Shown here: piece after piece, positions 1 to 64,000 of the stretch | Layout: the number at the start of each line of letters is the position of its first letter | Position numbering within the stretch: position 1 is the stretch's first letter | Source of the DNA: Candidatus Latescibacterota bacterium | GTDB taxonomy: Bacteria; Latescibacterota; UBA2968; GCA-2709665 | Direction: 5' to 3' | Assembly: GCA_963667175.2 (NCBI GenBank) | Contig: CAXXXF010000006.1 | Location: forward strand, 480,001 to 544,000 | Length of the DNA: 64,000 nt | Program-made: the position numbers and the translations under genes | The notes under the pieces: model-generated | Seen by the model: the letters and a program-made list of their open reading frames with translations, nothing else | The model's database searches: none | What the model was told of the DNA's origin: nothing

Positions 1-529
1 CTCTCGAGTCCCCGCCCCGGATGACGTTGGCGTTGTTGAGCTGCACGCCCGGATTCAGCGTGACCAGGTCGGTGACCGACCGCGCCATCGGGAGCGCCTC
101 CAGTTGCTCGACGCCCATGACGTAATGACTGGTGGTCTTGTCGGGCTCCACGGGCGGACGTTCCGCCGTAACCACGAGTTCCTCGGCTTCCAGCGCCGTT
201 TCTTTCAACTGGAAGTCGACGGTCGTGGTGAAGTCCGCCTGTATCCGCACGTCCGTCTTGGTAACGGCGTTGTAGCCGACCATAGAGGCCACGAGCGTGA
301 GGTTGCCTGGGTCGACCGAAAGGAGCAGATAGTATCCGTCCGCATCCGACTGGGCGCCCCTGCGCGTGCCCTCGATCACGACGTTCACGCCAGGCAGCGG
401 TTCGCCGGACGCCGCGTCCATGACGCGCCCGGTCAGTTTCCCGGTCTGGCCCGCGAACACGCCGGCGGTGAGGCCGGCCAGCAGAAAGACCGCGACCGGC
501 AAAGCCACAAACAACTTCCATCGGTTCAT
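1..529 (-). CDS. TonB-dependent receptor, N-terminal part (signal peptide, CarboxypepD_reg-like domain, start of plug); runs off the window
   Basis: Not in the ORF track. Manual translation from the ATG at 529 gives MNRWKLFVALPVAVFLLAGLTAGVFAGQTGKLTGRVMDAASGEPLPGVNVVIEGT...GYN...EELVVTAERP, the typical TBDR N-terminus. RBS GGAGGAGG lies just upstream. Confidence 0.88.
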   Translation of the reverse strand, partial: MNRWKLFVALPVAVFLLAGLTAGVFAGQTGKLTGRVMDAASGEPLPGVNVVIEGTRRGAQSDADGYYLLLSVDPGNLTLVASMVGYNAVTKTDVRIQADFTTTVDFQLKETALEAEELVVTAERPPVEPDKTTSHYVMGVEQLEALPMARSVTDLVTLNPGVQLNNANVIRGGDSR

Positions 530-559
530 CTGAATACCTCCTCCGAAAAGACTCCGCGG

Positions 560-1258
560 TTATTTCCCGCTGAAGTAGAACTTAACCCCGGCGCCGAAGT
601 CCAGCATCTGCAGGGGGAAGGTTTCGGAAAGTTCCCAGTCTTCGAGGCCCCGAAGATCCCCGATCATAATGTTGTATCGTCCGCGGATGTCCACGGCCAC
701 GTTTTCGATCACGAACGCCTCAACGCCCAGCCCCGCGTTGATCCCCAGCGCGAACCGCTGATCGCTGAACGGTTCCAGTTCGAGGACCAGGTCTCCCGTC
801 TGCCCGGGCCACAGCAACCCGCTGACGTCGTTCCTGTACCGGTAGAATCCGCCGCCCACCGCGACGTACGGGGCGAAACTGCTGGCCGCAAACGGCTCGC
901 CGACCTGCCGCAGGCGGACGAGCGCGTTTACCAGCAGGCTGTTCAGGCTCATGTTGCTTGACGCGTTCGGGCTGGTATAGGCTTGACCGTCCGTCCAGGT
1001 GAACGTGCGCGTCAGCAGGCTCCCGTCCGTGAAATTCCCGTGGTGAAACTCCAGTTCCACGGTCACGTTCGACGCCGGCACGTACGCCGCGTTCAAACCG
1101 AACTTGGAATCGTTGTCGTACCACTCGCCCAGACCGAAGACCGGCACGTTGTAATTCGCGAACACGCCGACCCCCCAACTTCCTTCCTGGGCAACGGCAG
1201 GCCAGGTTGAAACCGCTAACACGAGAATCAACAGGCCAACAACCCTGAACACCTTCAT
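560..1258 (-). CDS. Outer-membrane beta-barrel protein (OmpA/OMP_b-brl-like)
   Basis: Start reassigned to MKVFRVVG (RBS AAGGAGG). Signal peptide ends AVA-Q. Alternating beta-strands include PYVAVGGG and GINAGLGVE, with C-terminal GVKFYF. Confidence 0.8.
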   Translation of the reverse strand: MKVFRVVGLLILVLAVSTWPAVAQEGSWGVGVFANYNVPVFGLGEWYDNDSKFGLNAAYVPASNVTVELEFHHGNFTDGSLLTRTFTWTDGQAYTSPNASSNMSLNSLLVNALVRLRQVGEPFAASSFAPYVAVGGGFYRYRNDVSGLLWPGQTGDLVLELEPFSDQRFALGINAGLGVEAFVIENVAVDIRGRYNIMIGDLRGLEDWELSETFPLQMLDFGAGVKFYFSGK

Positions 1259-1403
1259 ATACACCTCCTTCACTTTGGAAGATGACTTATCCCCACCACC
1301 CTGCCATTCCAGTCCGTCTGCAATCTGCTGCGAAACAACAATCTGCGAATTTACATCTGAAAAACACCCGCAGTCTGCTCGACGTTCCACCCCCTCTCGG
1401 ACA

Positions 1404-1446
1404 CAAAAAAAGGGCCCACCTGTCCGGAAACCGGCAGCGCCCCGTT
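1404..1446 (-). terminator. Intrinsic terminator-like hairpin inside the leader of the OMP/TBDR operon
   Basis: Minus strand reads GGGGCGCTGCCGG-TTT-CCGGACAGGTGGGCCC followed by a T run. Confidence 0.6.
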
Positions 1447-1571
1447 AACACACTCCTGCTTCAAGCGTATGGAATTTATGATAAACGACTACGCGGTAGC
1501 AATTTAGCATAAGCCAACCATTTGACGCGTAGAATCGCCGTTATTGAGCGTAACCGCAGGATAATCGACAG

Positions 1572-1600
1572 AAGATATACAACATTTTCCGAGTTGTCAA
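1572..1600 (-). promoter_or_regulatory. Sigma70-type promoter
   Basis: TTGACA (1600-1595), 17-nt spacer, TATCTT (1577-1572). Confidence 0.65.
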
Positions 1601-1625
1601 CCCTTTTTCTCCTGAACCCCAGGAA

Positions 1626-2016
1626 TTCAAAAAATCACAACTCACATGGATAGACAGGATGGGCAGGATGAAAACCAAAGGCACAACAAAGGCACGAGAA
1701 AAAAAAAAACATCATAAACTACGAAATACGCGAAAAGACGCGAAAAAACACAAAAAACCAACACCGGAAACTACGAAATACGTGAAATACACGAAAAAGG
1801 CTACAACCCTGAATCATACACAAAAATAGAACTTACACGGATGGACAAAATGAAAAAAAAGCGACAAAAGCATGAGAAAACAAGCATCAGAAACTACGAA
1901 ATACACGAAAAGGCGCGAAAAAACGAAATATCCATGACTGAATCCCAGTAATTCAAAAAACCAGAACTCGCATGGGTAAACAGGATGGACAGGATAAAGA
2001 CCAGGAGCAGGACAAA
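1626..2016. repeat. A-rich modular repeat array 1
   Basis: Unit AACTCACATGGATAGACAGGATGGGCAGGAT at 1639, with a variant at 1965. Unit AAACTACGAAATAC(G/A)CGAAA occurs about three times. The same units recur at 17.1-17.6 kb. Confidence 0.8.
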
Positions 2017-2142
2017 TGCTCACGATTCCGGGCGGAATCGATGGCTCCTTACCTCCGTGGGACGCGCAGCCTTCCGGATCGACGTTACACGCGCGTTGTG
2101 ACGCGAGACCCGAATCGGCAAGCCTGTACCGTCTATCGGCGC

Positions 2143-3012
2143 CTAGGACAGGGTCTCGAGCACCGTTTCGCCGACGTCTGCCGGGCTGTTACAAACCCGT
2201 ATGCCCGCGGAGTTCAGGGCCGCGACCTTTTCCCCGGCCGTGCCCTTTCCGCCTGAAATAATGGCGCCGGCGTGCCCCATGCGCCTGCCCGGAGGCGCGG
2301 TCTGACCCGCTATAAAGCCGACCACGGGCTTCGGGAAGGAGCGCTTCACGTATTCGGCAGCCTGTTCTTCGGCGCCGCCTCCGATCTCGCCGATCATCAC
2401 AACGCATTCGGTATCCGGATCCTTCGCGAAGGCGTCGAGACAATCGATAAAGCTGGTTCCCGTTACGGGGTCGCCCCCGATACCCACGCACGTGGTCTGG
2501 CCGAGACCCAGGGCGGTCAGCTGGGCGACCGCCTCGTAGGTCAGGGTTCCGCTGCGTGAAATGACACCCACGTTCCCCTTCCGGTGAATCTCGGCCGGCA
2601 TGATCCCGATCTTGCATTTGCCGGGAGAGATGACCCCCGGACAGTTCGGACCGATCAGCCGGGTGGCGCGCGAACCGAGAAAGTGTTTGACCTTCACCAT
2701 GTCCAGCACGGGGATGCCTTCGCTTATACACACAACCAGGCTCAGACCGGCATCCGCGGCTTCCATGACGGCGTCCGCCGAAAAGGCCGCCGGCACAAAC
2801 ACGATCGATGCGTCGGCGCCGGTGGCGTCGACGGCGTCCGATACGGTGTTGAAGACCGGTACGCCCTCGACGCGGTGGCCGGCCTTGCCCGGCGTGACCC
2901 CGGCGACGATCCGCGTGCCGTAGTCCAGCATCTGGCGGGTGTGGAACGAGCCTTCGCTGCCGGTGATCGCCTGAACAACGACCCGAGTATTGTTATCAAT
3001 GAAAATGCTCAT
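2143..3012 (-). CDS. sucD: Succinyl-CoA synthetase alpha subunit
   Basis: Motifs [27 protein letters not shown] and the phospho-His motif RMGHAGA. Confidence 0.98.
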
Positions 3013-3026
3013 TAAGAAACCCTTTA

Positions 3027-3130
3027 ATTACCAGGAGCAGCAAATAGTGGTCAGTGGTCAGGAAGAGCAGTTGTCAGCTTCCATTGATTCTCAGGAGCGG
3101 CAAATCGTCGACATCCAGGCCTCACCAGAG
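3027..3130. repeat. Dispersed CAGTGG/CAGC heptamer-based repeat element, copy 1 (uninterrupted)
   Basis: ATTACCAGGAGCAGCAAATAGTGGTCAGTGGTCAGGAAGAGCAGTTGTCAGCTTCCATTGATTCTCAGG... matches 9369-9420 joined to 10182-10205, and also 4250-4330. Confidence 0.8.
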
Positions 3131-3335
3131 AAGAGTGGGAGAATGTAAACGATACGGCGCTCCCCGTAACAAAACCCTTTCCGTCGTGCTTCCTCAAAAG
3201 TAGACGTAAGACGGGAGAGATTGCTCGCAGTATGCTGATGCTGCGCCGCTACGTGGGCGATTCGCGAATCGCCCCTGCAAGTGCCACGTCGGCGAGGCTT
3301 TCGTTCTTCGGTTCGGCCTTTCGGTTTCTGCTTCA

Positions 3336-3367
3336 AGCTGACGGCTGTTGGCTGAACGCTGACAGCT
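3336..3367. repeat. GCTGA heptamer-like tandem repeat, inverted relative to 4111-4141
   Basis: AGCTGACGGCTGTTGGCTGAACGCTGACAGCT. Confidence 0.5.
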
Positions 3368-3377
3368 ATTCCGGCAG

Positions 3378-4064
3378 TTACTGTCCCCCGGGTTTGACGC
3401 GTTCTTCGACGGCGCCGTCGGCCGTTCCGATAACGACGTGGTGGGCCAGGCCGACAAAGAGGCCGGACTCAACGACGCCGCAGATCGCCGCGATTCGCCG
3501 TTCGAGGTCGGCGGGATCGTTGATGACGCCGAAAGCGCAGTCCAGGACGTGGTTCCCGTTGTCCGTAACAAAAGCCCGGTTTTCCCGAACACGGAGACTG
3601 GCGCGGCACCCCAGGGCCTCGACCTGCAACCGTACGAACTGCCAGCCGAAGGGCACGACTTCGACGGGCAGAGGGAATTCGCCGAGCCGATTCTTGAGTT
3701 TGGATTCATCGGCAACGATGACTTCCCGGCGGCTGGCCGTGGCCACGAGTTTCTCGCGCAGCAGCGCGCCGCCTCCGCCCTTGATCAGATTGAAGGCGGG
3801 ATCGATCTCGTCGGCGCCGTCGATGGTCAGATCGATCCGGGCGGCCCGGGCGAAATCCGTAAGCGGGATCCCCTCGCGTTCCGCCTGACGCCGGGACTGT
3901 TCCGACGTGGGAATACCGTGAATCCGAAGGCCTTCCCGAACCCGCTCGCCCAGTCTTCGAATCGCAAAGTGCGCGGTGGATCCGGTCCCCAGACCGACGA
4001 TCATCCCGTCGTCCGCCAGGTCTGCGGCCCGTTCGCCTGCAAGCTGTTTCGGGTTGGCGGCCAC
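3378..4064 (-). CDS. rpiA: Ribose-5-phosphate isomerase A
   Basis: Motifs GLGTGST, DGADE, KGGGGALLREK, PVEV, TDNGN and GVVESGLF. GTG start chosen at 4064. Confidence 0.97.
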   Translation of the reverse strand: MAANPKQLAGERAADLADDGMIVGLGTGSTAHFAIRRLGERVREGLRIHGIPTSEQSRRQAEREGIPLTDFARAARIDLTIDGADEIDPAFNLIKGGGGALLREKLVATASRREVIVADESKLKNRLGEFPLPVEVVPFGWQFVRLQVEALGCRASLRVRENRAFVTDNGNHVLDCAFGVINDPADLERRIAAICGVVESGLFVGLAHHVVIGTADGAVEERVKPGGQ

Positions 4065-4067
4065 GTT

Positions 4068-4330
4068 ATTACCAGTGGTCAGTGGGCAGTGGCAAGTGGT
4101 CAGCAAAAGCAGCGATCAGCATTCGGCGGTCAGCATTCAGCTTGAGTCAAAAGCAACCCATTGACGTCAACGCGGGGGCGTTTCGAGGGCAGGTGCCCTC
4201 GGTCCGGAATAAGGGGAAACCAGTGGTCAGAAAAGGCAGTGGCAAGTGGGCAGTGGACAGGAAGAGCAGTCGTGAGTTTCCATGTATTCTCAGGATCGGC
4301 GAATGGTCGACATCCAGGCTTCACCACGAA
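4068..4330. repeat. Heptamer repeat element copies 2/3
   Basis: ATTACCAGTGGTCAGTGGGCAGTGGCAAGTGGTCAG and AGCGATCAGCATTCGGCGGTCAGCATTCAGC. GGAAGAGCAGTCGTGAGTTTCCATGTATTCTCAGGATCGGCGAATGGTCGACATCCAGGC resembles 3061-3120. Confidence 0.7.
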
Positions 4331-4559
4331 TGAGTGGGTGGATGCAAACGACAAGGTGCTCCCATTTGCGGGAAATTTATCGATCCGCGAACCGAATCGC
4401 AATGACAATTAAGGGTGATAACACACCCGATCCGGCGTTCGTTCCCGGTCTGAGAAACGAAATCAATTGACATTCATGTCCGTATATATCATATATATTG
4501 CCAAGGCCGTTTGCGGTCGGCCGCACCAGTTCAGTCGAGCAACTGACACGGGAGGACAC

Positions 4560-5405
4560 GTGGCGTACACCACACTTGAAGATTTTTTCGGAGACATCGT
4601 CGGAAAGGCCAGACGCGGGCGGGGTCTGTCGGAAGCGGCGCTTGCGAGCGCGGCGGGACTGACCGCCGCGGACGTCGTCCGGATCGAAGCCTACGAACTC
4701 ACGCCCGACGACGCCGGGATCCGGACGCTGGCGGGCGCGCTGGATCTGGACGCCGGAAAGCTCGTCTCGATTGCGAGGGGATGGACGCCGGCGCGCGGAA
4801 ACGCGTCGCACGACGACGCGCGGCTGTCCGTCGAGCGGACGATTCTTGACGTGGGCATGGAAGTGAACGCATACACGTTGAAATGCAAGGCTTCGGGAGA
4901 AGGCGCGATCGTGGACGCGGGCGGGCAGGCCGGGCGGATTCTTGCGCAGGTGGAACGGATGAATCTGAACGTGACCCACGTGCTGCTGACGCACGGGCAT
5001 AGCGACCACGTGGGCGCGCTTGCTGAAATCGTCGGCGCAACCGCCGCCAGGGTGTATTGCTGCGAACGGGACTTCGGACTTCTGGGAAGTTTTAAGGAAT
5101 TCGTGACCGACCTGGTGGACGACGGCTGGCGTACGAACGTGGGGCGTATCGCGATCGACGCGGTCAGCCTTCCCGGGCACACCGCGGGCGGAATCGGGTA
5201 CGGCGCGGACGGGATATTCTTCTCGGGAGACGCGCTGTTCGCCGGATCCATGGGCGGCGCGCCGGGTCCGGCCTACGCCGGTCAGATCGCGGCGGTGACG
5301 GAAAAGGTCCTGTCAAGGGACGGGAATACCCGCGTATTTCCGGGGCATGGGCCCATCACGTCGGTCGCCGAGGAACGGGCGCACAATCCGTTTTTTTCGT
5401 GCTGA
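4560..5405 (+). CDS. MBL-fold metallo-hydrolase with N-terminal XRE-like HTH
   Basis: THGHSDH, PGHT, GDALF and PGHG motifs. N-terminus ARRGRGLSEAALASAAGL is HTH-like. GTG start after GGAGG. Confidence 0.88.
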   Translation: MAYTTLEDFFGDIVGKARRGRGLSEAALASAAGLTAADVVRIEAYELTPDDAGIRTLAGALDLDAGKLVSIARGWTPARGNASHDDARLSVERTILDVGMEVNAYTLKCKASGEGAIVDAGGQAGRILAQVERMNLNVTHVLLTHGHSDHVGALAEIVGATAARVYCCERDFGLLGSFKEFVTDLVDDGWRTNVGRIAIDAVSLPGHTAGGIGYGADGIFFSGDALFAGSMGGAPGPAYAGQIAAVTEKVLSRDGNTRVFPGHGPITSVAEERAHNPFFSC

Positions 5406-5459
5406 GCCGCTGTTGAAGCCCTTATGTGACGACGTCTTTGGAGACTAAGGAGCCTGGAT

Positions 5460-8400
5460 ATGTCCCGGTGGCCCCTTCTATTAGGAATCATCCTGTTCTC
5501 GTGCGGGATCGCGAGCGGCCAGGAGTATTTCGGCAAGAACAAGGTGACGTATGACGATTACGACTGGCATTTTCTGGAGACGGAGCATTTCAAGATTTAT
5601 TTCGACAAGGCGTCGCAGCCTGCGGCGGAGTTTGCGGCGAAGGAGGCGGAGCGCGCGCTGGTGCGTCTGGAGAAGGATCTGAAGTATACGTTGAAGGACC
5701 GGTATCCGATTGTGATCTACAATTCTCACAACGGGTTTTCGGTGACGAACATCACGCCGACGGAGCAGTCGGAGTTCACGGGCGGGTTTACGGAGTTTGC
5801 GCAGGGTCGCGTGGTGATCCCGTATACGGGATCGTATAGCGATTTCCGTCACGTGATCCACCACGAGCTGGCGCACGTGGTGACGCTGGAGATGTGGACG
5901 GGCGGCGGGTGGCTGGGCGCCATGATGACGCAGACGGCTTCGTTGCCGCCGTTGTGGATTGCGGAGGGAGTGGCGGAGTATCTGTCTCAGGGGGGATGGG
6001 ATCGCGAGGCCGACAATTTCATGCGACACGCGACGATCACGGGGTACGTGCCGGGGATGACGTCGTTGAGCGGCGCGTTTGCGTATAAGGGGGGTCAGTC
6101 CGTCTTCGTGATGATCGAGGAGGAGTATGGCAGGGACAAGGTGGCGGAGTTCATCTCGTCGTTCCGTTCGGCGCGATCCGTGGACAAGGCGTTGAAGGCG
6201 TCGGTGGGCGAGGGCGTGGAGGAGCTGGACGAGAAGTGGCAGTTGTGGTTGAAGCGTCAGTATTGGAACGAGATCAACCTGCACCATCCGTCGGAGGAGG
6301 TGGCGAAGCAGTTGACGGAGGCGGGGGCGGGTCGCGGTTTTTACAATATCGCGCCGTCGTTTTCCCCGCAGGGGGACAAGATCGCGTACGTGACGGAGCG
6401 CGAGGGTACGTTCGACATCTATCTGATGTCGGCGATCGACGGTCAGGATCTGGGTCGGTTGGTGGAGGGGGAGCGATCGTCGGATTTCGAGGGGTTGTTC
6501 GTGCTGCGTCCGGGGATCACGTGGTCGCCGGACGGGAAGCAGATCGGGTTTGCGGCGAAGTCGCGCAACAAGAACACGCTGTATACGCTGGACGTGAGGA
6601 AGAAGCGGGTGACGAAGCGTTTCAAGTTCGATCTGGACGGGTTGTTCGAGCCGACGTGGTCGCCGGACGGGAAGGAGATCGCGATCGTGGGGTTGAAGGA
6701 CGGGTGGTCGGACGTGTACGTGGTGAACGTGGCGGACGAGTCTTTGCGTCGGATGACGCGGGACCCGTATGACGAGAAGCACCTGGACTGGTCGCCGGAC
6801 GGGGAATGGATTGCGATCAGTTCGGACCGTCCAGCCGCGGAACTGGAGTACGACGGATCGAAGGACTTCACGTTCGGTGTGTATGACGTGTTCGTGCTGA
6901 AGGCCGACGGCAGCGAGATCCGCCGCGTGGTGGAAAGCGAGGTGAACGACAGCCATCCCACGTGGGGGCCGGACTCACAGAGTCTGGCATTCGTGTCGGA
7001 TCGTACGGGGGTTGGCAACGTCTACATCGCGCACGTGGACGGGTCGCAGCTGTATCCGATCAGCAATCTGCTGTCCGGCGCGCGGTATATCGACTGGAGC
7101 GCCGACGGCAAGAAGCTGGCGTTCACGACGTTTCACCGCGGGGGCTATGACATCTTCGTGATGAAGGACCCGCTGCAGAAGAAGCGCGGGATGGAGGACC
7201 TGCCCCTGACGCGTTACGCGAAGCGGCTGGCGGGCATCGAGGACAGGCCGTTCGTGGAGTTGCAGAAGGAACGCAGGCAGGAAGCCGCGGACGGCGGCGA
7301 GGAACCTGACGGCGCGGGCGCGGCAGCAGACGCGGACACGACGGTGGCGGCGGCGGACAGAAAGGTGGAGACGTGGATGTCGGACCAGATGGCGCTGGCG
7401 GCCGCCGAAGCGCGCGGTGACGACGACGAGGAGGCGTCGCAGCCCGACACGCTGGAGACCGACGGCGACAGGGAGCTGACGCTGAGAGACTGGAACAAGG
7501 CGTTCACGATCAACAAATACCGGGTGAAACTCAAACCCGAATTCTTCGGGGCCAACGCGGGCTTCGACACCTTCTACGGCGTCAGCAGCCTGCTCCAATT
7601 GTCGCTGACCGACGTGATGGGCGACCACCGCGTCGTCGTACAGACCGGGCTGAGCTTCTCACTGAAAGACAGCGACCTCTTCCTCGGATACCAGAACCTC
7701 AAGAACCAGACCAACTACTACCTCAGCGCCATCCACACGCGGCTGTTCTTCTTCGACAGCGGTCAATTGAACGCCGATCGCTATTTCGGCGTCGAAGCAA
7801 GCCTGGTCCGGCCGTTCAGCCGATTCAGCAGGATGGAACTGGGCACACGCGGAATCAGAATTTCCCGTGAACGCCTGGAACGGGAACGATACGACAATCG
7901 CTGGGTACGACGCGGCTTCACCGGCAGCAGCCTGCGCGGGCTTTCGGGCACCGAGGTCGATTCCCGGGGCGCGGTGGTTTCCTACCTGGCCCTGGTCGAC
8001 GACAACTCGCTGATGGGCGGTTTCGGCCCCGTGGACGGACATCGGATGCGCTTTGGCGTTGAGGGAAGCTGGGCGGGAATGCGTTTTGCTGCGTTGAACG
8101 CGGATCTGCGGCAGTATCTGTTCACGCTTGGCGAATACACCTTCGCCATGCGTCTGTCCGGAGGCACAAGCTTCGGCCCGAACAAGAGGATCTATTTCGT
8201 GGGGGGCGTCAACAACCCCGTGAACCCCAATTTTTCCACGTTTGCCAACGTGGACCAGGACCGGATTTTCTTTTCCAGTTTCGTCTGGCCGCTTCGGGGC
8301 GTGGAGTTGTTCGAACTGGCGGGAGACTCGTACGTGCTGGCCAATGCGGCGTTCCGTTTCCCGCTCATCCGGGAACTGGCCATGGGCTGGCCCCTGCCGC

Positions 8401-8705
8401 TCTTCTTCCAGAACGTTCAGGGTGAGTTGTTCCTGGACGTCGGCGGCGCCTTCGAACGAGCCAGATGGAGAGACGGCTGGATCGCGCGCGACGGCGGCTT
8501 CGAACTCAACGTGCCGCAGCACTTCCGCGACGGACGGTCCAAACACGGTTTCGAGAAACCGCAGATGGCCGCGGGCTACGGATTCGGCGTGCGGGTGAAC
8601 CTGGGCTATTTCCTCTTCAGGTACGATCTGGCGTGGCCCACCGATTTTGCGCAGACCTACCATCCTCACCAGTATTTCTCAATCGACGTGACAGGACACT
8701 TTTAG
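5460..8705 (+). CDS. Secreted peptidase MA (gluzincin) + PD40/TolB propeller + Omp85/BamA-like barrel fusion
   Basis: Signal peptide, then HELAH...WIAEGVAEY, repeated WSPDG motifs, PLRG (Omp85 VRGY-like), FLDVG and GYGFGVR...FRYDLAW. Confidence 0.85.
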   Translation: MSRWPLLLGIILFSCGIASGQEYFGKNKVTYDDYDWHFLETEHFKIYFDKASQPAAEFAAKEAERALVRLEKDLKYTLKDRYPIVIYNSHNGFSVTNITPTEQSEFTGGFTEFAQGRVVIPYTGSYSDFRHVIHHELAHVVTLEMWTGGGWLGAMMTQTASLPPLWIAEGVAEYLSQGGWDREADNFMRHATITGYVPGMTSLSGAFAYKGGQSVFVMIEEEYGRDKVAEFISSFRSARSVDKALKASVGEGVEELDEKWQLWLKRQYWNEINLHHPSEEVAKQLTEAGAGRGFYNIAPSFSPQGDKIAYVTEREGTFDIYLMSAIDGQDLGRLVEGERSSDFEGLFVLRPGITWSPDGKQIGFAAKSRNKNTLYTLDVRKKRVTKRFKFDLDGLFEPTWSPDGKEIAIVGLKDGWSDVYVVNVADESLRRMTRDPYDEKHLDWSPDGEWIAISSDRPAAELEYDGSKDFTFGVYDVFVLKADGSEIRRVVESEVNDSHPTWGPDSQSLAFVSDRTGVGNVYIAHVDGSQLYPISNLLSGARYIDWSADGKKLAFTTFHRGGYDIFVMKDPLQKKRGMEDLPLTRYAKRLAGIEDRPFVELQKERRQEAADGGEEPDGAGAAADADTTVAAADRKVETWMSDQMALAAAEARGDDDEEASQPDTLETDGDRELTLRDWNKAFTINKYRVKLKPEFFGANAGFDTFYGVSSLLQLSLTDVMGDHRVVVQTGLSFSLKDSDLFLGYQNLKNQTNYYLSAIHTRLFFFDSGQLNADRYFGVEASLVRPFSRFSRMELGTRGIRISRERLERERYDNRWVRRGFTGSSLRGLSGTEVDSRGAVVSYLALVDDNSLMGGFGPVDGHRMRFGVEGSWAGMRFAALNADLRQYLFTLGEYTFAMRLSGGTSFGPNKRIYFVGGVNNPVNPNFSTFANVDQDRIFFSSFVWPLRGVELFELAGDSYVLANAAFRFPLIRELAMGWPLPLFFQNVQGELFLDVGGAFERARWRDGWIARDGGFELNVPQHFRDGRSKHGFEKPQMAAGYGFGVRVNLGYFLFRYDLAWPTDFAQTYHPHQYFSIDVTGHF

Positions 8706-8811
8706 ATCCGGCAGAACGTCCGGAGACAGGGACCGCCTTGTCATCCCGCTGAAGACCGTGCGGGATCGATTCGCGGCGCGTCCGAACTGAGCGTTTCGGG
8801 GGAAGTGCATA

Positions 8812-9120
8812 ATGGCGGCGAAGGTCCACTATCGGGAAGGATTGAAACTGATTTCAGCCGGCGACCTGTCCGGGGCTTTCGAGATGTTTCACAAGTCGCT
8901 TGAGGAAGACCCGGAATTCTACCTTGGGCACCTGGGTCTGGCGCAGGTACTGGACCGGCAGGGCAAGGTCGACGATGCCGTTCTGCACGCGCGGGAAGCG
9001 ATCCGTATCGCTCCGGACGAACCGCTTGCCCATACGAGCCTTTCGAGGCTGTACCAGCAACAGGGCCTGATCGACGAGGCGGAGGCGGCGATGGAGACGT
9101 CCCGGCGGCTGCAGTCCTGA
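8812..9120 (+). CDS. Small TPR protein
   Basis: Two to three TPR helix pairs (HLGLAQVL...GKVDDA; HTSLSRLYQQQG). Confidence 0.8.
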   Translation: MAAKVHYREGLKLISAGDLSGAFEMFHKSLEEDPEFYLGHLGLAQVLDRQGKVDDAVLHAREAIRIAPDEPLAHTSLSRLYQQQGLIDEAEAAMETSRRLQS

Positions 9121-9246
9121 TCAGGGCGGGATCCGGGCGACTCAATGCCTGCCTGCCGCGGCGCACGCGGCCTGTCTGCCGTTCCAACGGGACAGGCAGG
9201 CCCAGGCAGGGCCGAATTCAGACGACGTATTTCCGGTACGAAACAC

Positions 9247-9289
9247 AAGCCGGCGCGGGCACATGGTCCGCGTCGGCTTTTTTATTTTT
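9247..9289 (+). terminator. Rho-independent terminator
   Basis: AAGCCGGCGCGG-loop-CCGCGTCGGCTT followed by TTTTATTTTT. Confidence 0.75.
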
Positions 9290-9368
9290 CTTGACGGCTG
9301 TCCAGGAACGGACGGTTACTGAAATATGGGAGTCGTAAAGTGCCGTAAACCGGCGTTATCGCGGTCTT

Positions 9369-9420
9369 ATTACCAGCAGCAGTAAATAGTGGCCAGTGGC
9401 CAGTGATCAGGAAGAGCAGT
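9369..9420. repeat. Left half of the heptamer repeat element, split by the ORF-less intron (right half 10182-10205)
   Basis: ATTACCAGCAGCAGTAAATAGTGGCCAGTGGCCAGTGATCAGGAAGAGCAGT aligns with 3027-3071. Confidence 0.8.
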
Positions 9421-10181
<761 letters not shown>

Positions 10182-10183
10182 TG

Positions 10184-10675
10184 TCAGCTTCCATTTATTT
10201 TCATGTGCCAGAATGGTCTGCCAACGGTGTCGCGAAAGGCGTTGATCCGTCTGGCCGAAAAGGTCTTGAAAGTCCTCACAATTTCGGGTAAACGATGTCG
10301 AGGCGCATTCCTGGATGTAGGGGCAGGTTTCAAACCTGCCCCTACCCGCGGGACGTGTACAAGTGTGTGCGCCAGGATCAGGATGGCGTGCAGGGGGTTG
10401 GGCATCAATATCCGGAGGTCTATCTTCACGTGCGGATAATGGCGCGGCAACCCTTCCCAGGCAGCCTGCGTTAGTCGACCAATTTCGCTGTAGCGCATCG
10501 TGCCATTTATTACCTCACCAAACTCACACACACGATTCCGGGTGCAAATTGTGACAAAATACGCTCCAGGACGGCTGTAATCAAAACCCTTCAGGCGTAT
10601 ATTCCGACGGCGGGACGCAGACAGATTGCCGGTGGGCATCGATGGACCAACGATTGGGCGCTCAAACCCTTTCAT
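10184..10675 (-). pseudogene. Truncated REP-associated tyrosine transposase (RAYT, Y1 HUH family)
   Basis: RRNIRLKGFDYSRPGAYFVTICT and IVRTFKTFSARRIN are present. The HUH motif reads MPNPLH instead of MPNHxH. The ORF ends at PFWH, before the catalytic Tyr segment (normally WQRxYY/FxH). Confidence 0.85.
10317..10345. repeat. REP palindrome (GTAG type) inside the RAYT gene
   Basis: GTAGGGGCAGGTTT-C-AAACCTGCCCCTAC, perfect 14-bp arms. Confidence 0.85.
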
Positions 10676-10727
10676 AGACGGTCATGCTTTCAGGTGGGTT
10701 CGCACGTCTTTCAGCGAGGAGCATTCG

Positions 10728-12703
10728 GTAGAGTCGAGAGGTGGCGCGGTGGTGTAGGAGAGGCCTATCTGTTTCCGCCCCTTTCGTCTGGCGGTGCCTC
10801 AATAGCCGCTCCGCGCTCCGTTTCCACGTCCCGCTCATCGAACCGGACGTGCGGATTTACCGCATCCGGCTCTCGGACAAGGAGTCATGCGTTCGCCCAC
10901 GGAAGGTTGTGCGTCTGCACCTCCAGCCGGGTCAGGCCCAACGTATTGTAGAGGACCTCGTCAGGGAGACGGGACGTCCCCTTTCCCGGTATTCGGTACT
11001 TGTTGCACAACCACCAGCGGAGCCGTTGCCGGGTGTGGCTGTCCACACTCCGGTAGGCTTTGCTGACCGGACCAAGACGGAAGTAGTTGCCCCACCCTGT
11101 TAGCTTTCGGTTCAGGTGGGCAATCCGTTCTTGATGGTCTTTCAGCAGCCACCGCCGCGCCGTTGCCTCGCTGATGGCCCGGCAGATGTGCCGGATGGCC
11201 TTCTTTGACGGGCGCGTGCCGATATAGGCCTTTCCCGTCTTTGGTGAGTAACAGCGTTCGATGGTGTAGCCCAGAAAGTCAAATCGTCCTTCAGGAAGCG
11301 TGCATATGCCCGTCTTCTGCTCGTTCACCGTCAACTTGAGCGCCTTCATAATGGATCGCATCGCGCGCATCGCTTCTTTTGCGGTGCCGCGACAGCAGAT
11401 CACAAAATCGTCCGCGTAGTTGACAATATGAGCCTTCAGGCGTTGCTGATGTCCCCGAACCTGCCATCCCAGAATGAACCGCCGCATATACAGGTTCGCC
11501 AGCAGGGGCGAGATCGGGGCGCCTTGCGGTGTCCCCCTTCCCTGATCCTTGTTCGGCGTCGTTCGACGTTTGCGGCCCCGCTTGTCGGTCTCCTCAATCG
11601 GCGCGGTCAGCCACAGCTTGACCAGGCCCAGCATACGCCCGTCACTGATGCGACGCGCCACACATTTCATCAGCTCGGCATGCGGGATCGTGTCAAAGTA
11701 ACCGCTCAAGTCCGCGTCGATCACCTGCGTATGGCCACGGCTCACCAGACTGTGAACCGCCCTGATGGCGTCGTGCGCACTCCGTTTCGGACGGTACGCA
11801 TACTGCGCCGCTGGCAGGTCCGCCTCAAAGATCGGCTCCAATACCAGCATCGCCGCGGTTTGCACCACCCGATCTTTCACCGTCGGGATGCCCAGCGGCC
11901 TTTGCTTCCCGTTCGGCTTGGGGATATACACCCGACGGATCGGAGACACCCGATACGATTTGCTCCTTACGGCTTCCGACAGTTCGCCTAACCACCGCTT
12001 TTGCCCATATGACTCGATATCCGCAAACGTCTCGCCGTCCACGCCCGCCGCGCCGCCGTTGGCCTTGCAGCAGCGGTACGCATAAAGCAGGATGTCCTCG
12101 CGATACACCTTGTCATACAGCGCGTAGAATCGGTAGCCGGGCGATTCCTTCGCTTTGGCATGCAACGTCCTCTGCAACTTCCGAACCTTTTCCGGAGGTC
12201 TTAGGCTCATACCAATCTCCAGGCTCTCGCTCCTTTGACGTTGCCCTTGAACCAAGGCCCCTTTCCTCCGCCGGCATTACCCGGCTTCTCAGGTACTACG
12301 GGCCTCTCCGCCACCCCACGCGGCCCGGCCTGACCCTCACGGGCTGCCGGTTGGTGTCTCCACCACCGCCTGGGGCTTCCCGTGTTGCGTCGGAACTCCT
12401 TGTATACGTGCCTCCGCCACTACCCCGGCGGGACCGTTGGGTGCTCGCGTTGCCTGCTTCCCCAACGACGGCGGCCTTCCCCGAAATTCAGGCGGGTCGG
12501 CTCCCGCATTACCCTTTTCGAGGCCTGCGCAGCGTTCACTCACGTTTCGGCCCGCATACTCGCCAAGTCGCCTTGCGACCCTCTACACCGGAGGCTTCGG
12601 AGATGTCGTTTCCTACGTCCCCGCTCCGATTGCTACCGACTGTGGCAACACTTGTCGGGTGGGACTCTCACCCACTGAAGTTCCGCGCCTTTTCACGGCG
12701 CAC
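10728..12703 (-). mobile_element. Group II intron (IIB-like) with RT/maturase ORF, 1976 nt
   Basis: 5' GTGCG at 12703. Domain V with AGC triad at 10872-10840. 3' end ...CTCTAC at 10728. Internal RT ORF. Confidence 0.95.
10885..12210 (-). CDS. ltrA: Group II intron reverse transcriptase/maturase (no obvious HNH endonuclease domain)
   Basis: Motifs IPKPNGKQRPLGIP, DADLSGYFD, GTPQGAPISPLLAN, YADD, FDFLGY and X-domain GWGNYF. Start MSLRPPEK at 12210. Confidence 0.96.
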   Translation of the reverse strand: MSLRPPEKVRKLQRTLHAKAKESPGYRFYALYDKVYREDILLYAYRCCKANGGAAGVDGETFADIESYGQKRWLGELSEAVRSKSYRVSPIRRVYIPKPNGKQRPLGIPTVKDRVVQTAAMLVLEPIFEADLPAAQYAYRPKRSAHDAIRAVHSLVSRGHTQVIDADLSGYFDTIPHAELMKCVARRISDGRMLGLVKLWLTAPIEETDKRGRKRRTTPNKDQGRGTPQGAPISPLLANLYMRRFILGWQVRGHQQRLKAHIVNYADDFVICCRGTAKEAMRAMRSIMKALKLTVNEQKTGICTLPEGRFDFLGYTIERCYSPKTGKAYIGTRPSKKAIRHICRAISEATARRWLLKDHQERIAHLNRKLTGWGNYFRLGPVSKAYRSVDSHTRQRLRWWLCNKYRIPGKGTSRLPDEVLYNTLGLTRLEVQTHNLPWANA

Positions 12704-12712
12704 TGAATACGC

Positions 12713-12737
12713 GGGCAGGTTTGAAACCTGCCCCTAC
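12713..12737. repeat. REP palindrome next to the intron 5' end
   Basis: GGGCAGGTTT-G-AAACCTGCCC followed by CTAC. Same family as 10317-10345. Confidence 0.8.
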
Positions 12738-13268
12738 GAATTTGGGTTTGAGATGCGTCTTATTACGGGGAGATTTTTACAGTTTACATCATCCTGCTCT
12801 GGCGTAGCCGGGCATTGACGTCAACCAATTGTCGCACCCGCTAACAAAGCGCTACTTCCAGGTCCCACTCGTACGGTTCGCCGACCTCTAATCGTGTCAT
12901 CTATTTAACGCTCACCGTAATTGTCCTCACTATGAGTCCAACTTAACCGCGTATTCTTCAATCGTACCGTTGGATTTGTCCGCAACTTCCATACGAGGCG
13001 GTCTCCAGATATAACGGAAGCAAAAAGAGCTTCAGGATGAAGTAAGAAACGAATGAGCAAGGGCGGTGACGGATTTGCCGCGTTCACGCCATCTGCGTGT
13101 TGGGTACCGGGAGCACGGTAGCGCCGTGGCGTCAGGTTGCCCTGAATTCCGCTGTCGAAAGCACAAACGTCTTCCTGGCCATTGGTCGTTTCGATGCAAA
13201 CGTGAAGGCGAGGTCAGCACGTCGATGGGTTATCGAACACCCTTTGCCAGTTTTGAGAGCTATGTGGG

Positions 13269-14387
13269 TTAAGGCGTGAAGATGAAAATCTGATCCGTAA
13301 TCGACTCAGGAGAATGACCGCCATCCGTCGTCTTCAATCCGCCGGCGATAAGGACGCGGCCGTCATCGAGGAGCGTAACCGTCAACCCGGATCGCCACGG
13401 TCCTATGCTGTGTCCCGTAGGCGAAAACACCTGGGTGTCCGGATTGTACAGTGCGATATTGCCGTTGTCCCGGTGGATGAAAAACACCCTGCCGGACGGC
13501 AGCAGCAGGGCGGCCAAGGGATCCATTACGGAAGTTCCGGCGGGCGAGAAGGTGTTTGTCTCGGGGTCGTAGATCTCGGGCGTCTGTGCGCGACGCCCGT
13601 CTCGCCTGTAGCCGCCGACGATCATTACCCTGCCGTCCTGAAGGAGCACCGCCTTATGGAGTATGCGGTCGACCTGCAGGCTGCCTGCATCTGAAAAGGC
13701 TTCGGTCGAGGGATCATAGATGAAATTCCGTCCCGGCAGCCATTCCCCTACGATAGGTTTTCCTCCAACGATCAGCACGCGGCCGTCCTTCAACAAAGTT
13801 GCCGTATGCAAAATTCCTGGATGGTCCATCGCGAATGTGTCGGAAAATGTGCCTGTAGCGGGATCGAAAACACGCCATCGTCCACCCCCGGGGTGCCCGC
13901 TGATCAAAAGGACCTCTCCGTTGGGCAACACGGTGGCAGTCCGGGTCCCGACCGAAAAGGGTGCGTCTGCAACGGCGTCGAATCTGCCGGAATGAGGATC
14001 GTACTTCTCAATGGGGAGTCTAAGAAAACCGGATATAATCAGAACCCGACCGTCGGGAAGCAGTATTCCGTGGTCCTTGCTGCGACTGGCGTTCATGTTT
14101 CCGGTTCGCGTTGAGATGCCGGTTTCAGGATCGAAAATCTCCGCGCTGACAAGAAGATCCTGCTCCACAACACCTCCTCCGGCAGGAGGTAGCGCCGCGT
14201 TGCCGCCGGCAATCAGGACCTTGCCATTCTGCAATAGTGTCGCGACATGCAGATTCCGGGGTCGAGTCAGATTTCCAACCTCGTGGAGACCCCGTTCACG
14301 GTCCGGCATCATCACCGAATCGCTTCCGCAAGCGCAGAAGCTGGAGACGATGAACAGCGCTTTGAGGAATCTGCCAATCATCTCCAT
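13269..14387 (-). CDS. Kelch/galactose-oxidase repeat lipoprotein
   Basis: Lipobox-like FCAC. Repeated HTATLLxDGRVLIxGG and EIYDP units. Confidence 0.88.
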   Translation of the reverse strand: MEMIGRFLKALFIVSSFCACGSDSVMMPDRERGLHEVGNLTRPRNLHVATLLQNGKVLIAGGNAALPPAGGGVVEQDLLVSAEIFDPETGISTRTGNMNASRSKDHGILLPDGRVLIISGFLRLPIEKYDPHSGRFDAVADAPFSVGTRTATVLPNGEVLLISGHPGGGRWRVFDPATGTFSDTFAMDHPGILHTATLLKDGRVLIVGGKPIVGEWLPGRNFIYDPSTEAFSDAGSLQVDRILHKAVLLQDGRVMIVGGYRRDGRRAQTPEIYDPETNTFSPAGTSVMDPLAALLLPSGRVFFIHRDNGNIALYNPDTQVFSPTGHSIGPWRSGLTVTLLDDGRVLIAGGLKTTDGGHSPESITDQIFIFTP

Positions 14388-14630
14388 TCCCCCGTTTTTG
14401 GACCGTACAATAGGACTTCAACGCAAGATGCGTTTATGTTTGAAAATGCTGCTTGCCTACCGTATCACTGCTGTCCAAGAACCGTGGTGATCTTAAAGAA
14501 AAGTTCGTAAAGTGGCGTCAAAAGGCGTTTTTGGACAGGTGTGAAATCCACTGAAACCCTGTGAAGGCGGGGCTGTGCATTGAGCTGCAAGATTGACCAT
14601 GGAGCAAATGTCAGAGTCGTCTTTCCCGGG

Positions 14631-14998
14631 ATCGAGGGCATCCCTGCCCTCGTCGGTTAATTCGCGATGCCCTGGCGCCGTAACTCAGGATGTGATTTCG
14701 GATGGAAGGGAAGTAATTGGCCCCTGGTGTGGAAATTCGTCGGTTTCTCGAAGTTCGAGGGCAGGGATGCCCTCGATCTGGATACTGGTAGATCCTGGAC
14801 TGACGTAGGGTGAGATGGACTCGGTTCGAGGGATGTCGAATCAGTTATTCCGCCGCCTCCAACGAACTTGCTTCGGATGCGAAGGAAGCAATATGCCCGC
14901 GATGTGGATATCGATGGGGCACCTGCTATTCGAGGGCAGGGATGCCCTCGATCCGGATACTGTTGGATCATGTCGTGATAGAGGGCAGATCGCCTTCG
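14631..14998. repeat. Cluster of REP-like palindromes (second family)
   Basis: TCGAGGGCA-GGGA-TGCCCTCGA at 14755 and 14930, an inverted copy at 14631, and a degenerate copy near 14981. Confidence 0.75.
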
Positions 14999-15128
14999 GT
15001 CGCAGGGCGCGCGTTTCCAGCGTAGCGACCTGGTGGTTTTACCAGGTTCTGCGGCGACAAGTAAGGAGAAGATTCCATGTCCGGTATGAAGTATACGTCA
15101 TTCGAAATCGCGTGAGGCGGTGGGCGCC

Positions 15129-16163
15129 CTATTTTTTTTCCCGGAACCCGGCGGAATCAACCGCGCTCAGCCGGCGAGACAGCAGGAGGCGGATCAACCC
15201 CGGGCCCCCCGCGAACAGGTAGGTGAGAAAGGCAAGACCGTGCATCGCCGTTGCGTACGCCAGGGCGTCCGTGAGCGGCACGTCGCATACCACGTTGAGC
15301 GTCTTGCTGCAGAAGTAATGGTAGGTTCCGGTTCCTCCCGGGGTGGGGATGATGACGCCGATGGTCGAGATGACCAGGACGACGACGGCGTCGTAAAAAC
15401 CGAGGTCGTACCGGGAAGCGAAACCGAACGCGAAGAACGTGGCATACGACGTCAGGATGTATGCCAGATTGAGAAGGATGCTGGACGCGAGGATGCCGAT
15501 GTAGCCCGAGGTCGCATGAACGCCGCCCAGTCCCTGAAACAGCGACCGGAGAATCCCGGTCATCCGGTCCGCGAACGACCGGGAGACCCATCGGACGGGA
15601 AGTCGCATGACGTTCAGCGCGCGATCACCGTAGACCGACAGAAGCGCGAAAAGCACGAGAATGCCCACCGTGGCCGCCAGTGCGAGGAGCGCGACCCCTT
15701 CCATCCATGGGAACGCTGCGACGACTCTGTCTCTGGAAACATAAAGGACGCCGCCCAGAAAAATGAGGAGCGTAAGCATGTCGATTGCCCGTTCCACGAG
15801 GATGGTGGCCAGAATACCGCTCAGCGGCACGCGCTCATCCCTTTGCAGCGCGACCCCGCGCGCGATCTCCCCCGCGCGTGAAACGACGTTGGAGGCCGCG
15901 TACCCCACAAGGATGGCATGGCTGGCTCTCCGGAAGGAAATCCGACGGCTGACGGGCGCCAGCAGGATCCGCCAGCGCCAGGCGCGTGGCGGAATCGAGA
16001 GGACAAGCAGAAACGCACTCAACGCCAGCCACGAAACCCCGGCCTGACGCAAGGCAGACCACAGGCCTGCCGGGGCGACGCCCTGAAAGGCCAACCACAG
16101 AAACCCCGCCGCAAGCGCCACGCCGACGGTGAATTTGAGCAGTGTCTTAATGGTATGAGACAC
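15129..16163 (-). CDS. Lysylphosphatidylglycerol synthase TM / flippase-like (UPF0104) membrane protein
   Basis: RAWRWRILL, RAGEIAR, ERAIDM and IPTPGGTGTYH motifs; multiple TM helices. Confidence 0.88.
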   Translation of the reverse strand: MSHTIKTLLKFTVGVALAAGFLWLAFQGVAPAGLWSALRQAGVSWLALSAFLLVLSIPPRAWRWRILLAPVSRRISFRRASHAILVGYAASNVVSRAGEIARGVALQRDERVPLSGILATILVERAIDMLTLLIFLGGVLYVSRDRVVAAFPWMEGVALLALAATVGILVLFALLSVYGDRALNVMRLPVRWVSRSFADRMTGILRSLFQGLGGVHATSGYIGILASSILLNLAYILTSYATFFAFGFASRYDLGFYDAVVVLVISTIGVIIPTPGGTGTYHYFCSKTLNVVCDVPLTDALAYATAMHGLAFLTYLFAGGPGLIRLLLSRRLSAVDSAGFREKK

Positions 16164-16187
16164 AAGGGCTTTCGTAAGAATCCATTC

Positions 16188-17078
16188 TCAGTAACCGAAT
16201 CCGCGCAGGGCCTGTTCTTTTTTCCGCCAGTTCCGGTGAACTTTCACGCGAAGGTCCAGATAGATCGGCGCCTTCAGGAACGCCTCTATCTTGCCTCGCG
16301 CGTTCTTGCCGATGGATTTGAGTGTATTTCCATTTGCGCCGATGACAATACCCTTCTGGGACGTTCGTTCAACGACGATACTGGCGCTGACGTAGGAACG
16401 GGGACTGCCCTCGCGAAACGTCTCCACCTTGACCGCCGCGGCGTAGGGCAATTCCTGCCGGAGTTGCAGGAAAATCTCCTCACGGATGAGTTCGGCCACG
16501 AAGAATCGCTCGGGGTGCTCGGTGAGCACGTCTTCCGGGTAATATTCGGGGCCTGCCGGCAGCGCCCGCTCGAGACTGTCATTGAGCCGTTCGACGTTGT
16601 AACCGGACCGGGCGGAAACCGGCAGAATTTCCTGAACCGCGGCTTCTTTCCCGACGGTATCGGCGCACTGCCGCGCCCGGGCGGCGGAAACCAGGTCGGT
16701 TTTGTTCACCGCGACAATGCGCGGGCTCGGCGCCCTGCGAAGGACGTCACGCACTTCCCGGTCGAACGTGGCGTCGAAGTCGGTGGCGTCGATCACACCG
16801 AGAAACACGTCCGCGTCGCTTATCGAACGCCTGATCTGATCGCACATTCGCTCGTGCAGACCGCGGCCGGGCCGGAGCAATCCCGGCGTATCCAGAAAGA
16901 TCATCTGAGACGTACGGGAGGTACGGATGCCCAGAATCCGATGGCGCGTGGTCTGAGGCTTTGCGGTCACAATGGACAGGCGTTCGCCGACGAGCAGGTT
17001 AAACAGCGTGGATTTTCCCACGTTGGGTTTGCCGGCGATGACGATGTATCCGGATCTGAAATCGGACGTGATTCGCAT
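16188..17078 (-). CDS. era: GTPase Era
   Basis: GKPNVGKST, QTTR, DTPG and NKTD motifs; KH domain QKGIVIGANG. Confidence 0.97.
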   Translation of the reverse strand: MRITSDFRSGYIVIAGKPNVGKSTLFNLLVGERLSIVTAKPQTTRHRILGIRTSRTSQMIFLDTPGLLRPGRGLHERMCDQIRRSISDADVFLGVIDATDFDATFDREVRDVLRRAPSPRIVAVNKTDLVSAARARQCADTVGKEAAVQEILPVSARSGYNVERLNDSLERALPAGPEYYPEDVLTEHPERFFVAELIREEIFLQLRQELPYAAAVKVETFREGSPRSYVSASIVVERTSQKGIVIGANGNTLKSIGKNARGKIEAFLKAPIYLDLRVKVHRNWRKKEQALRGFGY

Positions 17079-17090
17079 TACCCCTTTAAG

Positions 17091-17575
17091 TAAAAAAACT
17101 CACATGGATGGACAGGATGGACAGGATAAAAACCAAAAGAAAATGAAATTCAGAAACTACGAAACACGCGAAACACACGAAAAAACAAACAACGGAAACG
17201 ACAAAACACGCGAGATAAGCGAACAATGCCTGGCTGGACCCTTGAACTCATCTCACTGAAAAATCAAAACTCACATGGATAGACAGGACGGACAGGATAA
17301 AGGCCAAAAAGCGAGACAAAGGCACGAGAAAACGAACATCGGGAACTACGAAATACGCGAAACACACGAAAAAACGATCAGGATTTACAGGATTCGCAGG
17401 ATTAGAAACCAGGAGCAGGATGAAAACCGAAGAGCGAGACAAAGGCACGAGAAAACGAACATCAGAAACTACGAAATACGCGAAACACACGAAAAAACAA
17501 ACAACGCAAACGACAAAACACGCGAGATAAGCGAAAAGCGCGACAAAGGCGCGAGAACTGCACGAGAAAACGAGT
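17091..17575. repeat. A-rich modular repeat array 2
   Basis: Same units as 1626-2016. Near-exact internal duplications 17311-17375 ~ 17434-17498 and 17151-17224 ~ 17463-17535. Confidence 0.85.
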
Positions 17576-17808
17576 AACTGCAATCCACGAGAAAGCGCGG
17601 AACGGCAGTAAATCGATTCACCATAGACCGCACGTCGTCATCACGAACACCCCAAACCCCAACGTAACGTTAGCCAAACCGATTCGGGACGCTTCAAGGT
17701 CTTCGATATTTTCTCCGCTAATGTTATTGAAAATCAACCGATTATGCAACAAACACACCGGTTTTCATGAATATTTCAGGCTCTGGTTTTTTCCGAATTT
17801 TGCTTTTC

Positions 17809-17835
17809 ATCCTGCCTATCCTGTGTATCCATGTT
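17809..17835. repeat. Inverted copy of the CATGGAT..CAGGAT unit
   Basis: ATCCTGCCTATCCTGTGTATCCATGTT. Confidence 0.6.
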
Positions 17836-17891
17836 TGGCGTCGTTTGCAGCCGTTCGGCGAAGATCACCAACTGCAATTGACATGGATGGA

Positions 17892-18839
17892 TCAGAAATA
17901 CAATGACCCCGAGACGCGGTAGGTATTGTCCAATTCGCCGTGCTCGAGAAAGGCGAGGTCGAAGGCAACGCGCCCGCGAAGCCGGACGCCCGCGCCCGCG
18001 GTAAAGTGATTTCCCCTTGCGCCAAGGCGGAAGGCCAGCCGGTTCCGGTACAGGTATTCCACGCCGATCCGCACACCCTGCAAACGGTCCACCTCGGAAT
18101 TTTCCTCACCGAGGTTCAGACTCCCGCTGCAGGTGATGCGTCCGTCAATCGCCGCGACCGGCCGCGCGAGCGCCAGGCCTACGACAAGAACCGGGGGAAC
18201 CCGGTCCGTCGATCCCGTGTCGAAGGTGATCTTCATGGGGATGAGATTGCGAATCTTCATGCCCGCCGACAGGCCGGGCCGGGGCACGTACAGCATCCCG
18301 AAATCAATGCCGAAACCCGATCCTGTACCGACGCCCAGCCTTCGGGATACAAGCTTCACGCCGGCGCCGGCGAACAGATTCGACCTCAGGCCTCGGCCGA
18401 AGCCAAGGTGAAGGTGGTATTCGGTCGTACCGACGACACGAGTGACGACGGGCCGGTTGTCCGGACCCGGCGAAAGCGTCGGATCCTCCAGAGTCGTGAG
18501 CTTGACGCCGTCGACACCCAGGCGCGTCAGGCCGACGCCGAAGCCACCGAGCGGAGAGGGGCCGCACACCGTGAAGACGTCATGTTTGACCGTGCCGCCG
18601 AACTGTTCGGCATGCTGGATCTGCAATTCTCTCTTCCGGAGTCTGTGAAGGCCTGCCGGATTCCAGTAGATGGCGGTTGCATCGTCACTCACGGCCACGA
18701 ACGCGCTTCCCATCCCCAGCGGTCTTGCGCCCGTGCCGAGCAGCAGAGGGGCTTCCGAGTATCGTGTTTCATTCTGCGCGGGAACGGGCGCCGGACTCGA
18801 CAGGGCCAGCATCAGTATTGTCAGGAGAAACGGCTTCAC
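17892..18839 (-). CDS. PorV/PorQ (UPF0164)-family outer-membrane barrel
   Basis: Signal peptide, GTGARPLGMGSAFVAVSDDATAIYWNPAGL, and C-terminal aromatic residue (SLYF). Confidence 0.85.
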   Translation of the reverse strand: MKPFLLTILMLALSSPAPVPAQNETRYSEAPLLLGTGARPLGMGSAFVAVSDDATAIYWNPAGLHRLRKRELQIQHAEQFGGTVKHDVFTVCGPSPLGGFGVGLTRLGVDGVKLTTLEDPTLSPGPDNRPVVTRVVGTTEYHLHLGFGRGLRSNLFAGAGVKLVSRRLGVGTGSGFGIDFGMLYVPRPGLSAGMKIRNLIPMKITFDTGSTDRVPPVLVVGLALARPVAAIDGRITCSGSLNLGEENSEVDRLQGVRIGVEYLYRNRLAFRLGARGNHFTAGAGVRLRGRVAFDLAFLEHGELDNTYRVSGSLYF

Positions 18840-19423
18840 GGCGAAGGCTCCCGGGGTGTGGTTTCCGCGCAGGGAACGAGTATGGCGGTGCTTCCCGGCT
18901 GGAGTGCGGATCCCAGGGCTTTGACGTGCGATGAATCGAGGACGATGACGCCGGACTTTGCAGGAAGGGGAAATTCGGCAGGCTGAATGAGCAGCGAAGG
19001 AGAAAAATAGAGCCGGGAACGCGCCCGGGGCCCCTCGATCAGCCTGCCGCTGAAGTCGAGCGGTAAACGGCGGCCGCGAAGCCTGAGTCCGGGATTCCCG
19101 GGTTCGACGCTTAGCGGATCGATCCGGGCGATCATCCGGAGTCGGTAAGACGATCGGGGCAATGCTCCCGAAAATCGATATTCCTTGATGGCGCAGGCCC
19201 TGAGGACGTGGGCGCCGGCTTTCAGATAAACCTTGCGGGACGGCAGATCGATGACGAGATAGTAGACGTTCGGGTTCTCTTGCGCGAACTGAAGTTCAAG
19301 TTCCAGGGCCAGTTTTCTGTGCCGGAGCGCCTGTTCGAGCGAGTCGGGCACGCTCCCGCCGCCTGCCGCAGGGGACGGTATGGATACGGCGAATGGGATG
19401 GTAACGAGAACAGCGAGGATCAA
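18836..19423 (-). CDS. Degenerate L,D-transpeptidase (YkuD)-like exported protein
   Basis: TTG start overlaps the upstream stop (TTGA). YYLVIDLPSRKVYLKAG resembles the first YkuD strands. KSGVIVL sits where THGCIRL is expected. Confidence 0.55.
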   Translation of the reverse strand: MILAVLVTIPFAVSIPSPAAGGGSVPDSLEQALRHRKLALELELQFAQENPNVYYLVIDLPSRKVYLKAGAHVLRACAIKEYRFSGALPRSSYRLRMIARIDPLSVEPGNPGLRLRGRRLPLDFSGRLIEGPRARSRLYFSPSLLIQPAEFPLPAKSGVIVLDSSHVKALGSALQPGSTAILVPCAETTPREPSP

Positions 19424-20043
19424 TAGATGTAGACACGGCTTCCCACTTGCGCCCGGGCGAACGTGGCTTCGAGGTCCCCGTCGTTCAGGCGGATGCACCC
19501 GTGCGTGATGTTTCGTCCGATGAGATTCGGATAGAGGTTGCCGTGAATCTCGTAACCGTCGCCCAACTCGAGGGCGTATTTGCCAAGGGTGACCGGGTCC
19601 AGACGCTCGAAATCCCATGGCAGTACCGGAGCCGTCCGACCTGCCTCCACAAAGGCCCATTCCGGTTTCTTCCATATTGGATTCACCACTTTTCGCAGGA
19701 CTTCGAATCGCCCTTTCGGTGTGTCGAACCGCCAGGATTTCCGATTGTCGCTCAACAGAATCTTGCCGCTTCCGCTTGCGCAGACCGCATCATCCAGGAG
19801 GCGGTTTCGGCGCCAGACCTGCAGCCGGTTGTGGACCGTGTCGATGACGATACGCGGTTTTTCATCCAACATTCCGTCGAGAACGGACTCCAGCCTTTCT
19901 ATTTCCGCCGCAAGACGCTTTACCGAGGAGGAGGTGGACGCGCCCGGCTGCCCGGAACCCCGGCTCCGCGCGTCCGGCGGGCTGTTCCGGCAGGCGACGG
20001 CGACGACCAGAGTCAGAAGCAGAAAAACAGGAAACCGGCGCAT
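19420..20043 (-). CDS. L,D-transpeptidase (YkuD family) lipoprotein
   Basis: Lipobox AVAC, TPKGRF, IHG...THGCIRL catalytic motif. Confidence 0.92.
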   Translation of the reverse strand: MRRFPVFLLLTLVVAVACRNSPPDARSRGSGQPGASTSSSVKRLAAEIERLESVLDGMLDEKPRIVIDTVHNRLQVWRRNRLLDDAVCASGSGKILLSDNRKSWRFDTPKGRFEVLRKVVNPIWKKPEWAFVEAGRTAPVLPWDFERLDPVTLGKYALELGDGYEIHGNLYPNLIGRNITHGCIRLNDGDLEATFARAQVGSRVYIY

Positions 20044-20130
20044 GCAGATCGTCCCTAAAACCGGAAAACCGAGAAGCGTGCGCACTTCTCGGTTTTCCAG
20101 CGTCAAACAATGTTGGAACGTGTCGATGGA

Positions 20131-20733
20131 CTAACGCAGATACCAGGCTTTGTTCTCCTCTTTCCAATCTTCGATTTTCTGCATTGCGGTGCTGACCGCG
20201 TCCTGCACGCCGCCCAACTTGCTTTCGCCGGCCTGAGCCTGGGCTAGGGCATCCTTGAACATGCCGTTTTCCAGACTGCCCTTTGCGCTATTCAATGATG
20301 CTTCGGCCTCGCCAAGATCTGCATCGAGCTGGTCCAGGTCTTCATCTGCGCCTTTGCCGCGGGGCGCGGCGTTAAGCGCTTCCCGGGCATCCGCCAGGCT
20401 GGATGAGGCCGAATCGATGATCGCCTGGGCGTCGTCGCGGGTCTTGGCCTTGTTGGTTTCCGCCTGAGTCACGGACTGGTTCGCGCGTTCCTCCGCCTCG
20501 ATGGCAGCGGCTCTGGCCTCCTTGTATTCGCCCTGTTCAACTTTGTCTTTGGAATCTTTCAGGGTATTCGTTGCCGAACGGAAAATCTCCTCGGCATAGA
20601 CGTCGGCCTCGGCGGCCTTTGCTTTACTGAGGGCGCCTTCGGCGGCCTTGATTTCCTCCTCGGGAGGTTGTTCGCAGGCCACAAAGGCGGCGGCAAAACA
20701 GACAACAAGGCCGATTCTCAGGACAGATCCCAT
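20131..20733 (-). CDS. Helical lipoprotein, DUF4398-like
   Basis: Lipobox FVAC; PPEEEIKAAEGALSKAKAAEADVYA; Ala-rich coiled coil. Confidence 0.75.
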   Translation of the reverse strand: MGSVLRIGLVVCFAAAFVACEQPPEEEIKAAEGALSKAKAAEADVYAEEIFRSATNTLKDSKDKVEQGEYKEARAAAIEAEERANQSVTQAETNKAKTRDDAQAIIDSASSSLADAREALNAAPRGKGADEDLDQLDADLGEAEASLNSAKGSLENGMFKDALAQAQAGESKLGGVQDAVSTAMQKIEDWKEENKAWYLR

Positions 20734-20834
20734 CTCCCCTCCTTAAGGTTGATAAAACCTCGAACGATGGCAACAAGTCTAACAGAAATAACTATTTCCG
20801 AAACAAATGGCAGTGAATGCACTTATACAGGAAG

Positions 20835-20863
20835 AAGATACATCCAACGTGTGACAAAGTCAA
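20835..20863 (-). promoter_or_regulatory. Sigma70-type promoter for the lipoprotein/LDT operon
   Basis: TTGACT (20863-20858), 17 nt, TATCTT (20840-20835). Confidence 0.55.
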
Positions 20864-21376
20864 GCGATTTCTCCAGAAATTTCGCCGCTGCATGCGCCGA
20901 ATGAATCCAACTCCCAACCGTCGAAAACCGCAGGAATACCTCCCCTTGTCCGATACCGGCGTAGTCGATCTCAATCGCACCCTGCACGTCGACAAATCGA
21001 GGTGCGGTTTCACGGGGCGAACGTCGAGTACCGGAGACGAAACAGATCACGACAAAACGGACAAGAAACTGCATCTGCACGCTCTTTTCCACAAAAGCGA
21101 GCGGCCCTCTTTGCCAGCCCGCTGATAAAGTCCATCCGGGCTGCCTGCAGAGCGACTTGTTCCACGGACTGTTACGGTTGCGCGCGCTGGGCGCAAGCGC
21201 TATATTTCGCACACAGCCGTCCGGATCCGATACGGTTCCGCCTCCGACGTCGGAGGCATGGTCCGGAAACCCGCCGGTTCCGACAATCGCGATTTCACTG
21301 CCGGATATCCAGTTAACGCCCCGAAAACAGATACATATCGGTATCTTGGTACTGGCAAAGTCAACAGGAGGAATCC

Positions 21377-21613
21377 ATGGGATTCGAGAACCAGCTGGGT
21401 GTGGCCGCGCTTTCTGTTCTGGGAGCGCTTCTGCTTCGATGGACTGGGATTCCGAAACGTTGGACGCCGGTCACGCCGTTGGTTCTGTCGACCCTTATCG
21501 TCGCGTTCTTCGGTGAGCTCGAGACGGTTGGCGACGTGTTCAAGAACGCGCTGGTCAGCGGACTCTTCGCCAATGGATTCTTATTCCTTCTTTATGGCGC
21601 CCGGAATGGATGA
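21377..21613 (+). CDS. Small 3-TM membrane protein, holin-like
   Basis: AGGAGG RBS 5 nt upstream. Three hydrophobic segments: GIPKRWTPVTPLVLS...LVSGLFANG. Confidence 0.55.
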   Translation: MGFENQLGVAALSVLGALLLRWTGIPKRWTPVTPLVLSTLIVAFFGELETVGDVFKNALVSGLFANGFLFLLYGARNG

Positions 21614-22750
21614 TCTGATCCGAAGGCGATTCAGGTCGTCCAGAAGTTGCTTGGCGTCGAACACGACCGAGTTTTTTGAAATGCGTTTCTCCTTACGCAC
21701 GTAGGTTTCCAGCGCTTCGCGGGCGTTTTCATAACGACCGTCGCGAAAGCAGGCCAGTCCAAGGTAGTAGTAGCCGTCTGTCTGCAGGGAATCGATCCTG
21801 ACCGCGTTCGCCAGGTGCGTGATGGCGCCGTCGTAGTCGCGATGGTTGAAATGCGACACCCCCAGTTTGAGATGGACGGAGGCATCGTCGGCCCCGGCAG
21901 CGATCGCTTTCCGGTAGGTGTTTAGCGCCGCCTTGTAGTCCCCCCGATTGAACGCCAGATTGCCAAGGCTGACAAACGCTTCGCCGTATTCCGGATCGAT
22001 CTCCAGTGCCTTCAGGTAGGCGGTCCGCGCCTTCCCGAGTTTCCCTTCCTGGGCGTAGGCCATTCCAAGATTTCTATAGATATAACGGCGTTCCGTGGCG
22101 TCGTACTGGAACCGAAGCGCCTGTTCATAGATCTCAATGGCCTTGTCCGTCTTTCCCGTGTATATATAGGTAAGGCCCAGGTTGAGATACGCGTCCGTAA
22201 ACTTGTCGTTGAGCTTGATTGCCCGCCGATATTCCGCAATGGCCTGATCGGCGTATCCTTTGTGGTAATAGGCCAGACCCATCAGATTTCGCACGAATGC
22301 CGACCCGGGTTTAAGTTCCAGGGCGGTCTTGTATTGCGCCAGGGCCGAGTCGTAATTTCCCTGGTGATAGTGTGTTCTGCCCAGGTCGACCCGCGCGTGA
22401 AAGATCCGCGGATTGACTCGAATTGACCGTTTCAGGGTTTCAAGCCGTTCATCCGGACGGGACAGCAGCCGACCGTAGAGGTAAAGGCCCACGCCCGACC
22501 CGGGTCTGGCCTGCAGGCGCCTCAGGTATTCGGCAAGCACCTCCCGCCGGCGGTTTGACTTGAGCATCAGGTCCTGGTAGTGCATATTCGCCTGGAGGTC
22601 CTCGGGCCGCACCTTGATCAGACGCCGAAAATGAGCCAGTTCGGCTTCGCTCCCGTCGCCTTCAGCGCCCTCGACCGGGAATCCGATCCATCCGGCGCCA
22701 AGAAGCAAGAGGTAAATCAGGCTCGACAACACGCGCTCTCCGGGGGACAA
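21581..22750 (-). CDS. Exported tetratricopeptide repeat protein
   Basis: N-terminal hydrophobic segment; about 8 TPRs (YLNLGLTY, YRNLGMAY, YYYLGLA). Confidence 0.9.
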   Translation of the reverse strand: MSPGERVLSSLIYLLLLGAGWIGFPVEGAEGDGSEAELAHFRRLIKVRPEDLQANMHYQDLMLKSNRRREVLAEYLRRLQARPGSGVGLYLYGRLLSRPDERLETLKRSIRVNPRIFHARVDLGRTHYHQGNYDSALAQYKTALELKPGSAFVRNLMGLAYYHKGYADQAIAEYRRAIKLNDKFTDAYLNLGLTYIYTGKTDKAIEIYEQALRFQYDATERRYIYRNLGMAYAQEGKLGKARTAYLKALEIDPEYGEAFVSLGNLAFNRGDYKAALNTYRKAIAAGADDASVHLKLGVSHFNHRDYDGAITHLANAVRIDSLQTDGYYYLGLACFRDGRYENAREALETYVRKEKRISKNSVVFDAKQLLDDLNRLRIRSSIPGAIKKE

Positions 22751-22955
22751 TCGTCAACGAAAGGATGTCATTGATACCGGCCAAAAAAGGGGGTGATAGC
22801 ATCGTCTCTATCGCCCCTTGATTGCTGCATGTGGCTAGTGAGCCGTATTTCCATACAAATCGTCAAAATCCGACAGCCTATATGCGCCGCCCTATCGCGG
22901 CTGAGGCGGCCGCACCGGCTGGCGCGGCGGGCAGGACGGGCTCGCCGGCGTGTGC

Positions 22956-23816
22956 CTATCTGTCTTTCTTCAGGAGGATTTTCAACGGTCGTTTGGGCTT
23001 ATATAAGTAAATGACGTCGGCCGGGTCGAGCATGGTGTTGAATATGGCGATTTCGTCGATCTTGCCGGAATAGGCGGTCTTGTAATTGTTGAATCGAATG
23101 GTCATATCCTGCAGGTTCCAGGAAATGTCTCGTTGGACGTCCTTCTTGCGACCGATTTCTTCTCCGTCGACGAATAGCGCGTATTCGGCATCGGTCTTCC
23201 CGCTGTTGATATTGGACCACGTGACGACGATATGGCGCCACTGATCGGATTTCCAGTTAAGCCTCTCATACCGGATTGTCCACTTTCTAACCAGTTCCTC
23301 CCCGACTTTCTGCGTTTTGTCGGGGTAGCATCCGAATCGGAGGGCGCTGGGAGGGCGATCCGTCCGGCTCTTGTCGAAGTCGACGAAGATAACCGCGTCG
23401 TCCCACTTCTTCCCGATGGAGAAGGGCTCGGGGAACTTTTCCTTGAAGTCGCTGTTGGGATCCACGCTCAACCAGAAAGAAACCCCGCCGGACCATGGGC
23501 CGCCGGCACGATACGGAAAGTTGTCTTTGGCCTGATAGCTGAGGTAGGTTGCGCCGTTTGCAAATGAAACGAACCCGTCCTCTTTGCCGCCGCTAAACTC
23601 ATGCCGGGGCGGGCTGCTCGTTTCCATTGCCGCGACCGTGCCCTTCTTTTTGGTCATCGCTTCGAAACGGGATCTGTCGTCGAAGTTGGCAAAAAAGAGG
23701 ACGTTTGCCGCGAGCTTCTCCTCGATTTTCTTTTCGGGACCACCGCAGGAGATAAAGCAGAGAGCGGCGACCGGAATTGTGATCAGGCGCAGGTAACGGG
23801 GAGGGCACCGCAACAT
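22956..23816 (-). CDS. LamG/concanavalin A-like jelly-roll lipoprotein
   Basis: Lipobox FISC; SFW, WRHIVVTW, LFVDG and GKIDEIAIFN motifs. Confidence 0.82.
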   Translation of the reverse strand: MLRCPPRYLRLITIPVAALCFISCGGPEKKIEEKLAANVLFFANFDDRSRFEAMTKKKGTVAAMETSSPPRHEFSGGKEDGFVSFANGATYLSYQAKDNFPYRAGGPWSGGVSFWLSVDPNSDFKEKFPEPFSIGKKWDDAVIFVDFDKSRTDRPPSALRFGCYPDKTQKVGEELVRKWTIRYERLNWKSDQWRHIVVTWSNINSGKTDAEYALFVDGEEIGRKKDVQRDISWNLQDMTIRFNNYKTAYSGKIDEIAIFNTMLDPADVIYLYKPKRPLKILLKKDR

Positions 23817-24002
23817 AGGGCACTTCTCCTTTCGCGGGTCGGTACGTTCGATGATCCGGTTTTGCTTGCGTTTACAGCGATTCCCCAATATAAAGAATGT
23901 GTGTTCGGGCGCAAGCGTTTTTCTTGTTTCAGCCCTGCGGACGCGGCTGGCGGGCGCCGCGAAGGTCAGAAAAATCAGATGATTAGAGCAATGGAAAATG
24001 CC

Positions 24003-24031
24003 TTGACATCGTTATTCTTATTTGTTATATC
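24003..24031 (+). promoter_or_regulatory. Sigma70-type promoter upstream of the giant FtsX-like gene
   Basis: TTGACA (24003-24008), 17 nt ending TGT, TATATC (24026-24031). Confidence 0.6.
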
Positions 24032-24270
24032 GAAATTTTGCCGATTGCCGGCGTGGGCCCGGTATCGAACGAAGCCATCGGTGACCGGCGGGCGGGATCG
24101 GCGACCGTCCGCGATGCTTTTCGTGCGGGTCCGACGCCGACGTCGGACCGATGCTTCGGAATGCCGTCAGTACGGCGCCGGGACGGTTGTCGTAGCAGTC
24201 GCCGCGGCGCCCCGGCAGGGTGGATCCGACCGGAAAGAAACTTGCGTTACACAAGATTCAGGAGTTCACA

Positions 24271-27200
24271 ATGCTGCGCAAACTCGGCGGCGCGATTCTG
24301 TGGTTGATCGCGATTTTTATGCTTTCGTCGGTGACCGTGTTCAATCCGGGACAGGTAACCGACTTTTTTATTCGTGTTTTCAATATCAAGCCGAGCGTTC
24401 CGCAGATGCGTGAGGAGAAGCCCTCCGAACGAGACGAACGCATCCAGGACTTCGCCGATGGGATCTCGGAGGAAGGTCTCCGGGAAACCGTTTCGGCTCT
24501 GGCCGGAATGGGATCTCGCGTACCGGGGTATCCGGGGCACAGGAAGGCCTTTGAATACGTAAAAAACCGCTTCGAGGCCCTGGGCCTGGAAGATATCACG
24601 GTCGAGGAACACCACGTCACGGCGCCCATTGACAAGGGAGCGACTCTGGAGGTTCCGGAAACGGGACTCGCGATCAGGTTGTACGGGCTTTGGCCCAACC
24701 ACGTACAAACGCCTTCTCTGCCGGAGGGCGGCGTTTCCGGAGCACTGATCGACGCCGGGGACGGTACCTTCAAAGCGCTGAATTCAAAGCCGGTGGAGAA
24801 CAGCATCGCGCTGATGCAATTCGACTGCGGCCAGAACTATCTCAACCCCCGCATGCTGGGCGCGCAGGCCGTCATCTTCTACGACAACGGCGGCGTAAGC
24901 AGAGGACAGGCCCTGGAGAAAATCCTCCAGGTACCGGTCGACGTGCCCAGGTTCTGGGTGGAGAAGGACGACGCTGTCCGTCTCGCGGCGCTCGCACAGT
25001 CCAATGCCACGCTCGTGAGGGTGACGTCCAGAATGGTCTGGGAAAAGGTCCCCACGTGGAATATCCACGCCACACTGCCCGGCTCCGACGCTTTCGTCAC
25101 GGAACGTGAAGAACGGAAGTGGAAGGACGAGATGGTTGTCCTGAGTTCATTTTACGACGCCGTCTCCGTCGTGCCCGCATTGGCGCCGGGCGCGGAAAAC
25201 GCCACCGGGCTGGCTGCCCTGCTGGAAGTCGCGGCAGCGCTGAAAGACGAATCGTGGCTCGACGAATCCTCGCGTCTGGCGAAACTGCCTCGATACACGG
25301 TGAAATTCCTGGTTACCGGCGCTCACTTCCAGGGGTTGGCCGGGATCAATGACTTTCTGTTCAGGCATTCCAGGGAAAGCGACCACTTCCGGGAGAAGAT
25401 TCCGGACGATCAGAAGATTGACTTCCGGCTCTTCGTCGGCTTCGACCTGTCGAGTGAGACGGACCGGATCGCCAGCTTCTCTCACGGTACGTTTATCAAC
25501 CCGAACTGGTCAACCAACAACTACGAAAACAACCTGCTTGCGCCCTACGCGAAGAAATTCAACAAATACCTGGCCAAGGTCTATCCCGGCGAAGCGCGTC
25601 ACGTAGACGCCGTCGCGCCGCCGAAGCGAACCTGGAAGAACTACATGCCCGTCCGGCTGGGATTCGACAGCGAGGCGGTCAAATTCGTCGGCAAGGAAGG
25701 CATTACCCTGGCCAGCCCGTCCACAACGCGTGAAAAGGTGGACACGCCCGTCGACCGGGTGGAATTCGTCAACTTCCCCAACCTGGCCCTTCAGACCCGT
25801 ACGGCGACCGGCATGCTGCTGAAAGCCCTGGAAGATCCTGAATTCTTCCGGGTGTCCAAACTCAAACTTCAGGACCTCGGGCACAGTATGAAGGGGCGTA
25901 TCCTCTGGTTCGAACGGGATGCCGATTTCGCAATTCCTCGCGTGCCCGTACCGGGGGCCATCGTCACGTATCAGCAACCCGGGCCGGTTGCCAGCTGCGG
26001 CGGTGTACGGACCCTCATTGTGGACAAGACCACGGAGGGCCCGAGATACGTGGGCGATCGTTCCCGGGGGCCCATGGTCGGCACGAAGGAGGAAGTGGAG
26101 GCCACCGGCCGATTTCAGTTCGACATTATGCGCAACCGGTTTACGAACCAGATACTGGCGTATGAAATCGACGATAGCGGCAGAATCATTTCGGCGCCGG
26201 ACCTCGGCACGGAAGGAGAGGAGAAGTTCCCCACGCGGCAGGGTTACGGCTGGTGGGAGAACGAGATGCTGGCGGTCCTTTTCAAGTGCCGTTCTCTCAG
26301 CGTATTTGAAATCATCGATTCCAGTTATCTTTCGGCGCTCGACTTCATGACCGTGCTGAACCCTGGCGACTCCCAGCCGATGGAATACGGGTACTATTAT
26401 ATAGAAAATCAGAGCATCAAGGAGGGCGACGTCACGCGGGCGGCGGTCGCGTTTACCGCGATGAACCCCACAACCGGCAGTCCCGATCCCATCAAGATTC
26501 TGATGAGCACGGGCCTTTTCGGTGTAAAATACCTGCTGACAAACGCCCCGGAAGCGTTGCTGGAACAGCCGGTGGACAAGTGGGACGTGGACGACGAACT
26601 CCTGGAGTTGTCGCGCGGCGCGGGATATCCTCCCGGCGTTATCCTCCATCCTTCGTACAAGGCTGCCAAGGATATGTGGGTGGTCGACGATATCCGGATG
26701 AAACAGCTTGCGCAGTACGGAATTACGAACGCCCGTCTGGAAAAGCTGCACACCCATGCGGCCGACGCGTTGAAGCGGGCGCGTGAACATCTGGCCAACC
26801 ACGACTACGAAGGGTTTATTGCCGCGTCGAGAGAGGCATGGGGTCTGGAAGCACGCGGGTATCCTGAGGTCATGTCCACCGCAAACGACACCGTCCGCGG
26901 CATTATCTTTTATTTCATCCTCCTGCTGCCGTTTTCCTTTTTCTGCGAGCGGCTGCTGTTCGGTTTTCCGGATATCACCCGCCGTCTGGTCGGTTTCGCG
27001 GGAATCTTCGTGCTGTTTTTCATCATCCTTCGATACGTCCATCCGGCATTCAAGCTGAGCAGCACGCCCTACATCATTTTTCTCGCTTTCGTGATCATGG
27101 CGCTGGGCGGCATTGCGATGTTCATTGTCGTTTCCAAATTCGGCGAAGAGGTCCGGAAGATGAAACAGGCTTCGGCGGGAACCTACGAGGCCGACGTGGG

Positions 27201-29067
27201 TCGGTTGAGCGCGACCGCCGCTTCCATCATTCTGGGCATTTCCAATCTGCGAAAACGTCCTCTCCGCACCGGACTGACCGCCATCACCCTCACGCTGCTT
27301 ACGTTTACGGCGCTATCGTTCACGTCGGTACAGACGTCGATAAAATTCTACCGGTTGCCGAGGGACAACCAGCCGCCGTACCAGGGAGGACTGGTGCGGG
27401 ATCGGTCCTGGCGGGGTTTGCAGGAATCCGTGCTTCAGTACCTGACCAGCGCGTTCAAAGGCCGGGCGACCATCGTTCCCCGTGCGTGGTACCTTTCTCA
27501 GGTACGGGGCGAACGGGCGTACGTCAATTTCTCCCGCGTCACCGAGCAGACCTCGTACCTCGGCTCCAGGGACACCTACGTCGACTTCGACGTGGGCATC
27601 ACCACCGGAAAAGACAGTTTTGTAAACGGATTACTGGGCCTCACCGCGGATGAACCGGAAATTACCGGGGTCGACCGCTATCTGATGAGCGGGCGATGGT
27701 TCGATCCCGGAGAAACAGACGTGTGCATTCTGCCGAACGACCTGGCGGAGCTTGTGGGCATTTTTCCGGAGGACGCCGGTACCGCGCAGATCGAAATGTT
27801 GGGCAAGGTCTTCACCGTCATTGGAATTGTGGACTCCGAGGGATTCAACAAATACAAGGATATGGACGACGAAAAGCTGACGCCGGTGGATACCGTAAAG
27901 GAAAAGGACGACCTGGCGGACGCCCAGGACCAGGATCCGCGGGTTGTCGCAGCGGCTCCGATCGAGACGTTTACGCATCTGGAATCGACCAACGTGATGA
28001 TATTGCCGTATGATTACGTGCGGAATATCGGAGGCACGCTCAACTCCGTCGCTCTGTCGAACTTCGTTGACTCCCAGGGCAACGCCAGGGCGAACTTCCT
28101 GCCGGACGTCGAAGAATTCATGACCCGCGTGTCCCTGACCATGTTCGTGGGCCATGAGAACAAGGTCACCGTATACAGTTCCATCGGGTCCACGTCTCTA
28201 TCCGGACTGGGCACGCTCTTCATTCCCATTCTGATCGCTGCGCTGATTGTGCTGAATACCATGATGGGCGCCGTGTACGAACGCTTCAACGAAATCGGCA
28301 TTTATTCGGCGGTGGGACTGGCGCCCAATCACATCGCGGCGCTGTTCCTGGCCGAGGCGACGGTATTCGCCACGGTCGGCGCCGTCTTCGGATATCTGAT
28401 CGGACAGGTGCTGGTCCTTGTGTTGTTTACCCAGGCGCAGGCCCAGGGACAGCTACTCAGCCTGGAGTTGAATTATTCTTCGTTGTCGGCCATTTCCTCG
28501 ACGTTGATCGTCATGGCAACGGTTTTCCTCTCTACGCTGTACCCCGCGAAGAAGGCCGCCGATATGGCCGTGCCGGACGTGACGCGGAAGTGGGAGTTTC
28601 CGGAGCCCGAAGGCGACAGATGGGTATTCGACTTTCCATTTACGGTTGGCGGCTCGGAAGTCCTGGGAATGTACACCTACCTGACCCGTGTCTTCGAGTC
28701 GTACGGCGAGGGTTCAGTCGGCGACTTCGTGGCCGATTACGTCCGGTTCACGTCGCGGGACATGGAGGGAGAACCGCAGTACGAAATCAACCTCACGTGC
28801 TGGCTTGCGCCTTACGATCTGGGCATCAGCCAGGAGGTGGCGCTGCTGGCCATCCCAACGAGAGAATACAACATTTACAAGATCGAGGTGGTGATCAACC
28901 GGCTCAGCGGTGACGTGGCGTCCTGGAAGCGGATCAACCGGGGGTTCCTGAACGTGCTCCGTAAGAGATTCCTGGTCTGGCGTACCATTCCACCCGAGCT
29001 GAAACACCAGTACGCCGACGAAGGCAAACGCATGCTTTCAGACTCCGTGGAACAGGCCGCAGTATAG
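24271..29067 (+). CDS. Giant membrane protein: PA/M28 peptidase-like domain fused to a MacB/FtsX-like permease
   Basis: N-terminal TM; SRVPGYPG; SSFYD..PALAPGAENATG; central TM block; GISNLRKRPLRTGLT; NTMMGAVYERFNEIGIYSAVGL; LYPAKKAA. RBS AGGAG before the ATG at 24271. Confidence 0.85.
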   Translation: MLRKLGGAILWLIAIFMLSSVTVFNPGQVTDFFIRVFNIKPSVPQMREEKPSERDERIQDFADGISEEGLRETVSALAGMGSRVPGYPGHRKAFEYVKNRFEALGLEDITVEEHHVTAPIDKGATLEVPETGLAIRLYGLWPNHVQTPSLPEGGVSGALIDAGDGTFKALNSKPVENSIALMQFDCGQNYLNPRMLGAQAVIFYDNGGVSRGQALEKILQVPVDVPRFWVEKDDAVRLAALAQSNATLVRVTSRMVWEKVPTWNIHATLPGSDAFVTEREERKWKDEMVVLSSFYDAVSVVPALAPGAENATGLAALLEVAAALKDESWLDESSRLAKLPRYTVKFLVTGAHFQGLAGINDFLFRHSRESDHFREKIPDDQKIDFRLFVGFDLSSETDRIASFSHGTFINPNWSTNNYENNLLAPYAKKFNKYLAKVYPGEARHVDAVAPPKRTWKNYMPVRLGFDSEAVKFVGKEGITLASPSTTREKVDTPVDRVEFVNFPNLALQTRTATGMLLKALEDPEFFRVSKLKLQDLGHSMKGRILWFERDADFAIPRVPVPGAIVTYQQPGPVASCGGVRTLIVDKTTEGPRYVGDRSRGPMVGTKEEVEATGRFQFDIMRNRFTNQILAYEIDDSGRIISAPDLGTEGEEKFPTRQGYGWWENEMLAVLFKCRSLSVFEIIDSSYLSALDFMTVLNPGDSQPMEYGYYYIENQSIKEGDVTRAAVAFTAMNPTTGSPDPIKILMSTGLFGVKYLLTNAPEALLEQPVDKWDVDDELLELSRGAGYPPGVILHPSYKAAKDMWVVDDIRMKQLAQYGITNARLEKLHTHAADALKRAREHLANHDYEGFIAASREAWGLEARGYPEVMSTANDTVRGIIFYFILLLPFSFFCERLLFGFPDITRRLVGFAGIFVLFFIILRYVHPAFKLSSTPYIIFLAFVIMALGGIAMFIVVSKFGEEVRKMKQASAGTYEADVGRLSATAASIILGISNLRKRPLRTGLTAITLTLLTFTALSFTSVQTSIKFYRLPRDNQPPYQGGLVRDRSWRGLQESVLQYLTSAFKGRATIVPRAWYLSQVRGERAYVNFSRVTEQTSYLGSRDTYVDFDVGITTGKDSFVNGLLGLTADEPEITGVDRYLMSGRWFDPGETDVCILPNDLAELVGIFPEDAGTAQIEMLGKVFTVIGIVDSEGFNKYKDMDDEKLTPVDTVKEKDDLADAQDQDPRVVAAAPIETFTHLESTNVMILPYDYVRNIGGTLNSVALSNFVDSQGNARANFLPDVEEFMTRVSLTMFVGHENKVTVYSSIGSTSLSGLGTLFIPILIAALIVLNTMMGAVYERFNEIGIYSAVGLAPNHIAALFLAEATVFATVGAVFGYLIGQVLVLVLFTQAQAQGQLLSLELNYSSLSAISSTLIVMATVFLSTLYPAKKAADMAVPDVTRKWEFPEPEGDRWVFDFPFTVGGSEVLGMYTYLTRVFESYGEGSVGDFVADYVRFTSRDMEGEPQYEINLTCWLAPYDLGISQEVALLAIPTREYNIYKIEVVINRLSGDVASWKRINRGFLNVLRKRFLVWRTIPPELKHQYADEGKRMLSDSVEQAAV

Positions 29068-29165
29068 CATCCCGTAAATAGGTAACGTGTATATCAGTCA
29101 CCCGGCGGGTTGACACGGACAATCTGTTTCCGGAAAAGAACCCTCGCTGCTCCCAATGAGGAGGG

Positions 29166-31220
29166 GTGGTTTTGGCAATCGATCCCAAGGATCCCAGAGA
29201 AGAGCAGGAACAGTACGAACATATCATGCCGGCGGACGCGCCGTTTGAAGATGGCTTCAATATGAAGACCCTGTGGGCGACGCTGTTCGTGGGGCTGGTG
29301 ATGCTGCCCGGCGCGATCTACCTCGGGCTGGTTACCGGACAGAATATGGCCGGCGCGTCCGAATGGGTGACCATCATCCTCTTCCTGGAGATCGCAAAGC
29401 GGTCCTTTGTGCGGCTGAAAACACAGGAGGTCCTGGTCATCTACTGGGTCGCCGGCGGGCTGCTTGGCGTGGGTGTGCGGCTGGGCAGTGCGGCGCTGGT
29501 GTACGGCGGTCCCTTCGGCGGATTGATCTGGGACCAATACCTGATCCAATCTCCGGCGGCGAGGGGCCTCGCGGATTATATCCCGGACTGGGTGGTTCCC
29601 CGGATCAGCGAACATCCGGAAATCTACGCGGAACGGACGTTTCTTCACGCCGCGTGGCTGAAGCCCATAGGCATCCTCGTCGCGTTGACGCTCTTGAGCA
29701 ATACCGCAAGACTGTCGCTTGGGTACGTGATGTTTCGTATTACGAGCGACATCGAACGGTTGCCGTTTCCGCTGGCGCCGGTACAGGCCCGCGGGGCCAC
29801 GGCGCTTGCCGAGACATCGGCCAAGCAGGAGGGCTGGAGATGGCGGGTATTCAGTACCGGCGCGTGCATCGGACTGGTCTGGGGCCTGCTCTACGTTGTT
29901 GTCCCGACGCTTTCCAGCATCTTCCTGACCGATACGGTCCAGATTCTTCCCATTCCCTGGATCGATTTTACGGAACAGATCAAAACCATCCTGCCTGCCG
30001 CGCTGTTTGGCATTGCAACCGACCTGGGACACCTGATTGTCGGATTCGTGCTGCCGTTCTGGGTGGTGATCGGGTCGTTTGCCGGCGCCGTCCTGGGCAA
30101 CCTGGTTGTCAATCCGTTTCTCTACAAATACGAGATCCTGGACCGCTGGTCTGCCGGGATGACGGCAATCCCGACGTCGATCTCCAACCAGTTCGACTTC
30201 TGGCTGAGTTTCGGAATCGGCACGTCGTTCGTCATCGCGTTCACGGGATTTTACCAGGTGTTTCGGGTGCTTGCGGAACAACGCCGTCAGAAACGGGAAA
30301 CAGGACGTCATACAACGGGCATCGACCTCGAAGACCTGCCGGAGGGCCGATCGGATATGAAGATGATCTACCCGATTCTGGCCTGGGGCGCCGCCACGCT
30401 GGGCTTCATTGTGATGTGCCAGATGCTGGTTCCTGAATTCCACTGGGGCTGGGTCGTGTTCTTCGGACTCATCTACACGCCGATATCTTCTTATATCGGC
30501 GCACGAATGATCGGCCTGACCGGAAGTCCGTACGGGGCGAGTATTCCCTACTTGCGGGAGGCGGGGATTCTTCTGTCCGGGTACAAGGGCGTCGCGGTCT
30601 GGTTCGCGCCCCTTCCCCTGCACGACCACGGCCTCGCCGTCCCCACGTATAAACAGATGGAGTTGACCAAAACGAAATTTGTCAGTTACGTGAAATTGAC
30701 CGCGGTGACCATGGTCGTCATTTTCATCTTCAGCTTCATCTTTTGGGAATTCATCTGGCGACTGGGGCCCATCCCCTCGTCAAGCTATTACTACGTGCAG
30801 ACTTTCTGGCCATACGACGCCACCATGACCACGATGTGGCTGAAGTCGACCATGCCGGACCTCGAAGGTCAGGGAACCGTTGGCGTCGAGCTCCTTAAAG
30901 ACATCATCAAGCCGGAAATCATCGGCGCGGGTTTCGCCGTCGGCGGCCTCATGTACCTGATTCTGGCCGCGTTGAAGGCGCCGACGCTGTTCTTCTTCGG
31001 ATTCGTGGGCTCGCTCGCCACGTGGCCGCATTTCGTGATTCTGCAGTTTGCCGGCGCACTGCTTGGACGATACTACTTCTCCAGGCGTTTCGGGGAATCC
31101 AAGTGGCGGGCGTACGCGCCCATCCTCCTGGCCGGATATTACTGCGGCATGGGACTCATCGGGATGACGTCGGTTTCGGTCGTGCTGATTTCAAAGGCCG
31201 TCTCCCAGGTCGTCTTCTAG
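29166..31220 (+). CDS. OPT-like (oligopeptide transporter-like) polytopic membrane protein
   Basis: Many TM helices; ERLPFPLAPV motif similar to OPT LxFP; RBS GAGGAGG. Confidence 0.72.
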   Translation: MVLAIDPKDPREEQEQYEHIMPADAPFEDGFNMKTLWATLFVGLVMLPGAIYLGLVTGQNMAGASEWVTIILFLEIAKRSFVRLKTQEVLVIYWVAGGLLGVGVRLGSAALVYGGPFGGLIWDQYLIQSPAARGLADYIPDWVVPRISEHPEIYAERTFLHAAWLKPIGILVALTLLSNTARLSLGYVMFRITSDIERLPFPLAPVQARGATALAETSAKQEGWRWRVFSTGACIGLVWGLLYVVVPTLSSIFLTDTVQILPIPWIDFTEQIKTILPAALFGIATDLGHLIVGFVLPFWVVIGSFAGAVLGNLVVNPFLYKYEILDRWSAGMTAIPTSISNQFDFWLSFGIGTSFVIAFTGFYQVFRVLAEQRRQKRETGRHTTGIDLEDLPEGRSDMKMIYPILAWGAATLGFIVMCQMLVPEFHWGWVVFFGLIYTPISSYIGARMIGLTGSPYGASIPYLREAGILLSGYKGVAVWFAPLPLHDHGLAVPTYKQMELTKTKFVSYVKLTAVTMVVIFIFSFIFWEFIWRLGPIPSSSYYYVQTFWPYDATMTTMWLKSTMPDLEGQGTVGVELLKDIIKPEIIGAGFAVGGLMYLILAALKAPTLFFFGFVGSLATWPHFVILQFAGALLGRYYFSRRFGESKWRAYAPILLAGYYCGMGLIGMTSVSVVLISKAVSQVVF

Positions 31221-31348
31221 TCCGCAAACCTGCATTCCACAATGGAACGCCGCCCGGATTCCGACTGTCTAATGAAGTTACCGAAGAGGGCGAATCCGGG
31301 CGGAATCACGTCCGGCCGACGTGGAACACCACTTACGGGGAGGCGAAG

Positions 31349-31822
31349 ATGAGAGTTGGTAGTGCAGTCGCGGGAATGACGCTCATTGCCTGTATGGTAT
31401 TCGCGATTGCCTTGGAGGCGACGGCACAGCCGGACAGACGCGGCGGACGTGGACGCGGCGGCCGAGGCGGAGGCGCAAGGCTTCGAATGATGCTGCCCCT
31501 CGAACAGACGCTGGGTTTTCTGGCCTTCGACAAAAAGCTCGCCTTAAAGGACAATCAGCTGATCAAGATCCGCAGCGATCTCAAGGATATCCACGCAAAG
31601 CGCGCCGAACTGGAAAAGCAGATGCGGAGCGGCGCCGACAGGCAGCAACTGATGCAGAAGCTTGGTGGGATTCGGGGCGCGATGTTTGAAAAAATAAAGG
31701 CCGTTCTGGACGATCGACAGGACAAGATTCTTGACAGATACCTGGAAAGAACGCCGCGGGGGTTTCAACGCGGACGCGGGGGCGGACGGCGGGGAGGCGG
31801 CCCTCCCGGCGGCGGCGTTTGA
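31349..31822 (+). CDS. Small exported helical protein with Gly/Arg-rich termini (Spy/CpxP-like)
   Basis: RBS GGGGAGG; signal peptide ...EATA-Q; LALKDNQ..KI and VLDDRQ repeats. Confidence 0.7.
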   Translation: MRVGSAVAGMTLIACMVFAIALEATAQPDRRGGRGRGGRGGGARLRMMLPLEQTLGFLAFDKKLALKDNQLIKIRSDLKDIHAKRAELEKQMRSGADRQQLMQKLGGIRGAMFEKIKAVLDDRQDKILDRYLERTPRGFQRGRGGGRRGGGPPGGGV

Positions 31823-31851
31823 CGCGATCATTCCCCGCAATGATCGATGAT

Positions 31852-31882
31852 ACGGCGGCTCCCGGCGGGGTCGCCGTTTTTT
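31852..31882 (+). terminator. Rho-independent terminator
   Basis: ACGGCGGCTCCC-GGC-GGGGTCGCCGT followed by a T run. Confidence 0.7.
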
Positions 31883-32010
31883 GACAGATTCCGGGATCCA
31901 CTCAGGCGCGGCCGTACTGCTTCAAAGAAAAACAACAGGATTCTTCGAAATCTGAAAGGTTATTTTCTAAGTAGCTTCTAAGTGGCTGCGGCCTTGAGGA
32001 ACCCATTCAG

Positions 32011-33396
32011 ATGAATCTCCAGGCGGTCGGGGAACGGCTCGACAAACCGTTCACGTTTGCCGTTGTGGGCGACACCCATTTTCTGCATCCGAAGTTCGGC
32101 CGGCAGACAGACGGGTCCGGCGTTTCGTTTCGCCCGTTGCAGGTTGACCAGTATCTCGAAAGCGTCCAATACGTCCTGATGCCGATGATGGCTTCGCTCA
32201 AGGAAGCGTCTCCGGCCTTTCTTGTGATCACCGGGGACGTGGTGGAGGGACATCAGGACGTCGAACTCTCCATCGATGAGATTAAGGAAGGGCTGGAATT
32301 CTTCGAGGGATATGGAATTCCGCTTCTGTTCGCGTGCGGAAACAGAGACCGCGTCGAGGCATTCGACGGCGTTGTTCGACCGTATCTTGGCCGCTGGCTG
32401 GGCAGCACCCCCCACGAGCGGTTTTTCTTTCTGGACATTGCCGGTTGCCGGCTGGTATTCCTCGACACGCCCGCCTGGACGCGGAACGGCACACAACGAA
32501 AGTGGCTGGAATGCACGTTGGGTTCGCGGGAGGATGCGGGAATCGACCGGACGTTTCTGTTCGGACACCATCCGGTCTGGCCGATGGCAAGGGCCTTTTT
32601 CACCAGCCTCGACCTCCATCTCGATATGCCCGAAATACTGCGCGAGCATCCCGTAGACGCCTTTTTCTGCGGGCATACACACAACCAGAGCGTGTTGCTT
32701 CACCGTACGGATGGGCGACCCGTTCTGCAATGCATGTGCGCTTCCATCGGCCTTTCCAGTGAGATGCCGACGCCGCTGGATCGCGTGCAAAACCTGCTGC
32801 CCTATCCCCGGGACGTGCTTGGCTGTTGGCCCGGATATCTCGAGAATACGGCGCCTGGATGGTTTATTGTCCACGTCCGCGAAACGTCCGTCGAAGCCGA
32901 ATGGCATCACCTCAACCGGGGAGTTGAAACACGACTCGCCTGGCATCGACCCGGGGATCTTTCGACGTTCGAGAAAATGGAACACCCACCCGATGCGCGC
33001 CTGATTTACGATGACCTGAACCATATCCGGCGCGTTTCCCTGCGGTTCTGCGGATGGCATGCCTTGCGCGAGGACAAGCAGGTTTTCCTCAATGGCGAAC
33101 CGATCGGCCGCCTGCCTCCCGCAAACGACTATGCGCCGATCCGGATGGATTTGCCGGCCGGATGTATTGAACGTCTTCGCATGGAGAATCGGATCGAGAT
33201 CCAGGTTGCCCGGAACGATGCATGTACTCTTGGAAATTTCGCGCTCGAAGCGGTCCTGCCCGGTGGACGATTCGTGAGAACCCGGCCCACCGGTGAAATA
33301 TTCACCTGGTCCGACCGGTGGGGCGCGTGGAATTCCAACTGGCTGCAGAAAATGAAACCCGGACGGGCGGCCACGACTCTGCTGTGCTTTCAGTGA
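32011..33396 (+). CDS. Calcineurin-like metallophosphoesterase with C-terminal extra domain
   Basis: GDTH, TGD, GNRD, GHHP and GHTH motifs. Confidence 0.85.
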
Positions 33397-33423
33397 ATCC
33401 GCGCCAGGATTTCGGAAGTTGCC

Positions 33424-35502
<2,079 letters not shown>

Positions 35503-35563
35503 GAAACGCGATGGCGCCAGTCGCGGACGCTAACGGCACCAAAATCCCCGACAGGAGGTTGTG

Positions 35564-36109
35564 ATGGCATCGGTACTGGTGGTAGGAGATGGTCCTGGCG
35601 GCTTGAGTGCGGCCCTGTTTCTGGCCAAAAACGGCATGGACGTGGCGGTGTTCGGGCAGGACTCGACGCCCATGCATAAGGCCATGCTCTACAATTATCT
35701 GGGCATTCCGGAGTTGACCGGGAGCGAATTTCAACGCGTTTCACGGGACCAGGTGAAAGCACAGGGGGCTCGCATCGAAGACGTGCAGGTCTCCGGTATC
35801 GAAAAATCCGGAAACGGATTCACGCTGACTACCGAGGGCGGGGCCACCCACGAAGGGGACTATCTGATCCTGGCGGCGGGCGCCAACGTGAAGCTGGGCG
35901 TGAGTATGGGCCTGGAGCGAGGACCGGACGGGCTGGTATGCGACCGGGACGGACGCACGGCGGTTAAAGGCCTGTACGTCGTGGGATGGAGTACGCGTCT
36001 GCGGAAGACACAGGCGATCATTTCCGCCGGTCAGGGAGCCTCCACCGCGCTCGACATTCTATCGGCCGAAGCGGGAGAGGACGTACACGATTTCGACGTG
36101 GTGTCGTGA
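35564..36109 (+). CDS. Short FAD-dependent oxidoreductase (thioredoxin reductase-like)
   Basis: VVGDGPGGLSAA, NYLG and QAIISAGQG motifs; RBS AGGAGG. Confidence 0.85.
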   Translation: MASVLVVGDGPGGLSAALFLAKNGMDVAVFGQDSTPMHKAMLYNYLGIPELTGSEFQRVSRDQVKAQGARIEDVQVSGIEKSGNGFTLTTEGGATHEGDYLILAAGANVKLGVSMGLERGPDGLVCDRDGRTAVKGLYVVGWSTRLRKTQAIISAGQGASTALDILSAEAGEDVHDFDVVS

Positions 36110-36219
36110 CGCAATCGGGAAACGACCGTTGCACGATTCGGACGCGTCGAAACCGAGGTGGCTCGACCGCCGGTGGTGTAAACGTCACTCCTGGAGGACG
36201 GGCGTCTGTCTCCGGTCGG

Positions 36220-36789
36220 TCAAAAGTACCTGGGCGACCTGCGTGGCGGGGCCGGTCGGGGAGGCGCGTCCTTTTCCGGGATGCCGTGGCTGTCCATGAT
36301 GCCGCGTACCACGTGGACCGGAAGGCCCATCCGGACGGCCAGTGCCATCGAATCACTCGGACGCGCGTCGATTTTGAACGTCGTCCCATCCGGACTCTGC
36401 AAGGTAAGAACGGCAAAATACGTACTCCTCAGCCCCGCTTCTTCCAGCGGGCGAAGTTCGTCGATCACGATGGACCGAAGACGGACTCCGGCCTCCTTCA
36501 TGACGTTGTGAAACAGGTCGTGGGTGAAGGGACGTGGAAACGTCTCATCGTTCAGCTTGCGCCAGATTGCCATCGCTTCGCATGGTCCGATCCAGATGGG
36601 CAGAAGTCTGCCGGTCTCGCTGTCGCGCAGAAAAACGACATACTGATCGTCCGAATCCCGCCCGACCTGATGGACCTCGGCTTTGACGAGGTCCCTTTCC
36701 TCCGGATCTGCCGGCGGCGCGAGGACAGGCCTCGGACACATCCAGAACGCGCAGAGAAACAACACCGAAATACGGCATCTATGGCGCAT
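36220..36789 (-). CDS. Bifunctional nuclease (DUF151) family protein
   Basis: LPIWIGPCEA, PRPFTHDL and IDARPSDSMALA motifs. Confidence 0.9.
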   Translation of the reverse strand: MRHRCRISVLFLCAFWMCPRPVLAPPADPEERDLVKAEVHQVGRDSDDQYVVFLRDSETGRLLPIWIGPCEAMAIWRKLNDETFPRPFTHDLFHNVMKEAGVRLRSIVIDELRPLEEAGLRSTYFAVLTLQSPDGTTFKIDARPSDSMALAVRMGLPVHVVRGIMDSHGIPEKDAPPRPAPPRRSPRYF

Positions 36790-36915
36790 CTTGATTCCTT
36801 TCAGTGCGTGAGAGACCGGCGCTGGTTCACATGAATTCTGTGGCTTTTCCGAATATACGCCGGCGCTTTTCCGGTAGCAATTCGAAATTTCCGCAGTGGC
36901 GCCGCGGTTCGCCGG

Positions 36916-36944
36916 TTGACACGCGCCATCCGATATGCTATCTT
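36916..36944 (+). promoter_or_regulatory. Sigma70-type promoter for the yicC-gmk operon
   Basis: TTGACA (36916-36921), 17 nt ending TGC, TATCTT (36939-36944). Confidence 0.7.
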
Positions 36945-36996
36945 TATAAGTTTCAGAATTTTACACCATCGGTGCGGCGCAGAGACGGGAGAACGC

Positions 36997-37875
36997 ATGG
37001 TTGTCAGCATGACGGGGTTCGGGAGGGGTGAAGCCGAAACCAACGGATTTCGCGCCACGGTCGAGGTAAAATCGGTCAACGGGCGTTACGGCGAGGTATC
37101 CGTCTATCTGCCCGGACAACTGTCTGCCCTGGAACACCGGATCAAAGACCTCGTGCTTGGGGTTCTTTCACGCGGCCACGTTCGCGTCTCGCTGAACCTG
37201 GACGGCGACGCGCTTGGACAGGGTATACCGGTTCTGAACGAGCGGGTCTTCGAAGGGTATCGGAACGGGCTCGTTCGGCTTCAATCGCGCCTGGGGCTTT
37301 CAGATGCGCCCGATCCCATGCAGGTGGCGCTGATGCCGAACGTATTTGAAATCGAACCCTGGGCGCCGGATCCGGACGCCGTCTGGAAGGTGGTCGCGCC
37401 GGCCTGCGAACAGGCGGTAGCCCAATGTCAGTCGATGCGAACCAGAGAGGGAGGGCGGCTGGCGGAAGATTTCGTCCGGCGGGTTCAACACCTTGAGGAT
37501 ATGATCACGCAGATCCGGAAGCAGGCGCCTCACCAGGTCGAGTCCGCCCGCAGACGGCTCGATGGAAAACTCCGGGAACTCATCGCCCCGGAACTGGTCG
37601 ACCGGAACCGTCTGATTACGGAAATCGCCGTGCTTGCCGAACGAATGGACGTTACCGAGGAAACGGTCCGTTTCCTTAGCCACAATGAACAGTTTCTGAA
37701 AACACTCGACCGCGACGAGCCGATCGGCAGGCGCCTGAATTTTCTGCTCCAGGAGATGCTCAGGGAAGCGAATACGATCGGGTCCAAAACCGGCGACGTG
37801 GAGATCTCGCATCTGGTGGTCGACGTCAAGGAAGAAATCGAGAAGCTTAAAGAGCAGGTTCAGAATATCGAATAA
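36997..37875 (+). CDS. yicC: YicC/YloC endoribonuclease
   Basis: SMTGFG, EVKSVN, GRRLNFLLQEMLREANTIGSK and EQVQNIE motifs. Confidence 0.95.
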   Translation: MVVSMTGFGRGEAETNGFRATVEVKSVNGRYGEVSVYLPGQLSALEHRIKDLVLGVLSRGHVRVSLNLDGDALGQGIPVLNERVFEGYRNGLVRLQSRLGLSDAPDPMQVALMPNVFEIEPWAPDPDAVWKVVAPACEQAVAQCQSMRTREGGRLAEDFVRRVQHLEDMITQIRKQAPHQVESARRRLDGKLRELIAPELVDRNRLITEIAVLAERMDVTEETVRFLSHNEQFLKTLDRDEPIGRRLNFLLQEMLREANTIGSKTGDVEISHLVVDVKEEIEKLKEQVQNIE

Positions 37876-37895
37876 CGGCGGGGTCGGTTTCGCAG

Positions 37896-38561
37896 ATGGA
37901 AGAATCGATTGGAATTGACGTCCTTCAGGACCGGCTCGATTGCAATCCCGGCTCGTTCGCCCTGGTGCTTTCAGGTCCTGCCGGCGCCGGAAAGACGTCA
38001 ATCGGCCAGGGACTTCTCTCTCGAGACGCCTCCCTGCAGAGGTGCGTGACCACAACCACCCGCGCGAAGCGTCCCGACGAGACGGACGGCGTGGACTACC
38101 ATTTCGTTTCGGAAGGGGCGTTTCGATCCAGGTTGAAACAGGGGTGTTTTCTCGAATGGGCGGAGGTCTATGGCTGTCTCTATGGGGCGACCTTCGAGGC
38201 GGCTGCGCGTGCAATCGGAAACGGCGGGGTACTGCTGCTCGTCGTAGACGTCCAGGGCGCGGCGGCGTGGAAGCGTGCGCTCGATGAACGTTGCGTAAGC
38301 GTGTTCGTACTGCCTCCTTCGGCCACCGTGCTGGAAGAGCGCCTGCGAGCGCGCCGGTCGGAAGGGGCCGGGGCCCTGTCCTTGAGGCTGAAAAACGCAC
38401 GAACGGAACTTGCCAGGGCCGAGGAGTTTGATTATCTGGTCGTCAATACTGATCTGGATCGTGCCATCGCCGACGTTGAGGGCATGATTCGCGTCGAACG
38501 TCGCAGGCCCCGCCGAACGCCCGATCTTCTCACCGAATTCGAACGAGGGATCGCGCCCTGA
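37896..38561 (+). CDS. gmk: Guanylate kinase
   Basis: SGPAGAGKT, TTRAKR..E.DGVDYHF, FLEWAEV and DVQGA motifs. Confidence 0.95.
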   Translation: MEESIGIDVLQDRLDCNPGSFALVLSGPAGAGKTSIGQGLLSRDASLQRCVTTTTRAKRPDETDGVDYHFVSEGAFRSRLKQGCFLEWAEVYGCLYGATFEAAARAIGNGGVLLLVVDVQGAAAWKRALDERCVSVFVLPPSATVLEERLRARRSEGAGALSLRLKNARTELARAEEFDYLVVNTDLDRAIADVEGMIRVERRRPRRTPDLLTEFERGIAP

Positions 38562-38661
38562 CGCCGGATCATATAAGACAGTCACAACAGGATGAATATC
38601 AGAGGATTTTTTTATTTCCCAAGAGACGTTGCGGCACACACGAACGGAGGTTCGTCCATCC

Positions 38662-38922
38662 ATGTCACGGATTTTCTTTCTGGAAGAGATCAGCAACGAC
38701 GAAATGAACCCGTACGAGGCGGTCAGCGCCGCGTCGAGGGAGTCCCGTCGGATCAATCAGGCCCGGATGGCCAGGGACGTGTCCGGAGAGGCGGAAAAAC
38801 CCACAACGCTGTCGCTCGATCGCCTTTCGACGGGAAAAGTGCAGGTTTCGTACGAGGGCGACGCGGAGTTGGAAGCGGAACATGACAGTGCCGGCGAAGA
38901 TGAGGATCCTTCTGGGAATTAG
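38662..38922 (+). CDS. rpoZ: RNA polymerase omega subunit
   Basis: NPYEAVSAASRESRRIN...KPTTLSL; conserved gmk-rpoZ-coaBC order. Confidence 0.8.
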   Translation: MSRIFFLEEISNDEMNPYEAVSAASRESRRINQARMARDVSGEAEKPTTLSLDRLSTGKVQVSYEGDAELEAEHDSAGEDEDPSGN

Positions 38923-40081
38923 CGGCGGGATTGCCGCCTACAAGGGTGTTGACGTGCTTCGCGGCCTGCAGCGCGAGGGCGCCGAAGTGCGGGTGGTTAT
39001 GACCGCCGCCGCACGGAAATTCATCCAGCCGATGACGTTTGAAGTGCTTTCCGGCCATCGGGTCTACACCCATCTTTTTCCTGAGACGGGTGATCCTGAG
39101 GTTATCCACGTTGCACTGGGCGAGTGGCCGGACCTGATCCTGATTGCGCCGGCAACCGCCAATGTCATCGGCAAGATGGCGAACGGGCTTGCGGACGACC
39201 TGCTCACGTGCACCGTGCTGTCAAGTGAGGCGCCGGTGATGGTTGCGCCCGCAATGGAATCGGCAATGTACCGGCATCCCGCTTCACAGCGCAATCTTCA
39301 GCGACTTGCCGATATGGGGTATCGTCAGATCGGTCCGGAGGAGGGCGTGCTTGCTTCGGGCCGCAGCGGACTGGGGCGGCTATCGGATCCGGAGCGAATC
39401 GTCTCGGAAGCCGTTTCCGCCGCAGCGGCATCCGGTGATCTTTCGGGCCGCAGGATCGTGGTTACCGGCGGACGGACGGAAGAAGACATCGATCCGGTTC
39501 GCTTTATCACAAACCGGTCCACGGGAAAGATGGGGTATGCGGTAGCCCGCCGCGCCAGACAGCGTGGCGCGGAAGTGGTACTGGTAAGCGGCCCGGGCAA
39601 TCTGGATCCGCCCGCGGGCGTCGACCTGATCCCGGTCAGAACGGTGTCCGAAATGCGGGCGGCGACGGAATCGGCATTCGAAGGCGCGGATGCTCTGGTT
39701 ATGACGGCGGCCGTACTGGATTTCAGGCCTCGCGTCGTCTCCGAGGGAAAGATTAAAAAAAGCGTCAACGGACTGACCCTGGATCTGGTCGCGAACGAGG
39801 ATTTTCTGGTGGAACTGGGCGCCCGGAAACGAGGCCGGGTGGTGGTCGGATTCGCTATGGAAACGGAAAATGGGCTGTCGAACGCACGCAAGAAACTGAC
39901 GGAGAAACATCTGGATCTGATTGTCCTGAACAATTTGAAGGAGGCGGGCGCCGGATTCGCTGTGGATACCAACGTGGTCACGCTGATCGACGCGGAGGGC
40001 GCGGCGGAGGCATTGCCCAAAATGGCCAAGATCGAGGTTGCCGACCGAATTCTGGACAGGATAAGTGACCGGTGGACCTAG
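38882..40081 (+). CDS. coaBC: Phosphopantothenoylcysteine decarboxylase/ligase
   Basis: GGIAAYK, APATAN, PAM, IDPVRFITNRSTGKMG and GFAME motifs. Confidence 0.97.
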   Translation: MTVPAKMRILLGISGGIAAYKGVDVLRGLQREGAEVRVVMTAAARKFIQPMTFEVLSGHRVYTHLFPETGDPEVIHVALGEWPDLILIAPATANVIGKMANGLADDLLTCTVLSSEAPVMVAPAMESAMYRHPASQRNLQRLADMGYRQIGPEEGVLASGRSGLGRLSDPERIVSEAVSAAAASGDLSGRRIVVTGGRTEEDIDPVRFITNRSTGKMGYAVARRARQRGAEVVLVSGPGNLDPPAGVDLIPVRTVSEMRAATESAFEGADALVMTAAVLDFRPRVVSEGKIKKSVNGLTLDLVANEDFLVELGARKRGRVVVGFAMETENGLSNARKKLTEKHLDLIVLNNLKEAGAGFAVDTNVVTLIDAEGAAEALPKMAKIEVADRILDRISDRWT

Positions 40082-40743
40082 ACGTCGTGGCGAGAGAGAC
40101 GCTGGAAGCGGTGCGGACGTTCGTACAGTCCCAGGCGGAGTACGGCCTGACCGATTTCAGACTCGTGCGGACGGACGCGGCGGCACAGCTTGCCGATTTT
40201 CACGACGCGATCCGCGACTGCCGGACGTGCGGGCTTTCCGAGGGACGGCGCACCGTGGTCTTCGGCAGCGGAAGCCCGAACGCGGACCTGATGTTTGTCG
40301 GCGAGGCGCCCGGAGCGGACGAAGACAGGACGGGGCTTCCGTTCGTCGGATCTGCCGGCGCATTGCTGACCCGCATGATCGAGGCCATCGGGTTTCGACG
40401 CGAGGACGTCTATATTGCCAATGTCATCAAATGCAGGCCGCCTGGGAACCGGGACCCTCTGCCGGCAGAATTGGATACGTGCAGGCCCTATCTCGAGCGG
40501 CAGATCGCGCTCATACAGCCGGTCGCCATCTGCGCGCTCGGCCGATTCGCCGCGCAGACGCTGCTGGAGACCGATGAACCGTTGGGCGAGTTGCGGGGTC
40601 GGCTGTTTTCGTACCGGGGCATTCATCTCATACCCACGTATCATCCTGCCGCACTGTTGCGAAACCGGCAATGGAAACGCCCCGCATGGCAGGATCTGCA
40701 GCTTCTCAGGCGGGTGTACGACGGCGCGTCCGCGGGTCGGTAG
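40072..40743 (+). CDS. Uracil-DNA glycosylase family 4
   Basis: Cxx[18 protein letters not shown] and YHPAA motifs. Confidence 0.95.
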
Positions 40744-40774
40744 ACGGGACGCAACCCTCTTCAATTGGTATTCA

Positions 40775-42157
40775 ATGGCTTCCCAACCCACCACACAGAC
40801 ACCCGCAGAACGTCCCCATCCCCAGGCACTGGAGGTGGAACGGGCGGTACTGGGCGCCATGTTTATTGACAACGCGGCCATCAGCCGGGTGATCGAGGTC
40901 CTGGGCGACGAGACGGCGTTTTACCAAACCGCAAACCGCAGGGTCTACGCCGCCGTCCTCGCACTTTACGAACGGGGCCTTCCGGTGGACGAAGTCACGG
41001 TTGCGGAGGAATTGAAGCGCCGCCGACAATTCGAAGACGTGGGCGGGTACGCCTATGTCGCGGGTCTGGGCGGCGAGATGGCAACCGGCGCAAACGCGGA
41101 ATACCATGCCAGAATTGTGCTCGAACGCGCGCAACGCCGCAGGTTGATCGACGCGTCCACACAGACGATTGCCGAGTGTTACGACGATGGGAAGGAAGTC
41201 CGCGAGGTGATCGACAGCGCCGAGCAGCGGGTGTTCCGAATTGCCGAGGGTGAACTCGGACAGGGCGTCGTCTCGCTTGAGGCCGAGCTGCACGATACGC
41301 TGGAACTCATCGAAAGGGCACAGAGACAGGATGGCGTCCTGTCCGGCGTTACCACCGGGTATACTGATCTCAATGGAATAACGGCCGGGCTGCAGCCATC
41401 GGATCTGATTATCATTGCCTCTCGTCCGTCAATGGGCAAAACGGCGCTGACACTGTGCATGGCGCGCAATGCCGCCCTGGACGAGGAGACCAGGACGCCT
41501 GTGCTGTATTTCTCTCTGGAAATGAGTATGCAGCAACTCGCGCTGCGTCTGCTATGCGCCGAGGCAAGCGTGTCTTCGCACGGATTGCGCACGGGAAGGC
41601 TGGCGGCCGAGGACTGGCAACGGCTGGCGGCCCAGGCGGAAAAACTCTCGGAGGCGCCTGTTTTTATTGATGACACGCCGGGCATCTCCGCACTGGAACT
41701 TCGGGCCAAAGCGAGGCGCGCGAAGATGGAGCACAAGATCGGCCTGATCTTCGTGGATTACATGCAACTGATGACCACCTCGGCGCGAGTGGACAACCGC
41801 GAGCAGGAAATCGCGAGCATTTCGCGCTCGCTCAAGGCGTTGGCCAAAGAACTGGATCTTCCGGTTGTGGCCTGTGCGCAGTTGTCGCGCGCCGTCGAGT
41901 CCAGGACGGACAAGCGACCGCAGCTTTCCGACTTGCGCGAAAGCGGCAGTATCGAGCAGGACGCCGACGTGGTCGCGTTTCTCTATCGTCCGGGTCACTA
42001 CGGCCTGTTGGATGACGAGGGTCAGCCTATTTCTGAGGGAAAGGCTGAGATCATTATCGGCAAGCACCGGAACGGCCCGACGGGCAGCGTTCCGCTTACA
42101 TTCTTACCCGAAACTCTGCGTTTTGAAAGTAGCCACGTACCTGACGATCCTTTCTAA
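40775..42157 (+). CDS. dnaB: Replicative DNA helicase
   Basis: SRPSMGKT, FSLEM, DYMQL, LSDLRESGSIEQDAD and KHRNGP motifs; no intein. Confidence 0.97.
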   Translation: MASQPTTQTPAERPHPQALEVERAVLGAMFIDNAAISRVIEVLGDETAFYQTANRRVYAAVLALYERGLPVDEVTVAEELKRRRQFEDVGGYAYVAGLGGEMATGANAEYHARIVLERAQRRRLIDASTQTIAECYDDGKEVREVIDSAEQRVFRIAEGELGQGVVSLEAELHDTLELIERAQRQDGVLSGVTTGYTDLNGITAGLQPSDLIIIASRPSMGKTALTLCMARNAALDEETRTPVLYFSLEMSMQQLALRLLCAEASVSSHGLRTGRLAAEDWQRLAAQAEKLSEAPVFIDDTPGISALELRAKARRAKMEHKIGLIFVDYMQLMTTSARVDNREQEIASISRSLKALAKELDLPVVACAQLSRAVESRTDKRPQLSDLRESGSIEQDADVVAFLYRPGHYGLLDDEGQPISEGKAEIIIGKHRNGPTGSVPLTFLPETLRFESSHVPDDPF

Positions 42158-42271
42158 CGCAAACCGTGCAGCACGTCGCGGCGGGCAGGCAAGCGGCCGG
42201 CCGCCCCACGAGCGACGGTCAAAGACAACGGGTCGATTCAAGTCACCGGAAGTGTCATACCGAGGAAGGAT

Positions 42272-42922
42272 ATGGAACGTCGACGATCTCCCCACGGTTC
42301 ACCCGTAAGGGTCTCCAAGCTGTTGTCTCTGATGCTCCGCCATCGGCCGGAAGAGTTCGGCATTGAGGTCGATGGGTACGGCTATGCGGAATTCGACACC
42401 GTGATATCCGCATTGAAGAAACAAGACGCGCGTATTGAAACCGAAGACGTTGAAGCTCTGGTCTACCGGGCCGCCAAGAAACGATTTGAGATTGTCGACG
42501 GCCGAATCCGGGCGCGCTACGGGCACAGCATTTCCATGGAATTGGGAACCGATCCCGTGGAACCTCCGGAACACTTGTACAAGGGTTCGGGTGCGTCGGA
42601 GGTGGAACAAATCCTGAAATCTGGCTTGAAGCCCGTCGACAGGCAGTACGTCCACCTCTCTTTCGAGGCTTCCGTCGCGCTCAGGCTGGCGGAACACAGG
42701 CAGGAGCCGGGGGCCGTGATACGGGTGGAGGCGCGCAAGGCCGCCGCGGACGGTATTCAATTCTTCGACTGCGGACCCACGATCCTCGCACGGGAGATTC
42801 CGTCCGAGTATCTTTGCGTCGACGACACACCCGCGCCGGCGCCGGATGACGGGTTGACGGTGAAACAGAGCGAGGGACCGGTGACGTACGGCAGGAAACG
42901 TCGATTCGGGTCCCGGAGATAG
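42272..42922 (+). CDS. kptA: RNA 2'-phosphotransferase (Tpt1/KptA)
   Basis: SKLLSLMLRH, KKRF, IRARYGHS and RQYVHLS motifs. Confidence 0.88.
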   Translation: MERRRSPHGSPVRVSKLLSLMLRHRPEEFGIEVDGYGYAEFDTVISALKKQDARIETEDVEALVYRAAKKRFEIVDGRIRARYGHSISMELGTDPVEPPEHLYKGSGASEVEQILKSGLKPVDRQYVHLSFEASVALRLAEHRQEPGAVIRVEARKAAADGIQFFDCGPTILAREIPSEYLCVDDTPAPAPDDGLTVKQSEGPVTYGRKRRFGSRR

Positions 42923-42937
42923 CACACGGCGGGAGAC

Positions 42938-43837
42938 ATGAATCCGATGGCGAAACAAGATCGGTCCAGAGCACACGCATTACTGAATACGGCCGCCAGT
43001 CTCTCCGGTGCGATCGGCGCTGATCTCGTGTTGCTCGTGGCGGATTCAGGCGTAACCCGGACAGCGGTACAATCCCTGAACGATGCCTGTCCGGTTCTGT
43101 TGGTCACCGGGCGCAATCGGTTTCTTCACGGCATCGAGGGCATCGGAATCCGCCGGTTGAGGCTTGACTTTGACGATGTCTCACATCTGGAACGGGTGCG
43201 GCAGGGGATCCTGCTGGGCATGGAAGCCGGTCACATCAAGAAAGGCAGCCGGCTGATCTGCATCGCGAACGTCCTGGAACACGGTGGCGTGGACACCCTG
43301 ATGACCGTGGACACACGCTGGGAGTTCGAGGACTTCGATCCGGAGAGCCTGGCCGTTCTCGCGGGGGAAATGCCCGTTGAAGTGGTCAAATCGGTGCTGG
43401 ATATCGCCCTTGACATCGGGCGGGAAGGCCGGGAAGGCGAACAGCTCGGCACGCTCTTCGTGCTGGGGGACTCGGACCGCGTCCTGGCCAATTCACGAGT
43501 GATGACGTATGATCCGTTTCGCGGGTATTCAAAACGTGAGCGGAATATCTGTGATCCGGACAACCGCGAGGGCGTAAAGGAAGTCGCACTGATGGACGGC
43601 GCCTTCATCATCGACGAGGATGGCGTAATACGCTCAGGTTGTCGTTATATAACCTCCTTTGTGAGGGGTCTTACCCTTCCCAAGGGACTTGGCGCACGGC
43701 ATGTTGCCGCGGCTGCGGTCACCAAGAACACCGACGCCATCGCGGTGGCGGTTTCGGAGTCGACCGGAACCGTAAGGGCATTCAAACGCGGAGAGATTGT
43801 CCTCCGGCGAGATCCGGGCCGACGCATCGCACGTTGA
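42938..43837 (+). CDS. Diadenylate cyclase, DacZ-like (N-terminal PK_C-like domain + DAC)
   Basis: EGREG..GTLFVLGD, DGAF, GLGARH and SESTG motifs; no TM segment. Confidence 0.88.
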   Translation: MNPMAKQDRSRAHALLNTAASLSGAIGADLVLLVADSGVTRTAVQSLNDACPVLLVTGRNRFLHGIEGIGIRRLRLDFDDVSHLERVRQGILLGMEAGHIKKGSRLICIANVLEHGGVDTLMTVDTRWEFEDFDPESLAVLAGEMPVEVVKSVLDIALDIGREGREGEQLGTLFVLGDSDRVLANSRVMTYDPFRGYSKRERNICDPDNREGVKEVALMDGAFIIDEDGVIRSGCRYITSFVRGLTLPKGLGARHVAAAAVTKNTDAIAVAVSESTGTVRAFKRGEIVLRRDPGRRIAR

Positions 43838-43886
43838 GCGGTCCGTTCCCGCTGATGATGTTCTGTCCCGTCGGAACAAAGGCGTG

Positions 43887-44393
43887 ATGAAGATTCGGCT
43901 GATCCGGTGCAAGGACGGTATCAAGGCCGTCATTGGGGACAATGTTCAATCCGTGGCCCGGGTCGCCAGGGCGTTCCCCAGAAGCAATCCGGACCACTTC
44001 GTGGGTCTGATGGGAGACGACGGTCACGAGATCTGCCTCCTCGAAGATCCGATCACACTGGATTCGAAATCCCGCGAAGTATTGAATGCCGCGTTGAAGG
44101 AAGCGTACTACATTCCCCGGATTCGGGAGATCCTTTCGGTGACACCTCGAGGAACGGGCGGCGAGTGGACCGTTGTCACGGAAGACGGTGAACTCGCGTT
44201 CCGAACGCAGGATCGCGAGGCGCTGGATGGATCGGAACCCCCGTCGATCACGATAACCGACGAGAGCGGCAGGCGTTATCTGATTCTTGACTACTGGGCG
44301 TTGGACCGGGACAGTCAAAATACAATCCGCGATCTCGTCCCGGATGACGTCTTGCGACGCCGGTCCAGGATCGTTTCGCTCCGCCGCCGCTAA
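43887..44393 (+). CDS. DUF1854-like protein
   Basis: RAFP..P..FVGL...GHEI, YYIPRI..I, W.V.T..G and ITDESGRRYLI. Confidence 0.75.
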   Translation: MKIRLIRCKDGIKAVIGDNVQSVARVARAFPRSNPDHFVGLMGDDGHEICLLEDPITLDSKSREVLNAALKEAYYIPRIREILSVTPRGTGGEWTVVTEDGELAFRTQDREALDGSEPPSITITDESGRRYLILDYWALDRDSQNTIRDLVPDDVLRRRSRIVSLRRR

Positions 44394-44418
44394 GTGCACA
44401 CCGGCAAAGTGGCGCAAT

Positions 44419-45729
44419 ATGGAGGAAGGGCAACGCAGGTTCCTGATCGCAGGTATCCTGATCGGACTGTGCGCGATCGGCATGCTGGCACTGGGCGAAG
44501 CCCGGTACCGGATGCCGCTTTTTTTCGTACTGTTCGGCCTCTGGATGGTTTTTTACCTGGCGGCTGTCTGGCATTGTACTGCCGCCGCACTCAAGACTGT
44601 CGCGCTGTTTGGCATTCTGTTCCGGGTCATCATGCTGTTTTCCCCGCCCGGTCTATCCGATGACGTGTACAGGTACCTGTGGGACGGGCGCGTCCAGGAG
44701 GCGGGGATAAACCCGTACGCCTACCCGCCGGCTTCGGAAGAACTCGCCAACCTCAGAGACGATGCGGTGTTCCCCCAGGTAAACCATCCCGACGTGCCGA
44801 CCATCTATCCGCCGCTGGCTCAGGTTTTGTTCAGGGTATGCAGTCTCGTCCATCCGTCGATCCGGACCATCAAGGCGGCGCTGGTTCTTTTCGATCTGCT
44901 GACGGCATGGTTTCTGCTGGGCCTCATCCGGCTTTACGATCAGCATCCGGGACAGTTGCTCATCTACCTCTGGCATCCTCTGCTGCTTGTAGAGGTGGCC
45001 GGCAATGCCCACGTCGACGCGATGGGCGTCTCGTTCATGGTATTTGCATTCCTGTATCTTCAGATTGGAGGTTACACGCGGGCTTTCGCCGCACTGGCCC
45101 TCTCCGTCTTGAGCAAGTTCTTTGCCATCTGCCTGGTTCCGGTCTTCTGGCGCTGGATCAGCGGGAGGATCTCGGAACGGTCCGATAGGAGGCTGCCGGC
45201 AGCCCTGAGGCCGCAGGCGGTGGTACCTGTACTGATTTTCACCGCCTTGTTAGCGGCCGGGTACCTGCCCTACCGGGAGGCAGGACGAAATCTGTTCGCA
45301 GGCTTCCTGATCTACGCCGAACACTGGAGCTTCAACGCGCCGGTCTTTGGCATCCTGAGTTATCTGCTGGATAGCCCGCTTTGGGCTCGCATGGTCATCG
45401 CGATCGGGTTTGCGGGGGCGCTGATTCTTTTCACGTTCAGCCGGATGCCGCCGATTCAGGCGGGGTTCTTCCTTGTTGGGACCTTTTTGTTCCTCACGCC
45501 GACGTTACACCCCTGGTATGCGATTTGGATCTTACCCTTCATGGTATTTTACAGGCAGCCGGCATGGCTGGTCTTCACCGGGCTTATCGCAATCTCATAT
45601 CACGTGCTGATAAAGTATGCGAACGAAGGAATATGGGAGGAGGCGGTCTGGGTGAAGTTCGTGTTATTCGGCGGATTCGCGCTTGTCTGGGCATTCGAAC
45701 GGCTGAAGCGAAAACGCGTTGAGACTTGA
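44419..45729 (+). CDS. GT-C membrane glycosyltransferase (GT87/DUF2029-like)
   Basis: LSDDVYRYLWDG....GINPY, TIYPP, NAHVD and PTLHPWY motifs. Confidence 0.85.
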   Translation: MEEGQRRFLIAGILIGLCAIGMLALGEARYRMPLFFVLFGLWMVFYLAAVWHCTAAALKTVALFGILFRVIMLFSPPGLSDDVYRYLWDGRVQEAGINPYAYPPASEELANLRDDAVFPQVNHPDVPTIYPPLAQVLFRVCSLVHPSIRTIKAALVLFDLLTAWFLLGLIRLYDQHPGQLLIYLWHPLLLVEVAGNAHVDAMGVSFMVFAFLYLQIGGYTRAFAALALSVLSKFFAICLVPVFWRWISGRISERSDRRLPAALRPQAVVPVLIFTALLAAGYLPYREAGRNLFAGFLIYAEHWSFNAPVFGILSYLLDSPLWARMVIAIGFAGALILFTFSRMPPIQAGFFLVGTFLFLTPTLHPWYAIWILPFMVFYRQPAWLVFTGLIAISYHVLIKYANEGIWEEAVWVKFVLFGGFALVWAFERLKRKRVET

Positions 45730-45738
45730 GATTCCCTG

Positions 45739-45769
45739 GCAGACGCCGTCCGGTCCGGACGGCGTCTGC
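45739..45769. terminator. Perfect palindrome between convergent genes (possible bidirectional terminator)
   Basis: GCAGACGCCGTCCGG-T-CCGGACGGCGTCTGC; no strong U tract. Confidence 0.45.
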
Positions 45770-45848
45770 TTCATTTCATGGATCGGGTCACAATGGCTAA
45801 TTCCGTCGGCAAGCGTACGATCAGACCCGTCCGCCCATTGCCCGCATT

Positions 45849-48800
45849 CTAGATCGACTTGCCGAAAAAGAAAGCAAACCGTACGAAGTCGGAGAATGCG
45901 ACCAACCCGTCGTCATCCAGGTCGAACCGGGGATCGGAGGAGCCGAAGGCGTTGGCGAAGAGCAGAAAGTCGGAAAAATCAACCACGCCGCTTCCGTCGA
46001 AGTCCGCGACTGCCGCCGCTGGAGAGATGGTCTGATCGGGGATAAACGTAACATTTCTGTTCCCGGGGGCAAGGGGCACACCTGACGAATCGGCGGCCAT
46101 AGATAGGGTTATGGTGTAGGCGAGACCCGCTTCAAAGGGCATCGCAAACGTCAAAAGGGCACGTTGGCTCGCGCGGTCCAGCACGACTGAGGTCGGGCGT
46201 CCGAGGGCGGGGGCAACCGAGTAGCCATGAGGATCGGCCGTTTCGGCTGCCATCGGTTCGCTGAACGTGAGTGAGAGCCTGCTCTCGCGCAGGACTTCGA
46301 CGCGGTAGAGTTCCGGCGCCGGATTGGGGCGAAGGGCGTGTGGCGCGGAGCGAATTTCGTCTCCACCGGGAAGCGTGGCGACCACCACGTAACGGTATAC
46401 TCTGTTTTCGGTCAGTCCCGTATCGGTGTAGGTATTGGATACCAGGTTATCCCCAATGACCGTAAGTGTGTTTCCGTCGACGCCGCGAAGGATGCGATAG
46501 GTTGCGCCGCCATCCGCAGGCGCCCACGTGAGCCTGGCACTTTCGGGTCCCAGCGGATGGGCATGCACAACTTGCAGGATCCTCGTGAAGCCCGCCTCGG
46601 TACGTTCCATCAGACGCACGGCGCCATCCCGGTTGTACAGAAGTTCGGCGTACCCGTCCTTATCCAGATCCGCGATGAGCGGACGGGACGTCAATGAAAC
46701 GGTCCCGTGCCAGAAGGGCTCGTATGAATTCGGCCCGGTGGCACGGACCAGGTAGAGGTCCGGACGCAGACAGACCGCCAGGTCGGGTGTCCCGTTGCCG
46801 TCCACGTCGCCCGTTGCAACGCCGTTTCCCGTTGATAGTACCCCCGAAATCCGAATCGACCACTCCAGAGCGTAGGAGGACGGCCCGTCCGCGCTGTAGA
46901 TTTCCAGGGTCCAGAACCCGTTGAGCGCGTCGTTACGGTCTTCGGCTGCGCGGGCGACCGCGAATTCCACGTCTCCGTCATTGTCAATATCCGCGCCTCC
47001 GCCGATCCACTGAGTGTTGGTGCTGTCACTTCCCGCGAGTTTCCAGGTCTGCACGAAGCCGCCGCCATGCAGGGCTTCGTACATCCACAGGTCGCCGTCG
47101 TAGTCGCCCGAAAGAATCTCCTTCCTGCCGTTGTCGTTCAGATCCGCGATGACAAACCTGAGGCCGGGCAGGTTGAACCCCTCGGTGGGGTTCGCCAGCC
47201 GGGCGGTTTCCACAAACGCGCCTTCCGGCGTACTCCTCAGAATCAGGATGCCCCCCGCTTCAGCCGATCGGGTTACGATCTCGTTTCGGCCGTCGCCGTC
47301 GATATCGGCGATTTCCCCGCCCTCGGCTTGCGTTATGTCCAGGAGGGTCTCGGACGGAAACGGAGTCCCTCCAAAGAGCAGAACGTGCGGGAACCGGGTG
47401 CCGAGCAGGTCGGTACTCCCATCGTTGTTCGCGTCGCCCAATGCCCATGGAAGGAATGCCTCGGCGGTCCGGAAGACGGTTGTAAAGCTCCCGTCGTCCC
47501 CACGTTCCATGATCAGGTTCGCGTTGTAGGGACGGCCGCGAGCGTAGGGCATCAGGACGATTTCGGGGCGCCCGTCCATATCGAAGTCGGTGGACTCACT
47601 GGCGAGAAACCCGTCGGGCAGGGCGCCGACCTGAACAAGACCGCGACCGGCGATGCGCATCGGGCTTACCGCAACCGTCCTCGATTCGGAGACCTCCGCC
47701 TGTCCGGCAGCGTCCTGCGCCATCACGCGGTACTCCAGCGACCCGGGGTCGAGGTCCGGGGGCAGGGTGACGCGGTGGCGGGTGTAGACAACGTCCGAAA
47801 AGAGGCTGTCTTCGCGCGCGGCTGAAGACGAGCGATAGAGCAGGGCGCCGCGTGTCGGAACTCTGGTGTGCCATTCGGCGCGGTAGGTCTGGCGGCTTCC
47901 AATGAGAATGGGTGAGATTGACGCCTTCGATATAACGGGCGGAGCCCGCCGTATGCCGAGGCGGACCCTGTCTTCGAGGGTCGTGCCGTCGGTCAGCCGG
48001 GCCGTCAGCCGCACGATGGCGGAGGGTCCGGCCTGCGTACCCGGTGTCCATGAATGCCGGATGTCAGTTCCCGGCGGTCCCGCCGAGAGTCGCACCCAGG
48101 ATTGTGGATCCGTACCCGAGCCCCAGAAAAGCTCGTAGCCGGCAACGTCCGGACCGTGGGCCTGCGCGATGAAATCCACGTTCCGCCGGACGTCGTCGTC
48201 CGTTTGAGGCTGGTCGATCCGCACGACGGGGGGATCGGGCCATCGGATGAATTTTTCGAGCAAGTTCCCGGCGTCGATTCGGCCGGCGCCGCCGCTTACG
48301 TCCCAACCCTCCGGTCCGAGGTCGATCACGGACGCGATGAGCAGCGAGCGAACCTGCTCGGCGGAAAGACCGGGACGGCGTGAGAGCAGAAGCGCCGCCA
48401 GTCCGGATATATGGGGCGCCGCGAAGGACGTGCCCGAGGCGCGCCTGTACCCGTTCCCCGGCATCGTCGTGATCGTGCCGGCCCCCGGCGCGACCAGGTC
48501 CAGCGGGACGCCCGTGCTGCTGAATGCGGCAATGCGGTCCAGGGGCGCCGTGGCGCCCACGGCAATGGTTTCATCCATGGCCGCCGGGTAGGACAGGCCG
48601 GCTTCGCCGGTGTTGCCGGCGGAACTGACGAGAACGACGCCACTGGCAGCCGCGTAGCGCACCACGTCCCGGATGAGCAACGCGCTTTCCGGCCCCCCCC
48701 AGCTCATATTGAGGACGTGGGCGCCGTTTTCCACGGCATAGAGAATGGCGGCGGCCAGGTCGTCTTCTTCCAGAAAGGTGAAATCGGACTGCAGCGTCAC

Positions 48801-49607
48801 GCCGGCGCGGAGGGACATCAGCGCAGCGTCGGGGGCAACGCCGGCAATGCCCAGGCCGTTGTCCGTCACCGCCGCCGCAATGCCCGCTACGCGCGTGCCG
48901 TGGCTGGACTCGTCCATGGGATCGTTGTCGGGCGAGAGGTAGTCGCCCTTCGCCGGAAGCGTCGGGGTGTGGGTGAAATCCCAGCCGCGTATATCGTCCA
49001 CGTACCCGTTGTTGTCGTCGTCAACGCCCGGCCTGCCGGATGCTTCGACGGTGTTGATCCAGATATTTCCCGCCAGGTCTTCGTGGGTATAGTCCACGCC
49101 GGAATCGATGATGGCGATGACGACGTTCTGTTCGGCCCGCGGGAGGCCGTCCAGCAGAATCTGCCATCTGATCTGGTCCAGGCCGTACTGATCGCTCAGG
49201 CGGGGGTCGTCGGGCACGTCGTGGTGTGAAAACAGATGAACCGGCTGCGCGTATTGGACGCCAGGGTGCTCCGAATAGGCGGCCGCGGCTTCCACGGGAC
49301 TTGCATCGGTGTCAATCTCCAGGCGGTAAACCTGCGCGAATCCCCGAGCGCGCTTGGACAGCGCCGTACGCGTATGAAACACGGGCTCGGGGACGCCGGC
49401 GCCAAAACGCGCGTGCAGGGTCTCGAGACTTCCGGGAGCCGTTTTGGAAGCCGACGTCTTGAATCTGATAAGAATCTGTCCGGGAGAGTGAGCAGGTTGG
49501 GCGGCGGCGGAACGGAAAGCCAGCAAAGATACCAGAAGTTGAAACGTGACGAATATCGCGCGTGTCCGGTTGGTTCGGTTCAATGTCCGGCTCCCGAGTT
49601 GTGCCAT
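45849..49607 (-). CDS. Secreted S8 subtilisin-like protease with FG-GAP, Fn3 and Ig-like domains and a C-terminal dockerin/EF-hand-like tail
   Basis: Catalytic triad IIDSG / HGT / SGTSFAAP; DxDxDG repeats; ADFDGSGVVDFSDF...DLDDDGLVAFSDF. Confidence 0.92.
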   Translation of the reverse strand: MAQLGSRTLNRTNRTRAIFVTFQLLVSLLAFRSAAAQPAHSPGQILIRFKTSASKTAPGSLETLHARFGAGVPEPVFHTRTALSKRARGFAQVYRLEIDTDASPVEAAAAYSEHPGVQYAQPVHLFSHHDVPDDPRLSDQYGLDQIRWQILLDGLPRAEQNVVIAIIDSGVDYTHEDLAGNIWINTVEASGRPGVDDDNNGYVDDIRGWDFTHTPTLPAKGDYLSPDNDPMDESSHGTRVAGIAAAVTDNGLGIAGVAPDAALMSLRAGVTLQSDFTFLEEDDLAAAILYAVENGAHVLNMSWGGPESALLIRDVVRYAAASGVVLVSSAGNTGEAGLSYPAAMDETIAVGATAPLDRIAAFSSTGVPLDLVAPGAGTITTMPGNGYRRASGTSFAAPHISGLAALLLSRRPGLSAEQVRSLLIASVIDLGPEGWDVSGGAGRIDAGNLLEKFIRWPDPPVVRIDQPQTDDDVRRNVDFIAQAHGPDVAGYELFWGSGTDPQSWVRLSAGPPGTDIRHSWTPGTQAGPSAIVRLTARLTDGTTLEDRVRLGIRRAPPVISKASISPILIGSRQTYRAEWHTRVPTRGALLYRSSSAAREDSLFSDVVYTRHRVTLPPDLDPGSLEYRVMAQDAAGQAEVSESRTVAVSPMRIAGRGLVQVGALPDGFLASESTDFDMDGRPEIVLMPYARGRPYNANLIMERGDDGSFTTVFRTAEAFLPWALGDANNDGSTDLLGTRFPHVLLFGGTPFPSETLLDITQAEGGEIADIDGDGRNEIVTRSAEAGGILILRSTPEGAFVETARLANPTEGFNLPGLRFVIADLNDNGRKEILSGDYDGDLWMYEALHGGGFVQTWKLAGSDSTNTQWIGGGADIDNDGDVEFAVARAAEDRNDALNGFWTLEIYSADGPSSYALEWSIRISGVLSTGNGVATGDVDGNGTPDLAVCLRPDLYLVRATGPNSYEPFWHGTVSLTSRPLIADLDKDGYAELLYNRDGAVRLMERTEAGFTRILQVVHAHPLGPESARLTWAPADGGATYRILRGVDGNTLTVIGDNLVSNTYTDTGLTENRVYRYVVVATLPGGDEIRSAPHALRPNPAPELYRVEVLRESRLSLTFSEPMAAETADPHGYSVAPALGRPTSVVLDRASQRALLTFAMPFEAGLAYTITLSMAADSSGVPLAPGNRNVTFIPDQTISPAAAVADFDGSGVVDFSDFLLFANAFGSSDPRFDLDDDGLVAFSDFVRFAFFFGKSI

Positions 49608-49686
49608 TTCGATACCCAGGGATTTCTATTCCGCTCCATTCGTCCGTCTCTTCGTTATGGACGTGAGTTCCGCCGGCAGGTTCCGT

Positions 49687-50883
49687 TTACGTCAATGGCC
49701 GGTCGGGAAGCGTGCCCGCGCTTCGCCGATCCGGCATGCCGGGAAGCGCCGCCACCAGCACGGCGGAAGGGAGCAGGATGAGGGAGACGCAAGCCAGAGC
49801 AAATGCCATGGAAGTGACGTCCGCAAGGAGACCGATGCCGGGAAGCATGAGGCCCGAGACTCCCCACGCAAATCCCATCACCAGTCCGGTGGCCGTGCTG
49901 GCGTGTTGCGGCAGGATGCGCTGCGCCAGCACGATATTGGTGGTGGCGCCGAGGTCGAAGATGAATCCGGCAAACAGAAAACAAATCAGCGAGATGGGCC
50001 CGGAGGTGAAGCAAAAAGCAATGTAGAAGATGGTTGAGAATGCGCAGGACCACCCCAGAAGCCTGCGGGGAGCCACGCGATCCCCGAGATAACCGCCGGC
50101 CAGCCGGCCCAGCGTGGCCGCGATCAGGTACGCGGACAACACCCAGCCGATTTTGGAGATATCCCACGTTCTTTCGTGGCCGAGTATGGAGATGAAACTT
50201 ACGCAGGCCGCGTGTACCAGCGATCGAAATACTGCGATTGCGTAAAGGATCCAGAGCGGACGCATGGCCGCTGTCCTCAGCAACGCGTAGCTGATGCGGG
50301 CGGACGCCCTGGTACTTTCAGCCCGGTTGGCGGCCCTGGACATGCGCAACAGCACCGCCGCAGCCGCAAGACAGGGAAAGACAACGATCCAGAGGGACTC
50401 CAACCCGTAGCGCGAAATCACCTGAGTTCCCGTTACCGGCGCAATTGCCATGCCCAGAGGACCACCGGTCAGGAAAACCGCCATGGCAAGGTTGGATCGT
50501 CCGGGTAACGACGTCGTCACCAGACCGCCGGCAGTCGGATGAAAGAGAGACGAGCCGAGAGAGGCCAGAATCAGAAAGCCGGCGAGCACGGCGGCCGTGG
50601 GCAGGATTCCGATAACCGAAACGCAGAGGCCGCACGCAAGTACGCCGAGCGCAGCGAGACGCACCCGATTGGACCGGTCGCCGATATAGCCCATAAAAGG
50701 TTGCGGGATATTGCCAAAGAGAGAGACGACCATCGGGAGGAGGGACGCTTCCACCAGTGTAAGCCCGAACTTGCCCTTGAAGAGGGCAAGCAGCGGTGGA
50801 AACAGGGTCATGTAGAAATCGACGGTGGTGTGCGCATAGGTGATCAGACAGACACGGAGCAATGGTCGTTTCATCAGGGACAT
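49687..50883 (-). CDS. MFS transporter (Fsr-like)
   Basis: HTTVDFY, QPFMGYIGDR, SSLFHP and GGYLGDR motifs; about 12 TM. Start uncertain (50922/50883/50874). Confidence 0.88.
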   Translation of the reverse strand: MSLMKRPLLRVCLITYAHTTVDFYMTLFPPLLALFKGKFGLTLVEASLLPMVVSLFGNIPQPFMGYIGDRSNRVRLAALGVLACGLCVSVIGILPTAAVLAGFLILASLGSSLFHPTAGGLVTTSLPGRSNLAMAVFLTGGPLGMAIAPVTGTQVISRYGLESLWIVVFPCLAAAAVLLRMSRAANRAESTRASARISYALLRTAAMRPLWILYAIAVFRSLVHAACVSFISILGHERTWDISKIGWVLSAYLIAATLGRLAGGYLGDRVAPRRLLGWSCAFSTIFYIAFCFTSGPISLICFLFAGFIFDLGATTNIVLAQRILPQHASTATGLVMGFAWGVSGLMLPGIGLLADVTSMAFALACVSLILLPSAVLVAALPGMPDRRSAGTLPDRPLT

Positions 50884-50958
50884 CGGTGTTCCTGGCGCCC
50901 GGAAACGGCGCAACTGTGACAAGGGGCTGTCGACCCGTTGACGCGCGACCCCGCAGAC

Positions 50959-51321
50959 TTACGCCAGACCGGCGCGCTCGATGACGACTTCTCCGAGTTT
51001 GTCATGGATGCCCAGCGGGCCGGTGACGCGGAAGGTGACGCGCCGATAACGTACCGCGGCCCGTTCGACCATGGCAGGGACGTCGTGGGTGGCGTGGCGG
51101 CCGGGTGAGAGCATGTAGGGGTGCACGATGACCTCGGTCGCGCCGTCGCGAATACAGGCTTCAACGCCTTCTTCCAGCGTGGGCCGGGCGAGTTCCATAT
51201 GGGCGACGTGCACAAGAAGCCCCGGACGTTTTCGCCGCACGATTTCCGCAACGGCTTCCAGCATGCGGTTGGCTTCGTCCCGGGTAGATCCGTGGTCGAC
51301 AATCAGAAGGGCTTTGGACAT
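50959..51321 (-). CDS. Short sirohydrochlorin chelatase (CbiX-S/SirB-like)
   Basis: VDHGS, AHMELARP, PYMLSPGRH and PLG motifs. Confidence 0.88.
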   Translation of the reverse strand: MSKALLIVDHGSTRDEANRMLEAVAEIVRRKRPGLLVHVAHMELARPTLEEGVEACIRDGATEVIVHPYMLSPGRHATHDVPAMVERAAVRYRRVTFRVTGPLGIHDKLGEVVIERAGLA

Positions 51322-51379
51322 AACGGAAACAAGAGCGAAATTTAAAGAACCTGATGGCGCAGCCCGGTCATTCGTGGCA

Positions 51380-52915
51380 TCAGGCCAGGTCCCTGATGAC
51401 TTCCTGCGCGGCGTTGTGGCCTGGAATGCCGCTCACCTCGCCGCCGGGATGCTGCCCGGCCCCGCAGAGGTACAGGCCTCTATGCGGCGCCCGATATTGC
51501 GAGAGTTCCGGAAGCGGCCGATTCCAGAATAGATGCTCGCCCGCGTGCTGCACGTGCCAGATACACCCATCCGTCAGGCCGTTCTCCCGTTCGATGTCCA
51601 GGGGCGTCCGGAAGACGTGGTGTCGGATGGAAGATCTGAAGTTGGGCGCGAACTCCGTGATCTGATCGATGATGCCTTCGGCGATCTCCTCCCGGACGTC
51701 GTCCCAGGAAGCGGTGCGAAGCGTCGCGGGCGCCGGGTATATCCACACGGAGGCAGTGTGATACCCCGGCTGCGTGAGCGTGGGGTCCGCGAACGAGGGC
51801 ATTGAAAAGCTGATCACGGGTTTCCGAACGGGCAGGCCCGCTTCCAGTTCATCGTAGGCCGCGTCGATTTCCGGCCTCGACGCGTGAAGGGTGATGGCGC
51901 CCCGGTAAGGTTGTTCCGGGTCGCCGTCCCAGTACTTCCATTGCGGCGCTTCGCTGACAACGGCTAGCAGCTTGTAGCAACTCACGTGGGTGATAAGCCC
52001 CTCGAGGCGTTTGCGCAGCCGGCCGTCGACCGATTCGGACGGCATGAGCCTGAGGAACGTGCGCTTGGGGTCCAGATTGGAAACCGTGACGCGGCTTCGG
52101 ACTTCCTTCCCGTTTTCCAGTCGGACGCCAATTACCGCGTTGTCTTCCACGAGCAACCCCTGTACGCCCACGTCGAGGTGGATGGTCGCGCCGGCCTCCC
52201 GCGCCGCGTCGGCGATCGCGTCGCTGACGGCGCCCATTCCGCCTTCAACGTAGCCGTAGGGATGGGCTTCCCCGGTCTCGGTGTCGGGACGGTTGATGGA
52301 ACCGTAGGCGAAGTGCAGACCCAGGGGATTCCGACCCACGGCGGCGCCTTCCGAGGCATGCAGATCCTTCAGGTGGTCCGTAGAGAGGAACTCGTCCTGC
52401 AGTTCGCGGATCCGGGTGGTAACGGCCCGGTCGAGCACGCGCGCCGCGGGGGTGCCGGCGATCCGGGAGCGTACTTCGTCCAGCGGCGGGGGCGCCTGGA
52501 ATCTGAACGGGGTCACGATATCGGAGAGGATCCGCTTGAATTCGCCGTATCGGCGAACGTCCTCTCGTTCGGCGCCGGTGAGGCGGCGCCGGTGGGTCCG
52601 GTTTCTCGGAGAATCGTGATCCGGGGGTCCGTGATAGGCACCGTCGGGGCGAATGCGGATATAGCCCTCGCGGGGAAGCATTTTCATTCCGCGTTCGTAG
52701 AGTTTCAGATCCCGGATGATTCTTGGGGGCAGGCCGTGGATCATATGGGCGCACGTCGAGAAGTGAAACCCCGGCCAGAGTTCCTCGGTGATGGAGGCGC
52801 CGCCGACGAAGGAACGACGTTCAAAAACACTGACGTCGAGTCCCGCTCCTGCCAGATAGGCAGCGGCGGTGAGGCCATTGTGGCCGGCGCCGACCACGAC
52901 AACATCCGTATCCAT
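51380..52915 (-). CDS. Phytoene dehydrogenase-like FAD oxidoreductase
   Basis: VVGAGHNGL, GGASITEE, GGMG and GLYLCGAGQHPGGEVSGIPG motifs. Confidence 0.9.
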   Translation of the reverse strand: MDTDVVVVGAGHNGLTAAAYLAGAGLDVSVFERRSFVGGASITEELWPGFHFSTCAHMIHGLPPRIIRDLKLYERGMKMLPREGYIRIRPDGAYHGPPDHDSPRNRTHRRRLTGAEREDVRRYGEFKRILSDIVTPFRFQAPPPLDEVRSRIAGTPAARVLDRAVTTRIRELQDEFLSTDHLKDLHASEGAAVGRNPLGLHFAYGSINRPDTETGEAHPYGYVEGGMGAVSDAIADAAREAGATIHLDVGVQGLLVEDNAVIGVRLENGKEVRSRVTVSNLDPKRTFLRLMPSESVDGRLRKRLEGLITHVSCYKLLAVVSEAPQWKYWDGDPEQPYRGAITLHASRPEIDAAYDELEAGLPVRKPVISFSMPSFADPTLTQPGYHTASVWIYPAPATLRTASWDDVREEIAEGIIDQITEFAPNFRSSIRHHVFRTPLDIERENGLTDGCIWHVQHAGEHLFWNRPLPELSQYRAPHRGLYLCGAGQHPGGEVSGIPGHNAAQEVIRDLA

Positions 52916-52985
52916 AATAGACGTTCCCTTCGATTTGCGACGACCCCGCCCGTGGGACCGCGTCGGGATGGAAAAAAAGCGTTGT

Positions 52986-54446
52986 CTACACACGCGCGGC
53001 TGCGCCGGATGCTTCGACGTAAGCGTTGAGGTGCGCCGCGGCGCGTCCGCTGTCGATTGCGTCTTCGGCACGCTCGACCGCCTGTGTCGTATCCACGTCA
53101 AATCCGAGCAGATGATCCTTGATTGCGGCGTTGAGCACGATCTGGTCGTAGGCCGGGCCTTTTTGTCCCGCAAGAGCGGCGCAACCGGCTTTTGCAAACG
53201 CTTCGGCAGAAACGGTTTCGGGTCTGGGATGCCGGTTGTAACGGAATCCGGCGGCCGCCGGGTCGACGTCGCGATCGTAGGTTTCGGTCCGTCCGTCGCG
53301 GGTCCGGAAGCCCCTCACGTTGTTGATGGCTTTTCGTTCCTCGTCGGAGGGTTTGCCCAGCCGCAGCCCGAAGGAACTGCCGCCTTCCATTCCCTTCACG
53401 ACCAGGCCGGAGTTGAGGCCGCGGTCCACCGCCAGTTGAAGAAACATGTCTTCGTAGCCCGGATGGTAATAGCCGACGACCATGTGGTTTTCGCCGGCAC
53501 ACGCAAAAAGCTGCTGTGCTTTTTCCGTTGCCGCCCAGGGCGGCCGCTTTCCGATATGCGCACGGAGGTCCCTGGCAGCATACGCGGATGCCGAAAAGAT
53601 GCGCTGGCTGACGTAGGCGAAACCAACCCGCGGGTCCTCGATCAGACCGCCGGCCTGTTTCAGCGTGAGATTCACGTTTGCACCCAGCACCTTCAGGATC
53701 CGTTCGTCGGTAACCCCCCATTTCGGCGGCATTCCGTCGACGCCGTGCAGAACCGACGGGCGTCCCATCGAGGCCCTGACGGCCGCGACGAACAGGGCCG
53801 GACGGAAATACCTGCTCGATCCGTCGTACGGTTCTCCGAAATGGGTGAGCGACCCGACGTCGAGTTTCACGACGTTTGACGGATCAAACCCGGCATCCAG
53901 GTATCCCCGCGCCTCGTCGTACGTCTCGCGATTCATCCTCTGGCCGATCAGCGCCGCGCCCTTGAGCGCGTCTCGCGCCTGCCCGTTCAGAATCGCGCCG
54001 CACATCCGGCGGGTCTCCCCGTAGCCGAGGTGCTGCCCGGCGAGGATTTTTTCGAGAGCGGAAATAAGAACGGCTTCCTGCTCGTTCCGCGCTTCGGGTT
54101 TCGCGCGCGCGCCCAGCAGATACAGGATTTCGGGCGGCAGGTCCCGGCGGAGAGCGGCCCGTTTTCTTTGCAAAGCGTCTGTTTCCGCGCAACTCCAACG
54201 CGTCCTCGAAGGAAAGCGGCGTCGAAGGGCCATGGCCACGAAGAACGCGCCCATCTGCACGGACGACACCCGCTGCGCATCAGGCAATTCACCCCTGGCC
54301 GAACCCAGTATCAGGTCCAGAATGCGATCGGGTTGGGGGTCCGAGGGCTTCACACCCAGCGGGCGGGACTGATGGGGTCCGGTGCAGACCCGGGCCTGGG
54401 CCTCCAGCACTTCGGGATTCGGACCCGGATGAACCTCAGTTGGCAT
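52986..54446 (-). CDS. Anthranilate phosphoribosyltransferase-like protein (TrpD2/YbiB, long form)
   Basis: QMGAFF, LIGQRMNRET, GEPYDG, LHGVDGMPPKWGVT, GKRPP and KGMEG motifs. Start uncertain (54446 or 54491). Confidence 0.8.
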   Translation of the reverse strand: MPTEVHPGPNPEVLEAQARVCTGPHQSRPLGVKPSDPQPDRILDLILGSARGELPDAQRVSSVQMGAFFVAMALRRRFPSRTRWSCAETDALQRKRAALRRDLPPEILYLLGARAKPEARNEQEAVLISALEKILAGQHLGYGETRRMCGAILNGQARDALKGAALIGQRMNRETYDEARGYLDAGFDPSNVVKLDVGSLTHFGEPYDGSSRYFRPALFVAAVRASMGRPSVLHGVDGMPPKWGVTDERILKVLGANVNLTLKQAGGLIEDPRVGFAYVSQRIFSASAYAARDLRAHIGKRPPWAATEKAQQLFACAGENHMVVGYYHPGYEDMFLQLAVDRGLNSGLVVKGMEGGSSFGLRLGKPSDEERKAINNVRGFRTRDGRTETYDRDVDPAAAGFRYNRHPRPETVSAEAFAKAGCAALAGQKGPAYDQIVLNAAIKDHLLGFDVDTTQAVERAEDAIDSGRAAAHLNAYVEASGAAARV

Positions 54447-54715
54447 GGCTTTGGTATCCGTCGGTGTGGTGGCGTCGGCGATAGTATACATGAAATCGGG
54501 GGCGGCATCAAGCGAGGCGGGCGGCGCCTCTGATCTCGAGACATGAGCGCCGGGGCAATGCCAATTCAGGGCGTGTCGGGATTGAAAAAAACGGTTTGCA
54601 CGAATGGTGTTTTTTGTTAAATAGGATGGAAATCGTCGCATTGCCAGGCTGACGTGCAACATTGTGGTCTTGCGTCTCTTGTGGCGTTTGATTTCAGCCA
54701 CGTATTTTTCGTTTT

Positions 54716-54739
54716 TTTCGCGGGTTTCGTAGTTTCTGA
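54716..54739. repeat. Inverted single copy of the AAACTACGAAA..CGCGAAA unit
   Basis: TTTCGCGGGTTTCGTAGTTTCTGA. Confidence 0.5.
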
Positions 54740-54775
54740 TTTTATTTTCCGAGTCGCTTCTTAACGGCGTATTCG

Positions 54776-55576
54776 ATGTTGGCGATCACTTTACTCCGCC
54801 TGGCATGGTGTCTTGTCAACCTGGGCTGGATGAATACCCGGCTTCAGGCTGAACCTGTCCGGGTTTATGCCGCGATCAGCCTGATCGGTTCAATGAAGCA
54901 GATTGAAGGGACTTTCGAAGAGGAAACCGGCGTGGACGTCCGGTTCTCGTTCGCGGCGTCTTCCACACTGGCCAGGCAGATCGAGCGTGGGGCGCCGGCC
55001 GGGGTCTTCATTTCCGCGAACCCGGCGTGGATGGATTATCTGGAATCGCGGGGACTGATTCACCCTGACAGCAGGGCAGACCTGCTCGGCAACGCGCTGG
55101 TGGTGGTTACGCCGGCGGGAGAGGGCTTTGACGTCAAATGGGAACAGGCGTTCGACTTCGCCGGGGCGTTTGAAGGACCGCTGGCGGTTGCGGACCCCGA
55201 TCTCGTTCCCGCCGGTATATACGCCAGACAGGCGCTCGTCAACCTGGGATGGTGGGCGGATTTGAGCAGGCGCCTCGCCATCGGGCAGGACGTGCGTTCC
55301 GCGCTCGCATTTGTGGAACAGGGCGCCTGCGCCGCGGGAATTGTGTACGCAACCGATGCCGCCTCGAGCGACCGGGTGGACGCGCTGGGCGTGTTTCCGT
55401 CAGGGACGCATGAAGAGATCGTCTATGCCGTCGCGATCGTAAAGGGACGGGTTGCCGGGACGACGCGACGCTTCGTGGAATTCCTGAGGTCCGAGCAGGC
55501 TCTCGACGTATTCAAGCGTGACGGCTTTCTGGTTTGCGTCTCACGTCGAGACCTCGAACCAACGGGACGCGACTGA
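54776..55576 (+). CDS. modA: Molybdate ABC transporter substrate-binding protein
   Basis: VYAAISL, FAASSTLARQIERGAP, FISAN, VPAGIYA and GIVYATDA motifs. Confidence 0.92.
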   Translation: MLAITLLRLAWCLVNLGWMNTRLQAEPVRVYAAISLIGSMKQIEGTFEEETGVDVRFSFAASSTLARQIERGAPAGVFISANPAWMDYLESRGLIHPDSRADLLGNALVVVTPAGEGFDVKWEQAFDFAGAFEGPLAVADPDLVPAGIYARQALVNLGWWADLSRRLAIGQDVRSALAFVEQGACAAGIVYATDAASSDRVDALGVFPSGTHEEIVYAVAIVKGRVAGTTRRFVEFLRSEQALDVFKRDGFLVCVSRRDLEPTGRD

Positions 55577-55715
55577 CGCACAGGCCCGCAACCCGTTTTT
55601 CGCGACCCCGGAAAGCGGGCGCCTGCCGATGCGCCGGCGACGTCAGGTGGCAGTGCCGGCACTCTCGACAGACCGCTGGCCGGAGACCTTCATTCGCATT
55701 ACAGGAGCAGAGAAC

Positions 55716-56837
55716 ATGGCCGTTCTGGAGCGGTTGAACGTCGGCGTTGCGGGCGCCGCCGGCAGAGGCGGGAGTTTTCGAGCGGCCTTTGACGCGCATC
55801 CCACGGCCCGCCTGCACGCCGTCTGCGATATCCGCGAAGACATGCTGGACGCGGCGGCCGAAAAGCTGGGCGCCTCGGAAACCTATACGGACTACGAGGA
55901 GATGCTGGAAAGGTCCGAGTTGGATGCCGTGGTCATCGGAACGCCCATGCAGTTTCACGCGCCCCAGGCGATCGCCGCCCTGGAGTCGGGCGTTCACGTG
56001 CTGAGCGAAGTGACAGCGGCGGTTTCCGTCGACGAGTGTAGAAGCCTCGTCGCTGCGGCCACTGCCACTCCCGCGATATATATGATGGCCGAGAACTTCA
56101 CGTATATGAAGCCCAATGTGCTCGTGAAGGAACTCGTGCGGCGCGGTCTGTTCGGGGAGGTCTACTACGCGGAGGGGGAGTACGTCCACGAGTTGAAGGG
56201 ATTGAACGAGAGAACGACGTGGCGCCGGAAGTGGCAGACGGGAATCGACGGCGTCACGTACGGCACGCACAGCCTGGGACCGATTCTTCAGTGGATGGAA
56301 GGCGACCGCGTGGCGCGGGTGTGCTGCGAGGGCAGCGGTCATCACTACGTGGATCCGAGAGGGAACCGATATGAGAATCAGGACTCATGCGTGATGCTGT
56401 GCAAAACCGCGAGAGGGGGGTTGGTCAAGATACGGGTCGACATGCTGTCGGAACGCCCTCATTCCATGGCGAACTACACGCTTCAGGGCACCACCGGTTG
56501 CTATGAGTCGGCCCGCGCGAAGGGGGAGGCGAACCGGATCTGGCTGGCGGATTTGTGCGAAGACGGGAATTCCTGGATGGACCTGTCTGAACTGGAAGAG
56601 GAATATATGCCGGAGATGTGGCGCAACCCGTCCGATGACGCGCTGAAGGCGGGGCACGGGGGAGGGGACTATTTCGAGATTCTGGATTTCGTGAACGCCA
56701 TCGTGGGAACGGCGCCGTGTCCGATCGGCATCCACGACGCCATGGACATGACGCTGCCTGGCCTGATCAGCCAGGCATCCATCTTGCGCGGCGGCGATTG
56801 GCTGGACGTCCCGGATTCGAGAGCCTGGGTGGCGTGA
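55716..56837 (+). CDS. Gfo/Idh/MocA oxidoreductase
   Basis: AVCD, IGTPMQFH, VLSEV, YMMAEN and GHGGGD motifs; RBS AGGAG. Confidence 0.9.
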   Translation: MAVLERLNVGVAGAAGRGGSFRAAFDAHPTARLHAVCDIREDMLDAAAEKLGASETYTDYEEMLERSELDAVVIGTPMQFHAPQAIAALESGVHVLSEVTAAVSVDECRSLVAAATATPAIYMMAENFTYMKPNVLVKELVRRGLFGEVYYAEGEYVHELKGLNERTTWRRKWQTGIDGVTYGTHSLGPILQWMEGDRVARVCCEGSGHHYVDPRGNRYENQDSCVMLCKTARGGLVKIRVDMLSERPHSMANYTLQGTTGCYESARAKGEANRIWLADLCEDGNSWMDLSELEEEYMPEMWRNPSDDALKAGHGGGDYFEILDFVNAIVGTAPCPIGIHDAMDMTLPGLISQASILRGGDWLDVPDSRAWVA

Positions 56838-56874
56838 AAAAACCGAGGGGCCCCAGACTCGCGGACGATCCGCG

Positions 56875-57663
56875 TTAAGCGCGTCGGGGCGCCAATGCGC
56901 CTTCCCCGAAAATGATCGAAAACGCATGTCCGCGCGCGGAATTGGTTCCCGCGTGCATGTAACACACGCTGAACGCTCTGCGGGGAACGTCGGTACGGTT
57001 GGCGCCGGAGCTGTGTAACAGCCAGTTGTGCAGGAGTACGACTTCGCCGGCCTCGAGCTCCAGATAGACGTGCCTGGCGCGTTGGGTCCGCTCCTCGATC
57101 TGCTCGGGACTCAGAAATCCGCTGGCGTTTTCCGGGTTGACAAGGCCCCATTTGTGGGACCCGGGGATGATTTTGACGCAGCCGTTGTCGACCGTGGACC
57201 GGTCCAACGCCGTCCAGACGGTGATGAGCGGGTCCCGGTCGAGGTCGGTCCAGCGATCCTGGTGCCACGTCAGGTCGTGGCCATGTCCGGCCGGCTTGTT
57301 CATAAACATGGCCCGGAAACAGGCCACCGGGACATCCGGCCCGTAGGTCCTGGCGCAGACGTTGCGAAAGAGCGGATGCTGCATGTATGCAAGGAAGAGG
57401 TCGTCGAGTTCCAGGTCCTGGATCTTCCGATAGTTCAGCGTGGCGCCTTTGTGGCCCCTTGTTTGGGGACCCGGACCGTCCCGTCCTTCAACAACGTCCA
57501 ACTGCATCAGCATGCGACTGTAGTCCAGCGGAGCCCTGCCGAGCATGACGTTGTCAATCCGTCGCCTGAGGGCTTCCACTTCGGCTTCTGCGGCGACCCT
57601 GCCGAGACGCAGAAAACCCGCGGCGCCGAACCGTTCCCATTGTTCGTCCGTAAGAGAGTCCAT
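56875..57663 (-). CDS. Phytanoyl-CoA dioxygenase (PhyH) family
   Basis: WHQD, WTALD, NGC...PGSH and LLHSSG.N motifs. Confidence 0.92.
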   Translation of the reverse strand: MDSLTDEQWERFGAAGFLRLGRVAAEAEVEALRRRIDNVMLGRAPLDYSRMLMQLDVVEGRDGPGPQTRGHKGATLNYRKIQDLELDDLFLAYMQHPLFRNVCARTYGPDVPVACFRAMFMNKPAGHGHDLTWHQDRWTDLDRDPLITVWTALDRSTVDNGCVKIIPGSHKWGLVNPENASGFLSPEQIEERTQRARHVYLELEAGEVVLLHNWLLHSSGANRTDVPRRAFSVCYMHAGTNSARGHAFSIIFGEGALAPRRA

Positions 57664-57817
57664 AGACGTTTCCCGGCAGTGAACCCGCGACCCCGACGTC
57701 CGCCGTTCCGGTTCGAAGAATCAGTGTCTGACACAAGAGGATTCGCCGGAAGCGGGATACCGGATGGAAGATAGCAAAGAACGAATCGCACATCAAGTTT
57801 CCCAGGAGGAGCAGACG

Positions 57818-58789
57818 ATGTCGGATACGGTTTTGTATCTCTCGCGCCGGGACGTGGAGGCGGTAAATCTGTCGACGTCGGAAATCATCGATGGTCTGGA
57901 CCGGATGTTCGTGGAAAAAGGAGAAGGCAAAGTGGAGATGCCGCCCAAGCCGGGCATCCATACGCAGCCCGATGCGTTTATCCACGCCATGCCGGCGTAT
58001 ATCCCGAGCCTTGAATCCGCGGGCATGAAGTGGGTATCCGGATACCCGGCGAACCAGGCAAAGGGATTGCCCTACATCAGCGGGCTGTTGATTCTGAATG
58101 ATCCGGAAACCGGCATCCCCACGTGCGTGATGGATTGCGCGTGGATTACCGCGATGCGGACGGGCGCGGCAACCGCGGTGGCAGCGAAATACCTGGCGCG
58201 CACGGACAGCTCGACGGTGGGCATTGTCGCCTGCGGCGTCCAGGGCCGTGGCAATCTCGAAGCGCTGTCGTGTGTTTTCGATATCACGGACGTCAAGGCG
58301 TACGATCTCTACCCGGAACTTGCGGATCGGTTCGCCGCGGAGATGGAGCCCCGGCTAGGGGTGCGCATCGAGCCGGTTCGCGACGTTTCGCAGGCCGTCA
58401 GGGAACTGGACATCGTCGTCACAAGCGGGCCCGTCAGGGACCGGCCGGAACCGGTGGTAGACGCCGGCTGGCTGGCGGAGGGATCTTTCGCCTGTCCGCT
58501 GGATTTCGACGCGTACTTTCGGGCCGATGCTTTCCGTGAAGCGGACAAACTGGCAAGCGACGATACCGAACAGCTGAATTACTATCGGCAGGCCGGTCAT
58601 TTCGTCGATACGCCCGAGCCGTATGCCGACCTGGGTGAAATCGCCGCCGGGCTGAAGCCGGGACGGGAGTCGGACCGGGAACGCACGATTGCGATCAATT
58701 TGGGCCTCGGTCTGGAAGACATGGCCACCGCGATACTGGTTTACCGCCGCGCACTGGCGCGCAAAATCGGGACGGTGCTGCCGCTTTGA
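57818..58789 (+). CDS. Ornithine cyclodeaminase/mu-crystallin family
   Basis: HAMPA, KWVS, ITAMRTGAA and GLGLEDMA motifs; RBS AGGAGG. Confidence 0.9.
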   Translation: MSDTVLYLSRRDVEAVNLSTSEIIDGLDRMFVEKGEGKVEMPPKPGIHTQPDAFIHAMPAYIPSLESAGMKWVSGYPANQAKGLPYISGLLILNDPETGIPTCVMDCAWITAMRTGAATAVAAKYLARTDSSTVGIVACGVQGRGNLEALSCVFDITDVKAYDLYPELADRFAAEMEPRLGVRIEPVRDVSQAVRELDIVVTSGPVRDRPEPVVDAGWLAEGSFACPLDFDAYFRADAFREADKLASDDTEQLNYYRQAGHFVDTPEPYADLGEIAAGLKPGRESDRERTIAINLGLGLEDMATAILVYRRALARKIGTVLPL

Positions 58790-58825
58790 TCGGGCCCGTT
58801 CAGGCGAAGATGCAGAGGAGGTTTG

Positions 58826-59947
58826 ATGATTCGTCAGACTGACAACCCGGAACAGATCGGGATTTCCATTGAAGGCTTGCAATCGGCTGGCGGAATCCTC
58901 GAGGAGGCGGTGATCCGGGGAGAGTTGATGGGCGCGGCGCTCCAGGTTTCCCGGGGCGGAGTCGCGCTCGCGCCGGCGTGTTTCGGACGCCGGACGCTGG
59001 ACCCCGAAGGTCCTCCGGTGGCGCCGGACACCGTTTTCCTGATCGCGTCCATCACCAAGCCGATCGTGGCGGCGGCGGTGATGTTGCTCGTGGAGCGGGG
59101 CAAGGTCTGCCTGGACGACCCGGTGACGGCGTTGGTACCGGAGTTTGGCCAGGCGGGCAAGGAAGACGTACAGGTGCGGCACCTCCTGACCCACACGTCC
59201 GGGCTGCCGGATATGCTGCCGGAGAACCTGGCATTGCGCGCCGAACACGCGCCGTTGGACGTCTTTATTCAACGCATCTGTAAGGTCAAACTGCGATTCA
59301 GACCCGGCACGAGAATCTCTTACCAGAGCTGTGGAATCGCCATGCTGGGCGAAATCGTCCAACGGCTCGAGGCGACGCCGGTACGGGAATTCATGAGGCG
59401 GTCGTTTTTTGAACCGCTGGGCCTCGTGGATACCTCGCTGGGTCGTCCGGCACGGAATTCGCGGGATTCCGACGTGAAGATACACGGCGGGGAGTACGGC
59501 GCGGCGGACGCCCTGTCCTGGAACTGGAATTCAGATTACTGGCGAGGGTTCGGCGCACCCTGGGGCGGGCTGTTGACCACCACGGCCGAGATGACGGCGC
59601 TCTGTCAGGCCTTTCTATACAAGGGTGCGCTGCACGGGACCCGCATTCTGAGCCCGGCGACGGTTTCCGCAATGACGACGGACCAGACGTCGGCGATGCC
59701 GGACCTGAACCGGGCGGATCGGCGCCGACAGCGTTGGGGGCTGGGATGGCGCGTGCGCGACCGGGTGTGTTCAATCTTCGGAGATCTGACTTCCGACGCC
59801 ACGTTCGGACACGAGGGGGCGACGGGAACCGTGGCCTGGGTGGACCCGGAAACGGAGACGACGTGCGTACTGTTCACCAACGACCCGCGCGGCGCGGCTT
59901 CCCTGCGTCCACGAGTAGGCAATGCCGTTGCCGCCGCCGTCGTTTAA
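58826..59947 (+). CDS. Serine hydrolase, beta-lactamase (class C-like) family
   Basis: FLIASITK (SxxK), LLTHTSGL, SYQS, FEPLG and FGHEG motifs. Confidence 0.9.
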   Translation: MIRQTDNPEQIGISIEGLQSAGGILEEAVIRGELMGAALQVSRGGVALAPACFGRRTLDPEGPPVAPDTVFLIASITKPIVAAAVMLLVERGKVCLDDPVTALVPEFGQAGKEDVQVRHLLTHTSGLPDMLPENLALRAEHAPLDVFIQRICKVKLRFRPGTRISYQSCGIAMLGEIVQRLEATPVREFMRRSFFEPLGLVDTSLGRPARNSRDSDVKIHGGEYGAADALSWNWNSDYWRGFGAPWGGLLTTTAEMTALCQAFLYKGALHGTRILSPATVSAMTTDQTSAMPDLNRADRRRQRWGLGWRVRDRVCSIFGDLTSDATFGHEGATGTVAWVDPETETTCVLFTNDPRGAASLRPRVGNAVAAAVV

Positions 59948-59988
59948 GGCGCATTCCCGGCGGCGCGGACCGCCCGTATCCAGGGACG

Positions 59989-60957
59989 CTATCCTTCGAC
60001 GTGAACGTTGCCGAAGAGTGTGCTGACGGATTCATCGTTGTGGATGCGGCGGATGGCTTCCGCCAGAATGGAGGCCACGGAAAGCACCTTGATTTTTCCA
60101 TTCTGTACCGTTTTCGGCACAGGGATGGAGTTTGACACCACCAATTCGGTGAGAACCGAATTCTCCACGCGTTCGACCGCGGGTCCGGCCAGCACCGGAT
60201 GCACGATTGCCGCACTGATGTCCAGGGCGCCGTGTTCCCTCAGGGCCGCAGCGGCCTCGACAAGCGACCCGCCGGTGGAAATGAGATCGTCGATGATAAC
60301 GACGTTCTTGCCTTCCACGTCGCCGATAACGTTCAGAACTTCGGTCTGCGTGCCGCTCGAACGTCGTTTGTCGACGATGGCCAGCGGAGCGTCGAGCAAC
60401 TCGGAATAAGCGCGTGTCATCTTGATGTTTCCGACGTCAGGCGTAACCGTGACCAGGTTGTGCATCCCCTTTTCTATCAGGTAGTTTCCGAAGACGTTGA
60501 TTGAGTAGAGGTGATCCATGGGGATGTCGAAGAATCCCTGGATCTGGTTGGAGTGCAGATCCAGGGAAAGGACCCTCCTGGCGCCGGCGGTCACGACGAG
60601 GTTTCCGATCAGTTTGGCGGTGATTGGCACACGAGGCCTGTCCTTGCGGTCCTGCCGGGCGTAGCCGTAGTAGGGAAGCACCGCGGTAATGCGCCGTGCG
60701 GAGGCGCGACGTGCCGCATCGATGAGGATAAGAATCTCCATCAGGGCGTCGTTGGGCGTGTATACCCCATTGCCGCAGATAGGCTGAACGATGTAGACGT
60801 CGTTTCCGCGCACGTTTTCGCGAATCTGAACGCCTGTCTCTCCTCCCGGAAAACTTTCGACTTCAGCATCTCCCAGGCTGATGTTGAGGTGTTGGCAGAT
60901 CTCCTCGGCCAGAGGTCTGTTGATGTTGCCTGTGAAAACTTGAAAGTCGTAAGCCAA
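59989..60957 (-). CDS. prs: Ribose-phosphate pyrophosphokinase
   Basis: PYYGYARQDRK, DLHS.QIQGFF and IIDDLISTGGS motifs; TTG start after GGAGG. Confidence 0.97.
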   Translation of the reverse strand: MAYDFQVFTGNINRPLAEEICQHLNISLGDAEVESFPGGETGVQIRENVRGNDVYIVQPICGNGVYTPNDALMEILILIDAARRASARRITAVLPYYGYARQDRKDRPRVPITAKLIGNLVVTAGARRVLSLDLHSNQIQGFFDIPMDHLYSINVFGNYLIEKGMHNLVTVTPDVGNIKMTRAYSELLDAPLAIVDKRRSSGTQTEVLNVIGDVEGKNVVIIDDLISTGGSLVEAAAALREHGALDISAAIVHPVLAGPAVERVENSVLTELVVSNSIPVPKTVQNGKIKVLSVASILAEAIRRIHNDESVSTLFGNVHVEG

Positions 60958-61199
60958 AACGTCAGCCTCCCTGGTGGCGTTCGAATCGCGGGGTTGAAGG
61001 TTCGTCTCGGGACTGCGGGTGAAATATATGCCCCGCCTGACGGCGGAGCAATTGAATTTGACGACGCGAAGCGATTCGGGTTGCATTCAGTCCATGGATA
61101 TGGCAAATGTACTGAGAAGCCATCCCTCAGGTGCGGACTTCGGACGCGCGGGCGCCACCGGTCGCCCCTGAAATCTTCGTTCCTTTACGATTGCGTATC

Positions 61200-61928
61200 A
61201 TGTTGACCGTTCTCTACCAGGACGACCATTACGTTGCGGTTGACAAACCGAGCGGCATGTTCGTACATCCCACCCGCCTCGGACCACGGGAACCCAACTG
61301 CATGGCCCGCCTGGGCAGGCAACTGGGTCGTCCCGTCTACACCATTCACAGGCTGGACCGCGCCACCTCGGGCGTGCTTCTCTTCGCCCTGAGTTCCGAA
61401 GCCGCCCGGGAGATGTGCGTCCTGTTCGAAGAGCGCCGCATCCGGAAGGAATACCTTGCCGTGGTTCGGGGGTTTGCGCCCAACGCCGGACGGATCGATC
61501 ATCCCCTGCGTAAACACCGGAAGAAATCAGTCGTAGAAGCGGTTACCGACTTTGTCCGCGTGGGAACGGCCGAACTTCAGGAGCCCGTAGGCAGGCACGA
61601 GACAGCGCGTTTTTCACGGATACAGGCTGTGCCTCGAACCGGCCGCATGCACCAGATCCGAAGACACATGGCCCATATCTCCCATCCCGTACTGGGCGAC
61701 ACCAGGTACGGCGACGGGGCGCAGAACCGGTTCTTTCGCGCCAGATTCGGGTTGTGCCGCCTCGCGCTCATGGCCGCCCGGCTTGCGTTTCTCCACCCTT
61801 ATCGCCAGGAGGAAGTTGCTGTCGTCGCGGCGCCGTCGGAAGATCTCCAGGCGACGTTTGCCGGGTTGGGATGGGACGAGGCGCCGCCCCCCTACCCTCA
61901 TCCGCCCCTCGCCTCCCTGACACGCTGA
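61200..61928 (+). CDS. RluA/TruC-family pseudouridine synthase
   Basis: VDKPSGMFVH, HRLDRATSG, TGRMHQIRRH and GDTRYG motifs. Confidence 0.93.
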   Translation: MLTVLYQDDHYVAVDKPSGMFVHPTRLGPREPNCMARLGRQLGRPVYTIHRLDRATSGVLLFALSSEAAREMCVLFEERRIRKEYLAVVRGFAPNAGRIDHPLRKHRKKSVVEAVTDFVRVGTAELQEPVGRHETARFSRIQAVPRTGRMHQIRRHMAHISHPVLGDTRYGDGAQNRFFRARFGLCRLALMAARLAFLHPYRQEEVAVVAAPSEDLQATFAGLGWDEAPPPYPHPPLASLTR

Positions 61929-62070
61929 GACTGGCCCGATACATCCCCGCCGGCCCGCCTGTATTTGCCGGGAAACAGCGATAGCGATCGATCCGTGAAC
62001 GGCAGCCCTACCGGCGCAGTATCCTGCGCGGAAGGCGAACGTCCCATAATCGAAACACTGGTTCATTCGA

Positions 62071-63024
62071 ATGTCCGTCGACCCGGAACACGTTACGATT
62101 GTCAGAAGCGGCGCCATCGGAGATTTCGTCCTGACGCTTCCCGCGGTGAACGCGCTCCAGCTGGCTTACCCCCGCTCTCGTCTTCGACTCATCGGCAACC
62201 CCTCGATCCTGCGCCTTGGGCCGGTGAGAAACCTGATTGACGTCAACAGCGCCGAAATCGCCGGCCTGTACAATCCCGAAGGCGCCGTTCCCGAACGCAC
62301 CCGGGCCCTCTTTTCAGGCGTCGACCTGCTTCTGGCCTACGCCGTCGACCCGGACCGGCGGCTTCAAACGCGCCTCTCGGAGATTGTCCGCGGCCAGGCA
62401 ATCGTTTTCGATCCCCGCCCGAAACGGGACACCCACGTTACAGAACACCTGCTGGCGCCGCTCCACAGGATATCCGTACCCACGTCCGACCCGATCCCCA
62501 GGATCCCGTTGAACGAAATTGAACTGGGTCATTCCCGCGGCATCCTTCAAAGAGAACGTCTGTCTTCGCCCCTGGTCGCCATCCACCCGGGCAGCGGCGG
62601 CCGGGGAAAGCGCTGGCCGTTAGCGTCCTTTCTGAAGCTTGCCCGGGAACTCCGCGCCCGAGGCGCAGGTGTCTTCACGTTATGCGGGCCCGTGGAACGA
62701 CACCTGGTCGATACGCTGCGGGCTCACGTTCCATCCCTGATTCCCGGGGACCTTCGCATCCTGGCCGGCCTGCTGCGCCACGCCGACCTCTTCGTTGGAA
62801 ACGACTCCGGCCCGGGACACGTAGCCGCCGCAGTGGACACCCCTGTGCTGGCTCTGTTCGGGCCCACGGACGCGACAACGTGGGCCCCCCGGCACCCGCT
62901 CTCCCGCGTTTTGAAGGCCCCGGACGGCCACCTCCCGTCCCTTTCGGTCGAAACCGTCCTGCGGGCCGCGCTCGAACGACTCGCAGCGATATCCAACCGG
63001 CCGCCGGATTTGCACCGACCATGA
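62071..63024 (+). CDS. Glycosyltransferase family 9 (heptosyltransferase-like)
   Basis: GAIGD, HPGSG..KRWP, GNDSGPGHVAAA and LFGPT motifs. Confidence 0.92.
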   Translation: MSVDPEHVTIVRSGAIGDFVLTLPAVNALQLAYPRSRLRLIGNPSILRLGPVRNLIDVNSAEIAGLYNPEGAVPERTRALFSGVDLLLAYAVDPDRRLQTRLSEIVRGQAIVFDPRPKRDTHVTEHLLAPLHRISVPTSDPIPRIPLNEIELGHSRGILQRERLSSPLVAIHPGSGGRGKRWPLASFLKLARELRARGAGVFTLCGPVERHLVDTLRAHVPSLIPGDLRILAGLLRHADLFVGNDSGPGHVAAAVDTPVLALFGPTDATTWAPRHPLSRVLKAPDGHLPSLSVETVLRAALERLAAISNRPPDLHRP

Positions 63025-63067
63025 TCCGTTTTCGATGCGATTTTTCTGCCGTTTCACGGCATTGAGT

Positions 63068-63096
63068 TTGACAGCCTGAGACGAATGTGGCATATT
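63068..63096 (+). promoter_or_regulatory. Sigma70-type promoter
   Basis: TTGACA, 17 nt ending TGG, CATATT. Confidence 0.5.
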
Positions 63097-63170
63097 GAGT
63101 TCCGGTATCGATAGCTTTTGGGTCGTCTTTGCATCACCCAGGTACTGAAACTGAAAACGAGGAGAACCGG

Positions 63171-64000
63171 ATGAGTGCCCTGCTCGACCTGACCTTTCGC
63201 GGGAATCGCCTGGCAGGATGCGTCGACGACGCCGGCGAACTGAGGCGTTCCGACGACATTGCACACGATCCTGCGTCGCTGCACGCCCGCATGGCCGACG
63301 ACGGCTACCTCTACCTGCCGGGGCTTCTCGATCCGGAAGAAGCGCTGGCAGCGCGTCTTGAAGTGATGAAGCGCCTCGCCAGGCTGGGCTCGGTGGATGA
63401 ATCGCTTCCGCTGATCGAAGGGAAATACAAGCCGGGCGGCGGGCTCGGCGCCATGTTCGACTTCACACTCGATAATCCGGCGCTGATGAACGTCCTCTAC
63501 GACGGTCCCATGATCCGGTTCTATGAACGATTCCTGGGCGGGCCCGTCACCCATTTCGATTATACGTGGTTCCGGGTCAAGGCGCCGGGCGCCACGTCTC
63601 CCACCCAGCCCCACTACGACGTGGTCTATATGGGCCGCGGGACCCCCCGGCTCTATACCTCCTGGACGCCGCTGGGGGACGTACCGTTTGAAATGGGAGG
63701 TCTGATCATCCTGGAAGATTCCCACAAGAGCGAACGCCTTCGGCACACCTATGCCCGCACCGACGTCGACAAATACTGCGAGAACGAAAGCGAAGCCAGA
63801 CGGACCGTCGAAGCCGCCAGGGTGCAGGAGCGTGAACTCACCGGCGAGGAACAGTCCCGGATCCACTGGAATTCCACCGGGTCATACGCGTCCGACGCCA
63901 TTCAGGCCCGAAAGGAAATTGGCGGCCGCTGGCTGACTGCGGACTACAAGCTGGGTGACGTGCTCGTTTTCTCCATGCGCACGCTGCATGCCAGTTCCGA
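63171..64000 (+). CDS. Phytanoyl-CoA dioxygenase family protein (truncated by the window end)
   Basis: Not in the ORF track. From the ATG at 63171 (RBS GAGGAG): ...DGYLYLPG...TQPHYDVVYMGRG...WTPLGD...GDVLVF...LHAS. Confidence 0.85.
   Translation, partial: MSALLDLTFRGNRLAGCVDDAGELRRSDDIAHDPASLHARMADDGYLYLPGLLDPEEALAARLEVMKRLARLGSVDESLPLIEGKYKPGGGLGAMFDFTLDNPALMNVLYDGPMIRFYERFLGGPVTHFDYTWFRVKAPGATSPTQPHYDVVYMGRGTPRLYTSWTPLGDVPFEMGGLIILEDSHKSERLRHTYARTDVDKYCENESEARRTVEAARVQERELTGEEQSRIHWNSTGSYASDAIQARKEIGGRWLTADYKLGDVLVFSMRTLHASS

Follow-up and report, generated by a model that had tools for sequence, protein, structure and literature searches.

According to one review, group II introns of bacteria seldom lack an ORF, and their target specificities are of three kinds, namely homing sites, terminators, and attC (PMC4424553). 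The closest precedent for the locus described here is the set of ORF-less families of Thermosynechococcus elongatus. As set out in the available sections of that study (PMC2882425), the ORF-less TeI3 introns form families F3–F6; F4 occupies a conserved position in ISEL1, an element of the IS200 family, and F3 is nested in other introns. Mobilization in trans was demonstrated there by assay. In each of the two systems, a single ORF deletion appears to have preceded diversification. Both contain near-identical ORF-less copies beside ORF-bearing relatives, and in both the families differ in EBS, and hence in target, with some in multi-copy mobile elements (PMC2882425). Unlike the T. elongatus families as far as that text describes them, the intron studied here has a 150-nt non-coding MITE as its target, rather than an IS or another intron; moreover, all three lineages of the genome sit on dispersed intergenic repeats, and no EBS2 pairing was found (PMC2882425). 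Mobilization in trans, an assay result in T. elongatus, is argued by analogy here.

RmInt1 of Sinorhizobium meliloti, together with its relatives, offers a second point of comparison. RmInt1 reportedly targets the IS element ISRm2011-2. In the portion of that work available, these introns, like the present one, combine a lack of the endonuclease domain (En) with residence in a multi-copy mobile element, and related introns have diverged in specificity. RmInt1 differs in having its own protein and a coding IS target, whereas the present intron is ORF-less and its target is a MITE.

The window analyzed here is a stretch of 64,000 nt (G000:C6:480001-544000) from a 5.52-Mb assembly of 18 contigs (G000). 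Our main reading, to which we give a probability of roughly 85%, is that an ORF-less group II intron of a lineage we call A1 homes to one point inside a dispersed MITE, R1, and that 3028–3169 is an unoccupied copy of this element. The features on which the argument draws are as follows.

3028..3169, minus strand: R1 MITE copy A, unoccupied (nhmmer E=3.3e-44; aligned with 23 other copies)
3061..3085, minus strand: predicted empty homing site (exact identity to the rejoined exons; 7 contiguous pairs with the EBS1 loop)
3085..3072, 3078..3072 and 3071..3061, minus strand: parts of the empty homing site, namely its 5′ exon side, IBS1 GCTGACA, and its 3′ exon side (insertion predicted between 3072 and 3071)
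4229..4367, minus strand: R1 MITE copy C, unoccupied, with diverged IBS1 ACTCACG and junction 4271/4270 (nhmmer E=9.2e-36; alignment)
9368..9420, minus strand: occupied R1 copy, 3′ part, on the 3′ exon side (nhmmer model positions 102-154, E=8.1e-12)
9421..10181, minus strand: 761-nt group II intron without an ORF, lineage A1 (Rfam RF02003 100.7 bits, cut-off 49; RF00029 40.9 bits, cut-off 40)
9960..9968, minus strand: EBS1 loop ATTGTCAGC of the A1 intron (alignment of five intron lineages; complementary to the 5′ exon)
10182..10205, minus strand: occupied R1 copy, 24-nt 5′ remnant, on the 5′ exon side (alignment; weak nhmmer piece 10182-10215, E=0.7)
10728..12703, minus strand: ORF-bearing intron of lineage B1, candidate source of RT/maturase in trans (Rfam RF02003 102.1 bits, RF00029 41.7 bits)
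10885..12210, minus strand: intron-encoded protein of 441 aa, RT and maturase (Pfam RVT_1 and GIIM only; TIGR04416 358 bits, cut-off 300)

Rfam places two group II introns in the window, both on the minus strand. The first, at 9421..10181, runs from GTGCG to CTAC and lacks a long ORF. The conserved ends GUGYG and AY appear as GTGCG...CTAC in 26/26 full-length intron copies of the genome. Domain VI of A1, read directly from the sequence rather than from covariation, consists of the helix GAGCGGGATGTGG / CCACATCCCG-A-CTC with an unpaired bulged A at −7 and carries a distal insert of ∼70 nt. BLAST searches of the genome with the intron as query recovered eight A1 copies (identity ≥99.6%), five ORF-less copies of a lineage A2 (92% identity to A1), three ORF-less copies of A3 (91% identity to A1), six ORF-bearing copies of B1 (∼100% identity, including the window intron at 10728-12703), and four ORF-bearing copies of B2 (94.5% identity). 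The genome thus holds 16 ORF-less and 10 ORF-bearing copies, besides two intron fragments. The seven uninterrupted A1 copies show 0–4 differences per 761 nt, a near-identity that implies a recent spread, as judged from sequence divergence. The eighth (C13:174459-175517) is interrupted in domain IV by a 298-nt insertion with a 20-nt direct repeat on either side; the insert contains three TTGGACAGCA motifs. The genus is sponge-associated, and related introns are present in all 14 other species genomes searched (in one via a 38-nt match only). The EBS1 loops of the related introns in other species of the genus are different from that of A1.

Rejoining the exons of the intron at 9421-10181 gives, on the plus strand, GGAAGAGCAGT|TGTCAGCTTCCATT, and this sequence occurs letter for letter at 3061-3085, where the initial annotation had predicted an empty junction at 3071|3072. 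The longest exact run common to the empty site and the rejoined exons is 27 nt (3059-3085). Because the exons of the occupied copy rejoin to the exact sequence of the empty site, the earlier placement of the intron boundaries, with no target duplication, is correct. The flanks had also been said to match, and indeed the empty and occupied sites both lie within copies of the ∼150-nt repeat R1; the match is one of homology within a repeat family, not of chance. Two details needed adjustment. A repeat copy is present at 3027-3130, the extent first given, but the R1 copy is wider (3028-3169). Likewise, the description of the site as sequence-perfect holds from −14 to +11, where it is identical to the occupied copy of the window, but not at −15, where it has C and 8/8 occupied copies have A. 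A third copy had been noted near 4261-4295; it is the R1 copy at 4229-4367 on the minus strand, with its junction at 4270/4271 and ACTCACG in place of GCTGACA in the IBS1 region.

The terminal inverted repeats of R1 copy A lie at 3156-3169 and 3028-3039. The end of the copy is separated by 15 nt from the start codon, at 3012, of the gene for succinyl-CoA ligase alpha (2143-3012, minus strand, identified by Pfam), which lies downstream in the same orientation; the copy is flanked by AA and CA, not by TA. The occupied copy of the window is less complete: beyond its 24-nt remnant, the remaining 5′ part has been replaced by a truncated ORF. This ORF, of 163 aa, lies between the two introns (10184-10675, minus strand), ends where the R1 remnant starts, and has a GC-rich hairpin inside. 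It has no Pfam or NCBIfam match; we take it to resemble a truncated IS200/RAYT-type tyrosine transposase. Contigs of runs X2 and X15 join 10284 to 10539, omitting 254 nt of this ORF. The window further contains a diverged short form of R1 with the left hairpin only (12761-12848, plus strand, nhmmer E=1.9e-6), directly preceding the ORF-bearing intron and oriented oppositely to it, and a partial R1-like piece at 4071-4169 on the minus strand.

A profile search of the genome identified 24 copies of R1: 15 full-length and empty, eight occupied, and one short form lacking the middle. Seven of the occupied copies are split at model position 101|102, and the eighth is the window copy with its 24 nt on the 5′ side; the search also returned a few diverged half copies. 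The repeat had been described as multi-copy and intergenic, and these copies bear this out, lying between crudely called genes with one weak ORF call overlapping one copy. The enumeration of copies and their occupancy that had been suggested as a check places 8/8 A1 introns at one R1 position and none outside R1. R1 is ∼150 nt long and non-coding, with inverted-repeat ends of ∼12 bases (TTACGGGGAGCA... and ...TGCTCCTGGTAA) that pair over ∼12 positions in 18–22 of 22 copies; a few two-sided changes occur. In the alignment, TA flanks most copies. At one locus on contig C17, TA-R1-TA of G000 corresponds to directly joined flanks with a lone TA in the two closest congeners, G009 and G012, which marks TA as the target duplication. 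The reverse direction is seen as well, the flanks of at least three G009 copies directly adjoining in G000. Given these inverted-repeat ends, the TA duplication, and the empty sites in congeners, R1 is, on sequence criteria, a bona fide MITE that has been mobile in both species since their divergence.

R1 is present in 3/15 genomes of the genus, G000 counted. G009 has nine R1 matches, all uninterrupted, and its copies with a perfect site are all empty; R1 therefore predates the invasion. At the locus of copy A, 5/5 congeners have no R1 in the spacer that separates the succinyl-CoA ligase gene from that of ribose-5-phosphate isomerase; the spacers there are unalignable and so yield no exact empty site. 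Species-specific short repeats fill this spacer (3013-3377 in the window), among them ∼770 nt of tandem units in G001. R1 is not a conserved regulatory element. A role as promoter or terminator was considered and rejected, no sigma-70-like promoter and no terminator being found within R1; Rfam gave no match to it up to E=5 (region 1300-4500), and single copies fold no better than shuffled sequences (z=−1.8 and −1.1). Compared with MITEs of the IS630/Tc1-mariner type, R1 is likewise small and without an ORF, with inverted-repeat ends, TA duplication, and presence/absence between species. It departs from them in that no autonomous partner with matching ends was found in G000, a search for further R1-type ends paired at the spacing of an IS being negative. 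Separately, a 1.2-kb element with a DDE_3 (IS630-type) transposase occurs in three copies of ∼99% identity (C4:155914-157142, C16:161744-162972, and C16:164401-165623). Its ends are only loosely similar to those of R1.

Alignment of the five intron lineages locates the main differing block in a 9-nt loop closed by GACCCG/CGGGG. In A1, bases 3–9 of the loop ATTGTCAGC (TGTCAGC) are complementary to GCTGACA, the 7 nt at the end of the 5′ exon, and 8/8 copies form seven contiguous EBS1-IBS1 pairs (one copy by means of a G-U pair); base 2 of the loop can also pair with A, the base that opens the 3′ exon. Introns with the loop CCCATGGAT (A2, A3, and B2; 12/12 copies) stand after ATCCATG or GTCCATG, and the six with the loop CCTGAATTT (B1) after TATTCA or ATCTCA. 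On average, a loop forms 5.9 contiguous pairs with its own exon versus 1.4 across lineages. The A2, A3, and B2 introns home to a second repeat (…ATCCTGTCCATCCATG|TRAGTT), which offers 66 empty junction-like sites genome-wide, 54 of them with exact ATCCATG, often in tandem at ∼170–190 nt spacing. The target of B1 is a third repeat (…CTGAAATATTCA|TGAAAACCGGTG…) with 15 empty junction-like sites genome-wide. EBS1 loop and target thus covary across three lineages, and the dispersed repeat is a different one for each; as read from these pairings, this is the EBS1-IBS1 homing rule of group II introns. Among six introns inspected in other species, 3/6 match their own exons with 6–7 pairs and 3/6 do so poorly.

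Several further observations touch on these targets. Empty copies of the second repeat lie in the window at 1639-1660, 1830-1851, 17097-17118, and 17268-17289 (minus strand), and an empty copy of the third at 17755-17782 (minus strand). The third repeat tends to be found at a distance of a few hundred bases from the second, and a sequence like it flanks ORF-less introns in G002 and G009. One ORF-less intron of G011 (L008; G011:C5, locus ∼1459-2214) is 86% identical to A1 and has the same loop ATTGTCAGC. It lacks an IBS1 match at its site and is apparently within a gene, and no R1 was found in G011; it may represent ectopic retrotransposition or transfer.

Within R1, occupancy follows the IBS1 match. 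Leaving aside the short form of R1, which has no site, 8/16 pairing-competent copies are occupied versus 0/7 copies with 1–4 IBS1 changes, the latter including the copy at 4229-4367 (one-sided Fisher p=0.026, on small numbers). The earlier suggestion that a diverged IBS1 renders this copy immune fits these counts, within the limits of so small a sample. A match does not guarantee occupancy: eight pairing-competent copies are empty, and over the span compared, two of these (C6:325079 and C17:9189) do not differ from occupied sites. Nor is the 8-nt pairing alone sufficient to account for 8/8 introns in R1, since 138 further intact GCTGACAA words in the genome, counted on both strands, are all unoccupied. 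More of the target than IBS1 must presumably be read. A search for EBS2-IBS2 gave no shared-position helix of 6–7 nt between the upstream exon and the intron across lineages. One candidate EBS2, TCCAT at about intron position 308 and complementary to −13..−9, was rejected, as its pairing is broken at 5/8 occupied sites. All eight occupied sites have A at −13, −14, and −15, and four empty sites have G at −13. As for a replication-strand bias, GC skew shows no clear difference: within ±20 kb, a negative sense-strand skew is found for 5/8 occupied versus 3/8 empty pairing-competent copies, and the measure is noisy from contig to contig.

With no EBS2 partner found and 138 GCTGACAA sites untouched, A1 might instead read a structural feature of R1, either its long left-arm hairpin or a small hairpin with the insertion point in the loop, much as class C (IIC) introns do with terminators and integron attC sites. 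It would then be a hyperparasite with two borrowed engines, the RT of a sister intron for homing and the transposase of the MITE for reaching new loci. If true, the structural reading of a MITE would add another mode of targeting to those of bacterial group II introns; we regard it as doubtful. Resemblances to IIC introns as the available part of the review presents them (PMC4424553) include a protein without an endonuclease domain, a repeated non-coding target, and the lack of an EBS2 match; the nearest solved relatives of the sister-intron protein are also IIC enzymes (GsI-IIC RT, E=2.5e-54). In contrast to the IIC pattern given in the same text (PMC4424553), A1 inserts 22 nt beyond the R1 hairpin instead of immediately behind the stem-loop, has an IBS1 of 7 nt versus 3–4 nt, and targets a single family of sequences, not a structural motif. 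A1 follows the homing rule and lacks those IIC features that can be tested.

How the intron came to occupy eight copies of R1 could also be explained without homing. The intron might have been transferred from one R1 copy to another as DNA, with no RNA intermediate, through gene conversion or homologous recombination. Some 100 nt plus 50 nt of roughly 90% homology around the intron would allow this, and the dependence on a local match, with none of the seven diverged copies occupied, would fit recombination too. Yet recombination does not require the covariation of EBS1 with the target across three lineages and other species. The occupied copies also differ from one another at the junction-near variants −10, −12, and +5, which argues against long co-conversion tracts, and RT/maturase genes have been kept intact in 10/10 copies. 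We therefore consider spread of this kind improbable.

Still less probable is that the intron entered one R1 copy once and that a MITE transposase then spread the composite of ∼910 nt, even with R1 mobile, duplicating TA, and recently active in two species, and with IS630-type (DDE_3) transposase genes in the genome. The R1 flanks of the seven uninterrupted occupied copies are 88.9–96.1% alike (mean 91.4%), that is, they differ by 4–11% versus ≤0.5% for the introns within them. A tree built from 29 R1 copies calls for seven changes to account for the seven occupied rows, and its well-supported branches demand no fewer than four. The occupied copies are spread over at least four supported subgroups, each of which holds empty copies too and three of which hold copies of another species (G009), and the present tree already suggests that the closest R1 relatives of occupied copies are empty ones. 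Moreover, the 5′ part of R1 is reduced to 24 nt in the window copy, which therefore lacks the left end needed for transposition. Since the introns are near-identical while their R1 flanks are diverged and scattered in the tree, the intron entered pre-existing, already diverged copies; by this comparison of sequences, it did not ride one R1 copy that later multiplied.

It is hardly credible that 3071/3072 marks not a target but the scar of an old excision or an artefact of assembly: public contigs break inside the repeat and do not independently bridge the site, yet the same uninterrupted sequence is present in 15 R1 copies here and in nine G009 matches, none of the G009 introns inspected has this EBS1, and excision of group II introns from DNA is not known. 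The public-run data over the site are assembled Logan contigs, derived from one coded organism and from metagenomes of sponge, marine, coral, or unspecified origin. The contigs of runs X1, X2, X3, and X15 are those that break inside the repeat, one X1 piece ending at 3075; among the contig matches listed, none bridges 3071/3072 and none has a loose end there. An apparent intron-less allele of the occupied site, a 9420→10182 joint skipping exactly 761 nt in X1 and X15, was rejected as polymorphism: its shorter side is 19–21 nt and lies within the repeat, and other empty R1 copies are a possible source.

Homing of A1 into R1 would need a protein from elsewhere. All 16 ORF-less copies align to each other over their full length at 91–100%, and to ORF-bearing introns only at 1–454 and 610–761; in each, the ORF region is replaced by a common stretch of 155 unrelated bases in domain IV (455–609). 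This pattern points to one old ORF deletion, probably followed by diversification of the ORF-less lineages. The sister introns are a plausible source of RT/maturase acting in trans on A1, by analogy with T. elongatus. Their 441-aa ORF is intact, with YADD, in 10/10 ORF-bearing copies, and Pfam detects no endonuclease domain in the protein. Binding of the sister protein is not assured, since domain IV of A1 is unrelated to that of the ORF-bearing introns.

In the sequence of events we propose, A1 RNA would be transcribed within an occupied R1 copy and then spliced out. By rough gene calls, the nearest downstream gene is co-oriented for 18/23 R1 copies, often within 30 nt. Judging from these gene positions, the intron, lacking a promoter, is probably carried along in host transcripts and could be removed by splicing from an untranslated stretch. 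Splicing would use the RT/maturase of the ORF-bearing sisters, which have 10 intact copies, one of them adjoining at 10728-12703. The resulting RNP would reverse-splice into other R1 copies, with EBS1 TGTCAGC pairing with GCTGACA, and the insert would be copied into DNA with no target duplication. Priming by replication-fork strands is established for introns whose protein lacks an endonuclease domain, and because the protein here has no such domain, the same priming would apply. R1 copies with a changed IBS1 would escape insertion, and the site at 3071/3072 would be receptive to it. Because R1 lies between genes, insertions there break no gene. The proposal that the intron has specialized on a multi-copy intergenic repeat as a safe harbor agrees with this setting and with the presence of 8/8 A1 copies at the same point of R1.

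The search for literature combining group II introns with MITEs returned no description of such a pairing, and that for group II introns in sponge symbionts returned nothing related by title. What appears new is the MITE as target, the presence of three lineages on three repeats in one genome, and the retargeting of loops across the genus. With its 16 ORF-less and 10 ORF-bearing copies and three target specificities, this genome would be a second, richer natural system beside T. elongatus. R1 itself amounts to a natural experiment on target rules, offering occupied, empty, and diverged sites and single changes at −13 and −15. On our reading, A1 illustrates how one mobile element can reside within another and leave host genes intact, and is a clean new example of the known harmless spread of ORF-less introns.
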